Positions 1-64,000 of a stretch of 64,000 nucleotides of DNA are shown here, piece by piece; the stretch's first letter is position 1, and every line of letters starts with the position of its first letter. The notes beneath the pieces are model-generated. The model saw nothing but the letters and a program-made list of their open reading frames with translations, was not told the DNA's origin and searched no databases. The DNA comes from Squalus acanthias (taxonomy: Eukaryota), in assembly GCA_030390025.1 (NCBI GenBank), contig CM059432.1, positions 57,972,001-58,036,000 on the forward strand. The letters are read 5' to 3'. The position numbers and the translations under genes are program-made.

Positions 1-76
1 CTTGTAGCCCTCTGATTAACACTTTCCAATAACATGATATCACTTTTGAAGTAGGGGCCCCAAAAGTGGACACAAT

Positions 77-259
77 TGACGGAACTTTCAACTTTGACGG
101 GGGTGTAGAACAGGCAATATCAGATCAGCCATCCACTATACGCCCCGCCCAATTTTCCTTTTCATTGAAGTCAATGAAGAAAATCGGGCAGGGTGTATAA
201 CGGGTGGTTGATCTGATATCGCCCGTTTTACACCCCCGCCATCGTTAAAAGTTCCACCC
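77..259. mobile_element. Palindromic MITE (Harbinger-type, 3-bp TSD AAT) inserted in an old CR1 remnant
   Basis: The whole element is an imperfect inverted repeat centred on CATTGAAGTCAATG. AAT at 74-76 and 260-262; removing the element restores CR1-like ggacacaatactccagatg. Confidence 0.7.
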
Positions 260-326
260 AATACTCCAGATGCAGTTTCAACAAGGAAACAGACCATTTA
301 AAAGAAGCTGCTTCAATTTAAATGTT

Positions 327-1119
327 GGCCCGGAATTTGTGGTGGGTAATAACAGTGAATGAACAGCCTTCGCCGTTATTACCACTTTGAAACTAACCGC
401 AACTTCAGGATGTAGCGCATGCGCATCTAAATGCGGAAATCCTGAAGTTGTGGTCAGTTATTCACTGCTCCAACACTGGCTGCACTGTGCCCCCCCCCCC
501 CACCCCACCCCAACCCCCCGCACCCTCCATAGCCGACAATCAGTGAAATCAATGAAACTGATGAAAACTTTAGCTTTTCCGCAGTAATATCCCTGTTAAA
601 TACCCCATTAAAAGTTAGGCCTTGTTGGTTTAGGTGTAACTGGGGTTTTAACAGCATATTGACTGCTAAACAAACATTATAGCCCTGAAAAGCTATTTTT
701 AATTTTATGGAATGTTAAATTTCCCCATAATGATGACAATTACAATTTTTAAGAAACTTAAAAAAATTATATTTTTTTAAAGTTTGCTCATATTTATTTC
801 AGGTTTACCTTTTCCCCATGTGAGAGCCCCAGTCTTTGTTTTGCTCTCTTTAACATTTTTAAAATGACTGAATAAAAGGAGCTTCTTCACTTCCTGGTTC
901 TCGGTCTGTGAGAATTCTGCATTGTGATTGGCTGCTTAGACAGCTTGTTGATATCATAGCAGCTCGCACTAGGGATTCTCCACTATTCTACATTGATCTC
1001 ACTTACGCGTCGAGAAAGGCAAGCTTCCCGCCACAGAGTTCGCAAGATCTTTGTGGGCAGCTTTCTTCAGGGCCAGCGACGAACACCTTTGCTTCGCCGC
1101 TGACCGCAAATTCCGGGCC
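327..1119. mobile_element. Non-autonomous Harbinger/PIF-type element (793 bp)
   Basis: TIRs GGCCCGGAATTTG(T/C)GGT at both ends; 3-bp TSD GTT (324-326 and 1120-1122); internal hairpin at about 396-457. Confidence 0.8.
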
Positions 1120-1604
1120 GTTATATCCTTTGCTATACAGCCAAACATTTTGTTTATTCTCTTTGCAACCTGGGAATAGTAAATTGATTGTGTTGGTGAG
1201 CTGTCCACCAATATTCTGAGACCCCTTCTGGCTCTGATCCTTCCACTATGTTCCCACTGTGTGTATATATTCCATATCCCCCTTTCTTGCCAGATCTTAC
1301 CACTTTATATTTACCTACATTAAATGCAGTTGCCATTATTCTGCTCATAAACAAAGCATCTTTCTGAATTTGTGCATGATGATTCTTATTATTTGTCACT
1401 GTTCCTATTTTGGCGTCATTCTCAAACTTGAACTGATTCCAGTCTCTAACTCATCTATGAAACTGATAAACAGCAGTGCTGAAGCAATATAAAAAATATA
1501 TTTGAATAATAAACAATGCTAAAAGCCAAAGAAATCTTCCTTGTGGAGGGTTGGCTGCCCTTTGCTTACTGACCCTTCTGCCACTGGAAACAGTTTTTCT
1601 TTAT

Positions 1605-2430
1605 TTATTCTCTCAAAACCCTTGTTTGAACACCTTTATCAAATCTTCTCTTGACCTTCTCTGCTCTAAGGAGAACAACCCCAGTTTCTCTAGTCTCTCT
1701 GAAGTCTTTAATTCCTGGTACCATTCTAGTAAATCTCCTTTGCACCCTTTCTAAGGCCTTGACATCCTTCCTAAACTGTGGTGCCCAGAATTGGATACAA
1801 TACTCCAGCTGGGGCCTAACCAGTGTTTTATAAAGGTTTAGCATAACTTTCTTGCTTTTCTACTGTATTCCTCTATTTATAAAGCTAAGGATCCCGTATG
1901 CCTTTTTAACAGCCTTCTCAACTTGTCCTGCCACCTTCAAAGACTTGTGTACAGACACCGCCAGGTTCCGCTGTTCCTGCACCCCCTTTAAAATTGTACC
2001 ATTTAGTTTATATTGCCTCTCCTCATTCTTCCTACCAAAATAAATCACTTCACACTTCTCTGCATTAAATTTCATCTGCCCATTTCACCAGTCTGTCTAT
2101 GTCCTCCTGAAATCTAATACTATCCTCCTCACAGTTTACTACATTTCTGAGTTACATGTCATCTGCAAACTTTGAAATTATGCCCTGTAATGTCCAGGTC
2201 ATTAATATATATCAAAAAGAGCAGTGGTCCCATGCATACTTCCCTCCTGTCTGAAAAACAACCGTTCACCACAATTCTCTGCTTTCTGTCCCTTAGCCAA
2301 TTTTGTATCCATGCAGCCTTTAATCCCATGGCTTCAATGTTGCTAACAAGTCTATTATGTGGTACTTTATGAAACGCCTTTTTGAAAGTCCATATGTACA
2401 ACATCAACCGCACGACCCTCATCAAACCTA
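1605..2430 (-). mobile_element. CR1 LINE fragment (RT C-terminal half, degraded)
   Basis: Broken ORFs with FKKAFHKVPHNRL, GPLLFLIYINDLD, FNAEKCEVIYFGRKN and LVRPQLEYCIQFWAP. Confidence 0.9.
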
Positions 2431-2899
2431 AAAGAACCAGTAGCTGTAGAGAAAAGCATAGCTGCAAGAGTTATACCGTGTTATGCTGCGGGCTGTGTAT
2501 TACATTCTACCCACCATAAGAGAACTCTGCACACACATGCTTGCACGGAGGCACAATTCTCCATCCTTGGCATGTATTGAGAATGCAGGCAGACGCATTC
2601 GCTTTCTCAAAACAGTCAAAAGACTTGACAGTTAGTTTAGAAAGTGCCAAGGAAGTCCAACAGATTGTCTGAGCATCCTTTTGAGCACAGCTTCACTTCA
2701 CTTCACATTCTGCCAAGCTCAAACGAAAAGAGATGGCTTCCATGAGAGAGTCACGTCCCACTTCATTTTAGTGTATTCTGGAGTAGGATTATTTTGCCAG
2801 TTTTACATCAATAAGCATTTGAAATCATTTAGCATCAATGTGAAAGTGGCAATACACTGGACCTGAACACCGCATCAGCTCAAACATCAATGCCCAAAA

Positions 2900-3410
2900 C
2901 ACAACAACATGTATTTATATGGCGCCTTTATTATAGAAAACATCCCAAGACGCTTAACAGGAGCGTTATCAAACAAAATTTGATGCCGAGCCACATAAAG
3001 AGATATTAGGACAGGTTGGTCACAGAGGTAGGTTTTAAGGAGTGTCTTGAAGGAGGAGAGAGAGGTGGAGAGTTTTAGGGGGGAATTCCAGAACTTAGGG
3101 CCTAGGTAGCTGAAGGCATGGTCGCCAATGGTGGAGTGATGGAAATCGGGGATGCGCAAGAGGCCAGAATTAGAGGAGCGCAGAGATCTCGGCATGTTGT
3201 AGGGCTGGAGGTTACAGAGATGGGGTGAGGCGAGGTCATGGAGGGATTTGAACATAAGGATGAGAATTTTAAATTCGAGGCGTTATCAGACCAGGAGCCA
3301 ATGTAAGTCACTGAGCACATGGGTGATGGGTGAACGAGACTTGGTGCGAGTTAGGATACGGGCAGCAAAGTTTTGGATGAGCTGAAGTTTAGTGGGAGGT
3401 CGGTCAAGAC
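2900..3410 (-). mobile_element. L2-clade LINE 3' fragment
   Basis: ORF end RSLRSSNSGLLRIP...AFSYLGPKFWNS...FKTLLKTYL; same family and 3' end as the L2 at 39255-40785. Confidence 0.85.
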
Positions 3411-3469
3411 TTCACAAACACCTCACGTACTCAGGTATTGATGCTCTAAAGTACGCAGATGCCACATAG

Positions 3470-3900
3470 AAAGAAAGAAGTTCCATTTTTATTGCATCTT
3501 TCCTGTCCTCAGGATGTTCCAAAGCACTCCTCTGCCAATTAACTGCTTTTGAAGTGTAGTCACTGTTGTCAAGTAGGCAAACATGTTAGCCTTGCTCACA
3601 GCAGGAACCCACAAACAGCAATGAGGTAAATAACAGGTACTCTGATTTTGGTGGTGTTGGTTCGATGATAAATTTTGGCCAGGATACCAGGAGAAATCCC
3701 TGCTCTTCTTTGAATAGTGCCATGGGATATTTTATGTCCAACTAAACAAGCAGATGGGTTTAATATCTCATCTGGAAGGCAGCATCTCTGAAAATACAGT
3801 ACTCCCTCTGTACTGCATTGAAGTATCAGCCTAGATTACATGCTCAAGTCTTGCAGTGAGGCTTGAACTGAGAGGCAAAAGTGTTATCACTGAGCCAAGC
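3470..3900 (-). mobile_element. DeuSINE (SacSINE1-like), degraded
   Basis: Reverse complement reads tRNA-like head, Deu-domain core (...cccatggcactatt..aagaagagcaggg...ctggccaaa...) and L2-like tail; homologous to the copies at 17.2 and 26.9 kb. Confidence 0.7.
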
Positions 3901-4099
3901 ATACTTGATATTCAGCTATTGATACCTTAAAATACACATTCACTTGGTGAAGTCAGATACTGATGCTCAGATTTCCTCCCTTGCAGAAGTAATTTCCACT
4001 GCATTTCATTAATCCTTTGGGATTCATGCTATAATTGTTGCATCATATCCCAAAATACTAAAATGTGAGAATTTATAAAGCCATTAATAATGAACATTA

Positions 4100-4260
4100 A
4101 AACAGAAACAAACACAGAAAATGCTGGAAATACACATTAGCATAGTCGCCATAAAAGTTATGCTCAAAATATTTATCTGTCTTCTCCTTTCAGGTGTTGA
4201 CGAACGTACTGTGCATTTTCAGCATTTTCTATTTTTGTTTCAGATTTCCAGCAGTCATTA
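4100..4260. mobile_element. Degenerate Penelope-end-derived inverted-repeat remnant
   Basis: acagaaaatgctggaaata... and the inverse cagcattttctatttttgtttcagatttccagca; same motif as the Penelope end at 33852. Confidence 0.5.
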
Positions 4261-4324
4261 TTTTTCTTTTCATCTCTTAAAGTGATATGTCCAATATAGT
4301 GTATATTAAATATTTGGACATATG

Positions 4325-4800
4325 GGGGGTGGGGGAATTTGACCTCCACCCAAAACTAGCATGAAGTGGTCATGCCACCTGCCCAAAGCTGGCGTTGGGA
4401 AGTCAGAACCATATCTGGGGAGGACGGCAAATCGACTGGCTCCCACAGAGAGCCAGCTGGCAGGTCAGGTCTGTGGGCGGGGAAGGGGGGTGGGGGGTGA
4501 GGGAGTTGGGGGGGGGGGGTGCGGCGGATGTATACAGCACGCACTAGACTAATTTGTACCTGAAAATTACAATCAGGGTCCAATAATTGGCATAGGGCCC
4601 TAATTTACATATTTAAGCAGCCTTACACCTGTTTCAGGTGGGCATGTAGGTTGCGCGCCCATTTATAGGCCCACCTGAAAATTGCATCAGGTGGACCTTG
4701 GACATCAATGGGGCAGCCTAGGTGCTCCCCCAATTTTCAACTGCTAGCCATCTGGTTTTTAGGTGAGAAATGGGCAGCTGTTAGTTGAAAATTGCCTCCA
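4325..4800. mobile_element. Old Harbinger-like MITE remnant
   Basis: GGGGGAATTT start, AAAATTGCCTCC end, internal hairpin at about 4730-4795; no clear TSD. Confidence 0.35.
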
Positions 4801-5260
4801 TAATCTTTATTCTCAGGCTCTGAAATGATAAATAAGAGCCCATCAGTTTTTTGTAACATTATTAGTAAATGGAACTTTTTCATTTCTATCAAATGTGTGC
4901 AAGAAATCCAAGCAATTGTGGACATGACTTCCTTGTTACATTTAATTATCACAGTGAGTTGTGTATTACTATCAAGCAACAGAGGCATGTAAGCATGCTC
5001 AGTGAATTACAAAGCAGCACAATTTATGGAACTCACAGCTCTATCATTTTAAACTATCTATCAATTAAGAGAAAACTATAACAAAAAGAAGACAAAAGAA
5101 ATAAAAATGAAAGATACCTGTGTTGAAACAATATTCAGAATTTAGTTTATTGCATCTAGCAAAACACAATGGTGGACTTAAACCTTCAAGATTCTTTTTG
5201 AACTCAGTGTAGCACCAGATATCAAATCCATCCACTGCATTTATGCTTAATTCAACTTAC

Positions 5261-5372
5261 ATGTGCAAGTCGATCAAATCTTGCAAACAGTTCATTCAGC
5301 ATCCTCACCAGTTCTTGTGCAGACAGGGTTGTAGAGAGGTTGGTAAAACCTTTCACGTCTGCAAAGAGAATG
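5261..5372 (-). CDS. ADCY8: ADCY8 coding exon 4 (112 nt), start of the C1a catalytic domain
   Basis: Not in the ORF track; read by hand. Acceptor ttttatttag|C ATT CTC TTT GCA GAC gives (S)[37 protein letters not shown]; donor CAT|GTAAGT. The split codon AG+C = Ser joins exon 3. Contains the metal-binding Asp of ILFAD. Confidence 0.96.
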
Positions 5373-5973
5373 CTAAATAAAATATAGAAAATATTGCATT
5401 AATATTTCTTTGTTCGGTAAATAGGATAGCTACATTTCAATGCGTAATACAGTCAGGTTAAGTTATTTTATTCACATTTTGTTACCACCAGGCAGCTTTT
5501 CAGTTCTATTGGAGGTCCATTTCAAAATTTGCTTCCATTTCAAAATTTGCGTCTCCCTTATTTCTGGAGCTTTCTATCTCTACTGCTGTGAACATGCAGC
5601 TGGGAGAGCAATTGGGACTGTACTCTTTATCATGGATTACATAATTAAAATGTTCAGGACAAAGGCCAACCATTTCCATTCCTCACTGCCAGCCATCAAT
5701 GGTGACAGGCGCACTTTACTAGCTGTTTAAGCAAGTTTAAAATCTAAAGGACCATGCAAGTCATGCAAGCCTCACTAACATGATAGTCAGATATTAAAAG
5801 AGTCTGACCATTTTCAATGCATTTTAACTCCTTTGTAACTAATATGCAGGACCATTTTAAAAAGGAAAATAAAGAAAAACTGTTGGTTAGAATCCTGGAT
5901 GGAAGACATGACCTCTTTGGGCAAGATTGTTTTTTTATCAAACAAAGCTACTAATAGCAAATAGATGTCTTAC

Positions 5974-6104
5974 CTCACATTTTCATAGCGATGTATGTAG
6001 ATTTTATGAAACTGGTGCTGTAAATGTTCATCTTCCACGTTTGACATATCATTAATCATCTCCAATACAACAAACCGTGGCAAGACTGAAAGAACCAGCC
6101 TCTC
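5974..6104 (-). CDS. ADCY8: ADCY8 coding exon 3 (131 nt)
   Basis: Acceptor attaag|GAG; encodes [43 protein letters not shown] plus AG; donor AG|GTAAGA; ends in phase 2. Confidence 0.96.
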
Positions 6105-6596
6105 CTTAATTATGTAAAAAAAACACACGCACACGTGGATATCATTAGCAATTATAGGCAATATATTCACAGAGGATTCTTTAGATTTGGAAGAAATGTA
6201 GTTAATACATCCACAACATCCTTCTCCACCCTCTTCAAGAGTATTCATTCTGGTTGAAAAGACTGACATACCTTTTCTTCAACTTTCACACAATGATTTA
6301 AATTCTGTTTTTCTTCTACTCAATATACTCTTGTAAAAATAATCAATGTAATGACCCCTGTTCAATCTCCCCATATTTTTTTAATATGTTTATTTCTCTC
6401 GCTCTCTCTTGGCATCCCAGACCTACGTATTTCCCAGCAGGCAGGACACAGATGCTCTTATAATTGTGATTGAGGGTCTTTTTTTCTCTCTCTTTATGGG
6501 GAAGCCCTTGACTTCCACTCAGTGGAGGCAATGTAACGTTTGATGATGGTGTAAGATGGGGGATATCGAATTAGATGCACGTTATACACCACACCT

Positions 6597-7180
6597 GGGC
6601 CGCGATTTTGCTGACTTTGGCGGGTCCGTGGCGGGCGACGTCGGTGGTGGGTCCCGACCCCGCTGCTGTCTACATCCCGGCCTCTGAAATGAATTTACCG
6701 TGATTGGGCTTGTTAAGTCCGCCCAGCGCGTTTCCCGGCCAATTAGAGGAAGCGGGTCTGATGATGTCATTTGATGACGCGTCATCAGCCGGTTTCCTTT
6801 AAGGGACCATGGCCAACTTTATTTTGAGATTTGTGCTGTCAGTATTCAACAGCATTGAGGTGATACAAACACTGACAATCACTGCACAGAGGTGCACGGC
6901 TGCACCCAGGCTCTCCCATGACTCCCTCCACAGCACGCAAGGAGGTCCTCTTCCCTTCCCATAGGCGGAAGAGACCTCCACAGAACACCAAAGCAGCCTG
7001 GTTGCACATTGCAGAGGAGGGCACAAGCAGGGATGTGGTTAGGAGGACTTGGGTGCAGTGCCACAAACGTTTCAATTATCTCATTAGATCACAAAATGTT
7101 AGTACAAAGCCACACTCAACCTCATCCTGCTGAGCCTCTCATCACATCCCCATCACTCTGCCTTCCCTATCCTACTCCTA
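6597..7180 (+). mobile_element. Harbinger left-end remnant with Myb/SANT-like coding fragment (ADCY8 intron 2)
   Basis: Subterminal block (ccaattagaggaagcgggtctgatgatgtca) resembles 20237-20270. Peptide EVLFPSHRRKRPPQNTKAAWLHIAEEGTSRDVVRRTWVQCHKRFNYLIRS parallels the ORF at 20407. Confidence 0.75.
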
Positions 7181-8179
7181 GAATCATAGAATCATAGAAT
7201 GGTTACACCTGGATCACTATTCTGTCACGTTCTTATCAAGAATTATTTGTAAATGATGCATTTTAGGCCTCATAGTTCTTATATGAGATCAGCACGGTCA
7301 TTCCTCTCCCCCTGATTACGAGTTTTATTGCTAAAGCAGAATACTGTAATATGGGCTAAGCTGCAAGCATGCAGCGATGTCACTTACTTAACATTTTCAA
7401 GAGAAAATAAAAAGAGATGTAATGCAAATCTTGGATGTCTAAATAAGTGAGCACAGAATACTTTGAACGGAGAAAAAAGAAATAGATGAGGAACATTCAC
7501 AATAACTAAATGAAAAGGTTACTTAATAATATAACAAAAGGAATGGATTTGCCACTGAAATTTAGTTTCCCATTAATAATGTTCTTAATACACCAACATG
7601 CACATGAATTTGCATTTCAAAGTAAGCTCAGTATTGATTGCATCTCAGCAAAATAATTCTTGCCGTATTATAGATTAAATGAGAAGCAAAGCTGAGTTGT
7701 ACCTCTAATAAAAATGTAGAATTCTTATCCTTACATATCTTTGCAATTTTAATTGAAGATAAAATAAATTCAGCAGAATGCCTCATTAACCCTGACAGCT
7801 GTGATGATGTACCTTATGAGATGCATTTATATCTGGCGTGATTGGAGAGAAGGATATGTAAGCACAATATATGTATCAGTGAATTTTCTTCCTCAACCAC
7901 AAAATGATAACAGATATCCTTTTATCTGACCTTCACAAATTACAGATAGTTTTAAAGAGGTTTCTACCTGCGAATGTTAATGGTGAATGAGTAGCAGCAT
8001 ATCATCTTTTTTCATTAGTTTGCAATTGAAAATATCAACCTTTGAGTAATGCTCCAGAATGATCACCTTCCCAACACTTCATAGAATAGACAATTTTTTT
8101 TTATCAGTTTGAATAAAAATTGATGTCAGAAGCAGAATGATTGGAGTGGGGGGGGGGGGGGGACTGGATAACACAATGC

Positions 8180-8453
8180 ATTAGAACATTGGGGTATAAC
8201 TTCGTCTTGTGATCGCGCAAAATGGGCAATAGGGAATCACAGCCCATTTTGCACGCTGGACGATTTTCTTTTCCATTGACTTCAGTGCAAAATGAAAATC
8301 GGACGGAGTGCGAAATGGACTCCCGATTCACTACCGCCCATTATACACTACCGCCCATTATACACTACCGCCCATTATACACTACTGCCCATTATACACT
8401 ACCGCCCATTATACACTACCGCCCAACATGAATTTATACCTCAATGTTCTAAT
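8180..8453. mobile_element. Palindromic MITE with an internal 17-bp tandem expansion
   Basis: Inverted ends ATTAGAACATTG(G/A)GGTATAA; centre CATTGACTTCAGTG, similar to the element at 77-259. Confidence 0.65.
8329..8425 (+). repeat. Minisatellite (CACTACCGCCCATTATA) x about 5.7
   Basis: Five full 17-bp units plus a 12-bp partial unit; one substitution in unit 4. Confidence 0.95.
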
Positions 8454-8969
8454 TTAAAACCCGTTGTCTCTTCACCACTAGAACCTGGCTTTGAATCAAG
8501 CTGAAATTGATGTGATGAAAATCTCTGTTTTCTAATATCTAAATAAAATATAATTAAAAAATAATACACAATTAAAATCTCATCTCCAAAAAAAAAGAAA
8601 CAATCCTCGCCCTGAGTTTTTGTGACATGTACAAGGATTCGTACTCCAGCACACTGTGCGGCAGAATTTTAGGTGATGTTGCGATTACAATTCCACACTT
8701 GGCAAGTTCCTGCAGGAAGTCAAGCACATTTCATATTTGAGCCCCGCACACACACCTTTGAAAAGCTGCCATTAGCAGAAGCCTGTGAGCAGTTTGTCTA
8801 TTTACCCTTTCAGTCAGGGAACGGTTCATGTTATAGGTCAGGGGTAAAAAAAAGTGGCCAAAAATAAAATGTTTTAAAAAAAGCAGGCTGTTTATTATAA
8901 CTTGGACAGAGATGCATTGTTAAAGAAGCTTTCCAAAACACAGATTAACTGTCTGTTGATTAGAAGTGA

Positions 8970-9140
8970 GAAGTTGCACAACACCAGGTTATAGTCCAAC
9001 AGCTTTATTTGAAGCTTCACCTGACGAAGGAGCAGCGCTCCGAAAGCTTGTGATTTCAAATAAAGCTGTTGGACTATAACCTGGTGTTGTGCGACTTCTC
9101 ACATTTGTCCACCCCAGTCCAACACCGGCATCTCCACATC
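8970..9140 (+). mobile_element. Short Penelope-type retroelement with 14-bp TSD
   Basis: TSD TTGATTAGAAGTGA at 8956-8969 and 9141-9154; 48-bp inverted arms (8966-9013 and 9055-9102) flank a hammerhead motif. Confidence 0.8.
9017..9053 (+). ncRNA. Minimal type I hammerhead ribozyme motif
   Basis: TCAC CTGACGA A GGAGC AGC GCTCC GAAA GCTT GTGA: stem I TCAC/GTGA, core CUGACGA, stem II GGAGC/GCTCC, GAAA, palindromic minimal stem III AGCU, putative cleavage triplet CUU. Confidence 0.75.
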
Positions 9141-11252
9141 TTGATTAGAAGTGATCACAATCCCAGCATGTATATTTTCTCCTGATATTTAGGAAGGAGG
9201 TAGAATGTGATAAGTGGCCACAAAAAATTAGGGAAACAGCTTTAGGGATACGATCACAAGATAGTGTCTTCATTAACTCCTGCTTCGCTTCCATTGTATT
9301 GACAACACACAGAATGCATGCACACATACAGCATGTAATCCCTGATGGGCATTATATCAAGACACCACCAGCAGATTGTGAAAGATTGTATTCATTCAAT
9401 ACATCAGTCATTTTGTGCTGAAAAGCTTTGAAAGAGAGCTTGAACCGAAGAAAGAATGAACTGTTAACTGTTTCTGACACTACACTTGTTAACATAACCA
9501 ATATTGCATTCTGTTCCAGCATCACTTCAAAAACAGATTTCCTATTATATTTCTTTTACACGGCAAAATATTGTGTTAAAATGTTTCCAGGAAGCTCAAT
9601 ACATCACTGAAATACTGTATTTACTGAATAAATGTTGTTATATTTAATGGATCCATTCCACATGCTTGAAGTGCTAAGCTATTAAAGTAATCAACAATTT
9701 ACTACTAAAGAAGTAACCGTGCAAAACCTATTAATATTGGTAAAGCTGGTTTCCCTACTAGTGGCATAAGGCCATAGTCAAACAGCATCTGGGCTTTCAG
9801 GAACTTGATTTATTCGACTTCAAATTCAGAAAAATTATCTTTAAAGTGACAATATTTCCAAATGGTCAAATGAAAGGCTGAACTTAGCTGATATTTTAAA
9901 CACCATCTTAGTGATATCATGTACACGTCAGCTTAGGGTCTTAGTCAGAGCTCAGTAAGAATAACTGATATCTGGAATTACTACTGTAACAGAATAAACA
10001 GTCTATTCCCAAGTGTTTCTTATTGTAGTTTGATCGATTATTGCACAATGAGTTTGAGCACACCTGCCAAGTAAAGGACAGGGGGTTCTGTCAGCTCTCT
10101 TGAATCACGGGAATAACGCTTTAGACCTATTTGTGGTTTCTTTATAACTAGCTGGAGGTGATTTGAGAAGAAACTGGTTGATTATAATAACTTTGTAACA
10201 GCAGAAAGGAAGATTCCATTCTGAATGGTAGAATTCAGTGTGATAACTGCTTGCCAACACTACTAAAGGAATCTTGTTTATGAAACTCAGAAACAAAACA
10301 GTCTCCCAATATTTTTTGAGAAACCATGATAATGGCCTAATGCACAGAACACCACTAATATTGAAAAGGCAAGGAGAGAAGACAAGCTCAGTCAAGAAGT
10401 AGTCATTATGTAAATGATGTGCATGTAATATATATCGTCTTCCCATTTGAGTGGTGAAAAATCATGAACTTATTCAAATAATTACTGAATAATAGCTAAT
10501 AATGAAAGTCAACTGTATTTCTGAATATATGATTAAATGCTAATTGCAGAACTAATCTTCACTTAGTAATTGTGAAATTGCTAACAAATCAAATCTGGCA
10601 TTCATGGTGCCATGTTCAGTAGGTCCCTATCTTACTATTTGGTGCCGTTTAGTTTCAGGAAGGTCGGTGACGTGGTTAAAATCTGCTACACCAACTCGCA
10701 ATTTGATTTACTGCTGACAAGAGCGCCACCAAACAAAACTTTGACTTGGTCATAATTGTAATGATGTCCATACCCTGACGGGTAGCTTTAGATCATAATC
10801 ATTGTGAAGTTAATGAATCTGTCAGCTTCTCAGAGCGTCAGTTCGTTAATCGGAGTGTACGAATACTGAATAGAAAATCGAGGCAGTTTTCATCATTATA
10901 CAGGGTTACTCGCTGCTGGCCCTTTAATACGGTCTATATAAACGGGATCTCTTTTCAAATGGAATTATTCATCACTGGTGCTTAATGCTGCAAATTATAG
11001 ACTCGGAATTCCTTCTGCTTGAAATACAGAACTCCAGCATAATTTAAAATTAAAGCATTAATAATTGATATCATAGAGCTTAAAATATAAATTAATCTGT
11101 TGTAGTCCAGCAAATGACATTTACATTTTTATTTGTTTCTACTTGCAAACTCTTAAAATATATTTGTTTGACATTATATTAGGATTGGATTTTGTGGTTA
11201 TGTCTTCAAGAGGCTAAGCCAGTTGCGCCTGTATCTCAGATTCCGCCCTTAC

Positions 11253-11402
11253 CTGTCTCTGATTCTCTGTTTCCAGCCGAAGTCTGGCTTCTATACATCT
11301 CCTGGTTTCCAGGAACGCCTGGCGCTGAGCTCGGTCTGCCAGGTAACTGATAAATATCCCGGCCGTGTTCATACACATGAACAACACCGACTGGGCTATC
11401 AC
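11253..11402 (-). CDS. ADCY8: ADCY8 coding exon 2 (150 nt)
   Basis: Acceptor tttcag|GTG; encodes [50 protein letters not shown]; donor CAG|GTAAGG; phase 0-0, in frame with exon 1. Confidence 0.97.
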
Positions 11403-11599
11403 CTGAAACGGCAAAAACCAAAGCACTTCATTCTTCCCCTAGAAATATTTCCATTTTCTTCGGCGCCGTCTCGCCTCCTCAAAATAACAGCAAAGCACAA
11501 GATTACAAGGCTGGTCAATAATATCGCTCTGTTTTACTTATAGTGAGGTGAATATTGATTCCCATTACTATTACTGGCACTGAAATAAAGGACGACATG

Positions 11600-11685
11600 C
11601 CGAAAATACACAGCAAGTCAGGCAGCATCTGTAAAGAGAAAAGACAGATTAATGTCTCGAATATAAGACTCTTCCTCAGAACTAT
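11600..11685 (-). mobile_element. Degenerate Penelope 3'-end fragment in ADCY8 intron 1
   Basis: cagcaagtcaggcagcatctgt...tcagaact aligns with 16122-16224; the hammerhead core has decayed (GAGAC instead of GAAAC). Confidence 0.55.
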
Positions 11686-13400
11686 CACTGGTACTGATGG
11701 GATACACTTATTGTATTCTTAACATATCTTAATAGATAATGCCTCCACTAATTTATCGTATACTACAGATTCGCTTTAAAATGTTGCAATTATCCAAACA
11801 ATGTTGTTAAATTGGAAAAAAATCTGATGTAGAAACGTATTTGAAAATGTATATTCAATGTCTTCAGTTCCCATTAAACGTGAGGGCGCACTGTGGCACA
11901 ACGTCAAGTATTTGATAGACTTAAGTGACTTCAAGGTACAATACAAGCCGGTCAATATTTACAGATTTACTGTGCTGTGGGTAGTTGGTAGCCATCCTAT
12001 TCTGATCAGACCTGCCGAGGTATGTTTGCAAGCGGCTTCTCTCTATAACAGCCGACCACTCACCTCGGGGAGTGTTACTGGGGAATAACACAAACACTCA
12101 GACAGAAGCTTGGGCTCCATTGCAGAGTGCATGTCTCGGAACTATTTACTGACACGACTTAGGCGTATTGGCTAAATAAATACCCTGGCTGTACAGGAAG
12201 AAGTAACTGCCGATTGTTATTGGGGATAACGATTAAATTCAATCTCCAAAGGTTAATCCATCCTTTAAACATCTGGAGAAGATATTGCGCCTTGGATGGG
12301 TTATGGGAGATTCATTTTTTCGTATTTTAAATACATTACAAAATATCTTTCTGATTAATTTATTTAATACTTATTTATTTATGCTTAATTTGTGGACTCA
12401 TGACATTGTTCGTCTAGTTGATGAAGATAAACATCTATTTTTAGGGCTTTTAACGCGCTTGAAGGAAACGCGAAGACTTGAAATGCAACAGTCCCATCGG
12501 TAGAGGGAGTCTGACCTCGCCGGTCTGATCAACAGGCTGCGTCTGAAGACTGGGCTTGAAGCACACGCTGGTGAAAGGACACACGCAAGGGAAAGGGGGC
12601 GAGAGCGGTGGGTGTTGGCTTTCGAGAGATCCTTATTCTATCCCCATAAAAGTAACTATGCAGCAAAATAGTGCTTTCCTTTTGCTTGGAAGAATGTTTG
12701 TCAGCAATTCAATGTCATGAAGATCCCATTTACTGACCGAGCAACTTTGGCTGGGATATCTGAGCCCACCGTCCCGCGAACTTATCTCGAAGTGAGGCAG
12801 GCTGTGCTACCGCAGTGACATGCCCCCACTGCGCAAAATCACTGCTTAAATAAAATACTTTGTGTATTGGTTATCGACATATATATGATGTAATGCCATC
12901 GCCAAAGGCTCCTGATCACTGATGGTCAGCAGGATTTGCAGGTACATCTTTAACCCATCAGACCTGGTGTAGTAGGAAATACCACACAGTGTCCCGGGGA
13001 GATAGAATCCTGACAACAAATCCAACCTACCTTAACATTCATCAGGCATAAATAAAACAGTCAGGTATCAGCGCCGGGTTAGACAGACAAAGATGAGGAC
13101 AAAGACTGATGACAATAAGTGTAGAAAGATGAGAGAATGGGGGATCTGAACACAGATTCAGTTAATTTCATATCCAGATTACACAGCTGGATAAATACCT
13201 CACTTACAAAGACAAAATAACATGCCTGGCGAAAGGTGCAGATTGATGGGCTCGGCCGAGACTAAATAAACCATTTTCTGGCTACATGTATTCTACATAT
13301 ACATTGCAAATCGCTCTGCTTAGTTCCCCCCGTCAGAAATGTAATGCCGTATTGTGTGCGTATATCCACATACCGCTTGTATAACATGTACGTGCGCTAC

Positions 13401-14258
13401 CTGGTTTGTGGTTGGGATTGCACCTCGGGGGATGAGTAGCTGTACCACAACGTGGAGAGTGGATGTCAGGAAGCCAGCCAAGATCGCCCAGGTCAAGGGC
13501 AGAGGAAGCATGCTGTATGTGGCAAAAAGGGTAAAAAGCACGTAGCCGATGCCGTCTCCCAACAGTCCGTAGCCGAGGCCAGTGGCCAGAATCTGAGTGG
13601 CCATAACCACCCAGGTCACCAGGCCGCTGTACTGCAGATAACTGTGCGAAGTCGTGTCTTTCTTCACCACCACTAAGGCACAGATAACCACCTCGATGCC
13701 GGTGAAAAATCCCAGCAGGATGCCTTTGGCTGGGTCCATGGGGGTCGAGGCCAAGGTTAGGTGAAGAATCAGGACGGTCAGTTTGGTCAGCACGTCCAAG
13801 ATGTTCATCACTACCACCGACTTGCGCCTCTGACCCAAGAAGTAGCGCTGGTAGAGTCGCTCCAGATCCCTGGACTTGAAGGAGTTCTTCAGAGTTGGGA
13901 AGATCACCCCTCGGTAGGTGTAGCCCCAGTTGAGAAAGAAGTCGGAATTACTGGGGGCGCAGTCCAGGTGCAGGAAGCCCAGATCGTTGCTTGTGCGCTC
14001 AGGGAACACTTTGGTGCTCCCGTTGTTGTGTCCGCTTATGGACATCTTGCCCGCAGATTGCTTCCTTCTGTTGGGACTCCATGAGTCTTCCGAAGAGGAG
14101 ATGGTTTTGGCGCTGGTTTGTTCGTTTATGAACCTCTGTTCGGTGATGTGCCGAACCGCATTTTGCCAAAGCAGTCTTTTAGGTCTCGTTCCTGGAGTCT
14201 TGTTAATGGTATAGAGTTCGTCGCTTGCGCTGGAGCATCTAACCTCAGATAATTCCAT
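13401..14258 (-). CDS. ADCY8: Adenylate cyclase type 8, coding exon 1 (286 codons: N-terminal cytosolic domain and most of the first transmembrane cluster)
   Basis: Translation MELSEVRC...[16 protein letters not shown]...[19 protein letters not shown]...[21 protein letters not shown]...[15 protein letters not shown]...TNQ matches vertebrate AC8 as I know it. ATG at 14258; donor CAG|GTAGCG after 13401; phase 0. Confidence 0.97.
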
Positions 14259-14883
14259 GATTTTGTATTTCCTTATTAGTAACACACTATAAAATTACCA
14301 CGAGCGTCCTTTCATCTTCCATATTTAGCCAAGGATACTTTGCAACACAGATTAGCGACTGCTCAAACCTCACAGGCCTGATTCCAATGACCATACTCAC
14401 GATAGCTGCTTTCCCCTCAATTAATTATCGCATCCTTTAATCGGAAGCCCAAATATTTCTAACCTGGAGATCTTGCATCCCGTCTTTAATGAAAAGTCGA
14501 GTCTGGGGAACGAGCCTCATTTCCCGGTTCTCGCCCCTGCTCGTCTGCGGATGACAAGAGTAACTGGATTCCCGTCAGAAAGAGCGCCGGACATCCCACT
14601 AAGTAAACAGGGTGGTAAAAGTGTTCCGAGCTAAGTGGTTTTCTACTGGAGACAGGACGCGGGGCTGAAGGCGAGCCACAGAACCGCACCACAGCTCCAC
14701 TGGGCGCCCGTGCTGAGAATAGCGAGCAAGCGGAGGCAGTGGAGCGGCCCCTGCTCGTCTCAGTCTCGCTGCTTGTCTTAGTCTTGCTGCTGGCATTAGA
14801 GTTGTTGATAGTGTCAGTGCCGGGTATGGAATGGATTAAAACGCGTACTGAGGCTGACAGAGAAACGCTGAGGGTGGGGGTGC

Positions 14884-14891
14884 TGACGTCA
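14884..14891. promoter_or_regulatory. Full palindromic cAMP response element (CRE) in the ADCY8 upstream region
   Basis: Exact TGACGTCA about 630 bp upstream of the ATG, in non-repeat CpG-rich sequence. Mammalian Adcy8 promoters are known to carry a CREB-responsive CRE. Confidence 0.7.
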
Positions 14892-14909
14892 ACTGCTCTC
14901 AGCAAATAT

Positions 14910-15680
14910 GCATGGGGGAGGGGGGAGAAAGCAGGAGAGAGACTGAAGAGGGAGAGGGAGTCAAAGGGACGCAAAAACAAAGATATCAACGGAAACAAAT
15001 TGACAAGTAGGCAGACAAAAATGGGACAGAAACCGATTGAGACAAATACAGATAGTAAAAGAGAGAGGTGGAAACAGTGACAGAGAGAGAGAGAGTCGAA
15101 GAAATAGAGACAGGGAGACACAGGTCTCGAAGAGAGGGACAGCGAAAGGGACAGAGAGGGGACAAAGTGGCCAAGACACTGGAAGTTAATGTATGATGGG
15201 GAGAAAGGCAAAAACTGAAAGCCATCGGAATGCAATACACGGCTCTGACTATACAAATGTGTGCAGGATAAATATCAGAGGGGCAAGAAAACAAAATGAG
15301 AGACAAAGAAAGTGAAAAAAGAGAGAATGAGTGTTATGGACACAGTCTGAGACAAAGAGGACATCAGAGATAACAAAAGATCCCCAGAGGAAGCAATTCT
15401 AAATTACACTAGGGAGGTAAATGGAGAGGAAGAGTGATGGAGAAAGGGTTAAAGAGAAGGAACAGGGACAGAGCTGAGACATGTAACAAGAAAGAATGAA
15501 AAGGAGCAGCGAGTGAGAAGGAGGAAGGCAGAATGGAAACGCAAGACAAAAGAGTGTGAACAAAAACGAAAGTGTGAGCTAGAAACAAGGGCAAGGATGA
15601 CAAATGAAAGGCAGTGAAAATCGGATATATGAGAGAGCCCCAGTGTGAGAGGGGAGGGGGCGTGAGAAAGGGACAGAGGC
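14910..15680 (+). repeat. Long purine-rich (GA-rich) low-complexity tract with a short (AG)n
   Basis: Plus strand is overwhelmingly A/G, e.g. cagagagagagagag near 15081. Confidence 0.8.
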
Positions 15681-15699
15681 TTGTATTTAACTATATTCT

Positions 15700-16065
15700 G
15701 AATAGGTATGTGTACATATCGTGCATGTATTTATTGATATGCACAATGCCCACACGTCTATAATATATATATATTACAGATACTAAATAGGTAATTATAT
15801 ATAAACCGTATGCGCTATATATTTACTTCTAAGCGTTCTATATATGTGCATACATTGCACATGTATACACTGTATTTGTACATTTCCTTGATATAGAAGC
15901 ATTTTATGCACACCGCATACGTATTTGTACAGAAGGACAGTGTGTATGCATTGTCAATGGATTGTGAATATATACATACTCCACATATATCTGTGATTAC
16001 AATGTATATGTGCATTTGTACATCTCTGTATATATAGGTACGAATGCAAAATATGTATTTACGCA
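15700..16065. repeat. Cryptic alternating purine-pyrimidine (TA/CA/TG) low-complexity region
   Basis: Runs such as tatatatatat, tatatgtgcatacattgcacatgtatacac, tgtgtatgca. Confidence 0.7.
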
Positions 16066-16121
16066 TCATGGATCTTCAATTTGTTCACATACTTGCTTTT
16101 AGACTGCAATTCATTAACGTA

Positions 16122-16224
16122 ATAGAAACAGAAAATGCTGGAGATACTCAGCAGGTCAGGCAGCATCTGTGGAGAGAGAAACAGAGTTAACGTTTCAGGT
16201 CGATGACCTTTCGTCAGACCTTTT
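16122..16224 (-). mobile_element. Penelope 3'-end insertion with hammerhead core, 9-bp TSD
   Basis: TSD ATTAACGTA (16113-16121 and 16225-16233). Minus strand reads CTGACGA A AGGTC ATC GACCT GAAAC GTT AACT. Confidence 0.8.
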
Positions 16225-17204
16225 ATTAACGTACTCGAATTTTCGGTTTAATCAAGTGTCGTGCCAATGTCTTTATGAATTGCAACCCCCCTTTCTCAAT
16301 GGAGTAAAATACTGGTGGCCTCATACAGTGGGGGTCCATTTGACGAGGTTACAGGATAATTCTAATTATGGGAAACAAGGTTCAAGACGTCGCCTTTAAC
16401 TATCATCTCCATAAAGTATTACAACTGCGCGGGTTCATGAATAGAACCGAAGCAGGCGTTTAAAATTGTGTTTCGATCATGCATAAAAAACAAGAATGGA
16501 CGGATCTATCAAAGATGGATAGCAATAGTCACAAATATTTTCCAAAAAAAGTCCGACAATCTGATTCAGTGAAGGCGGCGCATCAATCGTTCCGGGTTCA
16601 CTGGTTCTGCCAGTATACACCGACTGCAGCTCAGCAACAAAAGGGCCAGTAAAATCCCCGCAAATTCAGGTTACGACTTCCTCAGAAGGAGTCTCGGAGA
16701 AGGAAATTCAGCCCAAGGAATGATGATGGATAGATTTCATCAATGGCTGTCTTCGGAGATTCCATCACTTCGCTCTTTAATTTCCAAGGATGAGGTGGTT
16801 TTCGTGACCAAACTTTCCCCGATATATCTGGTCTCTTTGGTAGGTCGCAGTTTGTAGTTTTATACATTAATTGGCATAGAGCTCGTCACTTCACCACTCA
16901 ATATCGATTATTCCTTCTCAAGAGCTTCTCATTAGCTGACTCTCAGCTCTGCAACAAACTTAGTTATTCGCTTCTGAAGTATGAATGAACACTGAATTGG
17001 CTCTATAACAAGGTAGATTAATGGCTTCATATATCCATGTGCAGTGAAGCATTCGGGCTTCGGACGAAATCTTGACTCGGGATGCACTGTTCAATCCATG
17101 CTTCCATTCCTGTAGTTCAGTTCTATTGATTGAACCATTAGTGATCTTCTGTTTTGAGTATAATTGTGATACGCATCAAGAGTTGTAATTCTGCAGTTAA
17201 AGAA

Positions 17205-17575
17205 AAAAAGAAAGTATTTCTTATGTAGCACCTTTCACACCTCAAGACTTCCCAAAGCAGTTTACAGCCAACAAAGTACTTTTGAAGTGTAGTCACTGTT
17301 GTAATGTAGGAATCACAATTTACTCACAACAAGGTCCCACAAACAGCAATGTGATAATGACCAGATAATCTGTTTAGTGATGTAGGTTGAGTGATAAATA
17401 TTGGGCAGGACACTGGGAGAATTCCTTTGATCTTCTTCAAAATAGTGTCATAGGATCTTTTACTGTCCACCTGAGAGAGCAGATGGGGCCTCGGTTTAAT
17501 GTCTCATCTGAAAGACAGTACCTCTGACGTGTAACACTTTCTCAGTACTGCACAGGAGTGTCTGCCTAGATTTTG
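17205..17575 (-). mobile_element. DeuSINE (SacSINE1-like)
   Basis: Reverse complement contains the Deu core ctttcagatgagacattaaaccgaggccccatctgctctctcaggtgga..aaagatcc..tgacactatt, and tail aaaggtgctac.taagaaatactttc. Confidence 0.75.
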
Positions 17576-19033
17576 TTTCCTTATGTTGTTGAATCATGTT
17601 AGAAATTAGATTTTCCACTAATCAACAATCACAAATGCTTCACTTTTCTTGCAGTGACTATAACACATCAAAATAGGAACCACTTGAAAATAACAAGTAT
17701 AAAATTAGAACTTTTACTGAGATATTTCAATACTTTGTGTAACTAAATGCTTTTGCTGTGAATATCTAGACTCCTCAGGTAAGAGATGTCAGTGCTGGGA
17801 ATGGAACATCTCCATTTATCACCTCAAGCTTTCACTAGTTAAGGATAGTGTGACTGGATGTAGAGCAGGTCTCTATTCTGTTGCTACAATGCCGTTTATT
17901 GTCAACTTCATTAGCACCCCACCCCCGCCCCAGGTTATTCTTTTTTGATTTTGCACTCTTGTGGCTTCTCTGGGTGAGATTGCAAAATTAATGTCAATCT
18001 GCACCAAATTAGATGGATATCAGTACTCTGGAGCATATCCATTAGGAACTAAATCAATCACCCTTGTCACCCATTAAGCACTAAATGATATGCTAGGACA
18101 CTTACTATCAGACAACCTGCATCATTCAGGCAATTATATTATACCCATCATACTCTTATCTTACCAATTCCATTGATGTTTTCTGTCTCTATCACCCAGT
18201 TAGGTCATCTGTGGCATTACACCTTTGCTGGTTCTGTACTGGATTCAGCCCACCTGCAGTAATGCCAAAGCCATTGTTGAGGCCTTGTGAACTTTATCAA
18301 ATTAGAGAGTCTGGTTTCAGCAACACATTTCTCTTACACAGAAACATTTATACAATTGTTGTCAAGGAGATATTTATACATTTTAACTACATGATTTTGA
18401 TAAAATCCTATCTATTTTAGTTACAAGATTACAGAGAGCATTAGCATGGTGGATAAGGGAGTATCTCTGGATTTTGTCTATATGGGCTTACAGAAAGCAT
18501 TTGATAAGGTTCTGCACAAGAGATTATTAGCAAAAATGAGAGCACACGTAACCTTGTGACATTAATTGGTAATTGTTTGGGAGGTAGGAGACGAGTAGGA
18601 GACAAGGGTTCATTCTGACTGTCCTGCTGTGACAAGTGGTATTCCATAGGGATCTGTACTGGGGCCTCAGCTTCTCACCATATATATTAATGACTTGGAT
18701 GAAGGAATAGGGAATTGTATATCCAAGTTTGCAGATGACACTAAGTTAGGAGGCAGAGTAAGTTGTGTAGAGGGGAGCAGGAAGTTGCAAAGGGACATCG
18801 GCAGACTAAGTGAGTGGGCAAAACTATGGCAGATGAAGATCAATGTGGGGAAGTTTGAGGTCATCCACTTTGGATCTGAGCAACTGGAATATTTTCTTAA
18901 TGGTGAGACTAGGAGCTGCGGAGGAGCAAATGGATTCCATGTATACATATCATTAAAAGCTAGTGCATAGGTATAAAAATTAATTTAAAAGCGAATGGAA
19001 TGTTGGCCTTTATAAGAGGGTTAGAATTCAAAA

Positions 19034-20006
19034 GTGAGGGCACAGAATGTACTCTGGGTGGGGGACTTCAATGTCCATCACCAAGAGTGGCTCGGTAGCA
19101 CCACTACTGACAGAGCTGGCCGAGTCCTGAAGGACATAGCTGCCAGACTGGGCTTGCAGCAGGTGGTGAGAGAACCAACACGAGGGAAAAACCTATTTGA
19201 CCTCGTCCTCACCAATCTACCTGTCGCAGATGCATCTGTCCATGACAGCATTGGTAGCAGTGACCACCGCACAGTCATTGTGGAGATGAAGTCCCGTCTT
19301 CACACTGAGGACACCCTCCATCGTGTTGTGTGGAACTACCACTGTGCTAATTGGGATAGATTCAGAACAGATCTAGCAGCTCAAAACTGGGCATTCATGA
19401 GGATGTGGGCCAACAGCAGCAGCAGAATTGTATTCCACCACATTCTATAACCTCATGGCCAGCATATCCCTCACTCTACTATTACCATCAAGCCAGGGGA
19501 CCAATCCTGGTTCAATGAGGAGAGTAGAAGAGCATGCCAGGAGCAGCAACAGGCGTACTTAAAAATGCGATGTCAACCTGGGGAAGCTGCAACACAGGAC
19601 TACATGCATGCTAAAAAGCGGAAGGAGCATGCTATAGACAGAGATAAGCGATCCCACAATCAATGGATCAGATCAAAGCTCTGCAGTCCTGCCACATCCA
19701 GTCGTGAATGGTGGTGGACCATTAAACAACTAACAGGAGGAGGAGGCTCCATGAATATCCCCATCCAAGTTCCCCTCCAAGTCACACACTATCCTGACTT
19801 TGAAGTATATCGCCGTTCCTTCATCGTCGCTGGGTCAAACTCCTGGAACTCCCTCCCTAACAGCACTGTGGGAGTACCTTCACCACACAGACTGCAGCAG
19901 TTCAAGAAGGTGACTTACCACCACCTTCTCAAGGGCAATTTAGGGATGGGCAATAAATGCTGGCCTTGTCAGCGACGCCCACATCCCAGGAACGAATTAA
20001 AAAAAA
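19034..20006 (+). mobile_element. Internally deleted LINE of a second CR1/L2-group family (APE endonuclease region joined to the 3' end, A-tail)
   Basis: WVGDFNVHH...REPTRGKNLFDLVLTN...SDHRTV endonuclease motifs; junction near 19765 to the ORF end SWNSLP; A-run at about 19999; AAAAGTGA on both sides. Confidence 0.8.
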
Positions 20007-20406
20007 GTGATGTAACAGTTGTACAGAGTCTTGGTCAGACCACATCTGGAGTATTGCTTTCAGTTTTGGACACCAAGGGCTGAATCATTACCTTTGCATG
20101 TGGATGGCAGCGGCGGGGGTGGGTGGGGGAGTGCGCGGCATGGATTGCGTCGGGAATACCGGCGTTGGAGAGGCGCGTTTTGGAGTGGCTTTTTAACGAA
20201 GCCACTGCAATTGAATCAGACTTCCGGATTTCCTGACCAATTAACTGGAGCGGGTCCGATGATGTCACGGATGACTCGACTTCAGCTGAGCTATTTAAAG
20301 GAGCAATGCACAGATGTCACTTGAAGGCTGGTGGAGGTAGAAGCCAGGTTGTGAGAGACGTGAATTGGTTGTGCTCTAACAATTTGATAAAACTCAAACC
20401 TTAATT

Positions 20407-22017
20407 ATGGAGGCTCAAATGCAGAAAGCAGCCCCAAGATTCAGTGATGCCTCCTTGGAGATATTACTCCAAGGAGTCAGGGCCCACAGGGACATCCTCT
20501 TCCCTGATGATGGGATGAAGAGGCCAGATGCTCATACGAAAAATGAATGGCTGGAGATTGCTGACAAAGTGAGCAGCAGGAGTATTGTTGGCAGGATTTG
20601 GATCCTGTGTCAGAAACACTTTAACAACCTCATAAGGTCAGGGAAGGTGAGTACAATGCCACATTGCCCTGATGTGTGTTTCACCCCAATCCCCTCACTC
20701 TGAGTTCCCAAGCCTACTCCTGCACATCACTCCTCACATCAAGCTACGTTGCAGGTGCACCCATCGCTCACTGTCTATGCACTTACTCAGATCCCCATCT
20801 GACCATCCACCACTGACACTCACCCTCATCTTAATGCAATATAATGCCTCTTCCTCATATTCACCCTCCACAGATGTTGCCCATCCACTCATTCCATGAC
20901 TTTCACTCAAAGGTCTCTTGTTTCCCTCCTTGCAGGAGAAGAGAGCACAGAACACCCAGGGGAGGCAGCAAACCGGTGGTGGCCCTCCAATCACGACACT
21001 GCTCACTTCAGCAAAAGAGGAGGCCCTGGAGCTGAGTTGTGTTGCTGAGTTGTGTTGCGGAGCTGCTGGCGGTGGGAGATGGAGAGAGTGGGGATCTCCC
21101 AGCTACCTGGTGACAGAATTAAATATCATACAGCACAGGGCACACAACAGTCACTCATGTTGACTTGATGTCAGCAGCCAGTGAAATATGATCATGTGCA
21201 TAATGGTAACTTAAAACATTCTTTTCAGAACCGTTCTAATTCATGTCTTTACTCTCCCACAGGCCCATCAAGTATCCACCCGCCTCCCACCCCCCCCCAC
21301 TGTCCAGCCAGAGGAGGAAGACGAATCCTCAGAGGAGGTCGCGGACTTGAAGGTGCACCATCACACGACCCATGCACACCAAGCACCAGCGCATATACAT
21401 ACACATCGGTGGGTCCAGTAAGTGAGAAAGTAGTGTTGTCACCTGGTGTCTCACAGATTGCATGTTAGCAAAAGTAGATGGAGGAGACAGGGATAGCAGT
21501 GGAGAGTCCTCGTCGGAGGGCGCAGGACACTCCAAGCAGTGCTCGGCTGGACGAAGGTGCTGAACCTTGGGGGCCGTTGACAGAGCGGATGATTCTTGAG
21601 GAGCAACAGAAAATGCGGGAGGCTCTGGCAGCTTTTCCAGCTGCGATGTGCTCGATTGTAGGGAGAATGGAAGAGTCCATCTCCAGCATGACCAGCATGA
21701 TGTCACAGGCCATAGCTATGATGTGTTTGTCCATGGAAAGGGTGGCCACCTGCATGGAGCATCAAATGCGCCAGTCAAACGAGTGCATGCTTGCTGTGAA
21801 CAACAGATTGCAGATTCTGATTGCAGCCAAATTAAGGATGGATAAAAACCTAGACTTGGCTGTTCATCGCCCCACTGATGTGCAGCAAAGTGCTCTCCGG
21901 CTCCTTGCAAGCAGGGAAGTGCAAGTAGGCCATGAGAGAGATGATGGTGAGAGGGGACATGGAAGTGGGGACTCTGCTCAAAGCACTCCCACTTCTCCCC
22001 CGTTGCCCTTCCCTTAG
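20407..22017 (+). pseudogene. Harbinger Myb/SANT-like DNA-binding protein gene (spliced, partly decayed)
   Basis: Exon 1 20407-20646 (APRFSDASLEILL...WLEIADKV...CQKHFNNL, donor AAG|GTGAGT); exon 2 from 20936 (tgcag|EKRAQN..QTGGGPP); later coiled-coil-like ORF at 21478-22017. Confidence 0.75.
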
Positions 22018-22534
22018 TCAGAGCCTCATATGTTGCCTCATCTCCCGATGGCCGAGACTGCCCCTTGCAGCAGTCTTTGGCGGGGCTCTCACAGGCTCCA
22101 AAAATCAGAAGACATCCACAAAAGTGTCTAAACAGTCAGAGCAGAGAAGTGAGCAGCCTGCCTCTACCTCTGCTGAAACCACAGGGGTTGTATGGTGTAG
22201 GAGTTGTAGGACGAGAAAGATGACTCAATTGTAGATGTACAAGGGTATGCACATGGCTGTTATAAAATGTTTGATGGTTAAGTTTCTGTTGAATTTTTGA
22301 GCCACATAAAATTTATTTCTTTGCACCACTTTCCCGTCTTGCCCATTTTTGCCTGCTGCCTGGCAAGTGGCACTGTCAGTTGGAGTGAATGGTAAGACAT
22401 TGCTCAACCTCGAGCAATGGGTGTGTGTGACAGGAATGGTTTAGTCATTTTAAGACTGCTTTGTGGTGGTGGTGGGGGAGGGGGGGTGGTAGCTGGTTCA
22501 GCATCTGGGTGCCATATGGGTGCACTGGTGCAAC

Positions 22535-23705
22535 CTAACTAAATCGTGCCATTATGAGGCCATCCTGGGCATCCCGAGCAGCAATGTGCGCTGCTGCTGG
22601 TGCCATGTCCACTTCAGGTTCCTCCTCCTCCTCCTCGTGTTCCTCCTCCTCCTCGTGTTCCTCCTTCTCCTCTGAAGAGGCTCTGCGCCTTGCTCCTCCT
22701 GCAGCTCCAATCCTCAGTGCTGCGCTATATTGTGCAGAGTGCAGCATACCACGATCATTCTGGAGACCCTGGCTTGTGCATATTGAAAAGCTCTTCCAGA
22801 TCTGTCCAGGCATCTGAAGCGCATCTTCAGCATCCCGATTGCTTGCTCTGTCACACATCTCATCGTCATTTGGCTTTGATTGTAGCACTCTTCTGCCTCA
22901 TTTCTTGTCCTCCTTAAGGGTGTCATCAGCCACGTCTTCAGCGGATAGCCCTTGTCTCCAAGCAGCCACCCAGTAAGTCCATTTGGAGGTGCAAAGAGCT
23001 GAGGGAGAGTGGACTGGCGCAGGACGAATGCATCATGACAGCTGCCTGGGAATCTGGCGCACACATGCACGATGATCTTTTTGTGGTTACAGACGAGCTG
23101 CACATTGATGGAGTGGAAGTCCTTGCAGTTCACGAACACTCCTGGGTGATCTGGGGGTGCGATGATGCCCTGCACCTGTGGGAAGCCAGCCAGAGCTGCA
23201 AAGCCGCTTCATCAGTGGCAAAGTGTACATAAGTACCTGACTTGTCAAACATGGCATTGGTCACCTGGGTGATGCATTTGTGGGCGGTCGACTGTGAGAT
23301 CCTGCACATGTCTCCTGCAGATCCCTGGAAGGATCCTGAGGTGAAGAATGTGAGGGTGGTGGTGACTTTGACAGCCACTGGTAAGGCATGGCCATCAGGT
23401 CCACTTGGCAGCAGGTCTTCTTTCAGCAGGCTACAAATGTCTGCCACGACCTGATGTGATAGCCAGAGCCTCCTGAGCCACTGCTGTTCAGACATGTCCA
23501 GGAAGTTGATCCTCTGCCTGTCTACTCTGTGTTGGGGGTATTGCCTCCTGTGAGATGCACCCCTGTGCTCATCCCCTCTCCTGTGGAGCAGCAGGTCTGT
23601 GAGGAGAAGGCTGCTGCTGCTCCTGCTGGTGTTGCTGGTGTTCTTGCTGCTGCTGCTCATTCTGGCCCTCATCTGAGATTCAAGGTGAAACAGCATAAGC
23701 GGCAC
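22535..23705 (-). pseudogene. Harbinger (HARBI1-like) DDE transposase, frameshifted
   Basis: Motifs spread over three frames: FFTSGSFQ...[74 protein letters not shown], then an acidic tail. Confidence 0.88.
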
Positions 23706-24642
23706 CCATCCTGATCTGATATATGTCAGGTAAAGTGAAGATCAGAGGCACAATCCTCCAATGTAGTGAGAGTGACTTCCAATGTCGTGAGTGTGACTTA
23801 CCCGCAAACTCTCAGCAAAAATGGTACCAGCAAGAGCCTTTCCCTCAGGCAATGAAGCAGGTGTGAGGCGTGAGTATTTATGTGATTTTTTTTAACTGTC
23901 ATTTGTTCAACTCCCACAATTGCTGATGTGCTCTCGCCTTGCTTTCACTGGCGAGGTTCAGCAAGCCCGGGAATCCCGTGGACTGCCAGTAAAAGCTGCA
24001 ACATCAGGTAAAAAAAGGCTGTTAATAGCCTCTTAACGAGCCCTAGACTGCTTTAATTAGGTCACCCGCCTCTCCCGAGCGGGTCCCTGGCGCACTGACT
24101 AACGCGCCCGAATTAAAGGTAGAAGCTGGCGGGTTGAAGCCGGCTTCCCAATGCGGTCAATTTCAACGCTTTTAACTGCCCACCCGCTCGCAAACCCGCA
24201 CACTCTTCAAAGTAAAAATTCAGCCCCAAACCTCAAGAAAGATATATTAGCCTGGGAAGGAATACAGTGCAGATTCATCAGAATGATACAAGGGCTTAAC
24301 GGGTTAAATTATGAGTACAGGTTGCATAAACTTGGCTTGTATTCCCTTGAGTTTAGAAGATGGAAGGGTGATCTAATCGAGCTGTTTAAAATGATAAAGG
24401 GATTCGATAGGGTAGATACAGAGGAACTATTTCCTCTGGTGGGGGAATCCAAAACAAGGGGGGATAATCTTAAAATTAGAGCTAGGCCATTTAGGAGTGA
24501 AATCAGGAAACACATTTTCACACAAAGGGTAGTGGAAATCAGGAACACGCTTCCCCAAAAACTGTGGATGCTGGGTCAAGATTAGATTAGACTAGCTTTT
24601 TTTGGGGTGCGGTTATCAAGAGATATGAATCAAAGGTGGGTA

Positions 24643-25119
24643 ACATAGAAACATAGAAGATAGGAGCAGGAGTAGGCCATTTAGCCCCTCGAGCCTGTTC
24701 CGCCATTTAATAAGATCATGGCTGATCATCCAAATTCAGTACCCTGTCCCTGCTTTCTCCCCATATCCCTTGATCCCTTTAGCCTTAAGAAATATATCAA
24801 ACTCCTTCTTGAATATATTTAATGAATTGGCCTCAACTGCTTTCTGTGGTAGAGAATTCCACAGGTTCACCACTCTCTGGGTGAAGAAATTCCTCCTCAT
24901 CTCAGTCCTAAATGGCTTACCCCTTATCCTTAGACTGTGACCTCTGGTTCTGGACTCCCCCGCCATCGGGAACATCCTTCCTGCATCTAGTCTGTCTAGC
25001 CCTGTTAGAATTTTATAAGTTTCAATGAGATCCCCTCTCATTCTTCTAAACTCTAGCGAATATAAGCCTAATCGACCCAATCTCTCTTCATACGTCATTC
25101 CTGCCATCCCAGGTATCAG
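24643..25119 (-). mobile_element. Young 5'-truncated CR1 3' end
   Basis: Open 123-aa ORF2 C-terminus (YEERLGRLGLYSLEFRRMRGDLIETYK...FFTQRVVNLWNSLP); 3' UTR and (ACATAGAA)2 tail. Confidence 0.9.
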
Positions 25120-25334
25120 TAAATGGAGTTAAGGTACAGATCAGCCATGACCTAACTGAATGGCAGAACAAGCTCGAGGGGCTCAATTATACTACCTCCT
25201 GTTAGTATGTGCGTATGGATCAGGTAAACAACAGCTGTATAAAAGTTTGACAGTCAGCACTATGTAAATTTTGTCCACTGACACTCACTGCTGTTTAGAG
25301 AGGAATGACCTGCTCCCCTGGTGTCTCTGTGAGT

Positions 25335-25615
25335 TTATCTGATGACTCACTGAACTGTACAGACCAGGAAAGTTTCAGGTTTGATTAACTATCAACTAGC
25401 TGATCTCATTTAGAATGGCAGTAATGGCACCAATTGCCCTTGGTGTGCCAGAGGGAAATTAGCCACTTCTGACTGCCTGCCAGTAACTGCTGCTGAAAAG
25501 AGCTTTGGATGAAGAATGCAACAGATAGTCAAATAGCCTGCCTATGCCCACTGTTAAGGCGCACACATGAATAATACTACCTTGGGCGAAGTGCTGGAGG
25601 GCACCTCGCATATAT
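25335..25615 (+). mobile_element. Putative ancient tRNA-derived SINE
   Basis: Weak similarity to 57890-58260 and to the reverse complement of 63885-63968 (acagaccaggaaagtt.caggtttgat...gctgatctca...tgggcga..t.ctggaggg). Confidence 0.4.
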
Positions 25616-26909
25616 GAAACTACACTCCAGAAAGAATGATAGATAATTGGTGAGGGAAAAAATATAAAAAGATAGGAGTGAACCCAAGTGTCTTAAAAAC
25701 AGGAGTAGAATTAGAAACTCCCTTTTCTGGAATGTACAGTACAGGGTAATTTTAAATATTTGTGCTCTTAGTGCAAAACCTCCCCTGCAAAGAGGATTTT
25801 GTGAATTTGTGATCGAGCTATACTGGAACCAAATGGTTAAAATGTATAAATATCTCCCTGGCACTGGACATCCACTAGAAATGGATAGCTGATCCAACGA
25901 TTGTCCATCTATTAAAACTAATGAATGGGCGATCGTGGGGGTTGCGTATCCAAATTCCAGTATCGGCTATCCCACTTTGTGACTAGGGTGCAAATTTGTA
26001 AAATTATCCCTGAAATGTTTGCATACATACATACATATGATACAATCTTTCACAAGATGTTGTTACCAGTGAAAATAAAATACAAAATCATGCCCTCAAG
26101 ATGATAGAAGTGAAAAATTATAGCAGTTCTCTGCATAAATGGCAATTTTACAGAATAATACAGAGCAAGTATAAATAAATAGTGTTAAATGGCCTAGAGA
26201 GTACTATCTGAATTTTGATGATTTGACAGCAAAACATCTTCCTAATCCAAACAGGAAAATGTGCTTTATATATGAACATGAGAATACAGCATTTCTTTTC
26301 CTGTATTTTTCTATTTCTCTGCTTTTACATTTCTAGGTAGATATCAAGACTCTGTTTGACAGCTTGAGTGCTCTGGGATGTTGCTTTAACATAACCGTGT
26401 ACAAATTACTGTGCACTATACAAAATACAGGTTACTTTGCTTATAAATCTGAAAATAAACAAAGAATTATTTATGGCTGTAACATCAAAAAAAATGCATG
26501 TCATAGCAACATACCACTTAGGGCAGGGGGTAAAATATGCAGAATATTCCTACTTATGAACACATTGGAACTCATTTGTAATGGTGTCACATAAAGGCTG
26601 CCAGGTCGGTCCACTTATCAAAGTATTCTTCATATTACACCCCACGGTACCTTTATTTATCAGATACATGGATAGTATAACAGTTATGATGCAAGCAATT
26701 ATGGCATCATTAATCTATACCATGGCTTGATTAGTGGACCAACAAAAACTATCAATACTTCTTAAACATACAAAAACTAGTCATTATTGTATGATAAACA
26801 GAATATTGTATAGTGTGGAGTCAAATATGAAGAATAGGTGGTGCAACCATCACTTTTCAGTGCCTTCTGATCACAATATTTTTTAATAAAACCAAACAGG
26901 GTGTAATAG

Positions 26910-27365
26910 AAGAAGAACTTGCATTTAAATAGCACTTTTCACATCCTCAGAATGTTCTAAATTGCTTCACAACCAATTAAGTATTTTTGAAATGTAGTCA
27001 TTGTTTTTTTTGGCAAACATGGCAGCCAATTTGTGAACAGCAATATCCACAAAAAAGCAACAATATAAATGGCCAGTTAAGCTGTTTTTAATGCTGTTGG
27101 TTAAGTGATGAATGTTGGCCAGGACACTTGGAGCACTCCTCCGTCTTCAAAATTAGTGCCATGTAATCTTTTACGTCCACCTGAGCAGGAAGATGGGATT
27201 TCAATTTAACATCTCATCCAAAAGATGGCACTTCTGACATTGCAGCACTCCTTCAGTACTACAATGAATTATCAGCCTCAATTGCATGCTCAGGTCCTGG
27301 AGTGGGGCTCTGAACTCACAACTTTCTAACTTAAAGGCACAAGTGCTACCAATGGACCAAGCAAA
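26910..27365 (-). mobile_element. DeuSINE (SacSINE1-like), near full length
   Basis: Same head, Deu core and tail as the copies at 3470 and 17205. Confidence 0.72.
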
Positions 27366-27419
27366 CACTTAGTTCAGTTGAAGTTCTTTATCCTGGTGTC
27401 TCTTTTATTACAATATAAA

Positions 27420-27981
27420 GGCCTGCTTTTACCAGCGTAAGAGTTTAAATGAATATAAAAATTGTTTTCAATCATTTAAACACTGTAATATAAGGTACGG
27501 TTATTTTAGCCCCTTTACAACATTAACATTTATTTTTCAAATTAAATTTTTGTTTTAAATGTTTAATTATATTGTATTTTAATTAATTTTAAATATGTAA
27601 TTTAAAATTCTTTTAATGTTAATGTGTTTTTTATGTAATCCCCATTCATGCTTATGGGGATTCCACACGGAATCCCCATAAGCATGAATGGGGACCCCCC
27701 TTCTTTCATTGGTTGGGCCGGATACGTGATCCCAGGGGCGCTTGCAAACTGCCTTGCCTGCTTTTACGAGGTGTAAGAATTTCACGGGCATTCGCTGGGC
27801 AGACGTTGGGCAAATAGCGCAACTCTCCGCCCCCGGATGACCTTTTCCTGGGGATGCGGATGATCTGTCAAGAAGATTCTTGACAGATCGCCAGTTCCAG
27901 GTTTTCGCGCATGGAACTTGCGCAGCCCTTACGGGCGCGTACGCACCTCGTACGCATCCGTAGGGCCGCAAAATACAGGCC
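27420..27981. mobile_element. MITE-like DNA transposon fragment containing a perfect hairpin
   Basis: CpG-rich right end ending AAAATACAGGCC, AT-rich interior, 26-bp perfect stem at 27639-27694; left boundary uncertain. Confidence 0.5.
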
Positions 27982-30155
27982 AATGAGATTTAATTCAATC
28001 AATTCAATTTCAATAATTCTGATTTGACTATACAGTGGTTCCTGGGACAAGGCTATGCTTACAGACAATACCAGCAGTGTAAGGGTTTAACAGATTTCAA
28101 ATGTTTCTTCAGGTTGGCAGAATATTATCAGTGATCTTGATGGGACAGTGAATACCTGGGACAGGGTCACATATGGACAATAGCACCAGTTTAGGGTTTA
28201 AACAGTTTTTCAGGGTTTGTAAAATGTTGCCAGTGATCTACTATGCTTAGAATTTACAAAGCCTGCTCACTGGAACAGGAGGTGACATTTGATAAGAAGT
28301 TTAGCAATCTTATCTTCTGCCAGCGTTTAATTTTATTTTTAATGGGCTGGAGTGGTTACTTTTCTGATTGTTTCCCAATTATCTCCACCCACCCTCACGT
28401 CCCAAGAACAAATTAAAACAAAATATCGCATCGCTATTTGTAGAATGTTGCAAAATAGTTGCTGTCTTTGTCTATGAAGCACTTTAAAAAGTAATTATTT
28501 GTGTGAAGAGCTTTGAGATGTTTCAACATGATAAGATGCTATATAAATGCAAGTATCATGAGTATGACTTCCTGAGAACCCACAAGCCACAAATCCTTCA
28601 CTCTCAGTGGTAATATGCTTTCTGATTCTCCAGTTCTCCGATTGTTCTAGTTTGTGTAGAAAGTGAATAATTTTAGAATTTAAAATGCAGCTGATGGGCT
28701 GCAGGTGCCCAAAGATCGTGCGACGCTATTGGCATTGCTTCTGAGTTCTTAAATAAAAGAAAATGGACCATGCTTTATCAGAGTGCACAAAGGATAGAAG
28801 TTGCTACATATGGGACCTCCTCCAGAGACAACACTTTAAACCCACACTGGTAAACAGTTCTTGTCATTGAAAGTGTTTGGTAAATCACTCAACCAAGAAT
28901 ATTAATGAATTATTAAAAGAAGCACATTGAGCTGTCGCAAAGCATTCAAATTAGTTTGAGCTCAGGAGCAGAACACAGAAGAATGTTACAGAGATTATCA
29001 GCTAAAATAATCAAAGACCAATTTGCACTGGTGTCTTAAGGTTTAGTATCAGTGCAGCAAGATTCTCCCTGGTACACAGCACTGAAGATCCAGCAATAAA
29101 GAAAACTGAAAAGGGACCTTGAATAGAATTCAAAAACCATTCTGCCTCACATTTTTCCTTTCATATTTGACCCCCCTGAGTTACAATCATGTCATAGGGC
29201 AGATCTATTCACAAAATACTTGAAAGACTGCCCTTCCCAACCAAAAATCCACAGGAGAGTTGAAACACCTGCTCTTGCCCCATACACACACACAAATGTT
29301 TTGACAAATTTCTCCTCCCTCACCAGTTTTCATCTGTCCTCTTCTATTGATGAGATACAGGGATGGGAGAAAACTGGTCAGGAAAGAGACTTCTTAGTAT
29401 GGTATAGTTGTATGAGTTCTGGTTGCCCTCCAGTACCTTGACAAAGTGACCATTAATCAAATGTGGCAGTGAATGTTGGAAAACTATTCAATCATAGAGG
29501 GGGTGGGGGGGAGGGGCGGAGGTGAGGTTGCATAGGAGAGATAAACTAGGAAATGATAGGCCTATTAGTCAGTTGTGGGGAAGTTACTAGAATCTGTTAT
29601 TAGGGACAGAGTCACCGAGCATTTGGACAAATGTGAGCTGATCAGAGAGAGCCAGCATGGATTTGTAATGGGTAAGTCATGTCTAATGAACCTAGTTGAA
29701 TTTTTTGAGGAGGTAACAAACAAGGTAGATAAGGGAGTGTCTGTGGTTGTTATTTATATGGACTTCCAGAAGGCATTCGACAAGGTTCCACAGAAGAGAT
29801 TGTTAACAAAAATGAGAGCGCATGGAATTGGGGGCAACCTATTGGCTTGGGTAGGGAATTGGTTAGGAGGTAGGAGACAGAGAGTAGGGATAATGGATAT
29901 GTACTCAAATTGGCAGGTTGTGACAAGTGGTGTCCCTCAGGGATCTTGTAATGGGCCTCAGCTTTTCACTATATTTACAAATGATTTGGATGAAGGAATA
30001 GAGAATTGTATATCTAAGTTTGCAGATGACACTAATTTAGGTGGCACAGTAAATAGTGTAGCTGGGAGCAGAAAGTTGCAAAGAGACATTGATAGATTAA
30101 TTGAATGGGCAAAACTGTGGCAGATGGAGTTTAATGTGGACTTAAGAAAGATAGA

Positions 30156-30882
30156 GGGGGAGAAACTGGGTACCTTTGCGTCTCCCGTTATCACCTCCGG
30201 GGGGCGATAACGGGGCGGTAATCACTTACCGACCGGGCGCGGCGAGAAGATCAACTCCCTCGATATTCGGCGGGAGGTTTGGGTGGCGGTATGGCGACGC
30301 GCCCTGATCTCCTTCGCCCGGAGATCACGACGTCATCGCCGTGCGCATCGCCCCGGTAGTGCCCTGGACCCGAACTTCGGTTCCGCCCCCTGCAGCATTG
30401 CCAGGCGAAAACACCAGCAGCTGCAGGAGGCGTTCATTGGGAGGCCGGGCGCTTCGGGGCCGATACTTAAAGGTGAGGTGGCCGAGGTAATTAATAAAAA
30501 ATCTGAAATGATGTTTCTGTTTTTTTTTTCAGTTTTCTTCCCCAGCAATCGATCAGCCCGGCGCTCTGCTGCAGTGCATCGGGCTGATCGGGTCGGATCG
30601 GGCCTGCCGTCGGGGACCAGGTAAGTTTTTTCCTTGCAGAGCCTGCAGCGATGGCCCTTCCCTTTAAGGGAGGGAAGGAGCCTTCCAACGCAGCAGCATG
30701 TATGGTCCATTGTGCAGCCCTGCACAGCTACTGCCCCGCCTGCACGTGACTTAGCGCTCCACTTCCTTCCTGGAGTGCAAAACCGAATTTTTTTAAAGTT
30801 GAAAGACATTAACGCCTCTCACAAATTTTTTCAACTTATAAAAGTTAGCGCCCCAAACGGGGCTGTAATGAATTTCTCCCCC
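30156..30882. mobile_element. CpG-rich MITE (Harbinger-like TIRs)
   Basis: TIR GGGGGAGAAA(C/T)T at both ends; interrupts CR1; TSD not clean. Confidence 0.7.
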
Positions 30883-31094
30883 ACGGTATTTTCTAAATGG
30901 CGAGAAGCTCGGAACTGTGGAGGAGCAGAGAGACTTAGGGGTCCAAGTACAGAAATCACTGAAAGCTAGTGGACAGGTACAAAAAATAATTCAAAAGGCT
31001 AATGGAATGTTGGCCTTTATCTCAAGAGGGCTGGAATACAAAGGGTGGAAGTTATGTTACAGCCGTACAGAGCTCTGGCTAGACCCCATCTGGA

Positions 31095-33298
31095 ACATAA
31101 GAACATAAGAACAACATAAGAACATAAGAACATAAGAAATAGGAGCAGGAGTAGGCCAAACGGCCCCTCGAGCCTGCTCCGCCATTCAATAAGATCATGG
31201 CTGATCTGATCCTAACCGCCAATCTACTATCTATCACAGAACCATCTCCTGCATCTAACAGAATTGCACACACGAAATAGGAGCAGAATCAGGCTACACA
31301 GTCCCTGGGCCCGCTCCACTACCCACAGGGCCATGACCGATCCGAACCTAGACTCATGTCCAAATTCCTGCCCGCTCCCCGTAACCCTTAATGCCCTTTA
31401 CTTCTAGGAAACTGTCTATTTCTGTTTTAAATTTAATTAATGTTGTAGCTTCTACAGCTTTTTGTGGCAGCATATTCCATGGACCTACCACCCTCTGAGT
31501 GAAGTAGTTCCTCCTCATCTCAGTTTTGAAAGAGCAGCCCCTTATTCTAAGACTATGTCCCCTAGTTCTCGTCTCACCCGTCATCGGGAACATCCTCCCC
31601 GCATCCACCCGATCCAACCCCTTCACAATCTTATATGTTTCAATAAGATCGCCTCTCATTCTTCTGAACTCCAATGAGTAGAGTCCCAATCTACCCAACC
31701 TCTCCTCATATGACCACCCCCTCATCCCCGGGATTAACCGAGTGAACCTTTTTTGCACTGCCTCGAGAGCAAGGATGTCTTTCCTTAAGTAAGGACACCA
31801 AAACTGTATGCAGTATTCCAGGTGCGGTCTCACCAATACCTTGTACAACTGAAGCAATACCTCCCTATTTTTATATTCTATCCCCCTAGCAATGAAAGCC
31901 AACATTCCATTTGCCTTCTTAATCACTTGCTGCACCTGCATACTAACCTTTTGAGTTTCGTGCACCAGGACCCCCAGATCCCTTTGCACTTCAGTACTCT
32001 CCAGTTTCTTGCCATTAAGATAATAAATTGCTCTAGGATTTTTCCTGCCAAAGTGCATCACCTCACACTTTCCAGTGTTGTATTCCATCTGCCAAATCTC
32101 TGCCCACTTACTTAGCCTGTCTATGTCCCCTTGCAGGTTTTTTATGTCCTCCTCACTCACTACTTTCCCTCCCATCTTTGTATCATCTGCAAATTTTGAT
32201 ATGTTACACTTGGTCCCTTCCTCCAAATCGTTAATATAGATTGTGAAGAGTTGGGGACCCAGCACTGACCCCTGTGGAACACCACTAGTTACTGATTGCC
32301 AGTCTGAGAATGAACCATTTATCCCAACTCTTTGCTTTCTGTTAGATAGCCAATCCTCTATCCATGCCAGAATATTACCCCCAATCCCGTGATTTTTTAC
32401 CTTAAGCAATAATCTTTTGTGTGGCACCTTGTCAAATGCCTTTTGGAAGTCTAAATACACTACGTCCACTGGTTCCCCTTTATCCACTCTATATGTTACT
32501 TCCTCAAAGAACTCCAGCAAATTTGTCAAACATGACTTCCCCTTCGTAAAACCATGCTGACTTTGTCCTATTAAATTATGATTATCCAAATGTCCTGTTA
32601 CTGTTTCCTTAATAATGGACTCCAAAATTTTACCTACCACAGATGTTAGGCTAACCGGTCTATAGTTACCAGCCTTCTGTCTACTGCCCTTTTTAAATAA
32701 GGGTGTTACATTAGCAGTTTTCCAGTCTGCCGGGACCTTAGCGGAATCCAGGGAGTTTTGAAAAATTATTACCAATGCATCTACAATCCCTACCGCCACT
32801 TCCTTCAAGACTCTAGGATGTAAGCCATCAGGTCCAGGTGATTTATCCGCCTTGAGTCCCATTATTTTACCGAGTACCACTTCCTTAGTGATTTTGATCG
32901 TGTTTAGCTCCTCTCCCCCTATAGCCCCCTGTTTGTCCAGTGTTGGGATATTCTTAGTGTCCTCTACTGTAAAGACTGATACAAAATAATCATTCAGTGT
33001 TTTTGCCATCTCCATATTTCCCACCATTAATTTCCCGGTCTCATCCTCTAAGGGACCAACATTTACTTTAGCCACCCTTTTTCTTTTTATATAACTATAA
33101 AAACTCTTACTATCTGTTTTTATATTTTTTGCTAATTTACTTTCATAATCTATCTTCCCTTTCTTAATCAATCTTTTTGTTATTTTTTGCTGCCTTTTAA
33201 AGTTTTCCCAATCCTCTGTCCTCCCACTAGATTTCGCGACCTTATATGCCCTTGTTTTTAGTCGAATACTATCCTTAATTTCTTTACTTAGCCACGGA
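31095..33298 (-). mobile_element. Young 5'-truncated CR1 with an uninterrupted RT-containing ORF (about 650 codons, stop at 31354)
   Basis: Open frame PWLSKEIK...KSPGPDG...NYRPVSLTS...QHGF...GVPQGSVLGP...FADDTK...GIWT; (ACATAAGA)n tail; TGGA TSD. The first 27 or so residues of the listed 675-aa ORF come from the adjacent MITE. Confidence 0.95.
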
Positions 33299-33303
33299 TG
33301 GAG

Positions 33304-33457
33304 CAATGTTCCCTGTAATTTTTTATTGGCCCTGTGCGGCCCCTTTAAAGGGCTGCGCGGGCAATTCAAAATATCGCACATGCGGGGTTGTTACGTTGAA
33401 AAACCGGCAAGCCAGCTGCGCGGGTTCCCTGGAGCCCACAATTTACAGGGAACATTG
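33304..33457. mobile_element. hAT-type MITE (154 bp)
   Basis: TIR CAATGTTCCCTGTAA; 8-bp TSD ATCTGGAG (right copy 33458-65; left copy split by the young CR1). Confidence 0.85.
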
Positions 33458-34081
33458 ATCTGGAGCGACTGCATTCAGTTCTGGGCACCACACCTCAGGA
33501 AGGATATATTGGCCTTGGAGGGAGTGCAGCGCAGATTCACCAGAATGATACCAGGGCTAAAAGGGTTAAATTATGGTGACAGGTTGCATAGACTAAGCTT
33601 GTATTCTCTTGAGTATAGAAGATTAAGGGATGATCTAATTGAGGTGTTTAAGAAGATTAAAGGATTGATAGGGTAGAGAGAGAGAAACTATTTCCTCTTG
33701 TGGGAGAGTCCAGAACAAGGGGCAGAACCTTAAATTTAGAGCTAGGCCATTCAGAGGTGATGTCAGAAAGCACTTCTTCACTCAAAGGGTAGTGGAAATC
33801 TGGAACTCTCTCCTCCAAAAGGGTATCATGTGTACCAAAAAGTGTACCAATAATAAAAACAGAAAATGCTGGAAATACTCAGCAGGTCAGGCAGCATCTG
33901 TGGAGAGAGGAACAGCGTTAATGTTTCAGGTCGATGACCTTTTGTCAGAACTGGAAATGTTAGAGCCGCCGGGCCAAACTTCCTCTAAGGTTCCCTCCTG
34001 CCCTAGACTGAACTCAAATCTTTCTCCAGTTTCATCTCTGATTTCCCCTCATGATCTCTCTGTGATCATCTTGTTCATGAG

Positions 34082-36120
34082 CTAAACACTAATGAGACAC
34101 CATGGATAAATAAAGACATAAGGAAAAAATTGAAGGTAAGGAAAGAGGCATGCACTAAGTACATGGACAGCAGGGGAGTGCATGATAAGGGAGATTATGA
34201 ACAGATTAGGAGAGAAGTAAAAAAAAAATTAGGAAGGCAAAGAGGAACTATGAAATTAAATTATCAAGGAACGTGAAACAAAATAGTAAAATATTTTACA
34301 GGAACATGAATAAAAAAAGGAAGGTCGGGATGGGAATAGTCACTAAGGGATGGACATGATAATATCACAGGTAGTGATAGAGAGATGGCAGAAATATTAA
34401 ATAATTACTTTGCTTCAGTATTTACCAGGGAGATAGAACAGGTGGACATGACATCAGATGATCAGATTAGAAATGAGATAACTGCATTTAAAATAAAAAG
34501 AGGAGAAATATTAAATAAACTAATCAACCTCAAAGAGGATAAAACCCTTGGTCCAGACGGATTACATCTGTGCATTTTAAAAGAATCTAAGGAAGAGATA
34601 GCAGAGGCATTACTACACATATTTAATAATTTGTTAGAAAAAGGTGCAGTGCCATTGGACTGGTGGATAGCTAATGTAATACCTATATTTAAGAAGGGAG
34701 ATAGAACATGTCCAGTGAACTATAAACCAGTCAGCTTAACATCGGTAATAGGAAAAATAATGGAATCCCTACTGAAGGAGAAAATAGAAGATCATCTAGA
34801 AACTAAAAATATAATAATGAATAGTCAGCATGGATTTCAAAAGGGAAAGTCTTGCTTGACCAACCTCATTGAATTTTTTGAAGAGGTAAGAGAGAGAGTA
34901 GACAAGGGTAATGTAGTGGATGTAATTTATCTAGATTTTCAAAAGGTCTTTGATAAGGTACCACATAATAGACTAATGAATAAGGTCAGAGAATGCGGAG
35001 TCAGGGGACAAGTAGCAGAATATATAACTAGCTAGCTTCAAGACAGAAAGCAGAGAGTAGGGGTAAAGGGTAGCTATTCAGAGTGGCAGAAGGTGGGAAG
35101 TGGTGTTCCACAAGGATCAGTGCTGGGACCACTGTTGTTCACAATTTATATTAACGATTTAGACTTTGGAATCAAAAACACAATTTCTAAATTCACAAAT
35201 GACACCAAATTGGGGGGAATAGTCAACACTGAGGTGGACTGCAAATTACAAGAAAACATTAATAAACTTGCAGAATAGGCATATAATTGACAAATGAATT
35301 TCAACACAGCTAAATGTGAGGTATTACATTTTGGTAAGAAAAATAGGGAGGTCACATATTACTTGGAAAATACAAATCTACATGGGGTAGAAGAGCAGAG
35401 GGATCTCGGAGTACAAATACACAAATCAATAAAAGTAACGACATAGGTTAACAAGGCCATAAAAAAAGCAAACCCAGCACTAGGGTTTTTCTCTAGAGGG
35501 ATTGAATTGAAAAGTAGAGAAGTTATGCTAAACTTGTATCGAACCTTGGTTAGACCACACTTGGAGTACTGTGTACAATTCTGGTTGCCATATTATAAAA
35601 AGGATATAGAGGCACTGGAGAGGGTGTCGAAAAGATTTACAAAGATGATACCAGAAATGCGAGGGTATACCTATCAGGAAAGGATGAACAGGCTGGGCCT
35701 CTTTTCTCTTGAAAAGAGAAGGCTGAGGGGTGACCTAATAGAGGTCTTTAAAATTATGAAAGGTTTTGATAGAGTAGATACAGAGAGAGTATTTCCACTT
35801 ATGGGGAAGAGCAAAACTGGAGGCCATCAATATAAGATAGTCACCAAGAAATCAAATGGGGAATTCAGAAGAAACTTCTTTACCCAGAGAGTGGTGAGAA
35901 TGTGGAACTCGTTATCATAGGGAATGGTTGAAGCGAATAGTATAGATGCATTTAGGGGGAGGCTAGATAAGCATATGAGGGATAAAGGAATAGAGGGTTA
36001 TGCTGATAGAGTTAGTTGAGGAAAGATGGGAGGAGGCTCGAGTGGAACATAAACGCCGGCATGGACTGGTTGGGCCAAATGGACTATTTCTGTGCTGTAT
36101 ATCTTATGTGATCCTATCTA
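34082..36120 (+). mobile_element. CR1 LINE (5'-truncated, degraded) inserted in the L2
   Basis: RT ORF pieces at 34385-35035, 35093-35278 and 35507-35920; ATGAG TSD (34077-81 and 36121-25). Confidence 0.9.
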
Positions 36121-36199
36121 ATGAGACCCACTTCCTGCTCCCTCAACCCTATTCCCACCAAACTGCTGACCACCAACTTCCTTTTCTGGCTCCCATGTT

Positions 36200-39100
36200 C
36201 CTTCTTCTTCTTAGGCAGTCCCTCGGAACCGAGGATGACTTGCTTCCACATTAAAAATGAGTTTGCAGGTGACTAATGAGTCCAATGCGGGACCTACAGT
36301 CTCTGTCACAGGTGGGGCAGACTGTGGTTGAAGGGGCGGGTGGGTGGGGTGCTTGGGTTGACGTGCGCTCCTTGCGCTGTCTGCGCTTGGCTTCCGCTTG
36401 CTCCCGGCGAAGAGACTCGAGGTGTTTGGCGCCTTCCCGGATGCTTCTCCTCCACTTTGTGCGGTCTTGGGCCAGGGATTCCCAGGTGTCAGTGGGGATG
36501 TTACACTTTTTCAAGGAGGCTTTGAGGGTGTCCTTGAAGCGTTTCCTCTGCCCACCTGTGGCTCTCTTGCCGTGCTGGAGCTCCGAGTAGAGCGCTTGTT
36601 TTGGGAGTCTCGTATCGGGCATGCGGACAATGTGACCCGTCCATCGGAGCTGATCGAGCGTGGTCAAAGCTTCGATGCTGGGGATGTTGGCCTGAGCGAG
36701 AACACTGACGTTGGTGCGCCTATCCTGCCAATGGATTTGCAGAATCTTGCGGAGGCAGCGTTGGTGGTACCTCTCCAGTGCTTTGAGGTGCCTGCTGTAC
36801 ATGGTCCTTGTCTCTGAGGCATACAGCAGGGCGAGTATCACTGCTGCTCTGCAGACCATGAGCTTAGTGCCGGGTTTGAGGTCCTGGTCTTCAAACACTC
36901 TCTTCCTCAGGCGACCGAAGGCTGCACTGGCACACTGAAGGCTGTGTTGGACTTCGTCATCGATGTCTGCCCTTGTTGATAGTAGGCTCCCGAGGTATGG
37001 AAAGTGGTCCACGTTGTCCAAGGCCTTGTCATGGATTTTGATAATCGGGGGGCAGTACTGTGTGGCGGGGGCAGGTTGGTAGAGGACCTTTGTCTTACGG
37101 ATGTTTAGTGTAAGGCCCATGCTCTCGTACGCTTCGGTGAAGGTGTTGATGATGGTTTGGAGTTCGACCACCGAGTGAGCGCAGACGCAAGCGTCGTCTG
37201 CATACTGTAATTCGACGACAGAGGATGGGACGACCTTGGATCTGGACTGGAGGCGACGGAGGTTGAACAGTTTCCCGTTTGTTCTGTAAACTAGCTCCAC
37301 TCCAGTGGGGAGCTGACTGAGGGTGAGATGGAGCATTGCAGCAAGGAAGATCGAGAAGAGCATTGGTGCGATGACACAGCCTTGCTTGACCCCGGTTCAT
37401 ACATGAATTGGGTCTGTGGTGGAACTGTTAGTCAGGATCACGACTTGCATGTTGTCGTGAAGCAGGCGGAGGATGGTGACAAACTTTTGAGGGCAGCCGA
37501 ATTTGAGGAGGACACTCCATAATCCCTCACGGTTGACAGTGTCGAAGGCCTTTGTGAGATCAAAGAAGGCCATGTACAGCGGTTGGTGCTGTTCCCTGCA
37601 TTTCTCTCGTAATTGACGTGCGGTGAAGATCATGTCCATTGTGCCCCTTAGTGGGCGGAATCCGCATTGCGACTCTGGGAGGAGCTCTTCGGCCACTGGG
37701 AGAAGGCGATTGAGGAGGATTCTTGCGATGACTTTCCTGTGGCAGACAGCAGGGAAACTCCTCTGTAATTACTGCAATCGGACTTGTCACCTTTCTTGAA
37801 GATGGTCACAATTACGGCATCTCTGAGATCCCCTGGCATGCTCTCCTCCTTCCAGATAAGAGAAATGAGTTCATGAATTCATGCCAGTAGTGCTTCTCCA
37901 CCATGCTTTAGTGCCTCGGCGGGGAGTCCATCTGCTCCTGAGGCCTTGTTGTTCTTGAGTTGTCGGATGGCCTTTTCAACCTCATGCCGGGCTGGGGTTG
38001 TGCTGAGATGGTGGCGGGTAGCATGCTGCGGAATGGAGTTGAGGACACTCGCGTTGAAGACAGAGTCTCGGTTAAGGAGATCTTCGAAGTGTTCCTTCCA
38101 GCGGGCACTGACTGCCTCTCTGTCCTTGATGAGTACCTCTCCGTTCTTGGCCCGCAGTGGGGTAGGACCTTGGGTGCTTGGGCCGTAGGTGGTCTTGACT
38201 GCGTTAAAGAATCCACGCACGTCGTGGTTGTCGGCTAGCTGCTGGATCTCCTGCGCTTTCTCCACCCACCATCTGTTCTTTAGGTCGCGAGCTTTTTGTT
38301 GGACCTCGGCCTTCAGGCGTCTGTAGAGCTGCTTTCTTGCTCTCGCGTTCTGTTGCTGTTTCCAGATCAGGAATGCCTTGCACTTGCATCTTATTAGCTC
38401 CTGGATCTCCTGGTCGTTCTCGTCGAACCAGTCTTGGTGTTTCCTGGTCGAGTGACCGAGCGTCTCTTCACAGGTGCTGATTATGGAGGCCTTGAGTGCA
38501 GACCAGGTGCTGTGGGCACTCTGTGTCTCTGCATCACTGGGAGTAGTCAGGTTGTTTGTGAGGCACAGGCTGAATAGGGCCTTCTTAGCGGGGTCTTTGA
38601 GTGCTCCAGCGTTGATTTTCCTGCGGCATTGTTTCTGTTGCCGCCGCTGTTTTGGGGCTACATTGATGGAGATGACAGAGCAGATTAGGCGGTGGTCTGT
38701 CCAGCAGTCGTCAGCTCCTGTCATGGAGCAGGTCCTTGCGGTCCCTCGCACCGATGATGACGTAGTCCAGCAGATGCCAGTGCTTGGAGCGAGGGTGTTG
38801 CCATGAAGCCTTGTACTTGTCTCTCTGATGGAACAAGGTGTTAGTTATGACAAGGCCATGTTCTAAGCATTTCGACAGGAGGAGGGTACCGTTGGAGTTG
38901 GCTTTCCCTACCCCCTCTCTGCTGATCACACCTCCCCAGAGGTCTGTGTCCTTTCCAACTCTGGCGTTAAAGTCACCAAGGAGGATCAGCTTGTCGCCTG
39001 TTGGGACTCGGGACAGGGATTGTTCGAGGCTGGAGTAGAATTCCTCTTTGGTCTCGTCTGTGGCTTCCAGTGTTGGGGCGTACGCACTGATGACTGTAGC

Positions 39101-39246
39101 GCACTGGTTCCGGGCTAGGGTGAGCCGAAGAGTCATGAGGCGCTCGTTTATACCGCAAGGGGAGTCTCTGAGACGCCCAACTAGTTCATTTTTTATGGCG
39201 AAGCCTACCCCATGGAGGCGGCGTTCTTCTTCAGGTTTGCCTTTCC
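36200..39246 (-). mobile_element. RTE-clade LINE, near full length, frameshifted
   Basis: APE (ISAYAPT, LLGDFNARVG, WTDHRL), RT (LPESQCGFRP, FFDLTKAFDTVNR, LQYADD), C-terminal CPTCDRDCRSRIGLISH, (AAG)n tail; ATGTT TSD. Confidence 0.93.
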
Positions 39247-42200
39247 GTTAGCTGATGTTAGCTGATATTGTTAACGGTTCTCTCTCAGGTACTGTCCCCC
39301 TCTCCTTCAAATCTGCAGTCATCACCCCTCTCCTCAAAAAACCAACCCTTGACCCCTCCGTCCTTGCAAACTACTGCCCCAGTTCCAACCTCCCTTTCCT
39401 CTCCAAATTCCTTGAACGTGTTGTCACCTCCCAAATTCAAGCCCATCTTTCCCGGAACTCCATGTCTGAATCCCTCTAATCAGATTTCCGCCCTGACACA
39501 GTATCGAAACGGCTCTTATTAAAGTCACAAATGATATCCCATGTTACTGTGACAAAGGTAAATTATCCCTCTTCATCCTTCTCGACCTGTCTGTAGCCTT
39601 TGATAAGGTTGACCACTTCATCCTCCTCCAACGCCTCTCCACCATCGTCCAACTGGATGGGACTGCGCTCGCCTGGTTCCATTCTTATCTATCTAATCGC
39701 AGCCAGAGAATCACCTGCAATGGCTTCTCTTCTCCGCTCCTGCATCGTTACCTTTGGTGTCCCTCAATGATCTACCCTTGGCCTCCTCGCATTTCTCATC
39801 TAAATGTTGCCCCTTGATGACATCATCTGAAAACACAACAGCCAATTTCCACATGTAGCTGACGACACCCAGCTCTACCTCACCACCACTTCTCTCGACC
39901 CCTTCACTGTCTCTAAATTGTCAGACTGGTTGTCCGACATCCAGTACTGGATGAGCAGAAATTTCCTCCAATTAAATAATGGGAAGACCAAGCCATTGTC
40001 TTCGGTCCCCACCACAAACTCCATTCACTAGCCACCAACTCCATCCCTCTCCTTAGCAACTGTCTGAAGCTGAACCAGACTGTTCGCAACCTTGGTGTCA
40101 TATCTGACTCTGAAAGAAACTTCTGACCACATATCCACGCCATAACTAAGACCGCCTATTTCCACCTCCGAAATATTGCCCATCTCCGCCCCTGCCTCAG
40201 CTCATCTGCTGCTGAAACCCTCATCCATGCCTTTGTTATCTCTAGACTTGCCTATTCCAATGAACTCCTGGCTGGCCTCCCACGTTCTACCCTATGTAAA
40301 CTCATCCAAAACTCGGCTGCCCATGTCCTGACTCGCACCTAATCCGGATCACCCATTACCCCTGTGCTCCCGGTTAAGCAACGCCTCGATTTTAAAATTC
40401 TCATCCTTGTTTTCAAATCCCTCCATGGCCTCGCCCTATTTCTGTAACGTCCTCCAGCCCCACAGCCCCCCGAGATATCCGTGCTCCTCTAATTCTGGCC
40501 TCTTGCGCATACCTGATTTAATCATTCAACCATCGGTGGCCGTGCCTCCTGTTGCCTCGGCCCTAAGCTCTGGAATTCCCTCCTAAACCTCTCCGCCTCT
40601 CTACCTCGCTTTCCTCCTTTAAGACGCTCCTTAAAAACTACCTCTTTGACCAAGCTTTTGGTCACCTGCCCTAATCTCTCCTTATGTGGCTCAGTGTCAA
40701 ATTTTGTTTTATGACACTCCTGTGAAGCGCCTTCGGATGTTTTACTATGTTAAAGGTGCTATATAAATATAAGTTGTTGATGTTGTAATAGGATTTAAGC
40801 AAGTGCAGAGGCAGGGAAATAGGGGGGGGGTGGGGGGTGGTGGAGGAAAGATCAAAAGGGAAGGCCTGTTAAAGGGTGGAAGGGAGGAGAGAATAAATGA
40901 CAAGAGGTATGATTGTCCATGGCAAAAGGAGATGGTAATGGGATAAGTAAAGAAACAAAAGATGGGTCTAGAAGAGGTGTAAGTGGGAATATTAGAATCA
41001 TCAGCAACAGCTGCCGTCTGAAAAAATGGGGGCAGAGGTTATGGTCTGAAATTGTTGAACTCAATGTCCAGAAGGCTGTAAAGTGCCTAATCGAAAGATG
41101 AGGTGCTGTTCCTCGAGCTTACATTGAGCTTACATTGGAACAGTGTCGGAGACCAAGGACTGAAAGGTCAGAGTGCGAGTGGAGCGGAGAATTAAAGTGA
41201 CAGGCAACCGGAAGCTCGGGGTCACACTTGTGGACTGAACAGAGGTGTGGTCACCCAATCTGTGTTTGGTCTCCCCAATCATGAGGAGCAAATACAGTAT
41301 ACTAAATTGAAAGAAGTACAAGTAAATCGCTGTTTCATCTGGAAGAAGTGTTTGGGGCCCTGGACGGTGGGAAGGGAGGAGGTAAATGGGCAGGTGTTGC
41401 ATCTCCTGCGCTTGCACGGGAAGGTGCCATGGGAAGGGGAGGGGTTGTTGGGAGTGACTGAGGAGTGGACCACAGTGTGGCGGAGGGAACGGTCCCTTCG
41501 GAATGCTGAAAGGGGAGGGGAGGGGAAGATGTGTTTGGTGGTGGGATCATGCTGAAGGTGGTGGAAATGGTGGAGGATGATCCGTTGAATGTGGAGGCTG
41601 GTGGAGTGGAAGGCAAGGACAAGTGGAACCCTATCGTGGTTCTGGGAGGAAGGGGAAGGGGTGAGAGCAGAATGGACACGGTCGCTGGTCCTGTCAACTA
41701 CGGTAGAGGGGAATCCTCGGTTGAGGAAAAAGGAAGACATACTGGAAGCACTAGTATGGAAGGTGGCATCGTCAGAACAGATGCGACGGAGATGGAGAAA
41801 CTGGGAGAATGGAATAGAGTCCTTACAGGAAACAGGGTGGGAGGAAGTGTAGTCATGGTAGCTGTGGGAGTCAGTGAGCTTAGAGTGGATGTTGGTCGAT
41901 AGCCTATCCCCTGAAATGGAGGCAGAGAAGTCGAGGAAAGGAAGGTAAGAGTTGGAGATGGACCATGTGAAGGTGAGGGAAGGGTGGAAATTGGAAGCAA
42001 AGTGAATGAAATTTTCCAGTTCAGGGCAAGAGCAGGAAACGGCACGGTTACAGTCATCAATGTACCGGAAAAGGAGATGAGGAATGGGGACCTGAGTAGG
42101 ACTGAAACAAAGAATGTTCCACATATCCCATGAAAAGGCAAGCATAGCTAGGACCCATGTGGGTTCCCATAGCAACACGCTTTATTTGGAAGAAGGGAGT

Positions 42201-43309
42201 AAAGTCAAAGGAGAAGTTGTTCAATGTGAGAACAACTTCAGCCAGGCGGAGGAGGGTGGTGGTGGATGGGGACTGATTGGGCCTCTGTTCAAGGAAGAAG
42301 CGGAGCGCCCTCAGGCCATCCGGGATAGAGGTGCAGAGGGATTGGACGTCCATGGTGAAAAGGAGATGGTTAGGGCCAGGAAACTGGAAACTGTTAAAAG
42401 TGACAGAGGGCGTTGGAAGAGTCGCGGATGCAGGTGGGAAGAAACTGGACAAGGGAGAAAAAAGAGTTGAGATAGGAAGAAATCTGTTCCGTGGGGCAAG
42501 AACAGGCTGAAAAGATGGGTCTACCAGAGCAGTCCTGTTTGTGGATCTTGGGACGGAGGCTTTGCAGGGGTTGGGTCGACTATGAGGTTGGAGGCCATGG
42601 AGGGAAGATCTCCAGAGGAGATGAGGTCAGTGACAGTCTTGAAAATGATAGCTTGATGTTTGGTAGTGGGGTCATGTTCCAGGGGGAGGTAGGAGGAGGT
42701 GTCAGAGAGTTGGCATTCAGCCTCCGCAAGGTAGAGGTTGGTTCGCCAAACAACAACAACGCACACTTGTCAGCAGGTTTGAAGACAATGTTAGGGTTGG
42801 ATCTGAGAGAACGGAGTGCTGCAAGTTCAGAGGGAGATAAGTTGGAGTGAGTAAAGGGAGCAAGAAATTGAGATGGCCGATGTCAAGCCAGCAGTTCACA
42901 ATGAAAAGATCTAGAGAGGGTAAGCCCACTGACTCCCACAGCTACCTTGACTACACTTCCTCCCACCCTGCTTCCTGTAAGGACTCTATTCTATTCTCCC
43001 AGTTTCTCCGTCTCCGTCGCATCTGTTCTGATGATGCCACTTTCCATACTAATGCTTCCGATATGTCTTCCTTTTTCCTCAAGATTTCTAAATAACTTCT
43101 GAGTAAGAATGTTTGCAACTCTACAACCAGCACTATTTAGAGTGATCACAGTCCAGCATGGCTAGTTATGATGTTCCATTAGATGCAAACTCATGCCAAT
43201 AATGTTTTTGTCATTAAGGGTTGTGATGGTGGATAAATGTCTCAAAGAGACCTGTACTGCAGATTAACCTGTGCCAAATCCTGATGGAACTACAGCTGGC
43301 TTGGAAGCA

Positions 43310-44494
43310 GTTACTAGGGAAGTTACATCAGAAGTCCTAACCACTAAAATTGCTGTTATTTCCCCGGAGCACAAGATAGGGAAGGCACTGGATTTTTGTG
43401 ATCTCATTGTTACACAGAGAAAGAAGTTTGAATTTGCTTCCCATCTGATAAAATAGAAACAAGCCAGTGCTGTGGGAACATAGGAACAGAAGTAGGCTAT
43501 TTTGCCCATTGAGCCTGCTCCACCAATTTTTTCCCTCAGTTTTCTGTCTGTTTCCACCGGGCCTTTGCTGGTCTTTCTCCAGAGTTATGGAGAGAAACTG
43601 ACGGAATCTTTGGAGATTTTTCATTTCAATTACCTGCCCCGTCTCCATATGCCTTAACAGATTTCAGTGATGATTTCATGAAATAGAGCTCCCAGTAGGG
43701 AGTCATGCCTGTTAGGAGTGTATATTCAGAATTTTGGCATGTAGTCTCCATGATTTTCCAGCTTTTATTTAAAAAAACCCATGGGTTACAAAGACTGCTT
43801 TGAAGAATTTTGCCACTGGGGGCCAAGCAAATGGAAGGGCATAAATGCAGAGTGGTCCTACGACAAAGAGAGGGTACCCAGGCGAACATTGTCTTTTTTA
43901 CATTTGGCCTCCTTTCACTGCCCGGTATTAATGGGCACTGAACGTCTGGAGTGCTGCTCAGGTACTCAAGTCACATCCAGTCACCCTTTCTTAAATAGTT
44001 TGCGGGGTCAGTGGGAGGGCACCTAATTTGTATCGGGCAGGCGAATGGAAACGCCACTACGTGCACATCTCTGCTTTCACCTTCCCCATGCAGCTGGAAA
44101 ATTTGATGTCGAAGCCACAAGGGAAGGCTTGCCAGCCTTCACCCCACCCCCCGACCGAGCCATGGCCCCATGGCTCCCTTAGTAAGGGAGTTACTAGGGA
44201 AGTCACTTCTGAAGTCCTAATCACTAAAACTGCTGTTTTTTTTCCCTGGAACACAACAAGATAAAGAAGATACTGGATTTTTGTAATCTCACTGCTGCAG
44301 AGAAAGATGTTTGAATTTCCTTCCTACCTGATGGAATAGAAACAAGCCAGTGTTGTGGGAACATAGGTAGGCTATTTTGCCCATCAAGGTTGCTCCACCA
44401 TTTTTTTCCTCTGTTCTCTGCTGGTTTCTGCTGGGCCTTTGCTGGTCTTTCCCCAGAGTTACAGAGGGCAACTGGCAGAACATTTGGGGATTTT
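43310..44494 (+). repeat. Pair of diverged direct repeats of about 305 bp (43310-43620 and 44190-44494)
   Basis: Both begin gttactagggaagt.ac.tc.gaagtcctaa.cactaaaa and align through gggcctttgctggtcttt...ccagagtta...gatttt. Confidence 0.85.
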
Positions 44495-45389
44495 AGGGGC
44501 TAGTGTGTGTGAGGCCCTAATGCGCTAGATGCTTCCCACCCACATTGTAGTAAGCTGAGCTTACCAGGTGTGATGTAGGCCTCAGGCATCCATGCCTGAT
44601 AATATAGGGCTTTAATGCTTGAAGTACCACAGCACCTCAGGGGCAGCGAGTTACCCCTGTTTCCACATGTATGGGGCAGGCAGGAACCAGAGATGTGCCC
44701 CAAGCAGCACTTGCTCCTGCTGGCCCCACGCAAATGTGGTACCCTTGCACTGACCTTGCAAACACTGGTGGGGGTTAAGGTCAGAGGGCGCTCATGGGCA
44801 TGATCCTAGAGCAACCGTCATGACCACCACCCATGACATTTTGGGGCCGCTCTGTTCAGCACAGTTTACATTGCAGTTCAGTGTAATTGATACAACAGTT
44901 TGTTGTTTTTTATTTTACGAAGAGGGATAGATAAGCCTGTATCCACAGTCTGTCATCGCTTTTGTTCACATCCATTTATTATTTAGTAAATCTGCTTGCA
45001 GTTTTTAGCCTAAGCCACAGTCTGGCAAAGTGTTTACTCAACCACTTTCCAAAGTCAAGGAAAATCATGTGAGGGCACATGATATAACCAGCTGCTGAAA
45101 TATAATGACAATGATTTTCTGTTTTACCCTTGAAATCACTACAAATTACTTAGATATTGAGCAGAAAAAAGCACTCTGGGTCAATGAAGACTCAGCTACA
45201 GGAATGGTCTGAGATGCTGAATCTGAGAAAAATATCGAGAGCAAAAGTACAGAAACATAACACCACTCTCTTCATTAACGGAAAGAGGTTCCGTTACATG
45301 AATATGCAGCAGGCCTGTGCCAAATCTTGCATTTGAATGCCCACCACCCACACAGTTGCCATGATTCACTTTATGCCAGTCCATGGCAC

Positions 45390-45510
45390 CACTAATATTT
45401 CAGGTACAGGACCGCCCACTTTCTCTCCACCACTAAAACCACTGCCTCCAAAGCTTCATTGGAAAACCTCCGGGCTCTCTCCCTGGGGCGGCGATCTGCC
45501 ATCAGGAATT
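45390..45510 (-). mobile_element. Harbinger Myb-like gene remnant
   Basis: MADRRPRERARRFSNEALEAVVLVVERKWAVLY resembles the N-terminus of Harbinger Myb/SANT proteins. Confidence 0.4.
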
Positions 45511-45681
45511 GTAAATAAGTGCTCCTTCTCCTTGTCCTTCTTCTTATGGTTGTTGAGGCAGCTACACACCCAACAATGCTGAGAATGAGGTACTGCAGCA
45601 TCAATTAACCTTCCCTTTAGGTAGTGAAAAAAGCCCATGGCAATCATTACTTGAGTTTAGACTACACCCGATATTGGTCCA

Positions 45682-46872
45682 TCTTTTCAGTGTACTCTTT
45701 TGATGGGTACCAAAACAAATATCTGTAAATCAGTAAAACTTCAAAGGAAACTTAACAAATCAAATTAAAATTTGGTAGTCCGGGGTGACGATGCACTCCA
45801 GTCCCCGCGGCGCCCACCGGTCGCGGAAAAACTCAAGCGTGCCGGCGGACACCGCGTGCTCCATCTCCAGGGCCACCCGGGTGCGAACATGGCCGCGGAA
45901 GAGAGGCAGGCAATCGGGCTGAACGACCCCCTCGACCGCCCGCTGCCTGGACCAATTAATGGCCTTCTTGGCCAGGCCCAGGAGCAGTCCCACGAGGTGG
46001 TCCTCCGACCTGCCCGCTCCCCTCCGCACCGGATGACCGTAGATCAGGAGCGTGGGGCTGAAGTGCAACCAGAAATTGAGGAGCAGCCCCTTCAAGTAAT
46101 GAAAGAGGGGCTGCAACCTCTCACACTCTACGTATATGTGAAAAACGGACTCCTCCAGGCCGCAGAAATGACAAGCAGCCTGGGAGTCCGTGAACCTATT
46201 TAACATCCTATTGCACGGGACTGCTCCGTGCAACACCCTCCAGGCCAAGTCCCCAATAGAATAAGGGGTCTTTTCAGTGTACTCTTTTTTGGTTGGACAG
46301 AACCCAAATTAACTGTAAATCAATTAAAACTTTAAATGAAACTTAATAAATCAAATTAAAATTTGGTTGCCCGGGGTGACGATGCACTCCAGTCCCCGCG
46401 GCGCCCACCGGTCGCGAAAAAACTCAAGCGTGCCGGCGGACACCGCGTGCTCCATCTCCAGGGCCACCCGGGCGCGAACATGGCCGCGGAAGAGAGGCAG
46501 GCAATCGGGCCGAACGACCCCATCGACCGCCCACTGCCTGGACCAATTAATGGCCTTCTTGGCCAGGCCCAGGAGCAGTCCTACAAGGAGGTCCTCCAAC
46601 CTGCCCGCTCCCCTCCGCACCGGGTGATCGTAGATCAGGAGCGTGGGGCTGAAGTGCAACCAGAAATTGAGGAGCAGCCCCTTCAAATAATGAAAGAGGG
46701 ACTGCAACCTCTCACACTCCGTATAAATGTGAAACACGGACTCCTCCAGGCTGCAGAAATGGCAAGCAGCCTGGGAGTCCGTGAACCTATTTAAAACCCT
46801 GTTGCACGGGACTGCTCCGTGCAACACCCTCCAGGCCAAGTCCCCAATAGAATAAGGGGTCTTTTCAGTGTA
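45682..46872 (-). mobile_element. Two tandem 5'-truncated L1/Tx1-clade LINE 3' ends (period about 590 bp)
   Basis: Each encodes WRVLHGAVPCN...CHFC.LEESVFHIY.EC (zf-RVT CCHC motif); TCTTTTCAGTGTA occurs three times (left, middle, right). Confidence 0.9.
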
Positions 46873-47302
46873 ACACCAGCTTGGATTTTTAGACTAGAAT
46901 CATGACTGCAATCATTTTAATGAGGAGTGAGGACAAATTTTGCGTGCAGTCTTGACGATTTTCACCTGGCCCTACTTAACCATTTTTAGTCTAAACACTG
47001 CCCATTCATTGGCTTTAACGAATTTCTAGCCCAATAACAAGTGGAAATCTTTATGGGGTTCAGCCACACATCGAAACAGTTGTCCCTAGAGACCCTGTTT
47101 GCAAAGCCGATTGTCCCATGCTGCGATTTTCTAGTCACAAGGAAAGTAACAAAGGTTTTTGACATTTAAAACAAGATCACCGTAGTGCTAAAATGTTCTA
47201 CCAATCAGTGCAATGTCTTCCTTTCAAAACACAAGAATTTAACTATCTTCTTAGTGAATATTTATAATGAACCTACAGACTGAACCTTACCTATGCCTCT
47301 AA

Positions 47303-48517
47303 CAGAGTGGTTCTCAAACTGGGGTCCACAGACCCCTGGGGGTCCGTAGAGACTTTCCAGGGGGTCCGCGAATTAATGTGAAAGTTACTTTTTTTCATTG
47401 ATAACATCTTTCAGTGAGTTGCATTTTGTGACGATATCTTCTTCCTTTCTGCGATAAATATACATTTGTATTCTCCTTTACTCCGTTGACGTCTTTGCCT
47501 TTGAGAACGACCATGCGGTTGCTCAGTAAAGTCATCCCCAGGCTCCAGCGCGGGATCCTGGCGGGGTCTGGCTGCGGCAGTCGGGTAGAGGCAGCCAGCC
47601 GGAGGAGGAGCGTGGCGGGTCAAGCCGCTGCTCAGCCTCTTTCGGGACCCGATGGAGCAGCAGAAGGCGGCTCGCGGTTGCTGCAGCCAGGCCCCCGACG
47701 CTGCAAGACGCCGAGCGGAGAGTGAGAGTCCGCGACTCGAGCTGCGGGCGCCATGTGTCAGCCTCACTGAAGAAACAAAAGGAGAGTTGGATCCCGGTAC
47801 AGTCGGTACACTCCCTGGTCGAGCCAGTGCACGATCCCCTCCCAGGCTGGATCCCAGCCCCCACAGATACTCTGAAGCGATATAAATCAGTTTAAATATA
47901 TTTTAATCTTGTGAAAAACCAATGTAGAATTCCCAGTGAGAAAACTTCAATTAAACCCAAGTTACAGGTGGGAAAGTATCAGCACTCAATGCATTTTCTT
48001 ACAATGCACCTTTCATGACTGATGGCTTGACAAGTACTTCCATTATCATAGAATCATAGAATGATACAGCACAGAAGAAGGCCGTTCGGCCCATCTTGCC
48101 TGTGCTGGCACTTTGGTAGAGCTATTCAACTAGTCCCAGTCCCCCACTCTTTCCCCATAGCCCTGCAAATGTTTTCCCTTCAAGTATTTATCCAATTCAT
48201 ATTGAAAGTTACAATTGAATCTGCTTCCACCACCCTTTCAGGCAGTATATTTCAGATTACAACAACTTGCTGTGTAAAAAAAAATGTTTCCCCATGTCGC
48301 CTCTGGTTCTTTTGCCAATTAGTACCCAGAATTGATGAAAGAAGCAATGAAAGTGTTGCTACCTTTCCCAACAACATCATTTTTTGCTATGGCTGCAATG
48401 AAGACAAAGTACAGGTCCCGTCTGGAAGTGGAGAATGATTTATGAATGTCATTGTCAAACACCACACCAAGGATAGACAGACACTGCAGTGAGAAGCAGG
48501 CACATCCATCTCACTGA
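47303..48517 (+). mobile_element. hAT (Charlie/Buster-type) remnant: left end plus transposase C-terminus, interrupted by a CR1 3' end at about 48046-48320
   Basis: Left end CAGAGTGGTTCTCAAACTGGGGTCC. Hand translation of 48323-48517 gives YPELMKEAMKVLLPFPTT..AMKTKYRSRLEVENDL*MSLSNTTPRIDRHCSEKQAHPSH*, the hAT dimerisation-domain tail. Confidence 0.75.
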
Positions 48518-48562
48518 TATCTGAGTAAATACCTGTTTTCTTAAAAGCATTATTAAAAAATC

Positions 48563-49830
48563 CTGACATTCGTTGTCGGGAAAATTCTGCAATCCATTAT
48601 TAAGGAAGTGGTAATAGGGAATTTAGAAAATCATAATATGATTAGGCAGAGTCAACATGATTTTATGCAAGGGAAATTGTGTTTAACAAATTTATTAGAG
48701 TTCTTTGAGAGCGTAACTAGCAGGGTAGATAAAGGGGAACCAGTGGATGTAGTATATTTGGATTTCCAGAAGGCGATCGATAAGGTGCCACATAAAAGGT
48801 TGTTATGCAAGATAAGGGCTCATGGGGTGGGAGTAATTATGAGCGTGGATAGAGGATTGGTTAATGGACAGAAAACAGAGAGTAGGGATAAACAGGTCAT
48901 TTTCAGGTTGGCAGGCTGTAACTAGTGGGGTGCCGCAAGGATCCCCAGCCTCAGCTACTTACAATCTATATTAATGACTTAGATGAAGGGACTGAGTGCA
49001 ATGTATTCAAGTTTACTGATGATACAAAACTAGGTGGGAAAGTAAGCTGTGAGGAGGACAGAAAGAGCTCGCAAAGGGATATAGACAGGTTAAGTAAGTG
49101 GGCAATAAGGTGGCAGATGGAATATAATGTGGGGAAATGTGAGGTTATTCATTTTGGTTGGAAGAATAGAAAAACAGAATATTTTTTAAATGGTGAGAAA
49201 CTATTAAATGTTGGTGTTCAGAGAGATTTAGGTGTCCTCGTACAGGAAGCACAGAGAGTTAGCACGCAGGTACAGCAAGCAATTAGAAAGGCAAATGGCA
49301 TGTTTGCCTTTATTGCAAGGGGGTTGGAGTACAAGGGTAAGTAAGTCTTGCTACAATTGTACAGGGCTTTGGTGAGACCACACCTGGAGTACTGTACACA
49401 GTTTTGGTCTCCTTATCTGAGGAAGGATATACTTGCGTTAGAGACAGTGCAACGAATGTTCACTAGATTGATTCCTGGGATGAGAGGGTTGTCCTATGAG
49501 GAGAGATTGAGTAGATTGGGCCTATGCTCTCTGGAGTTTAGAAGAATGAGAGGTAATCTCATTAAAACATACAAGAATCTGAGGGAGATTGACAGGGTAG
49601 ATGCTGAGAGGTTGTTTCCCCTGGCTCGAGTGTCTAGAACTAGGGGGCATAGTCTCAGGATAAGGGGCCGACCATTTAAGACTGGGATGAGGAGGAATTT
49701 TTTCACTCAGAGGGTTGTGAATCTTTGGAATTCTCTACTCCAAAGGGCTGTGGATGCTGAATCGTTGAGTATATTCACGGCTGAGATAGATAGATTTTTG
49801 GATTCTAGGGGAATCAAGGGATCAGGCGGA
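48563..49830 (+). mobile_element. CR1 LINE RT fragment
   Basis: ORF pieces at 48608-48925, 48925-49344 and 49348-49854 with CR1 RT motifs. Confidence 0.9.
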
Positions 49831-50781
49831 GAAGATTGCAAAGTTTGGCAATGATGCAGAAAGATTTCTGTATTTCATCATAAATCCTGATGTTCGTATG
49901 ACCTTATGTTGTGTAGATTACATTCTGTCCTTTACTAAACCCTGCATCTCTACTGGCATCATGTGGATATTGACTAGATTCAAGTTGCATTGCTCTTATG
50001 CACAAAGAAGAGTTCCATTAGCATTTTGCTGCACTATATTGGCACATCTTGATTTTGGCTGAGTCAATAACGAGTCAGTTATTCATGCATGTAGAAGGCA
50101 AACGCAACAGTGATAACAGTGTGGCTAATTCCAGATATTACAGAGTTAAAACATTCATCAATTTCAGGACCATGTTATTTCTTACAACAGGATAGGTTTA
50201 CTGAATGTCAGCCATTCTTGTTTCAGAAAACTGCAGTTTGTTCGGGATGAAGGCAGGGAGTCTGAGCTCCATGGTACGTATATGGGTGACTTCAGTAGCT
50301 TTGAAGAGTTTGAGACAGAGCTAAGGAGATGGAATGCAAGTTGGATAAATGTTCCATGGAAGATCATCCAGATACTGTACTATTACTTTGACATTACAAC
50401 ACCTGAATGTAGTTTTATGTACTACAATCAATGCTACTGTATCAGTCTCCAGGAACCATTGGAGGCTGCCACTAAAAAGATAAGTACAGGAAACTTTCGT
50501 TTATCCGGCATCGACGGGACCGGCGTGGTGCCGGTTTATCGAAAGTACCGGATAACGGAGAGTTATATCTACCGAGGCTATTTTTAACCTAAAAAAATCA
50601 AGAAATGTGCAGTATACAGTATTTGGGTACTCACCTACAGAATGTTGTGTTAAATGGATAGTGGAAGATGCTTGATTAAGTACAGTACTGCCAGTTGAGG
50701 GTAATCCATAACTCTTTAATTACTTAACAGTAAAACAAAACTTATAAACGACTGTCTACAGTACTGTAGTTGACTGTACAC

Positions 50782-52539
50782 TTATTCCGAGTCATCTGGT
50801 TCATCAGAAATATCCGTGCCAGCTGGGTCATCAGGATCACGCAGTTCCACCGATTCTTCAGGCACTTCCGCTGCTTCGACTCTTTTGGAAGCTTTCTTAA
50901 ACATGTTGCGGATGTCGGTTTGCTTAGTGGACTCTTGCCTTTTCTGTAGAAAGGTGGAATGCAGAATATGGAGTTGCATAACTTCTTGTGCAGTGTAGCA
51001 ATTCTGCCTTTCAGCAAATTTGAGGATTGTAGAAAATCCTTCTGCAGCTTTAGCCCAAGAAATCTTCTCTTCTTCAGAAATCTCATCCTCTTCACTTTCC
51101 ATCTCGCTTTCCTTTTCTTTCTTTGGATTCAAAACATTCTGAATTATTTCATCATCACTTAGCATATGCACAACACCAACTTCTCTATCTGCATCAACCC
51201 ACTGCTCGATATCACTTTCACTGAGGTGACGTAGAGGGTTTGCTGGGCCTGCATTTTTCACCATTCCAGCCATTTCCATTATTGTACTCTTCTTGGGACG
51301 AACACTGAACCCATGAAATTCCTCCTCTGAAGAAGAACCTTCAGCAAACATTACAGAAGGCCACAATTTGCGCCAGGCTTGCCTCAGAGTGTGACCTTTC
51401 ACCAATTTCCAGGAACATGCAACATTATAGATGGCATCTTTAATATTGTATTCCTTCTGCAAATCTTGAATATTCTCATCTTGGCTTAGCAGTTTACGTA
51501 GGAAGTCTTTCTTGTAATGACACTTCAGATTTTGGATAACGCCCTGGTCCATGGGTTGGATGAGAGAAGTTACATTTGGTGGCAAATAAATGGTGAAAAT
51601 ATTTCCCGAAACCAACTGGGATTCATGCGGATGGGCTCTGCAATTATCAAGCAATAAAATGCATTTGCTATCTTCAGGTTTCCCTATTCTGCGGAAATGT
51701 TCCTTCACAGATGGAACAAAAATATGATGGAACCAATCGGAGAAGATTTCCTTATCCATCCAAGCATTTTTTTGAGCTTTGTACTCAACAGGTAAGTGCC
51801 TCACATTTTTAAATGCACGGGGATTTTTATACTTCCCGATAACAAGAAGTTTAACCCGGTGTGATCCAGCAGCGTTCGCACATGTTAGCACGGTTACACG
51901 ATCTTTATTTTTCTTGTAACCTGAAGCATTAGCCTCACTAGCCCCAGCAAGCGTTGATTCTGGCAAAAACCTCCAAAACAAGCCAGTTTCATCGGCATTG
52001 TAGATCTGTGCTGGCGACAAATCATGTTGCTGCACAATCCGATTGAAATAATTGCAGTATTCTTCTGCGGCTTCGTGATCAGCTGATTTCTTCTCCCCGG
52101 AAATATCGAGTCGTCGTATCCCGTGCCGTAACTTGAAGCACGTTAGCCATCCATCGGAGAAAGCACACTTGTCAGTGAGCTCCATCCTATCGTAGAATTC
52201 CTTCGCTTTCTCGATGAGCATGGGTCCGGAAATTGGAACACCCTCTGAACGCTTAAGAGAAAACCATTCATAAAGCACGGTATCCAGCTCTTCAAGCTTA
52301 GGCTTACGAAGCGTACGCCGTTTCTCTACACTCTTGCATGTCTCCGAGCTTGAATAAAACTTGAGCAGCTTATCCTTCTGCGATTTGATGTCGTAGATTG
52401 TTGACGAACCGATTTTGAATTCATTCATAATGTTGATACGCTTCTCTCCCCTTTCTAGTCGTTGGCATATCTCGATTTTCTGTTTTAAAGTTAAGACCAC
52501 TCTCTTCCTTTTGCTTGGACCAGCTTTTGGGAATTCCAT
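50782..52539 (-). CDS. Tigger/pogo transposase (585 aa, CENP-B/Jerky-like, DD32D)
   Basis: ATG at 52539 ([13 protein letters not shown]); two CENP-B-type HTH domains; catalytic [18 protein letters not shown] and IQPMDQGVI with 32 residues between the last two Asp; acidic C-terminus; no stops or frameshifts. Confidence 0.93.
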
Positions 52540-52593
52540 AATGCAAGATGGAGGAGATAATTGCCGATGAAGATGGAAAGACACACAGAACAA

Positions 52594-52920
52594 TGGTGGC
52601 TAGGAAGAGACTACCAGCAGCGTGGCAGACACACAGCAAAATGGTGGATCAGAAGAGACTACAGTACCAGCAGCGTGGCAGACACACAGTAAAATGGTGT
52701 ATCAGAAGAGACTACAGTACCAGCAGCGTGGGAGACACACAGTAAAATGGTGGATCAGAAGAGACTACAGTACCAGCAGCGTGGCAGACACACAGTAAAA
52801 TGGTGGATCAGAAGAGACTACAGTACCAGCAGCGTGGGAGACACCCAGCAAAATGGTGGATCAGAAGAGACTACCAGCATCGTGGGAGACACCCAGCAAA
52901 ATGGCCGATCCGAAGAGACT
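52594..52920 (+). repeat. 53/48-bp minisatellite (about 6 units) inside the Tigger 5' region
   Basis: Units start at 52594, 52642, 52695, 52748, 52801, 52854 and 52902 (partial); consensus TGGTGGATCAGAAGAGACTACAGTACCAGCAGCGTGG(C/G)AGACACACAGTAAAA. Confidence 0.93.
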
Positions 52921-53026
52921 CCAGGCAGTGCGGGAGAATCTACTCATGCTACTGCAATGTTTCGGACTTGCGACAGCGCCAGGAGGCCGAGTAGTGGCAC
53001 TTTTGAAAAGTACCCCTACTGACTAA

Positions 53027-53169
53027 ATCGGCGTTCGCGGACTCGGACTCGGACTCGGGATCGGCAACATTGCCGGTTATTTGAGAGGAGTTTTCGGAGC
53101 ACTCGGCGTTCGCGGAGACTCGACTGCGACTCGGCAACATTGCCGGTTATTTGAGAGGAGTTTTCGGAG
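53027..53169 (+). repeat. Two subterminal direct repeats of about 75 bp in the Tigger
   Basis: tcggcgttcgcgga...tcggcaacattgccggttatttgagaggagttttcggag occurs twice. Confidence 0.85.
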
Positions 53170-54924
53170 GATGATTTTTGCCGGTTAAGCGAGAATTCCG
53201 GTTATTTGGGTGCCGGATAAACGAAAGTTTCCTGTAATACATTTTTACTTAATTAATTGTGGAGCCAGAAGTGTGCCTCCTAGCTCCACATTAAAACTGC
53301 AAGCGCTGCTGGCCACTGCTCACCCCCACCCCTGCCGATCTCCTATTCTGAAACCCAAGGACACCAGTAGAGATCAAATACAAAAGCTCATCAAGAGCAG
53401 TCCATAGGGGTGATGAAACAATGATTCCACGGCCTGGACTGGTCTCAGGGTTTCCTACAGTACAGCCCTGAGAAAGCACCAAGGATAATGCTGGTGCGCT
53501 GCCTCCTGCATAACCTGGCCCTGCAGAGGGGAGAGCTACTGTTGGTGACAAATGAAGAGGAGGAAGCTGTTGAACTGGAGGATGCAGCAGTGACAGGAAG
53601 TCTGCATCATTAGCTTAGAGCCAGAGCTGTATGCCAGCCAGAGCTATACTGCACTGAAGTATCAACCCAGATTAGATTATGTGCTCAAGTCTCTAGAGTG
53701 GGGCTTGAACCCACATTTGTCTCACTCTGGCAATGAGGCAAGGCTGACACCTTGGGAGAGGAAGAAGTAGCAAGTTGTGAACAAGATGGGAAGGTGCTAA
53801 TGAGCAAGAAAGTGGCTCTAGTGTGAAATGTGAAAACAGCAGAAAAGTGGAATGCTTTCCAGTTGCTACCTAGTAAAAGCAGAATGCATAATTGAAATCA
53901 GTGGAATGAGAGTTGGGCGGGTTCTATAAAGGGTGGGTGAATTGCTCTGCCAGATTACTGCCAGGTGGTGAAGATGAAAGTATATCCCTATATTTCATAC
54001 ATGCACAAAATGATTTAAATAAAACTATCAGTGGTAAGAACCAGATATTGGAAGAGTGCTGTAATGTATTAAATACAAACTGTTTGGAGCTGGGAGTTCC
54101 TTTGCCTTATGCTTACAATATGTTGAATTGGTAATTGAATTGTTTGTACTGTCTACCGTCAATTTCAATTCATGATGATGCTGAAGAGAGGATTTCATAT
54201 GAAAATTCTGCTTGCAAGCTTGTCCTGTCTGGAGGTTTTAAAAGATAAAACACAAGTCACAAGGGAGAGATTATGGCAAAAGTGCATTTAGGATTATGTG
54301 GCATCTCAGATGAGTAGAGTTCTCCTTTCATGTGGTACAATCAATGTACTGGGTGACAGGGCAGTGTCTCAGACTTTAATCCTTTGAACCACACTAAATT
54401 ACAAACTGGTGTTTGTATAATCCTGAAAATGCTGCAGAAAATCAGTAAATTTTACACACGCCAACATAAGGCAGATATTTAATTCCAGTATCAATCTTTG
54501 TAAAATGTGGGATTTTAAAAGACATTTATGAATTCTCAGCAGGGGGCTGTCAAATACCGTGGTCTGTTTTTACCAGAATATTTTTGGTAGGAGCATTGGG
54601 ATCAGTCTGAGATTTACAGGGTTAAAGTACTTTAAACTTGAGCCCAAAATATTGCTACACTGTCAAATTTACCTCTGAGCTTAATATAGTATCAATTTTG
54701 TTTTTCATAAGAACATTAGAAAACATGAAATGAGAAAAGCTCATCACCCTATATAGGCCACTCCCTTTGCCGGTATTGTATAATCTGCTCTATCATGGAA
54801 TCTACACTCCTCCATTTAATCTCCTGAGGGAAAGTTCTGTATAAATATTTCATGAGCCCCATGAGTAAAATTCCAGTACAGGAATATTCACCAATCCCAC
54901 ATCACTGCTACTCACCTTTAGAAG

Positions 54925-57680
54925 AGATTTTCAAAATGGAAAAGGAGGAGAGGTAGTCCTGATAATAAAGGATGGGATAAAGACAATGGAGAGGAAGGAT
55001 CTTAGCTCCAAAAATCAAGAAGTAGAATCAGTTTGGGTGGAGCTAAGGAACAACAAGGGGCAGAAAACATTGGTGGGAGTTGTTTATAGGCCCCCAAACA
55101 GTATTTGTAATGTAGGGCAGAGTATAAATCAGGAAATTAGAGGTGCATGTAACAAGGGTAATACAGTAATCATGGGGGACTTTAATCTACATATAGACTG
55201 GGCAAACCAAATTTGCAGTAATAGTGTGGAGGACGAATTCATGGAATGTATGCAAGATAGTTTTCTAGATCAGTATGTTGAGGAACCAACTTAGGAACAG
55301 GCTATTTTAGATCTAGTGTTGTGCAATGAGAAAGGGTTAATTAATAACCTTGTAGTAAAGGGGCCTTTAGGGAAGAGTGACCATAATGTGATAGAATTTT
55401 ATATTGAGTTTGAAAGTGATTTAGTTAAATCTGAAACTAGAGTCTTAAATCTAAACAAAGCAAACTATGTAGGTATGAGGGGCGAGTTGGCTAAGGTAGA
55501 CTGAGAAACTACATTAAAAGGTATGATGGTAGACAAGCAATGGCTAGCATTTAAAGAATTCATACATAATTTACAACAAATATACATTCCTTTACGGCAC
55601 AAAAACCCCACAGGAAAAGTGGTCCAACTGTGGCTGACAAGAGAAGTTAAAGATAGTATTAGATCAAAGGAAGAGGCTTATAATATTGCCAAAAAGAGTA
55701 GTAAGCCTGAGGATTGGGAGGATTTTAGAATTCAGCAAAGAAGGACCAAGAAATTGATAAAGAAAGGGAAAATAGAATATGAGAGTAAACTAGCGAGAGA
55801 CATAAAAACAGACTGTAAAAGCTTCTATAGGTAAGTAAAAAGGAAAAGATTAGCTAAAGTAAATGTGGGTCCCTTACAGGCTGGGACAGCAGAAATTATA
55901 ATGGGGAATAAGGAAATGGCAGAGAAATTAAACAAATACTTTTGTGTCTGTCTTCACGGAAGAAGATGTAAAAAACTTACCAGAAATAGTGGAGAACCAA
56001 GGGTCTAGCAAGAATGAGGAACTGAAAGAAATTAGTATTAGTAAAAAAATAGTAATGGAGAAATTAATGGGACTGAAAGCCAATAAATCCCCTGGACCTG
56101 ATGGCCTACATCCTAGGGGTTTGAAAGAGCTGGCTATAGAGATAGTGGATGCATTGGTTGTCATTTTCCAAAATTCCATAGATTCTAGAACAGTTCTCGC
56201 GGATTGGAAGGTAGCAAATGGAACCCCACTATATAAGAAAGGAGGGAGAGAGAAAACGGGGAACTACAGACCAGTTAGCCTGACATCAGTAGTAGGGAAA
56301 ATGCTAGAATCTATTATTAAGGACGTGGTAACAGGGCACTTAGAAAATAATAATAGGATTGGGCAGAGTCAACACGGATTTATGAAAGGGAAATCGTGTT
56401 TGACAAATCTGTTGAGTTTTTTGAGGTTGTAAGTAGCAGAATAGATAAGGGGGAACCAGTGGATGTGGTGTATTTGGATTTTCAGAAGGCATTCGATAAG
56501 GTGCCACACAAGAGGTTATTAAACAAAATTAGGGCTCATGGGATTTGGGGGTAATATACTAGTATGGATTGAGGATTGGTTAACGGACAGAAAACAGAGA
56601 GTAGAATAAATGGGTCATTTTTGGGTTGGCAGGCTGTAACTAGTGGGGTACTGCAAGGATCAGTGCTTGGGCCTCAGCTATTCACAATTTACATCAATGA
56701 TTTGGATGAGGGAACCAAATGTAATATATCCAAGTTTGCTGATGATACAAAGCTGGGTGGGAATGTAAGTTGTGAGGAGGATGCAAGGAGGCTTCAAGGG
56801 AATATAGACAAGCTAAGTGAGTGGGCAAGAACATGGCAAATGGAATAAAATGTGGAGAAATGTGAAGTTATCCACTTTGGTAGGAAAAATAGAAAAGCAG
56901 AGTATTTTTTAAATGGTGAGAGATTGGGAAATGTTGGTGTTCAAAGGGACCTGGGTGTCCTTGTACACGAATCACTGAAAGTTAACATGCAGGTACAGCA
57001 AGCAATTAGGAAAGCAAATGGTATGTTGGCCCTTATTACAAGAGGATTTGCGTATACGAGTAAAGACATCTTCCTGCAATTATATAGGGCCCTGGTGAGA
57101 CCACACCAGGAGTATTGTGTACAGTTTTGGTCTCCATACTTCAGGAAGGATATACTTGCCATAGAGGGTGTGCAATGAAGGTTCACCAGACTGGTTCCTG
57201 GGATGGGGGGATTGTCCTATGAGGAGAGATTGAGTAGACCAGGCCTATATTCTCTAGAGTTTAGAAGAATGAGAGGTGATCTCATTGAAACATACAAAAT
57301 TCTTACAGGGCTTGACAGGGTAGATGCAGGGAGGATGTTTCCCCTGGCTGGGGAGTCTAGAACCAGGGGTCACAGTCTCAGAATAAGGGGTCGGCCATTT
57401 TGGACTGAGATGAGGAAAAATTTCTTCACTCAGAGGGTGGTGAATCTTTGGAATTCTCTACCTCAGAGGGCTGTGGAGGCTCAGTCATTGAGTATATTCA
57501 AGACAGAAATCGATAGATTTTAGAATATTAAGGGAATCAAGGAATATGGGGATAGTGCAGGAAAGTGGAGATGAGGTCGAAGATCAGCCATGATCTTATT
57601 GAATGGCGGAGCAGGTTCGAAGGGCCAAATGGCCTACTCCTGCTCTATTTCTTATGTTCTTATGTTATGTTCTTATGTTA
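54925..57680 (+). mobile_element. CR1 LINE, 5'-truncated within the endonuclease, degraded
   Basis: GVVYRPPN, IMGDFNL, GKSDHN, then RT motifs with stops and frameshifts; 3' tail (TCTTATGT)n. Confidence 0.93.
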
Positions 57681-57889
57681 ATGCTCTCTATAGGCAACAT
57701 TCTGTCCCTTTTCCCTTCCCTGCATCACAGGTTTTAGATTTTAGTGCTCACCGAATATCCCTAAAGTCTCCAATCAGTTGTAATTCATTATATTGTTACA
57801 CTTAAAAAAAAAACCATCATCAGAGTACATTCTCCACATCAGTTGAACTCAATCAGCCAAGAAAGGGTGGGGTAAGGGAATGACAATAA

Positions 57890-58260
57890 ACCTGGCTGCA
57901 GACAAGATCCCAAGTTCAATTCCCAGTCTGTATTGAGATTGCTGATCTCAGCCTGGGTGACAGTGGGGATACTGCAATTGACCTCAGCAACCCTGAGTTA
58001 GGGAGGGGAAAAACATCCGGGGTTCATGCTCCTGATTACTAATTCTGCTGGAAATATGCATATGTGAGTGTTGGCAAGGACAGCTTTCAGCTTCACCTTG
58101 ATGCACCCCCGCCCCCCCCCCCCCCCCACCCCCACAGTTGAAGAGCCTGCTGACATTCATTGCCAAGGCTTGCACATGGGCGAGATACTGGAGGGAAACT
58201 AACCATGTGGGACTATACCCCAGCAATAGGCTAACAACTTCAGGAGAAAATGAGGGGAGA
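57890..58260 (+). mobile_element. Putative ancient tRNA-derived SINE
   Basis: B-box-like gttcaattcc near the 5' end; similar to 25335-25615. Confidence 0.4.
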
Positions 58261-58659
58261 AAAAAAAAACAAATCCTGAGATTTAATTGTCCTTTTACTC
58301 TTCTGTTGCTGCATCAATCATTTTATTATTATTAGATTTCTAATACAACAAAGCAGAAGGTGCAACATAATTTCTGCATCTTGACAACTGTAATGAAACA
58401 TTCTGTGGATCAGTTTTAACCTTTGTAAAGCTGAGCTGACTGGGATTGTTCAAACCCATTCATTAGCACAGACACTGGCATTTGTGTGGCTGCTGATTGA
58501 TGAGCCGATTTCATTTGCCTATTTGATTTCTTAGTTTTACGTCAGGCTCACATCAGTCAGCGTTTCTAAAGCTGAAACTAATGTTGATACCGTGTAATGT
58601 TTTGCTAGAAATCTAACATTATGGAGTGTGTTATTATGAAATAAAAAAGAAAGAACTAC

Positions 58660-59085
58660 TACATAGAATTTACAGCACAGAAACAGGCCATATGGCCCAG
58701 GTGGTCTGTGCCAGTGTTTATGCTCCACACGAGCCTCCTTCCACCCTACTTCATCTAACCATATCTGCATATCCTTCTATACCTTTCTCACTAATGTATT
58801 TACCTAGCTTTCCCTAAAAGGCATCTATGCTAGTCACCTCAACTACTCCTTGTGGTAGCAAGTTCCACATCCAAACCACTCTCTGGGTCAAGAGGTTTCT
58901 CCTGAATTCTTTATTTGATTTATTAATGACTCTCTTATATCTATGGCCCCTAGTTTTGGATTCCCCCACAGGTGGAAACATCTCTGCGTCTACCTTATCA
59001 AACCCCTTAATAATTTTAAAGACCTCTATTAGGTCATCCTTAGCCTTCTATTTTCTAGAGAAAAGAGTCCCAGCTTATTCAGTCT
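58660..59085 (-). mobile_element. CR1 3' end fragment
   Basis: Reverse complement of the same 3' UTR type as 35900-36115. Confidence 0.8.
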
Positions 59086-59086
59086 T

Positions 59087-62000
59087 AACATAAGAAATAG
59101 GAGCAGGAGTAGGCCATTTGGCCCTTCCAGCTTGCTGCACTATTCAATAAGATCATGGCTGATCTACCTCATTTCCACTTTCCCGCCCTATCCCCATATC
59201 CCTTGATTCCCTTCGTATCCAAAAATCTATCAATCTCTGTCTTGGATATACTCAATGACTGAGCATCCACAACCCTCTGGGGTAGAGAATTCCAAAGATT
59301 CACAACCCTTTAAGTGAAGAAATTTCTCCTCATCTTAGTCCTAAATGGTCAGCCCCTTATTCTGAGGCTGTGACCCCGCTAGGCCTAGAAATTTGGCAGC
59401 GGTAAAAAGCTGCCGGTGCCACTGCGGGCCAGTGTTAATGGCTGCCGTAAACTGAAAGCGAGGTTGCCATTTCAGAAGGCAGTTCGGTCCCTTAAAGGGG
59501 AACTGCCTTCTGAAATGAAAAAAACAAAAATGAAGTAAAAAAAATACAGTTTTCAGCCCTTACAGTTCAATTGCCTTTTAAAAAAAATTTACATTTGAAA
59601 TAAACATTCCCAAATGGGAGTCTTTAGCTCTTAAAGCTGAATTCCCTTTCGCACCTCAAAAAATGGGAAAAGTGCTTCAGCACAAATACAAATGGCTCAG
59701 CAAGCCAGAGAAGGGGCACCCAGGGTCTCGCAAGCTGCACTCCAGCTTTGTGCAGGGGGTCAACACTGCAAAAGAGGTCTTCTACCCACAGGGGCCAGGA
59801 GATCCTCCAGAAAAAAGGATGATGCCAGCAGTGTCGCCCCCCACAACCTGGCTCCAGTGCCCAAAGAAACTTCATGGACTCAGACCACTGGTCAAGGTCA
59901 GTGAATACATCTTCAAAAGTCATCTCCTAACAACCAGCCTCACATACTTCTCAATGCACGACTCCCCCTCCTCCAATCACTCTCCTACCAACAATCTGTA
60001 CCAAACAAGAGGCACACCTCCCATTCCTAGCTTCATCTCACCCCCTTGGAGGAGATGGTGCTGGCCATTCTTGGCAGGGACATGGCTGAGCCCTTAGCCA
60101 GCAGCGGGGATGAAAGGATACAAGATGCTTGTATCCTCATACATTATCCTCTTTCTCACATGCACCTCTTGCTTTCTCGCCCTCCCTTCACCACAACTCC
60201 ACCCTTGTGCCTTCCTCATTTCACACACCTAAGAAATGCAGCCTGCCCAGCCAGTGGTTGACCAAGAAGAGGGAGAGGAGAGTGCAGTGGAAGGAGAAGA
60301 AGAAACACCATCACTCGATTTCACACTCCCAGCCAATAGCTCCTCAAGGTCAACCAGCAAGGCCATTTGCAGTGCTCCACTGAAAGTCAGCAGCCTTACA
60401 CCAGCCATGCTGCAGCCACTGGGGTAACACTGCATGACATCAGTAGGATAGGCAAAGGCACACACAAGACAGTCACTAAGGGAATGCATAAGGGTGATGA
60501 GTTAATTTCTTGATGTAATATTGGATGCATATATGGATAAAGTTGGATTGGAAAGTTTGCTTTGTGGTGGCTTTTATTTTAGCTTTGTAGCCAAGAGGAC
60601 ACTGTGATGGTCAGTAACAGAGGGAAGGTAAGATGTGGGACAAATGTTGAAAGGGGAATTGGGGTTGTGGTGACTGGGACCGCAGACGATGATTCTATCC
60701 CGGATATCCTGGCCAGAAAGGGGCTGTCTGTGTTGCATCCTTCCTTCTGCTACCTCCTCTTCTGCTACCTCCTCTTCTGCTTCCTCCTCTTCCGCTTCCG
60801 CTTCCTCTTCTTCTGCATCTTCCTCTTCTGTGTCTTCCTTTTCCCTCTGCGAGCAGATGTTGGAAATCTGAAGTAAAAGCAGAAAACGCTGGAAATACTC
60901 AGCAGGTCAGGCAGCATCTCGATCTGAGACGTGAACTCTGTTTCTCTCTCCATGGATGCTGCTTGACCTGCTGAGTATTTCCAGCATTTTCTGTCTTCTC
61001 AGAGGCAATACTTCAATAAAATAAAAAATATCCAGTCCAAAAGCTTAATACAAACTTACCTGAAAGATATGTGTAACCGTTTAAGAAGTGTGACAGCGTC
61101 TCTGTCAGTCTGCTGCACACTTAAGACCCAGCGCTAAGGTTGAAGTTCACAGAGTGTGATGTTAAGTCAGCATTGCACGCCGACTGACGTCACGCTCTCA
61201 ATATTTGCATCTCCAGGGCTAGCGCTGCTGACCCTTTTCTAGCCGAGTCCCACGCTAGAGAAAGGCGTTAGAGTGGTGGCCGCCATTTTTCACCAGGATT
61301 GCGGCCCTAACTCATGGCGATAAGATAGGGAATTTCTGGGCCCTAGTTCTAGAATGCACAGCCAGGGGAAACATCCTCCCAGCATCTACTCTGTCAAGTC
61401 CCTTAAGATTTTTATATGTTTCAATGAAATCACCTCTCATTCTTCGAAACTCTAGGGAATATAGGCTTAGTCTACTCAATCTCTCCTCATAGGACAATCC
61501 CCTCATCCCAGGAATCAGTCTTGTGAACCTTCATTGCACTCCCTCTAAGACAATTATATCTTTCCTTAGGTAAGGAGACCAAAACACTACACAGTACTCC
61601 AGGTGTGGTCTCACCAAGGCCCTATATAGTTGCAGTCAGGCTTGTTTACTCTTATATTGGCTGTACTTCATTGGCTGTAAAGCGCTTTGGGACGTCCGGT
61701 GGTCATGAAAGGCGCTATATAAATGCAAGTCTTTCTTTTTCTTTCTTTATATTCCAATCCCTTTTTAATAAAGATTAACATACCACATGCTTTCCTAATT
61801 GCTTGCTGTACCTGCATGTTAACTTTCTGTGATTCATGTACAAGGACACCCAGGTCCCTCTGAATACAAACATTTCCCAGTCTCTCACTTTTTAAAAAAA
61901 TATTCTGCTTTTCTATTTTTCCAATCAAAGTGGATAACTTCACATTTCTCCACATTATATTCCAGCTGCCACCTTCTTGCCCACTCATTTAACCTGTCTA

Positions 62001-62090
62001 TATCCCTTTGCAGCCTCTTTGCGTCCTCCTTGCAACTTACTTTCCCACCTAGCTTTGTATTGTCAGCAAACTTGGATACATTACACTCGA
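59087..62090 (-). mobile_element. CR1 LINE (59087-59381 plus 61343-62090) interrupted by a Harbinger derivative and a SINE tail (about 61660-61745)
   Basis: acataagaaataggagcagg tail; MRGLSYEERLSRLSLYSLEFRRMRGD; RT motifs continue to about 62090. Confidence 0.85.
59382..61342. mobile_element. Internally deleted Harbinger derivative (1961 bp)
   Basis: TIR GGCC(T/C)AGAAATT; TSD CTA (59379-81 and 61343-45); remnants of the Myb-gene 3' part and the acidic transposase tail; a Penelope-end palindrome sits inside at about 60855-60995. Confidence 0.8.
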
Positions 62091-62178
62091 TAATGATTGT
62101 TATAACCTCTCAGTTCTGGTATCATCCTTGTAAAAAAATTTTGCACCTTCAGTGGCTCTATATTCTTTTTGTAATATG

Positions 62179-62982
62179 GGGGGGAATTTTATCAATGGGG
62201 GCGCGTTGGGGGCGGGACTGCTGCTTGTCGGGTTTCAGTCCCGCCCCCAATGACGTCCGGCCAACCCACGCTATTTTCCCTTGATTGACCTTGTTAGCAG
62301 GCCAATTAAGGGAAAGCCGGTGACAGAGAACGTCAGCGTATGACGTTTCATCTGACAAAAATTTTTGACAGATGAATTGTCATCGGTTGTCAGCTTTGAG
62401 AAGCTGTCAAACACTGACAATCTCTGTTCTTTGGTGAGTCCTTGTACTCAAGACTCACCAAACCTCTTTCCTGAGCAGAAATCAGATGGCTATTGCATCG
62501 GAGAATGCAGCAGCCATTCTGTCATCTTTGCCGTGGAGATGAGGAGCCCTCGGATCCCCAACGGTTGAAGCCTGCAGGAAGAAACAAAGGTAAGGAAACT
62601 TTTTCTAACACTTTTCACTCACCTCCCACACTTACCTCTCCACACTTGCACCCATCACTCACCTCCACAGTGCACTTTTTGAACCCTCTGACCCCCGCAG
62701 ACACACTGCTCACCTCTCTGACCCTGGCGGGGTTTCCTGACGTCGGGAAGCCCGAACTTGTGTTGGAAAAATGGGGATAAGCCTCTTAACTGCCTGTTAA
62801 CAGGCAGTTAAGTGGCTGTAATCCCCTTCCCGCCTCGAGGAGATGGGTCCCAGCGCGAGTCAGGGACCTGCCTCCTGGGAAGATGGCACGGAGGCGGGTT
62901 TGGTACCCGCTCCCAGTTTCTGCCATTTTCCCGGCAGTTCCGCCTCCAAACCCACCTCCCCAGGGCTGGCAAAATTTCCCCC
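62179..62982. mobile_element. Harbinger-type MITE (804 bp) in an old CR1
   Basis: TIR GGGGG(G/A)AATTTT; TSD ATG (62176-78 and 62983-85); removing it restores CR1-like ttgtaatatggtgaccagaactgtac. Confidence 0.8.
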
Positions 62983-63084
62983 ATGGTGACCAGAACTGTA
63001 CAAAATATTGTAAGTGTGGTCTAACCAAGAACATATACAAGTTTAACATAATTTCCCTGCTTTTCAATTCTATTCCTCTAGAAG

Positions 63085-63330
63085 CGTGCCTTTATGTAGA
63101 ACCTGTCACGTCCTCAGGGCATCCCAAAGCAATTCACAGCCAATGAATAACTTCTGAGGTCTTGTCACTGTTGTTACGTAGGTAAATGTGGGAGTGAATT
63201 TGCACACAGCAAGATCCCACAAGCAGCAATGAGATTAATGACTGGTCAATCTATTTTAATAGTATTGGTTGAGGAATATATGTTGGCCAGCACACTGGGA
63301 CAATTCCTCTGCTCTTTGTCAAATAGTGTC
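63085..63330 (-). mobile_element. DeuSINE 3' half
   Basis: Aligns with 17230-17450. Confidence 0.65.
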
Positions 63331-63566
63331 ATTTAAAGATGGAGCTATGTGGGATACTTTTATGAAGTCAAACTTAATTTTAATGGACAGAAAATCTTGG
63401 GATTGGTGCCTGAATTCGTGAAATGTACCCCTGGTAAATGAGACCTGCCAGAAATACAATTTCATAAAATTACCCTTCTGGGTTAAATGGTGCTAATTTG
63501 GTTGTGATGGATTTTTAAACTACATTTATGACAATTCCAAGAGTAAAGAGGTATTGGAATATTTTT

Positions 63567-63667
63567 AATAGAAACAGAAAATGCTGGAAATACTCAGCAG
63601 GTCAGGCAGCATCTGTGGAGAGAGAAACAGAGTTAACGTTTCAGGTCGATGACCTTTCGTCATGTTT
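63567..63667 (-). mobile_element. Penelope 3'-end insertion with hammerhead core, 16-bp TSD
   Basis: TSD GTATTGGAATATTTTT (63551-66 and 63668-83); nearly identical to 16122-16216. Confidence 0.85.
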
Positions 63668-63969
63668 GTATTGGAATATTTTTGTCACCTCACCACAGAA
63701 TTCCATTGTATCCTCTCCCTCACGTGTTGTTTCAAGAATTAATTCTATCACAAATCACAGCATTGGCTTCAGTTGTTTGTGACCTCTTGTAAAATAGTCG
63801 TAAAGGAACAGATAGGATGGTAACTAAACAAACTAAATTCACACACACAAACTTTACAGCAGCAATCATTGGATAATGATCAGCAGTAGGAGCCTTGGCT
63901 GATATCAACTATTTCGCAATAGACCAGGAATCAAACCTGGAACTTTCCTGGTCTGTGTGACCCAGTATT

Positions 63970-64000
63970 ACATAAGAACATAAGAACATAAGAAATAGGA
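63970..64000 (-). mobile_element. CR1 3' tail (element continues beyond the window)
   Basis: (ACATAAGA)3 followed by aatagga, as at 31095-31145. Confidence 0.8.

Follow-up and report, generated by a model that had tools for sequence, protein, structure and literature searches.

A hairpin insert that carries a minimal hammerhead motif in an intron of the adenylate cyclase 8 gene (ADCY8) results from one recent insertion and is a dead end. It represents the shortest type of insertion made by its parent, a very abundant Penelope-like element (PLE), and is no mobile unit of its own. The insert is 171 nt long and lies in the window, the whole 64,000-nucleotide stretch of Squalus acanthias DNA that was analyzed. 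Its exact central junction has one match in the 3.7 Gb of genome searched, and thus the insert does not qualify as a mobile unit. The hairpin is a by-product of integration, since head-to-head arms with one tail of ~40 nt are the published PLE footprint. As outlined for EN+ PLEs, this footprint consists of an inverted 5′-truncated copy, a one-sided 30–40 nt tail, and a target-site duplication (TSD), all of which are also found here (PMC3846280, PMC8557442). Accounts of individual elements, including Pen2a_Av of Adineta vaga (PMC3846280) and D. virilis Penelope (PMC2377424), and a general scheme (PMC8557442, Fig. 2) likewise combine head-to-head inverted ends with the tail and TSD. Unlike the EN+ PLEs in these accounts, the insert holds only the terminal ~130 nt twice over, without an ORF, and its copies number in the tens of thousands.

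The insert and its locus

The features of the locus are as follows, with element positions numbered from the first base of stem I (+1).

8956..8969, no strand: 5′ TSD, 14 nt; single copy at the empty sites X6 and X7; its last 4 nt match the arm too
8966..9013, minus strand: inverted tail-less arm, copying element positions about +39 to +86
9014..9014, plus strand: junction base G, non-native (native base A), of ambiguous origin at this locus
9015..9140, plus strand: direct arm, the element end from −1 to +124, hammerhead front to tail end
9017..9053, plus strand: minimal type I hammerhead motif; predicted cut 9049/9050, bulged A 9028, loop-less palindromic AGCU 9045–9048
9055..9102, plus strand: 3′ side of the 48-bp hairpin, within the direct arm
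9103..9140, plus strand: 38-nt PLE "tail", on one arm only
9141..9154, no strand: 3′ TSD, 14 nt, from the direct repeat and the empty sites
13404..14294, minus strand: frame holding the first coding exon of adenylate cyclase 8, by homology match

The direct repeat (8956–8969/9141–9154) is identical at 14/14 positions. In two related organisms (X6 and X7), position 8955 is joined directly to 9141 with one copy of the repeat, which confirms the 14-nt duplication and shows that the insertion is young, both as an earlier note on this DNA had claimed. A third related organism (X11) is also without the insert. In a second individual of the same organism (X5), the insert is present according to flank-to-arm contigs, none of which spans the junction.

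Recomputation of the inverted arms (8966–9013/9055–9102, 48 nt, 98% complementary) returned the previously described 47/48 pairs and one G-U wobble, with four of the 48 positions (8966–8969) falling within the TSD. These last 4 nt of the 5′ TSD are a microhomology at the tail-less end. The wobble lies at T8975, where 28/30 aligned copies have C, and the difference reads as a CpG-type change. When the minus strand, the pre-mRNA sense, is folded, this site becomes an A-C mismatch. Folding z-scores are −14.0 for the plus strand and −13.7 for the minus strand, and 0/200 shuffles were equally stable. Additionally, 9116–9124 is complementary to 9067–9075, a predicted stem that brackets the end point of the tail-less arm.

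The minus-strand exon at 13404–14294 matches adenylate cyclase 8 with E 3.9e-123, compared with E 2.6e-9 for type 5, and the next two ADCY8 coding exons lie near 11230–11400 and 6010–6110. The earlier placement in intron 2 agrees with the position found, the intron after the second coding exon (only coding exons being considered), more than 2 kb from either flanking ADCY8 exon. Because the host exons are on the minus strand, the ribozyme is antisense to ADCY8, again as stated before.

The window holds other repeats. On the minus strand, 50782–52599 is an apparently unbroken 605-aa open frame, which we take to be a pogo/Tigger-type transposase look-alike, and 31354–33390 is a 678-aa LINE reverse transcriptase (RT) frame with several related fragments elsewhere in the window. 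A ~600-bp head-to-tail duplication (45682–46872; 93% alike) covers a LINE C-terminal coding region. Broken minus-strand frames at 41279–42626 contain RT-like motifs (YIDD) near a small inverted repeat (41721–41882/42921–43082) and resemble another Penelope-like ORF.

The hammerhead motif

Stem I of the motif is formed by 9017–9020 and 9050–9053, followed by the core CUGACGA (9021–9027) and a 5-bp stem II (9029–9033/9037–9041). GAAA occupies 9042–9045, AGCU 9045–9048, and U17 is 9049. The earlier description of a minimal type I hammerhead holds in this anatomy; it had left out the unpaired A 9028, which sits between A9 and G10.1. Predicted pairing probabilities in the window insert are 0.93–1.0 for stem I and ~1.0 for stem II. 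The covariance-model search that had been proposed returned no Rfam hammerhead family at E up to 10 for 8000–10000, only hairpin-driven miRNA matches far below gathering scores. The assignment therefore rests on anatomy and on variation within the family.

As far as its sequence can tell, the window motif has the traits of the minimal hammerheads of PLEs: the core, the bulge, the G10.1-C11.1 pair, and the palindromic 15.2–16.2 segment without loop 3. The published description of these ribozymes gives the same conserved core, a bulge between 9 and 10.1, the G10.1-C11.1 pair, a palindromic loop-less helix III, a 4-bp helix I, and an occurrence mostly as single motifs or opposite-strand pairs, as here (PMC4209133). 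Helix II has 5 bp here compared with 7–8 in S. mansoni, and helix I of the window copy, unlike that of the described motifs, is extended by the 48-bp stem that results from the inversion (PMC4209133). Monomers in that report showed no cleavage and dimers a weak one; the text examined does not mention cartilaginous fishes (PMC4209133). For the present motif, cofolding of two units is predicted to pair AGCU with AGCU.

Conservation and covariation across copies, which the earlier note had named as a check, were seen in 81 arms, although core invariance in this set is partly circular since the arms were chosen by the core pattern. N7 is C in 57, A in 10, G in 9, and T in 5, while H17 is T in 61, C in 19, A in 1, and never G. 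The bulged A is present in 81/81 arms and GCT follows GAAA in 79/81. The second pair of stem I is C-G in 39 arms, T-A in 31, and T-G in 7 (unpaired in 2, misparsed in 2), a covariation that may reflect few events, as the subfamilies are related. Loop II ranges from 2 to 8 nt, the outer pair is broken in 22 arms, and a single two-sided change in stem II occurs, confined to one of the 81 arms. Given that the core columns picked the arms and that the subfamilies are kin, this variation supports selection on the hammerhead but does not prove it.

The ribozyme of the insert is probably silent, as judged from its setting. No promoter was found within the insert, the window repeat comparison revealed no tandem partner at the locus (a single unit in the window), and transcription of ADCY8 runs on the opposite strand. 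The capping of the hairpin by the ribozyme is accidental: in the commoner sister junction class, the longer arm sequesters stem I, whose predicted pairing probability is 0. An unmasked ribozyme atop a long stem would arise by chance from where the shorter cDNA stopped.

A second repeat family in the window has a minimal hammerhead of its own, with stem II AGGTC/GACCT and the palindrome AACGTT. It is intact at 16120–16217 (minus strand), altered at 33851–33952, cut within the core at 63566–63662, and folded back at 60874–60999. This family is probably another PLE.

Parent element, arms and junctions

Exact matches to the hammerhead core number 25,479 in the genome, and those to a 35-mer from the 3′ part at least 64,776; the reversed controls gave 0 in both cases. 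Long copies are 96–99% alike, and in them an open frame of up to 669 aa precedes the shared end by ~310 nt. The 669-aa frame, the single ORF upstream of the terminal repeat, contains an RT domain (PF00078, E 8.8e-9). Its C-terminal part resembles GIY-YIG clusters (score 0.96; PF01541 on 18–23% of members) and includes a YIG motif, while a Pfam scan of the frame gave no GIY-YIG match and a PDB search with the ORF found nothing below E 0.2. A Cys-rich linker, C-x4-C-x2-C, lies between RT and EN and looks like a Neptune-like trait. Putatively RNA-derived contigs (X9, X16, X17, and X19) cover the element end. Because the same end follows an RT plus GIY-YIG-like frame in the long copies, the insert appears to be the pseudo-LTR (pLTR) end of an autonomous PLE with these two domains, in line with the Penelope origin already proposed.

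The arms were studied in a set of 114 from the first 5.9 Mb of contig C1, with one duplicate locus dropped. Their ends were mapped against a 44-arm library, as a single-subfamily reference is unreliable for other subfamilies, and ends beyond about −390 are censored. The 3′ ends form two groups, at +85 to +96 and +124 to +127, and few lie elsewhere. Among 41 head-to-head pairs within 3 kb, 39 combine one tailed and one tail-less arm, and the remaining two look like unrelated neighbors. A flank word of at least 10 nt (median 12) is common to 35/40 pairs, one pair having been dropped, compared with 4/1560 mismatched pairings. The duplication amounts to 12–14 nt. Arms within a pair differ by 2.1/65 nt compared with 5.2 when shuffled, and 0/2000 shuffles were as low (36 pairs). 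Many of the insertions (loci L033, L034, L038, and others) lie in LINE RT-like sequence. We take the host LINE to be CR1-like.

The junctions between arms vary. Short junctions form a continuum (1,719 matches, as judged among the first 100 listed), and removal of 7 nt between two AA from the junction of a 59-copy sister class yields that of the window insert. Of 30 copies analyzed among these 59, 10 carry the tail on the hammerhead arm and 20 on the inverted arm. The two arms share a diagnostic base in 25 of the 30 and differ at it in 2, with 3 unreadable. The sister class draws on at least two subfamilies. In a BLAST search for copies, as suggested before, the best matches share both outer boundaries and the whole shape with the window insert; a tandem array, also envisaged, is absent at the locus and the junction is unique. 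These common outer ends correspond to the two fixed sites at which RT begins. Of the two labels previously offered, a non-autonomous or a 5′-inverted derivative, inversion stands in the head-to-head footprint, and a unit spreading in this shape does not.

Two sets of neighboring insertions stand out. The insertions at C1:2938293 and C1:3041881 have different flanks and TSDs, their tails on opposite arms, and a genome-unique junction in common; those at C1:3433146, 3966996, and 3983686 also have different flanks and TSDs and one genome-unique junction. Both complex junctions were considered as markers of a mobile fold-back family and rejected, occurring only 2 and 3 times. These sets show that centers are not always made anew and point to conversion of palindrome centers from a nearby copy, or to rare local copying or re-mobilization.

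The 5′ boundary and the origin of the mirror shape

The 5′ ends of the arms are concentrated where the ribozyme begins, with 26/87 stopping in −4 to +5. In three 10-nt intervals from −15 to −44, only 3/49, 0/46, and 1/46 arms stop. The pile-up is broad, with 14/101 stopping in +6 to +15 and 12/61 in −5 to −14, and end calls can slip by a few bases. By eye, there is no excess of arms ending at the predicted cut (3/111 stop in +26 to +35), a comparison confounded by stem I microhomology. Most arms pass through the cut site, which is what a template of uncut RNA would give. TATATA is found 30–31 nt before the A of ACTT in the two commonest subfamilies, this A being within an Inr-like TCACT; subfamilies with other upstream sequences have no clear TATA at −30. 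The pair of TATA and Inr-like TCACT in the pLTR was also noted for a rotifer EN+ PLE (PMC3846280). This promoter type is not universal among PLEs, as D. virilis Penelope is described with a TATA-less internal promoter (PMC2377424).

A non-native base often marks this boundary. Behind a non-native purine, 3,635 arms begin at ACTT, and the purine is G in 80 of the first 100. This 80:20 excess weakens against a local null, as partner ends are themselves G-rich (G:A 10:4 in the last 30 nt; p 8e-4 at null 0.65). The G arm is the tailed one in 12/20 cases and the tail-less one in 7/20, and the partners of ACTT-starting arms have ends that vary from −2 to +68. Both arms reach ACTT at 365 loci. In the first 50 of these, the spacer is a single G/C in 26, which may equally be the native C at −3, a single A/T in 0, and blunt in 1. 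The other 23 have longer spacers, with G before both arms in 9 and the native C before both in 2 (p 5e-6 at 1/16). At the window locus, the G precedes −1 rather than −2 and could be left over from the loss of 7 nt from the sister junction. The single central base reads on the contig plus strand as C in 21/26 loci and as G in 5. Such a strand bias has no known biological cause and may be an effect of assembly or polishing. Clustering of arm ends at a base with a non-native G is undescribed in the EN+ PLE texts examined (PMC3846280, PMC8557442, PMC2377424).

We consider it probable that the mirror shape results from two cDNAs, primed at both target ends, of a capped and uncleaved RNA, joined head to head. 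The RNA would start at the A three bases before stem I, with TATA at −30 and the Inr-like TCACT, which would place the hammerhead within the first 40 nt of the transcript. The element protein would cut both target strands ~12–14 nt apart. RT would begin at the tail end (+124 to +127) from one target end and at an inner position (+85 to +95) from the other. The two cDNAs would be extended in the direction of the capped start of the still uncleaved RNA, on occasion with an extra base copied from the cap, and their 3′ ends would anneal via a few bases. At the window locus, one cDNA would have reached −1 and the other stopped at +39, leaving the hammerhead unmasked atop the 48-bp stem.

Cutting and extension of both strands has been seen in vitro for Poseidon PAc of Anolis carolinensis, which starts RT at two sites bounding the tail, with uncleaved RNA as the template (Frangieh et al., 2024, PMC11167929). 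The two groups of arm 3′ ends match these two start sites. The PAc hammerhead lies at the pLTR-ORF junction, and the lizard motif needed protein; unlike PAc, the parent here has the Cys-rich linker, and the PAc text examined gives no model for an inverted junction or a capped 5′ boundary (PMC11167929). Twin-primed L1 insertions, as described, involve two cDNAs from two target ends joined by microhomology, as proposed here (PMC2912911). Full-length L1 and SVA 5′ ends also carry an extra G, like the arms, for which the copied cap is a known source (PMC2912911). However, L1 twin priming joins non-overlapping segments from a random inner site (PMC2912911), whereas here both cDNAs would copy the same segment from two fixed sites, which would give the palindrome.

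Other routes to the same shape are less compatible with these data. Self-priming on an antisense template was proposed for rotifer PLEs (PMC3846280), and a single-primed cDNA or antisense RNA that folds back near the hammerhead would also yield concordant arms, with the pile-up reflecting RT stalling at the ribozyme stems and not an RNA start. In many short pairs, the turn does coincide with a local palindrome, for example stem II or AGCT. Such a fold-back is nevertheless unlikely, given that the tail occurs on either arm within one junction class (10 compared with 20), that both arms often end at the same base with G before each, and that both strands are extended in vitro (PMC11167929). DNA repair could instead have collapsed a longer inverted insertion or swapped its center. 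The unique junctions common to nearby insertions (C1 at 2.94/3.04 Mb and 3.43/3.97/3.98 Mb) fit this route, and collapse may be the origin of the last 7-nt difference between the window locus and its sister junction. As a general explanation it is improbable, because arm ends clustered at one base with a non-native G are not what random central deletion would be expected to leave.

Spreading of the insert as a non-autonomous fold-back or retrozyme-like element, transcribed and self-cleaving as a dimer, is more improbable still. The matches alike in boundaries and shape and the family-level covariation of the hammerhead would suit it, and animal non-LTR retrozymes are similarly reported as non-coding and pLTR-derived with a type I hammerhead (bioRxiv 10.64898/2026.07.22.740005). 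Those retrozymes form head-to-tail tandems with at least two ribozymes, whereas the window insert is a single inverted stub (bioRxiv 10.64898/2026.07.22.740005). The shared outer ends are accounted for by fixed RT start sites, junction lengths are continuous, tail polarity and subfamily vary inside one junction class, and the locus has neither a tandem unit nor a promoter in the insert. Retrozyme-like spreading of this copy is largely refuted by its unique junction. Co-option as an ADCY8 regulator through double-stranded RNA or editing is the least credible possibility and would be very surprising. A 47-bp duplex that includes one A-C mismatch would form in ADCY8 pre-mRNA, and long RNA duplexes are ADAR substrates. 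However, the insert is absent from three related organisms, its distance from either exon exceeds 2 kb, and tens of thousands of like hairpins exist in the genome.

The ADCY8-intron locus is ordinary, one among tens of thousands of stubs and with no sign of function, and the insertion is a clean species-specific marker whose empty sites are carried by relatives. The structure and the motif are already in print. A capped-boundary, untemplated-base, or twin-priming reading for PLEs, or a shark PLE hammerhead, was not found in the literature, mostly open-access main texts. On balance, although with less assurance than for the two-cDNA route, the thousands of fold-back stubs can be regarded as a fossil record of two fixed priming sites, a capped uncut start, and a cap-templated base that aids joining. 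If this is correct, head-to-head inversion and the one-sided tail are explained without an antisense template. The hammerhead would then act as a guard of the mRNA 5′ end, whose cap it would remove by cleaving, and would not process the transposition template. Both the building of PLE inverted repeats and the role of the hammerhead are stated as open in the texts available (PMC8557442, PMC3846280, PMC11167929), and this family would provide a test set for them, as the arm-end statistics predict a start at the A before stem I and a cap-dependent extra base at the junctions.
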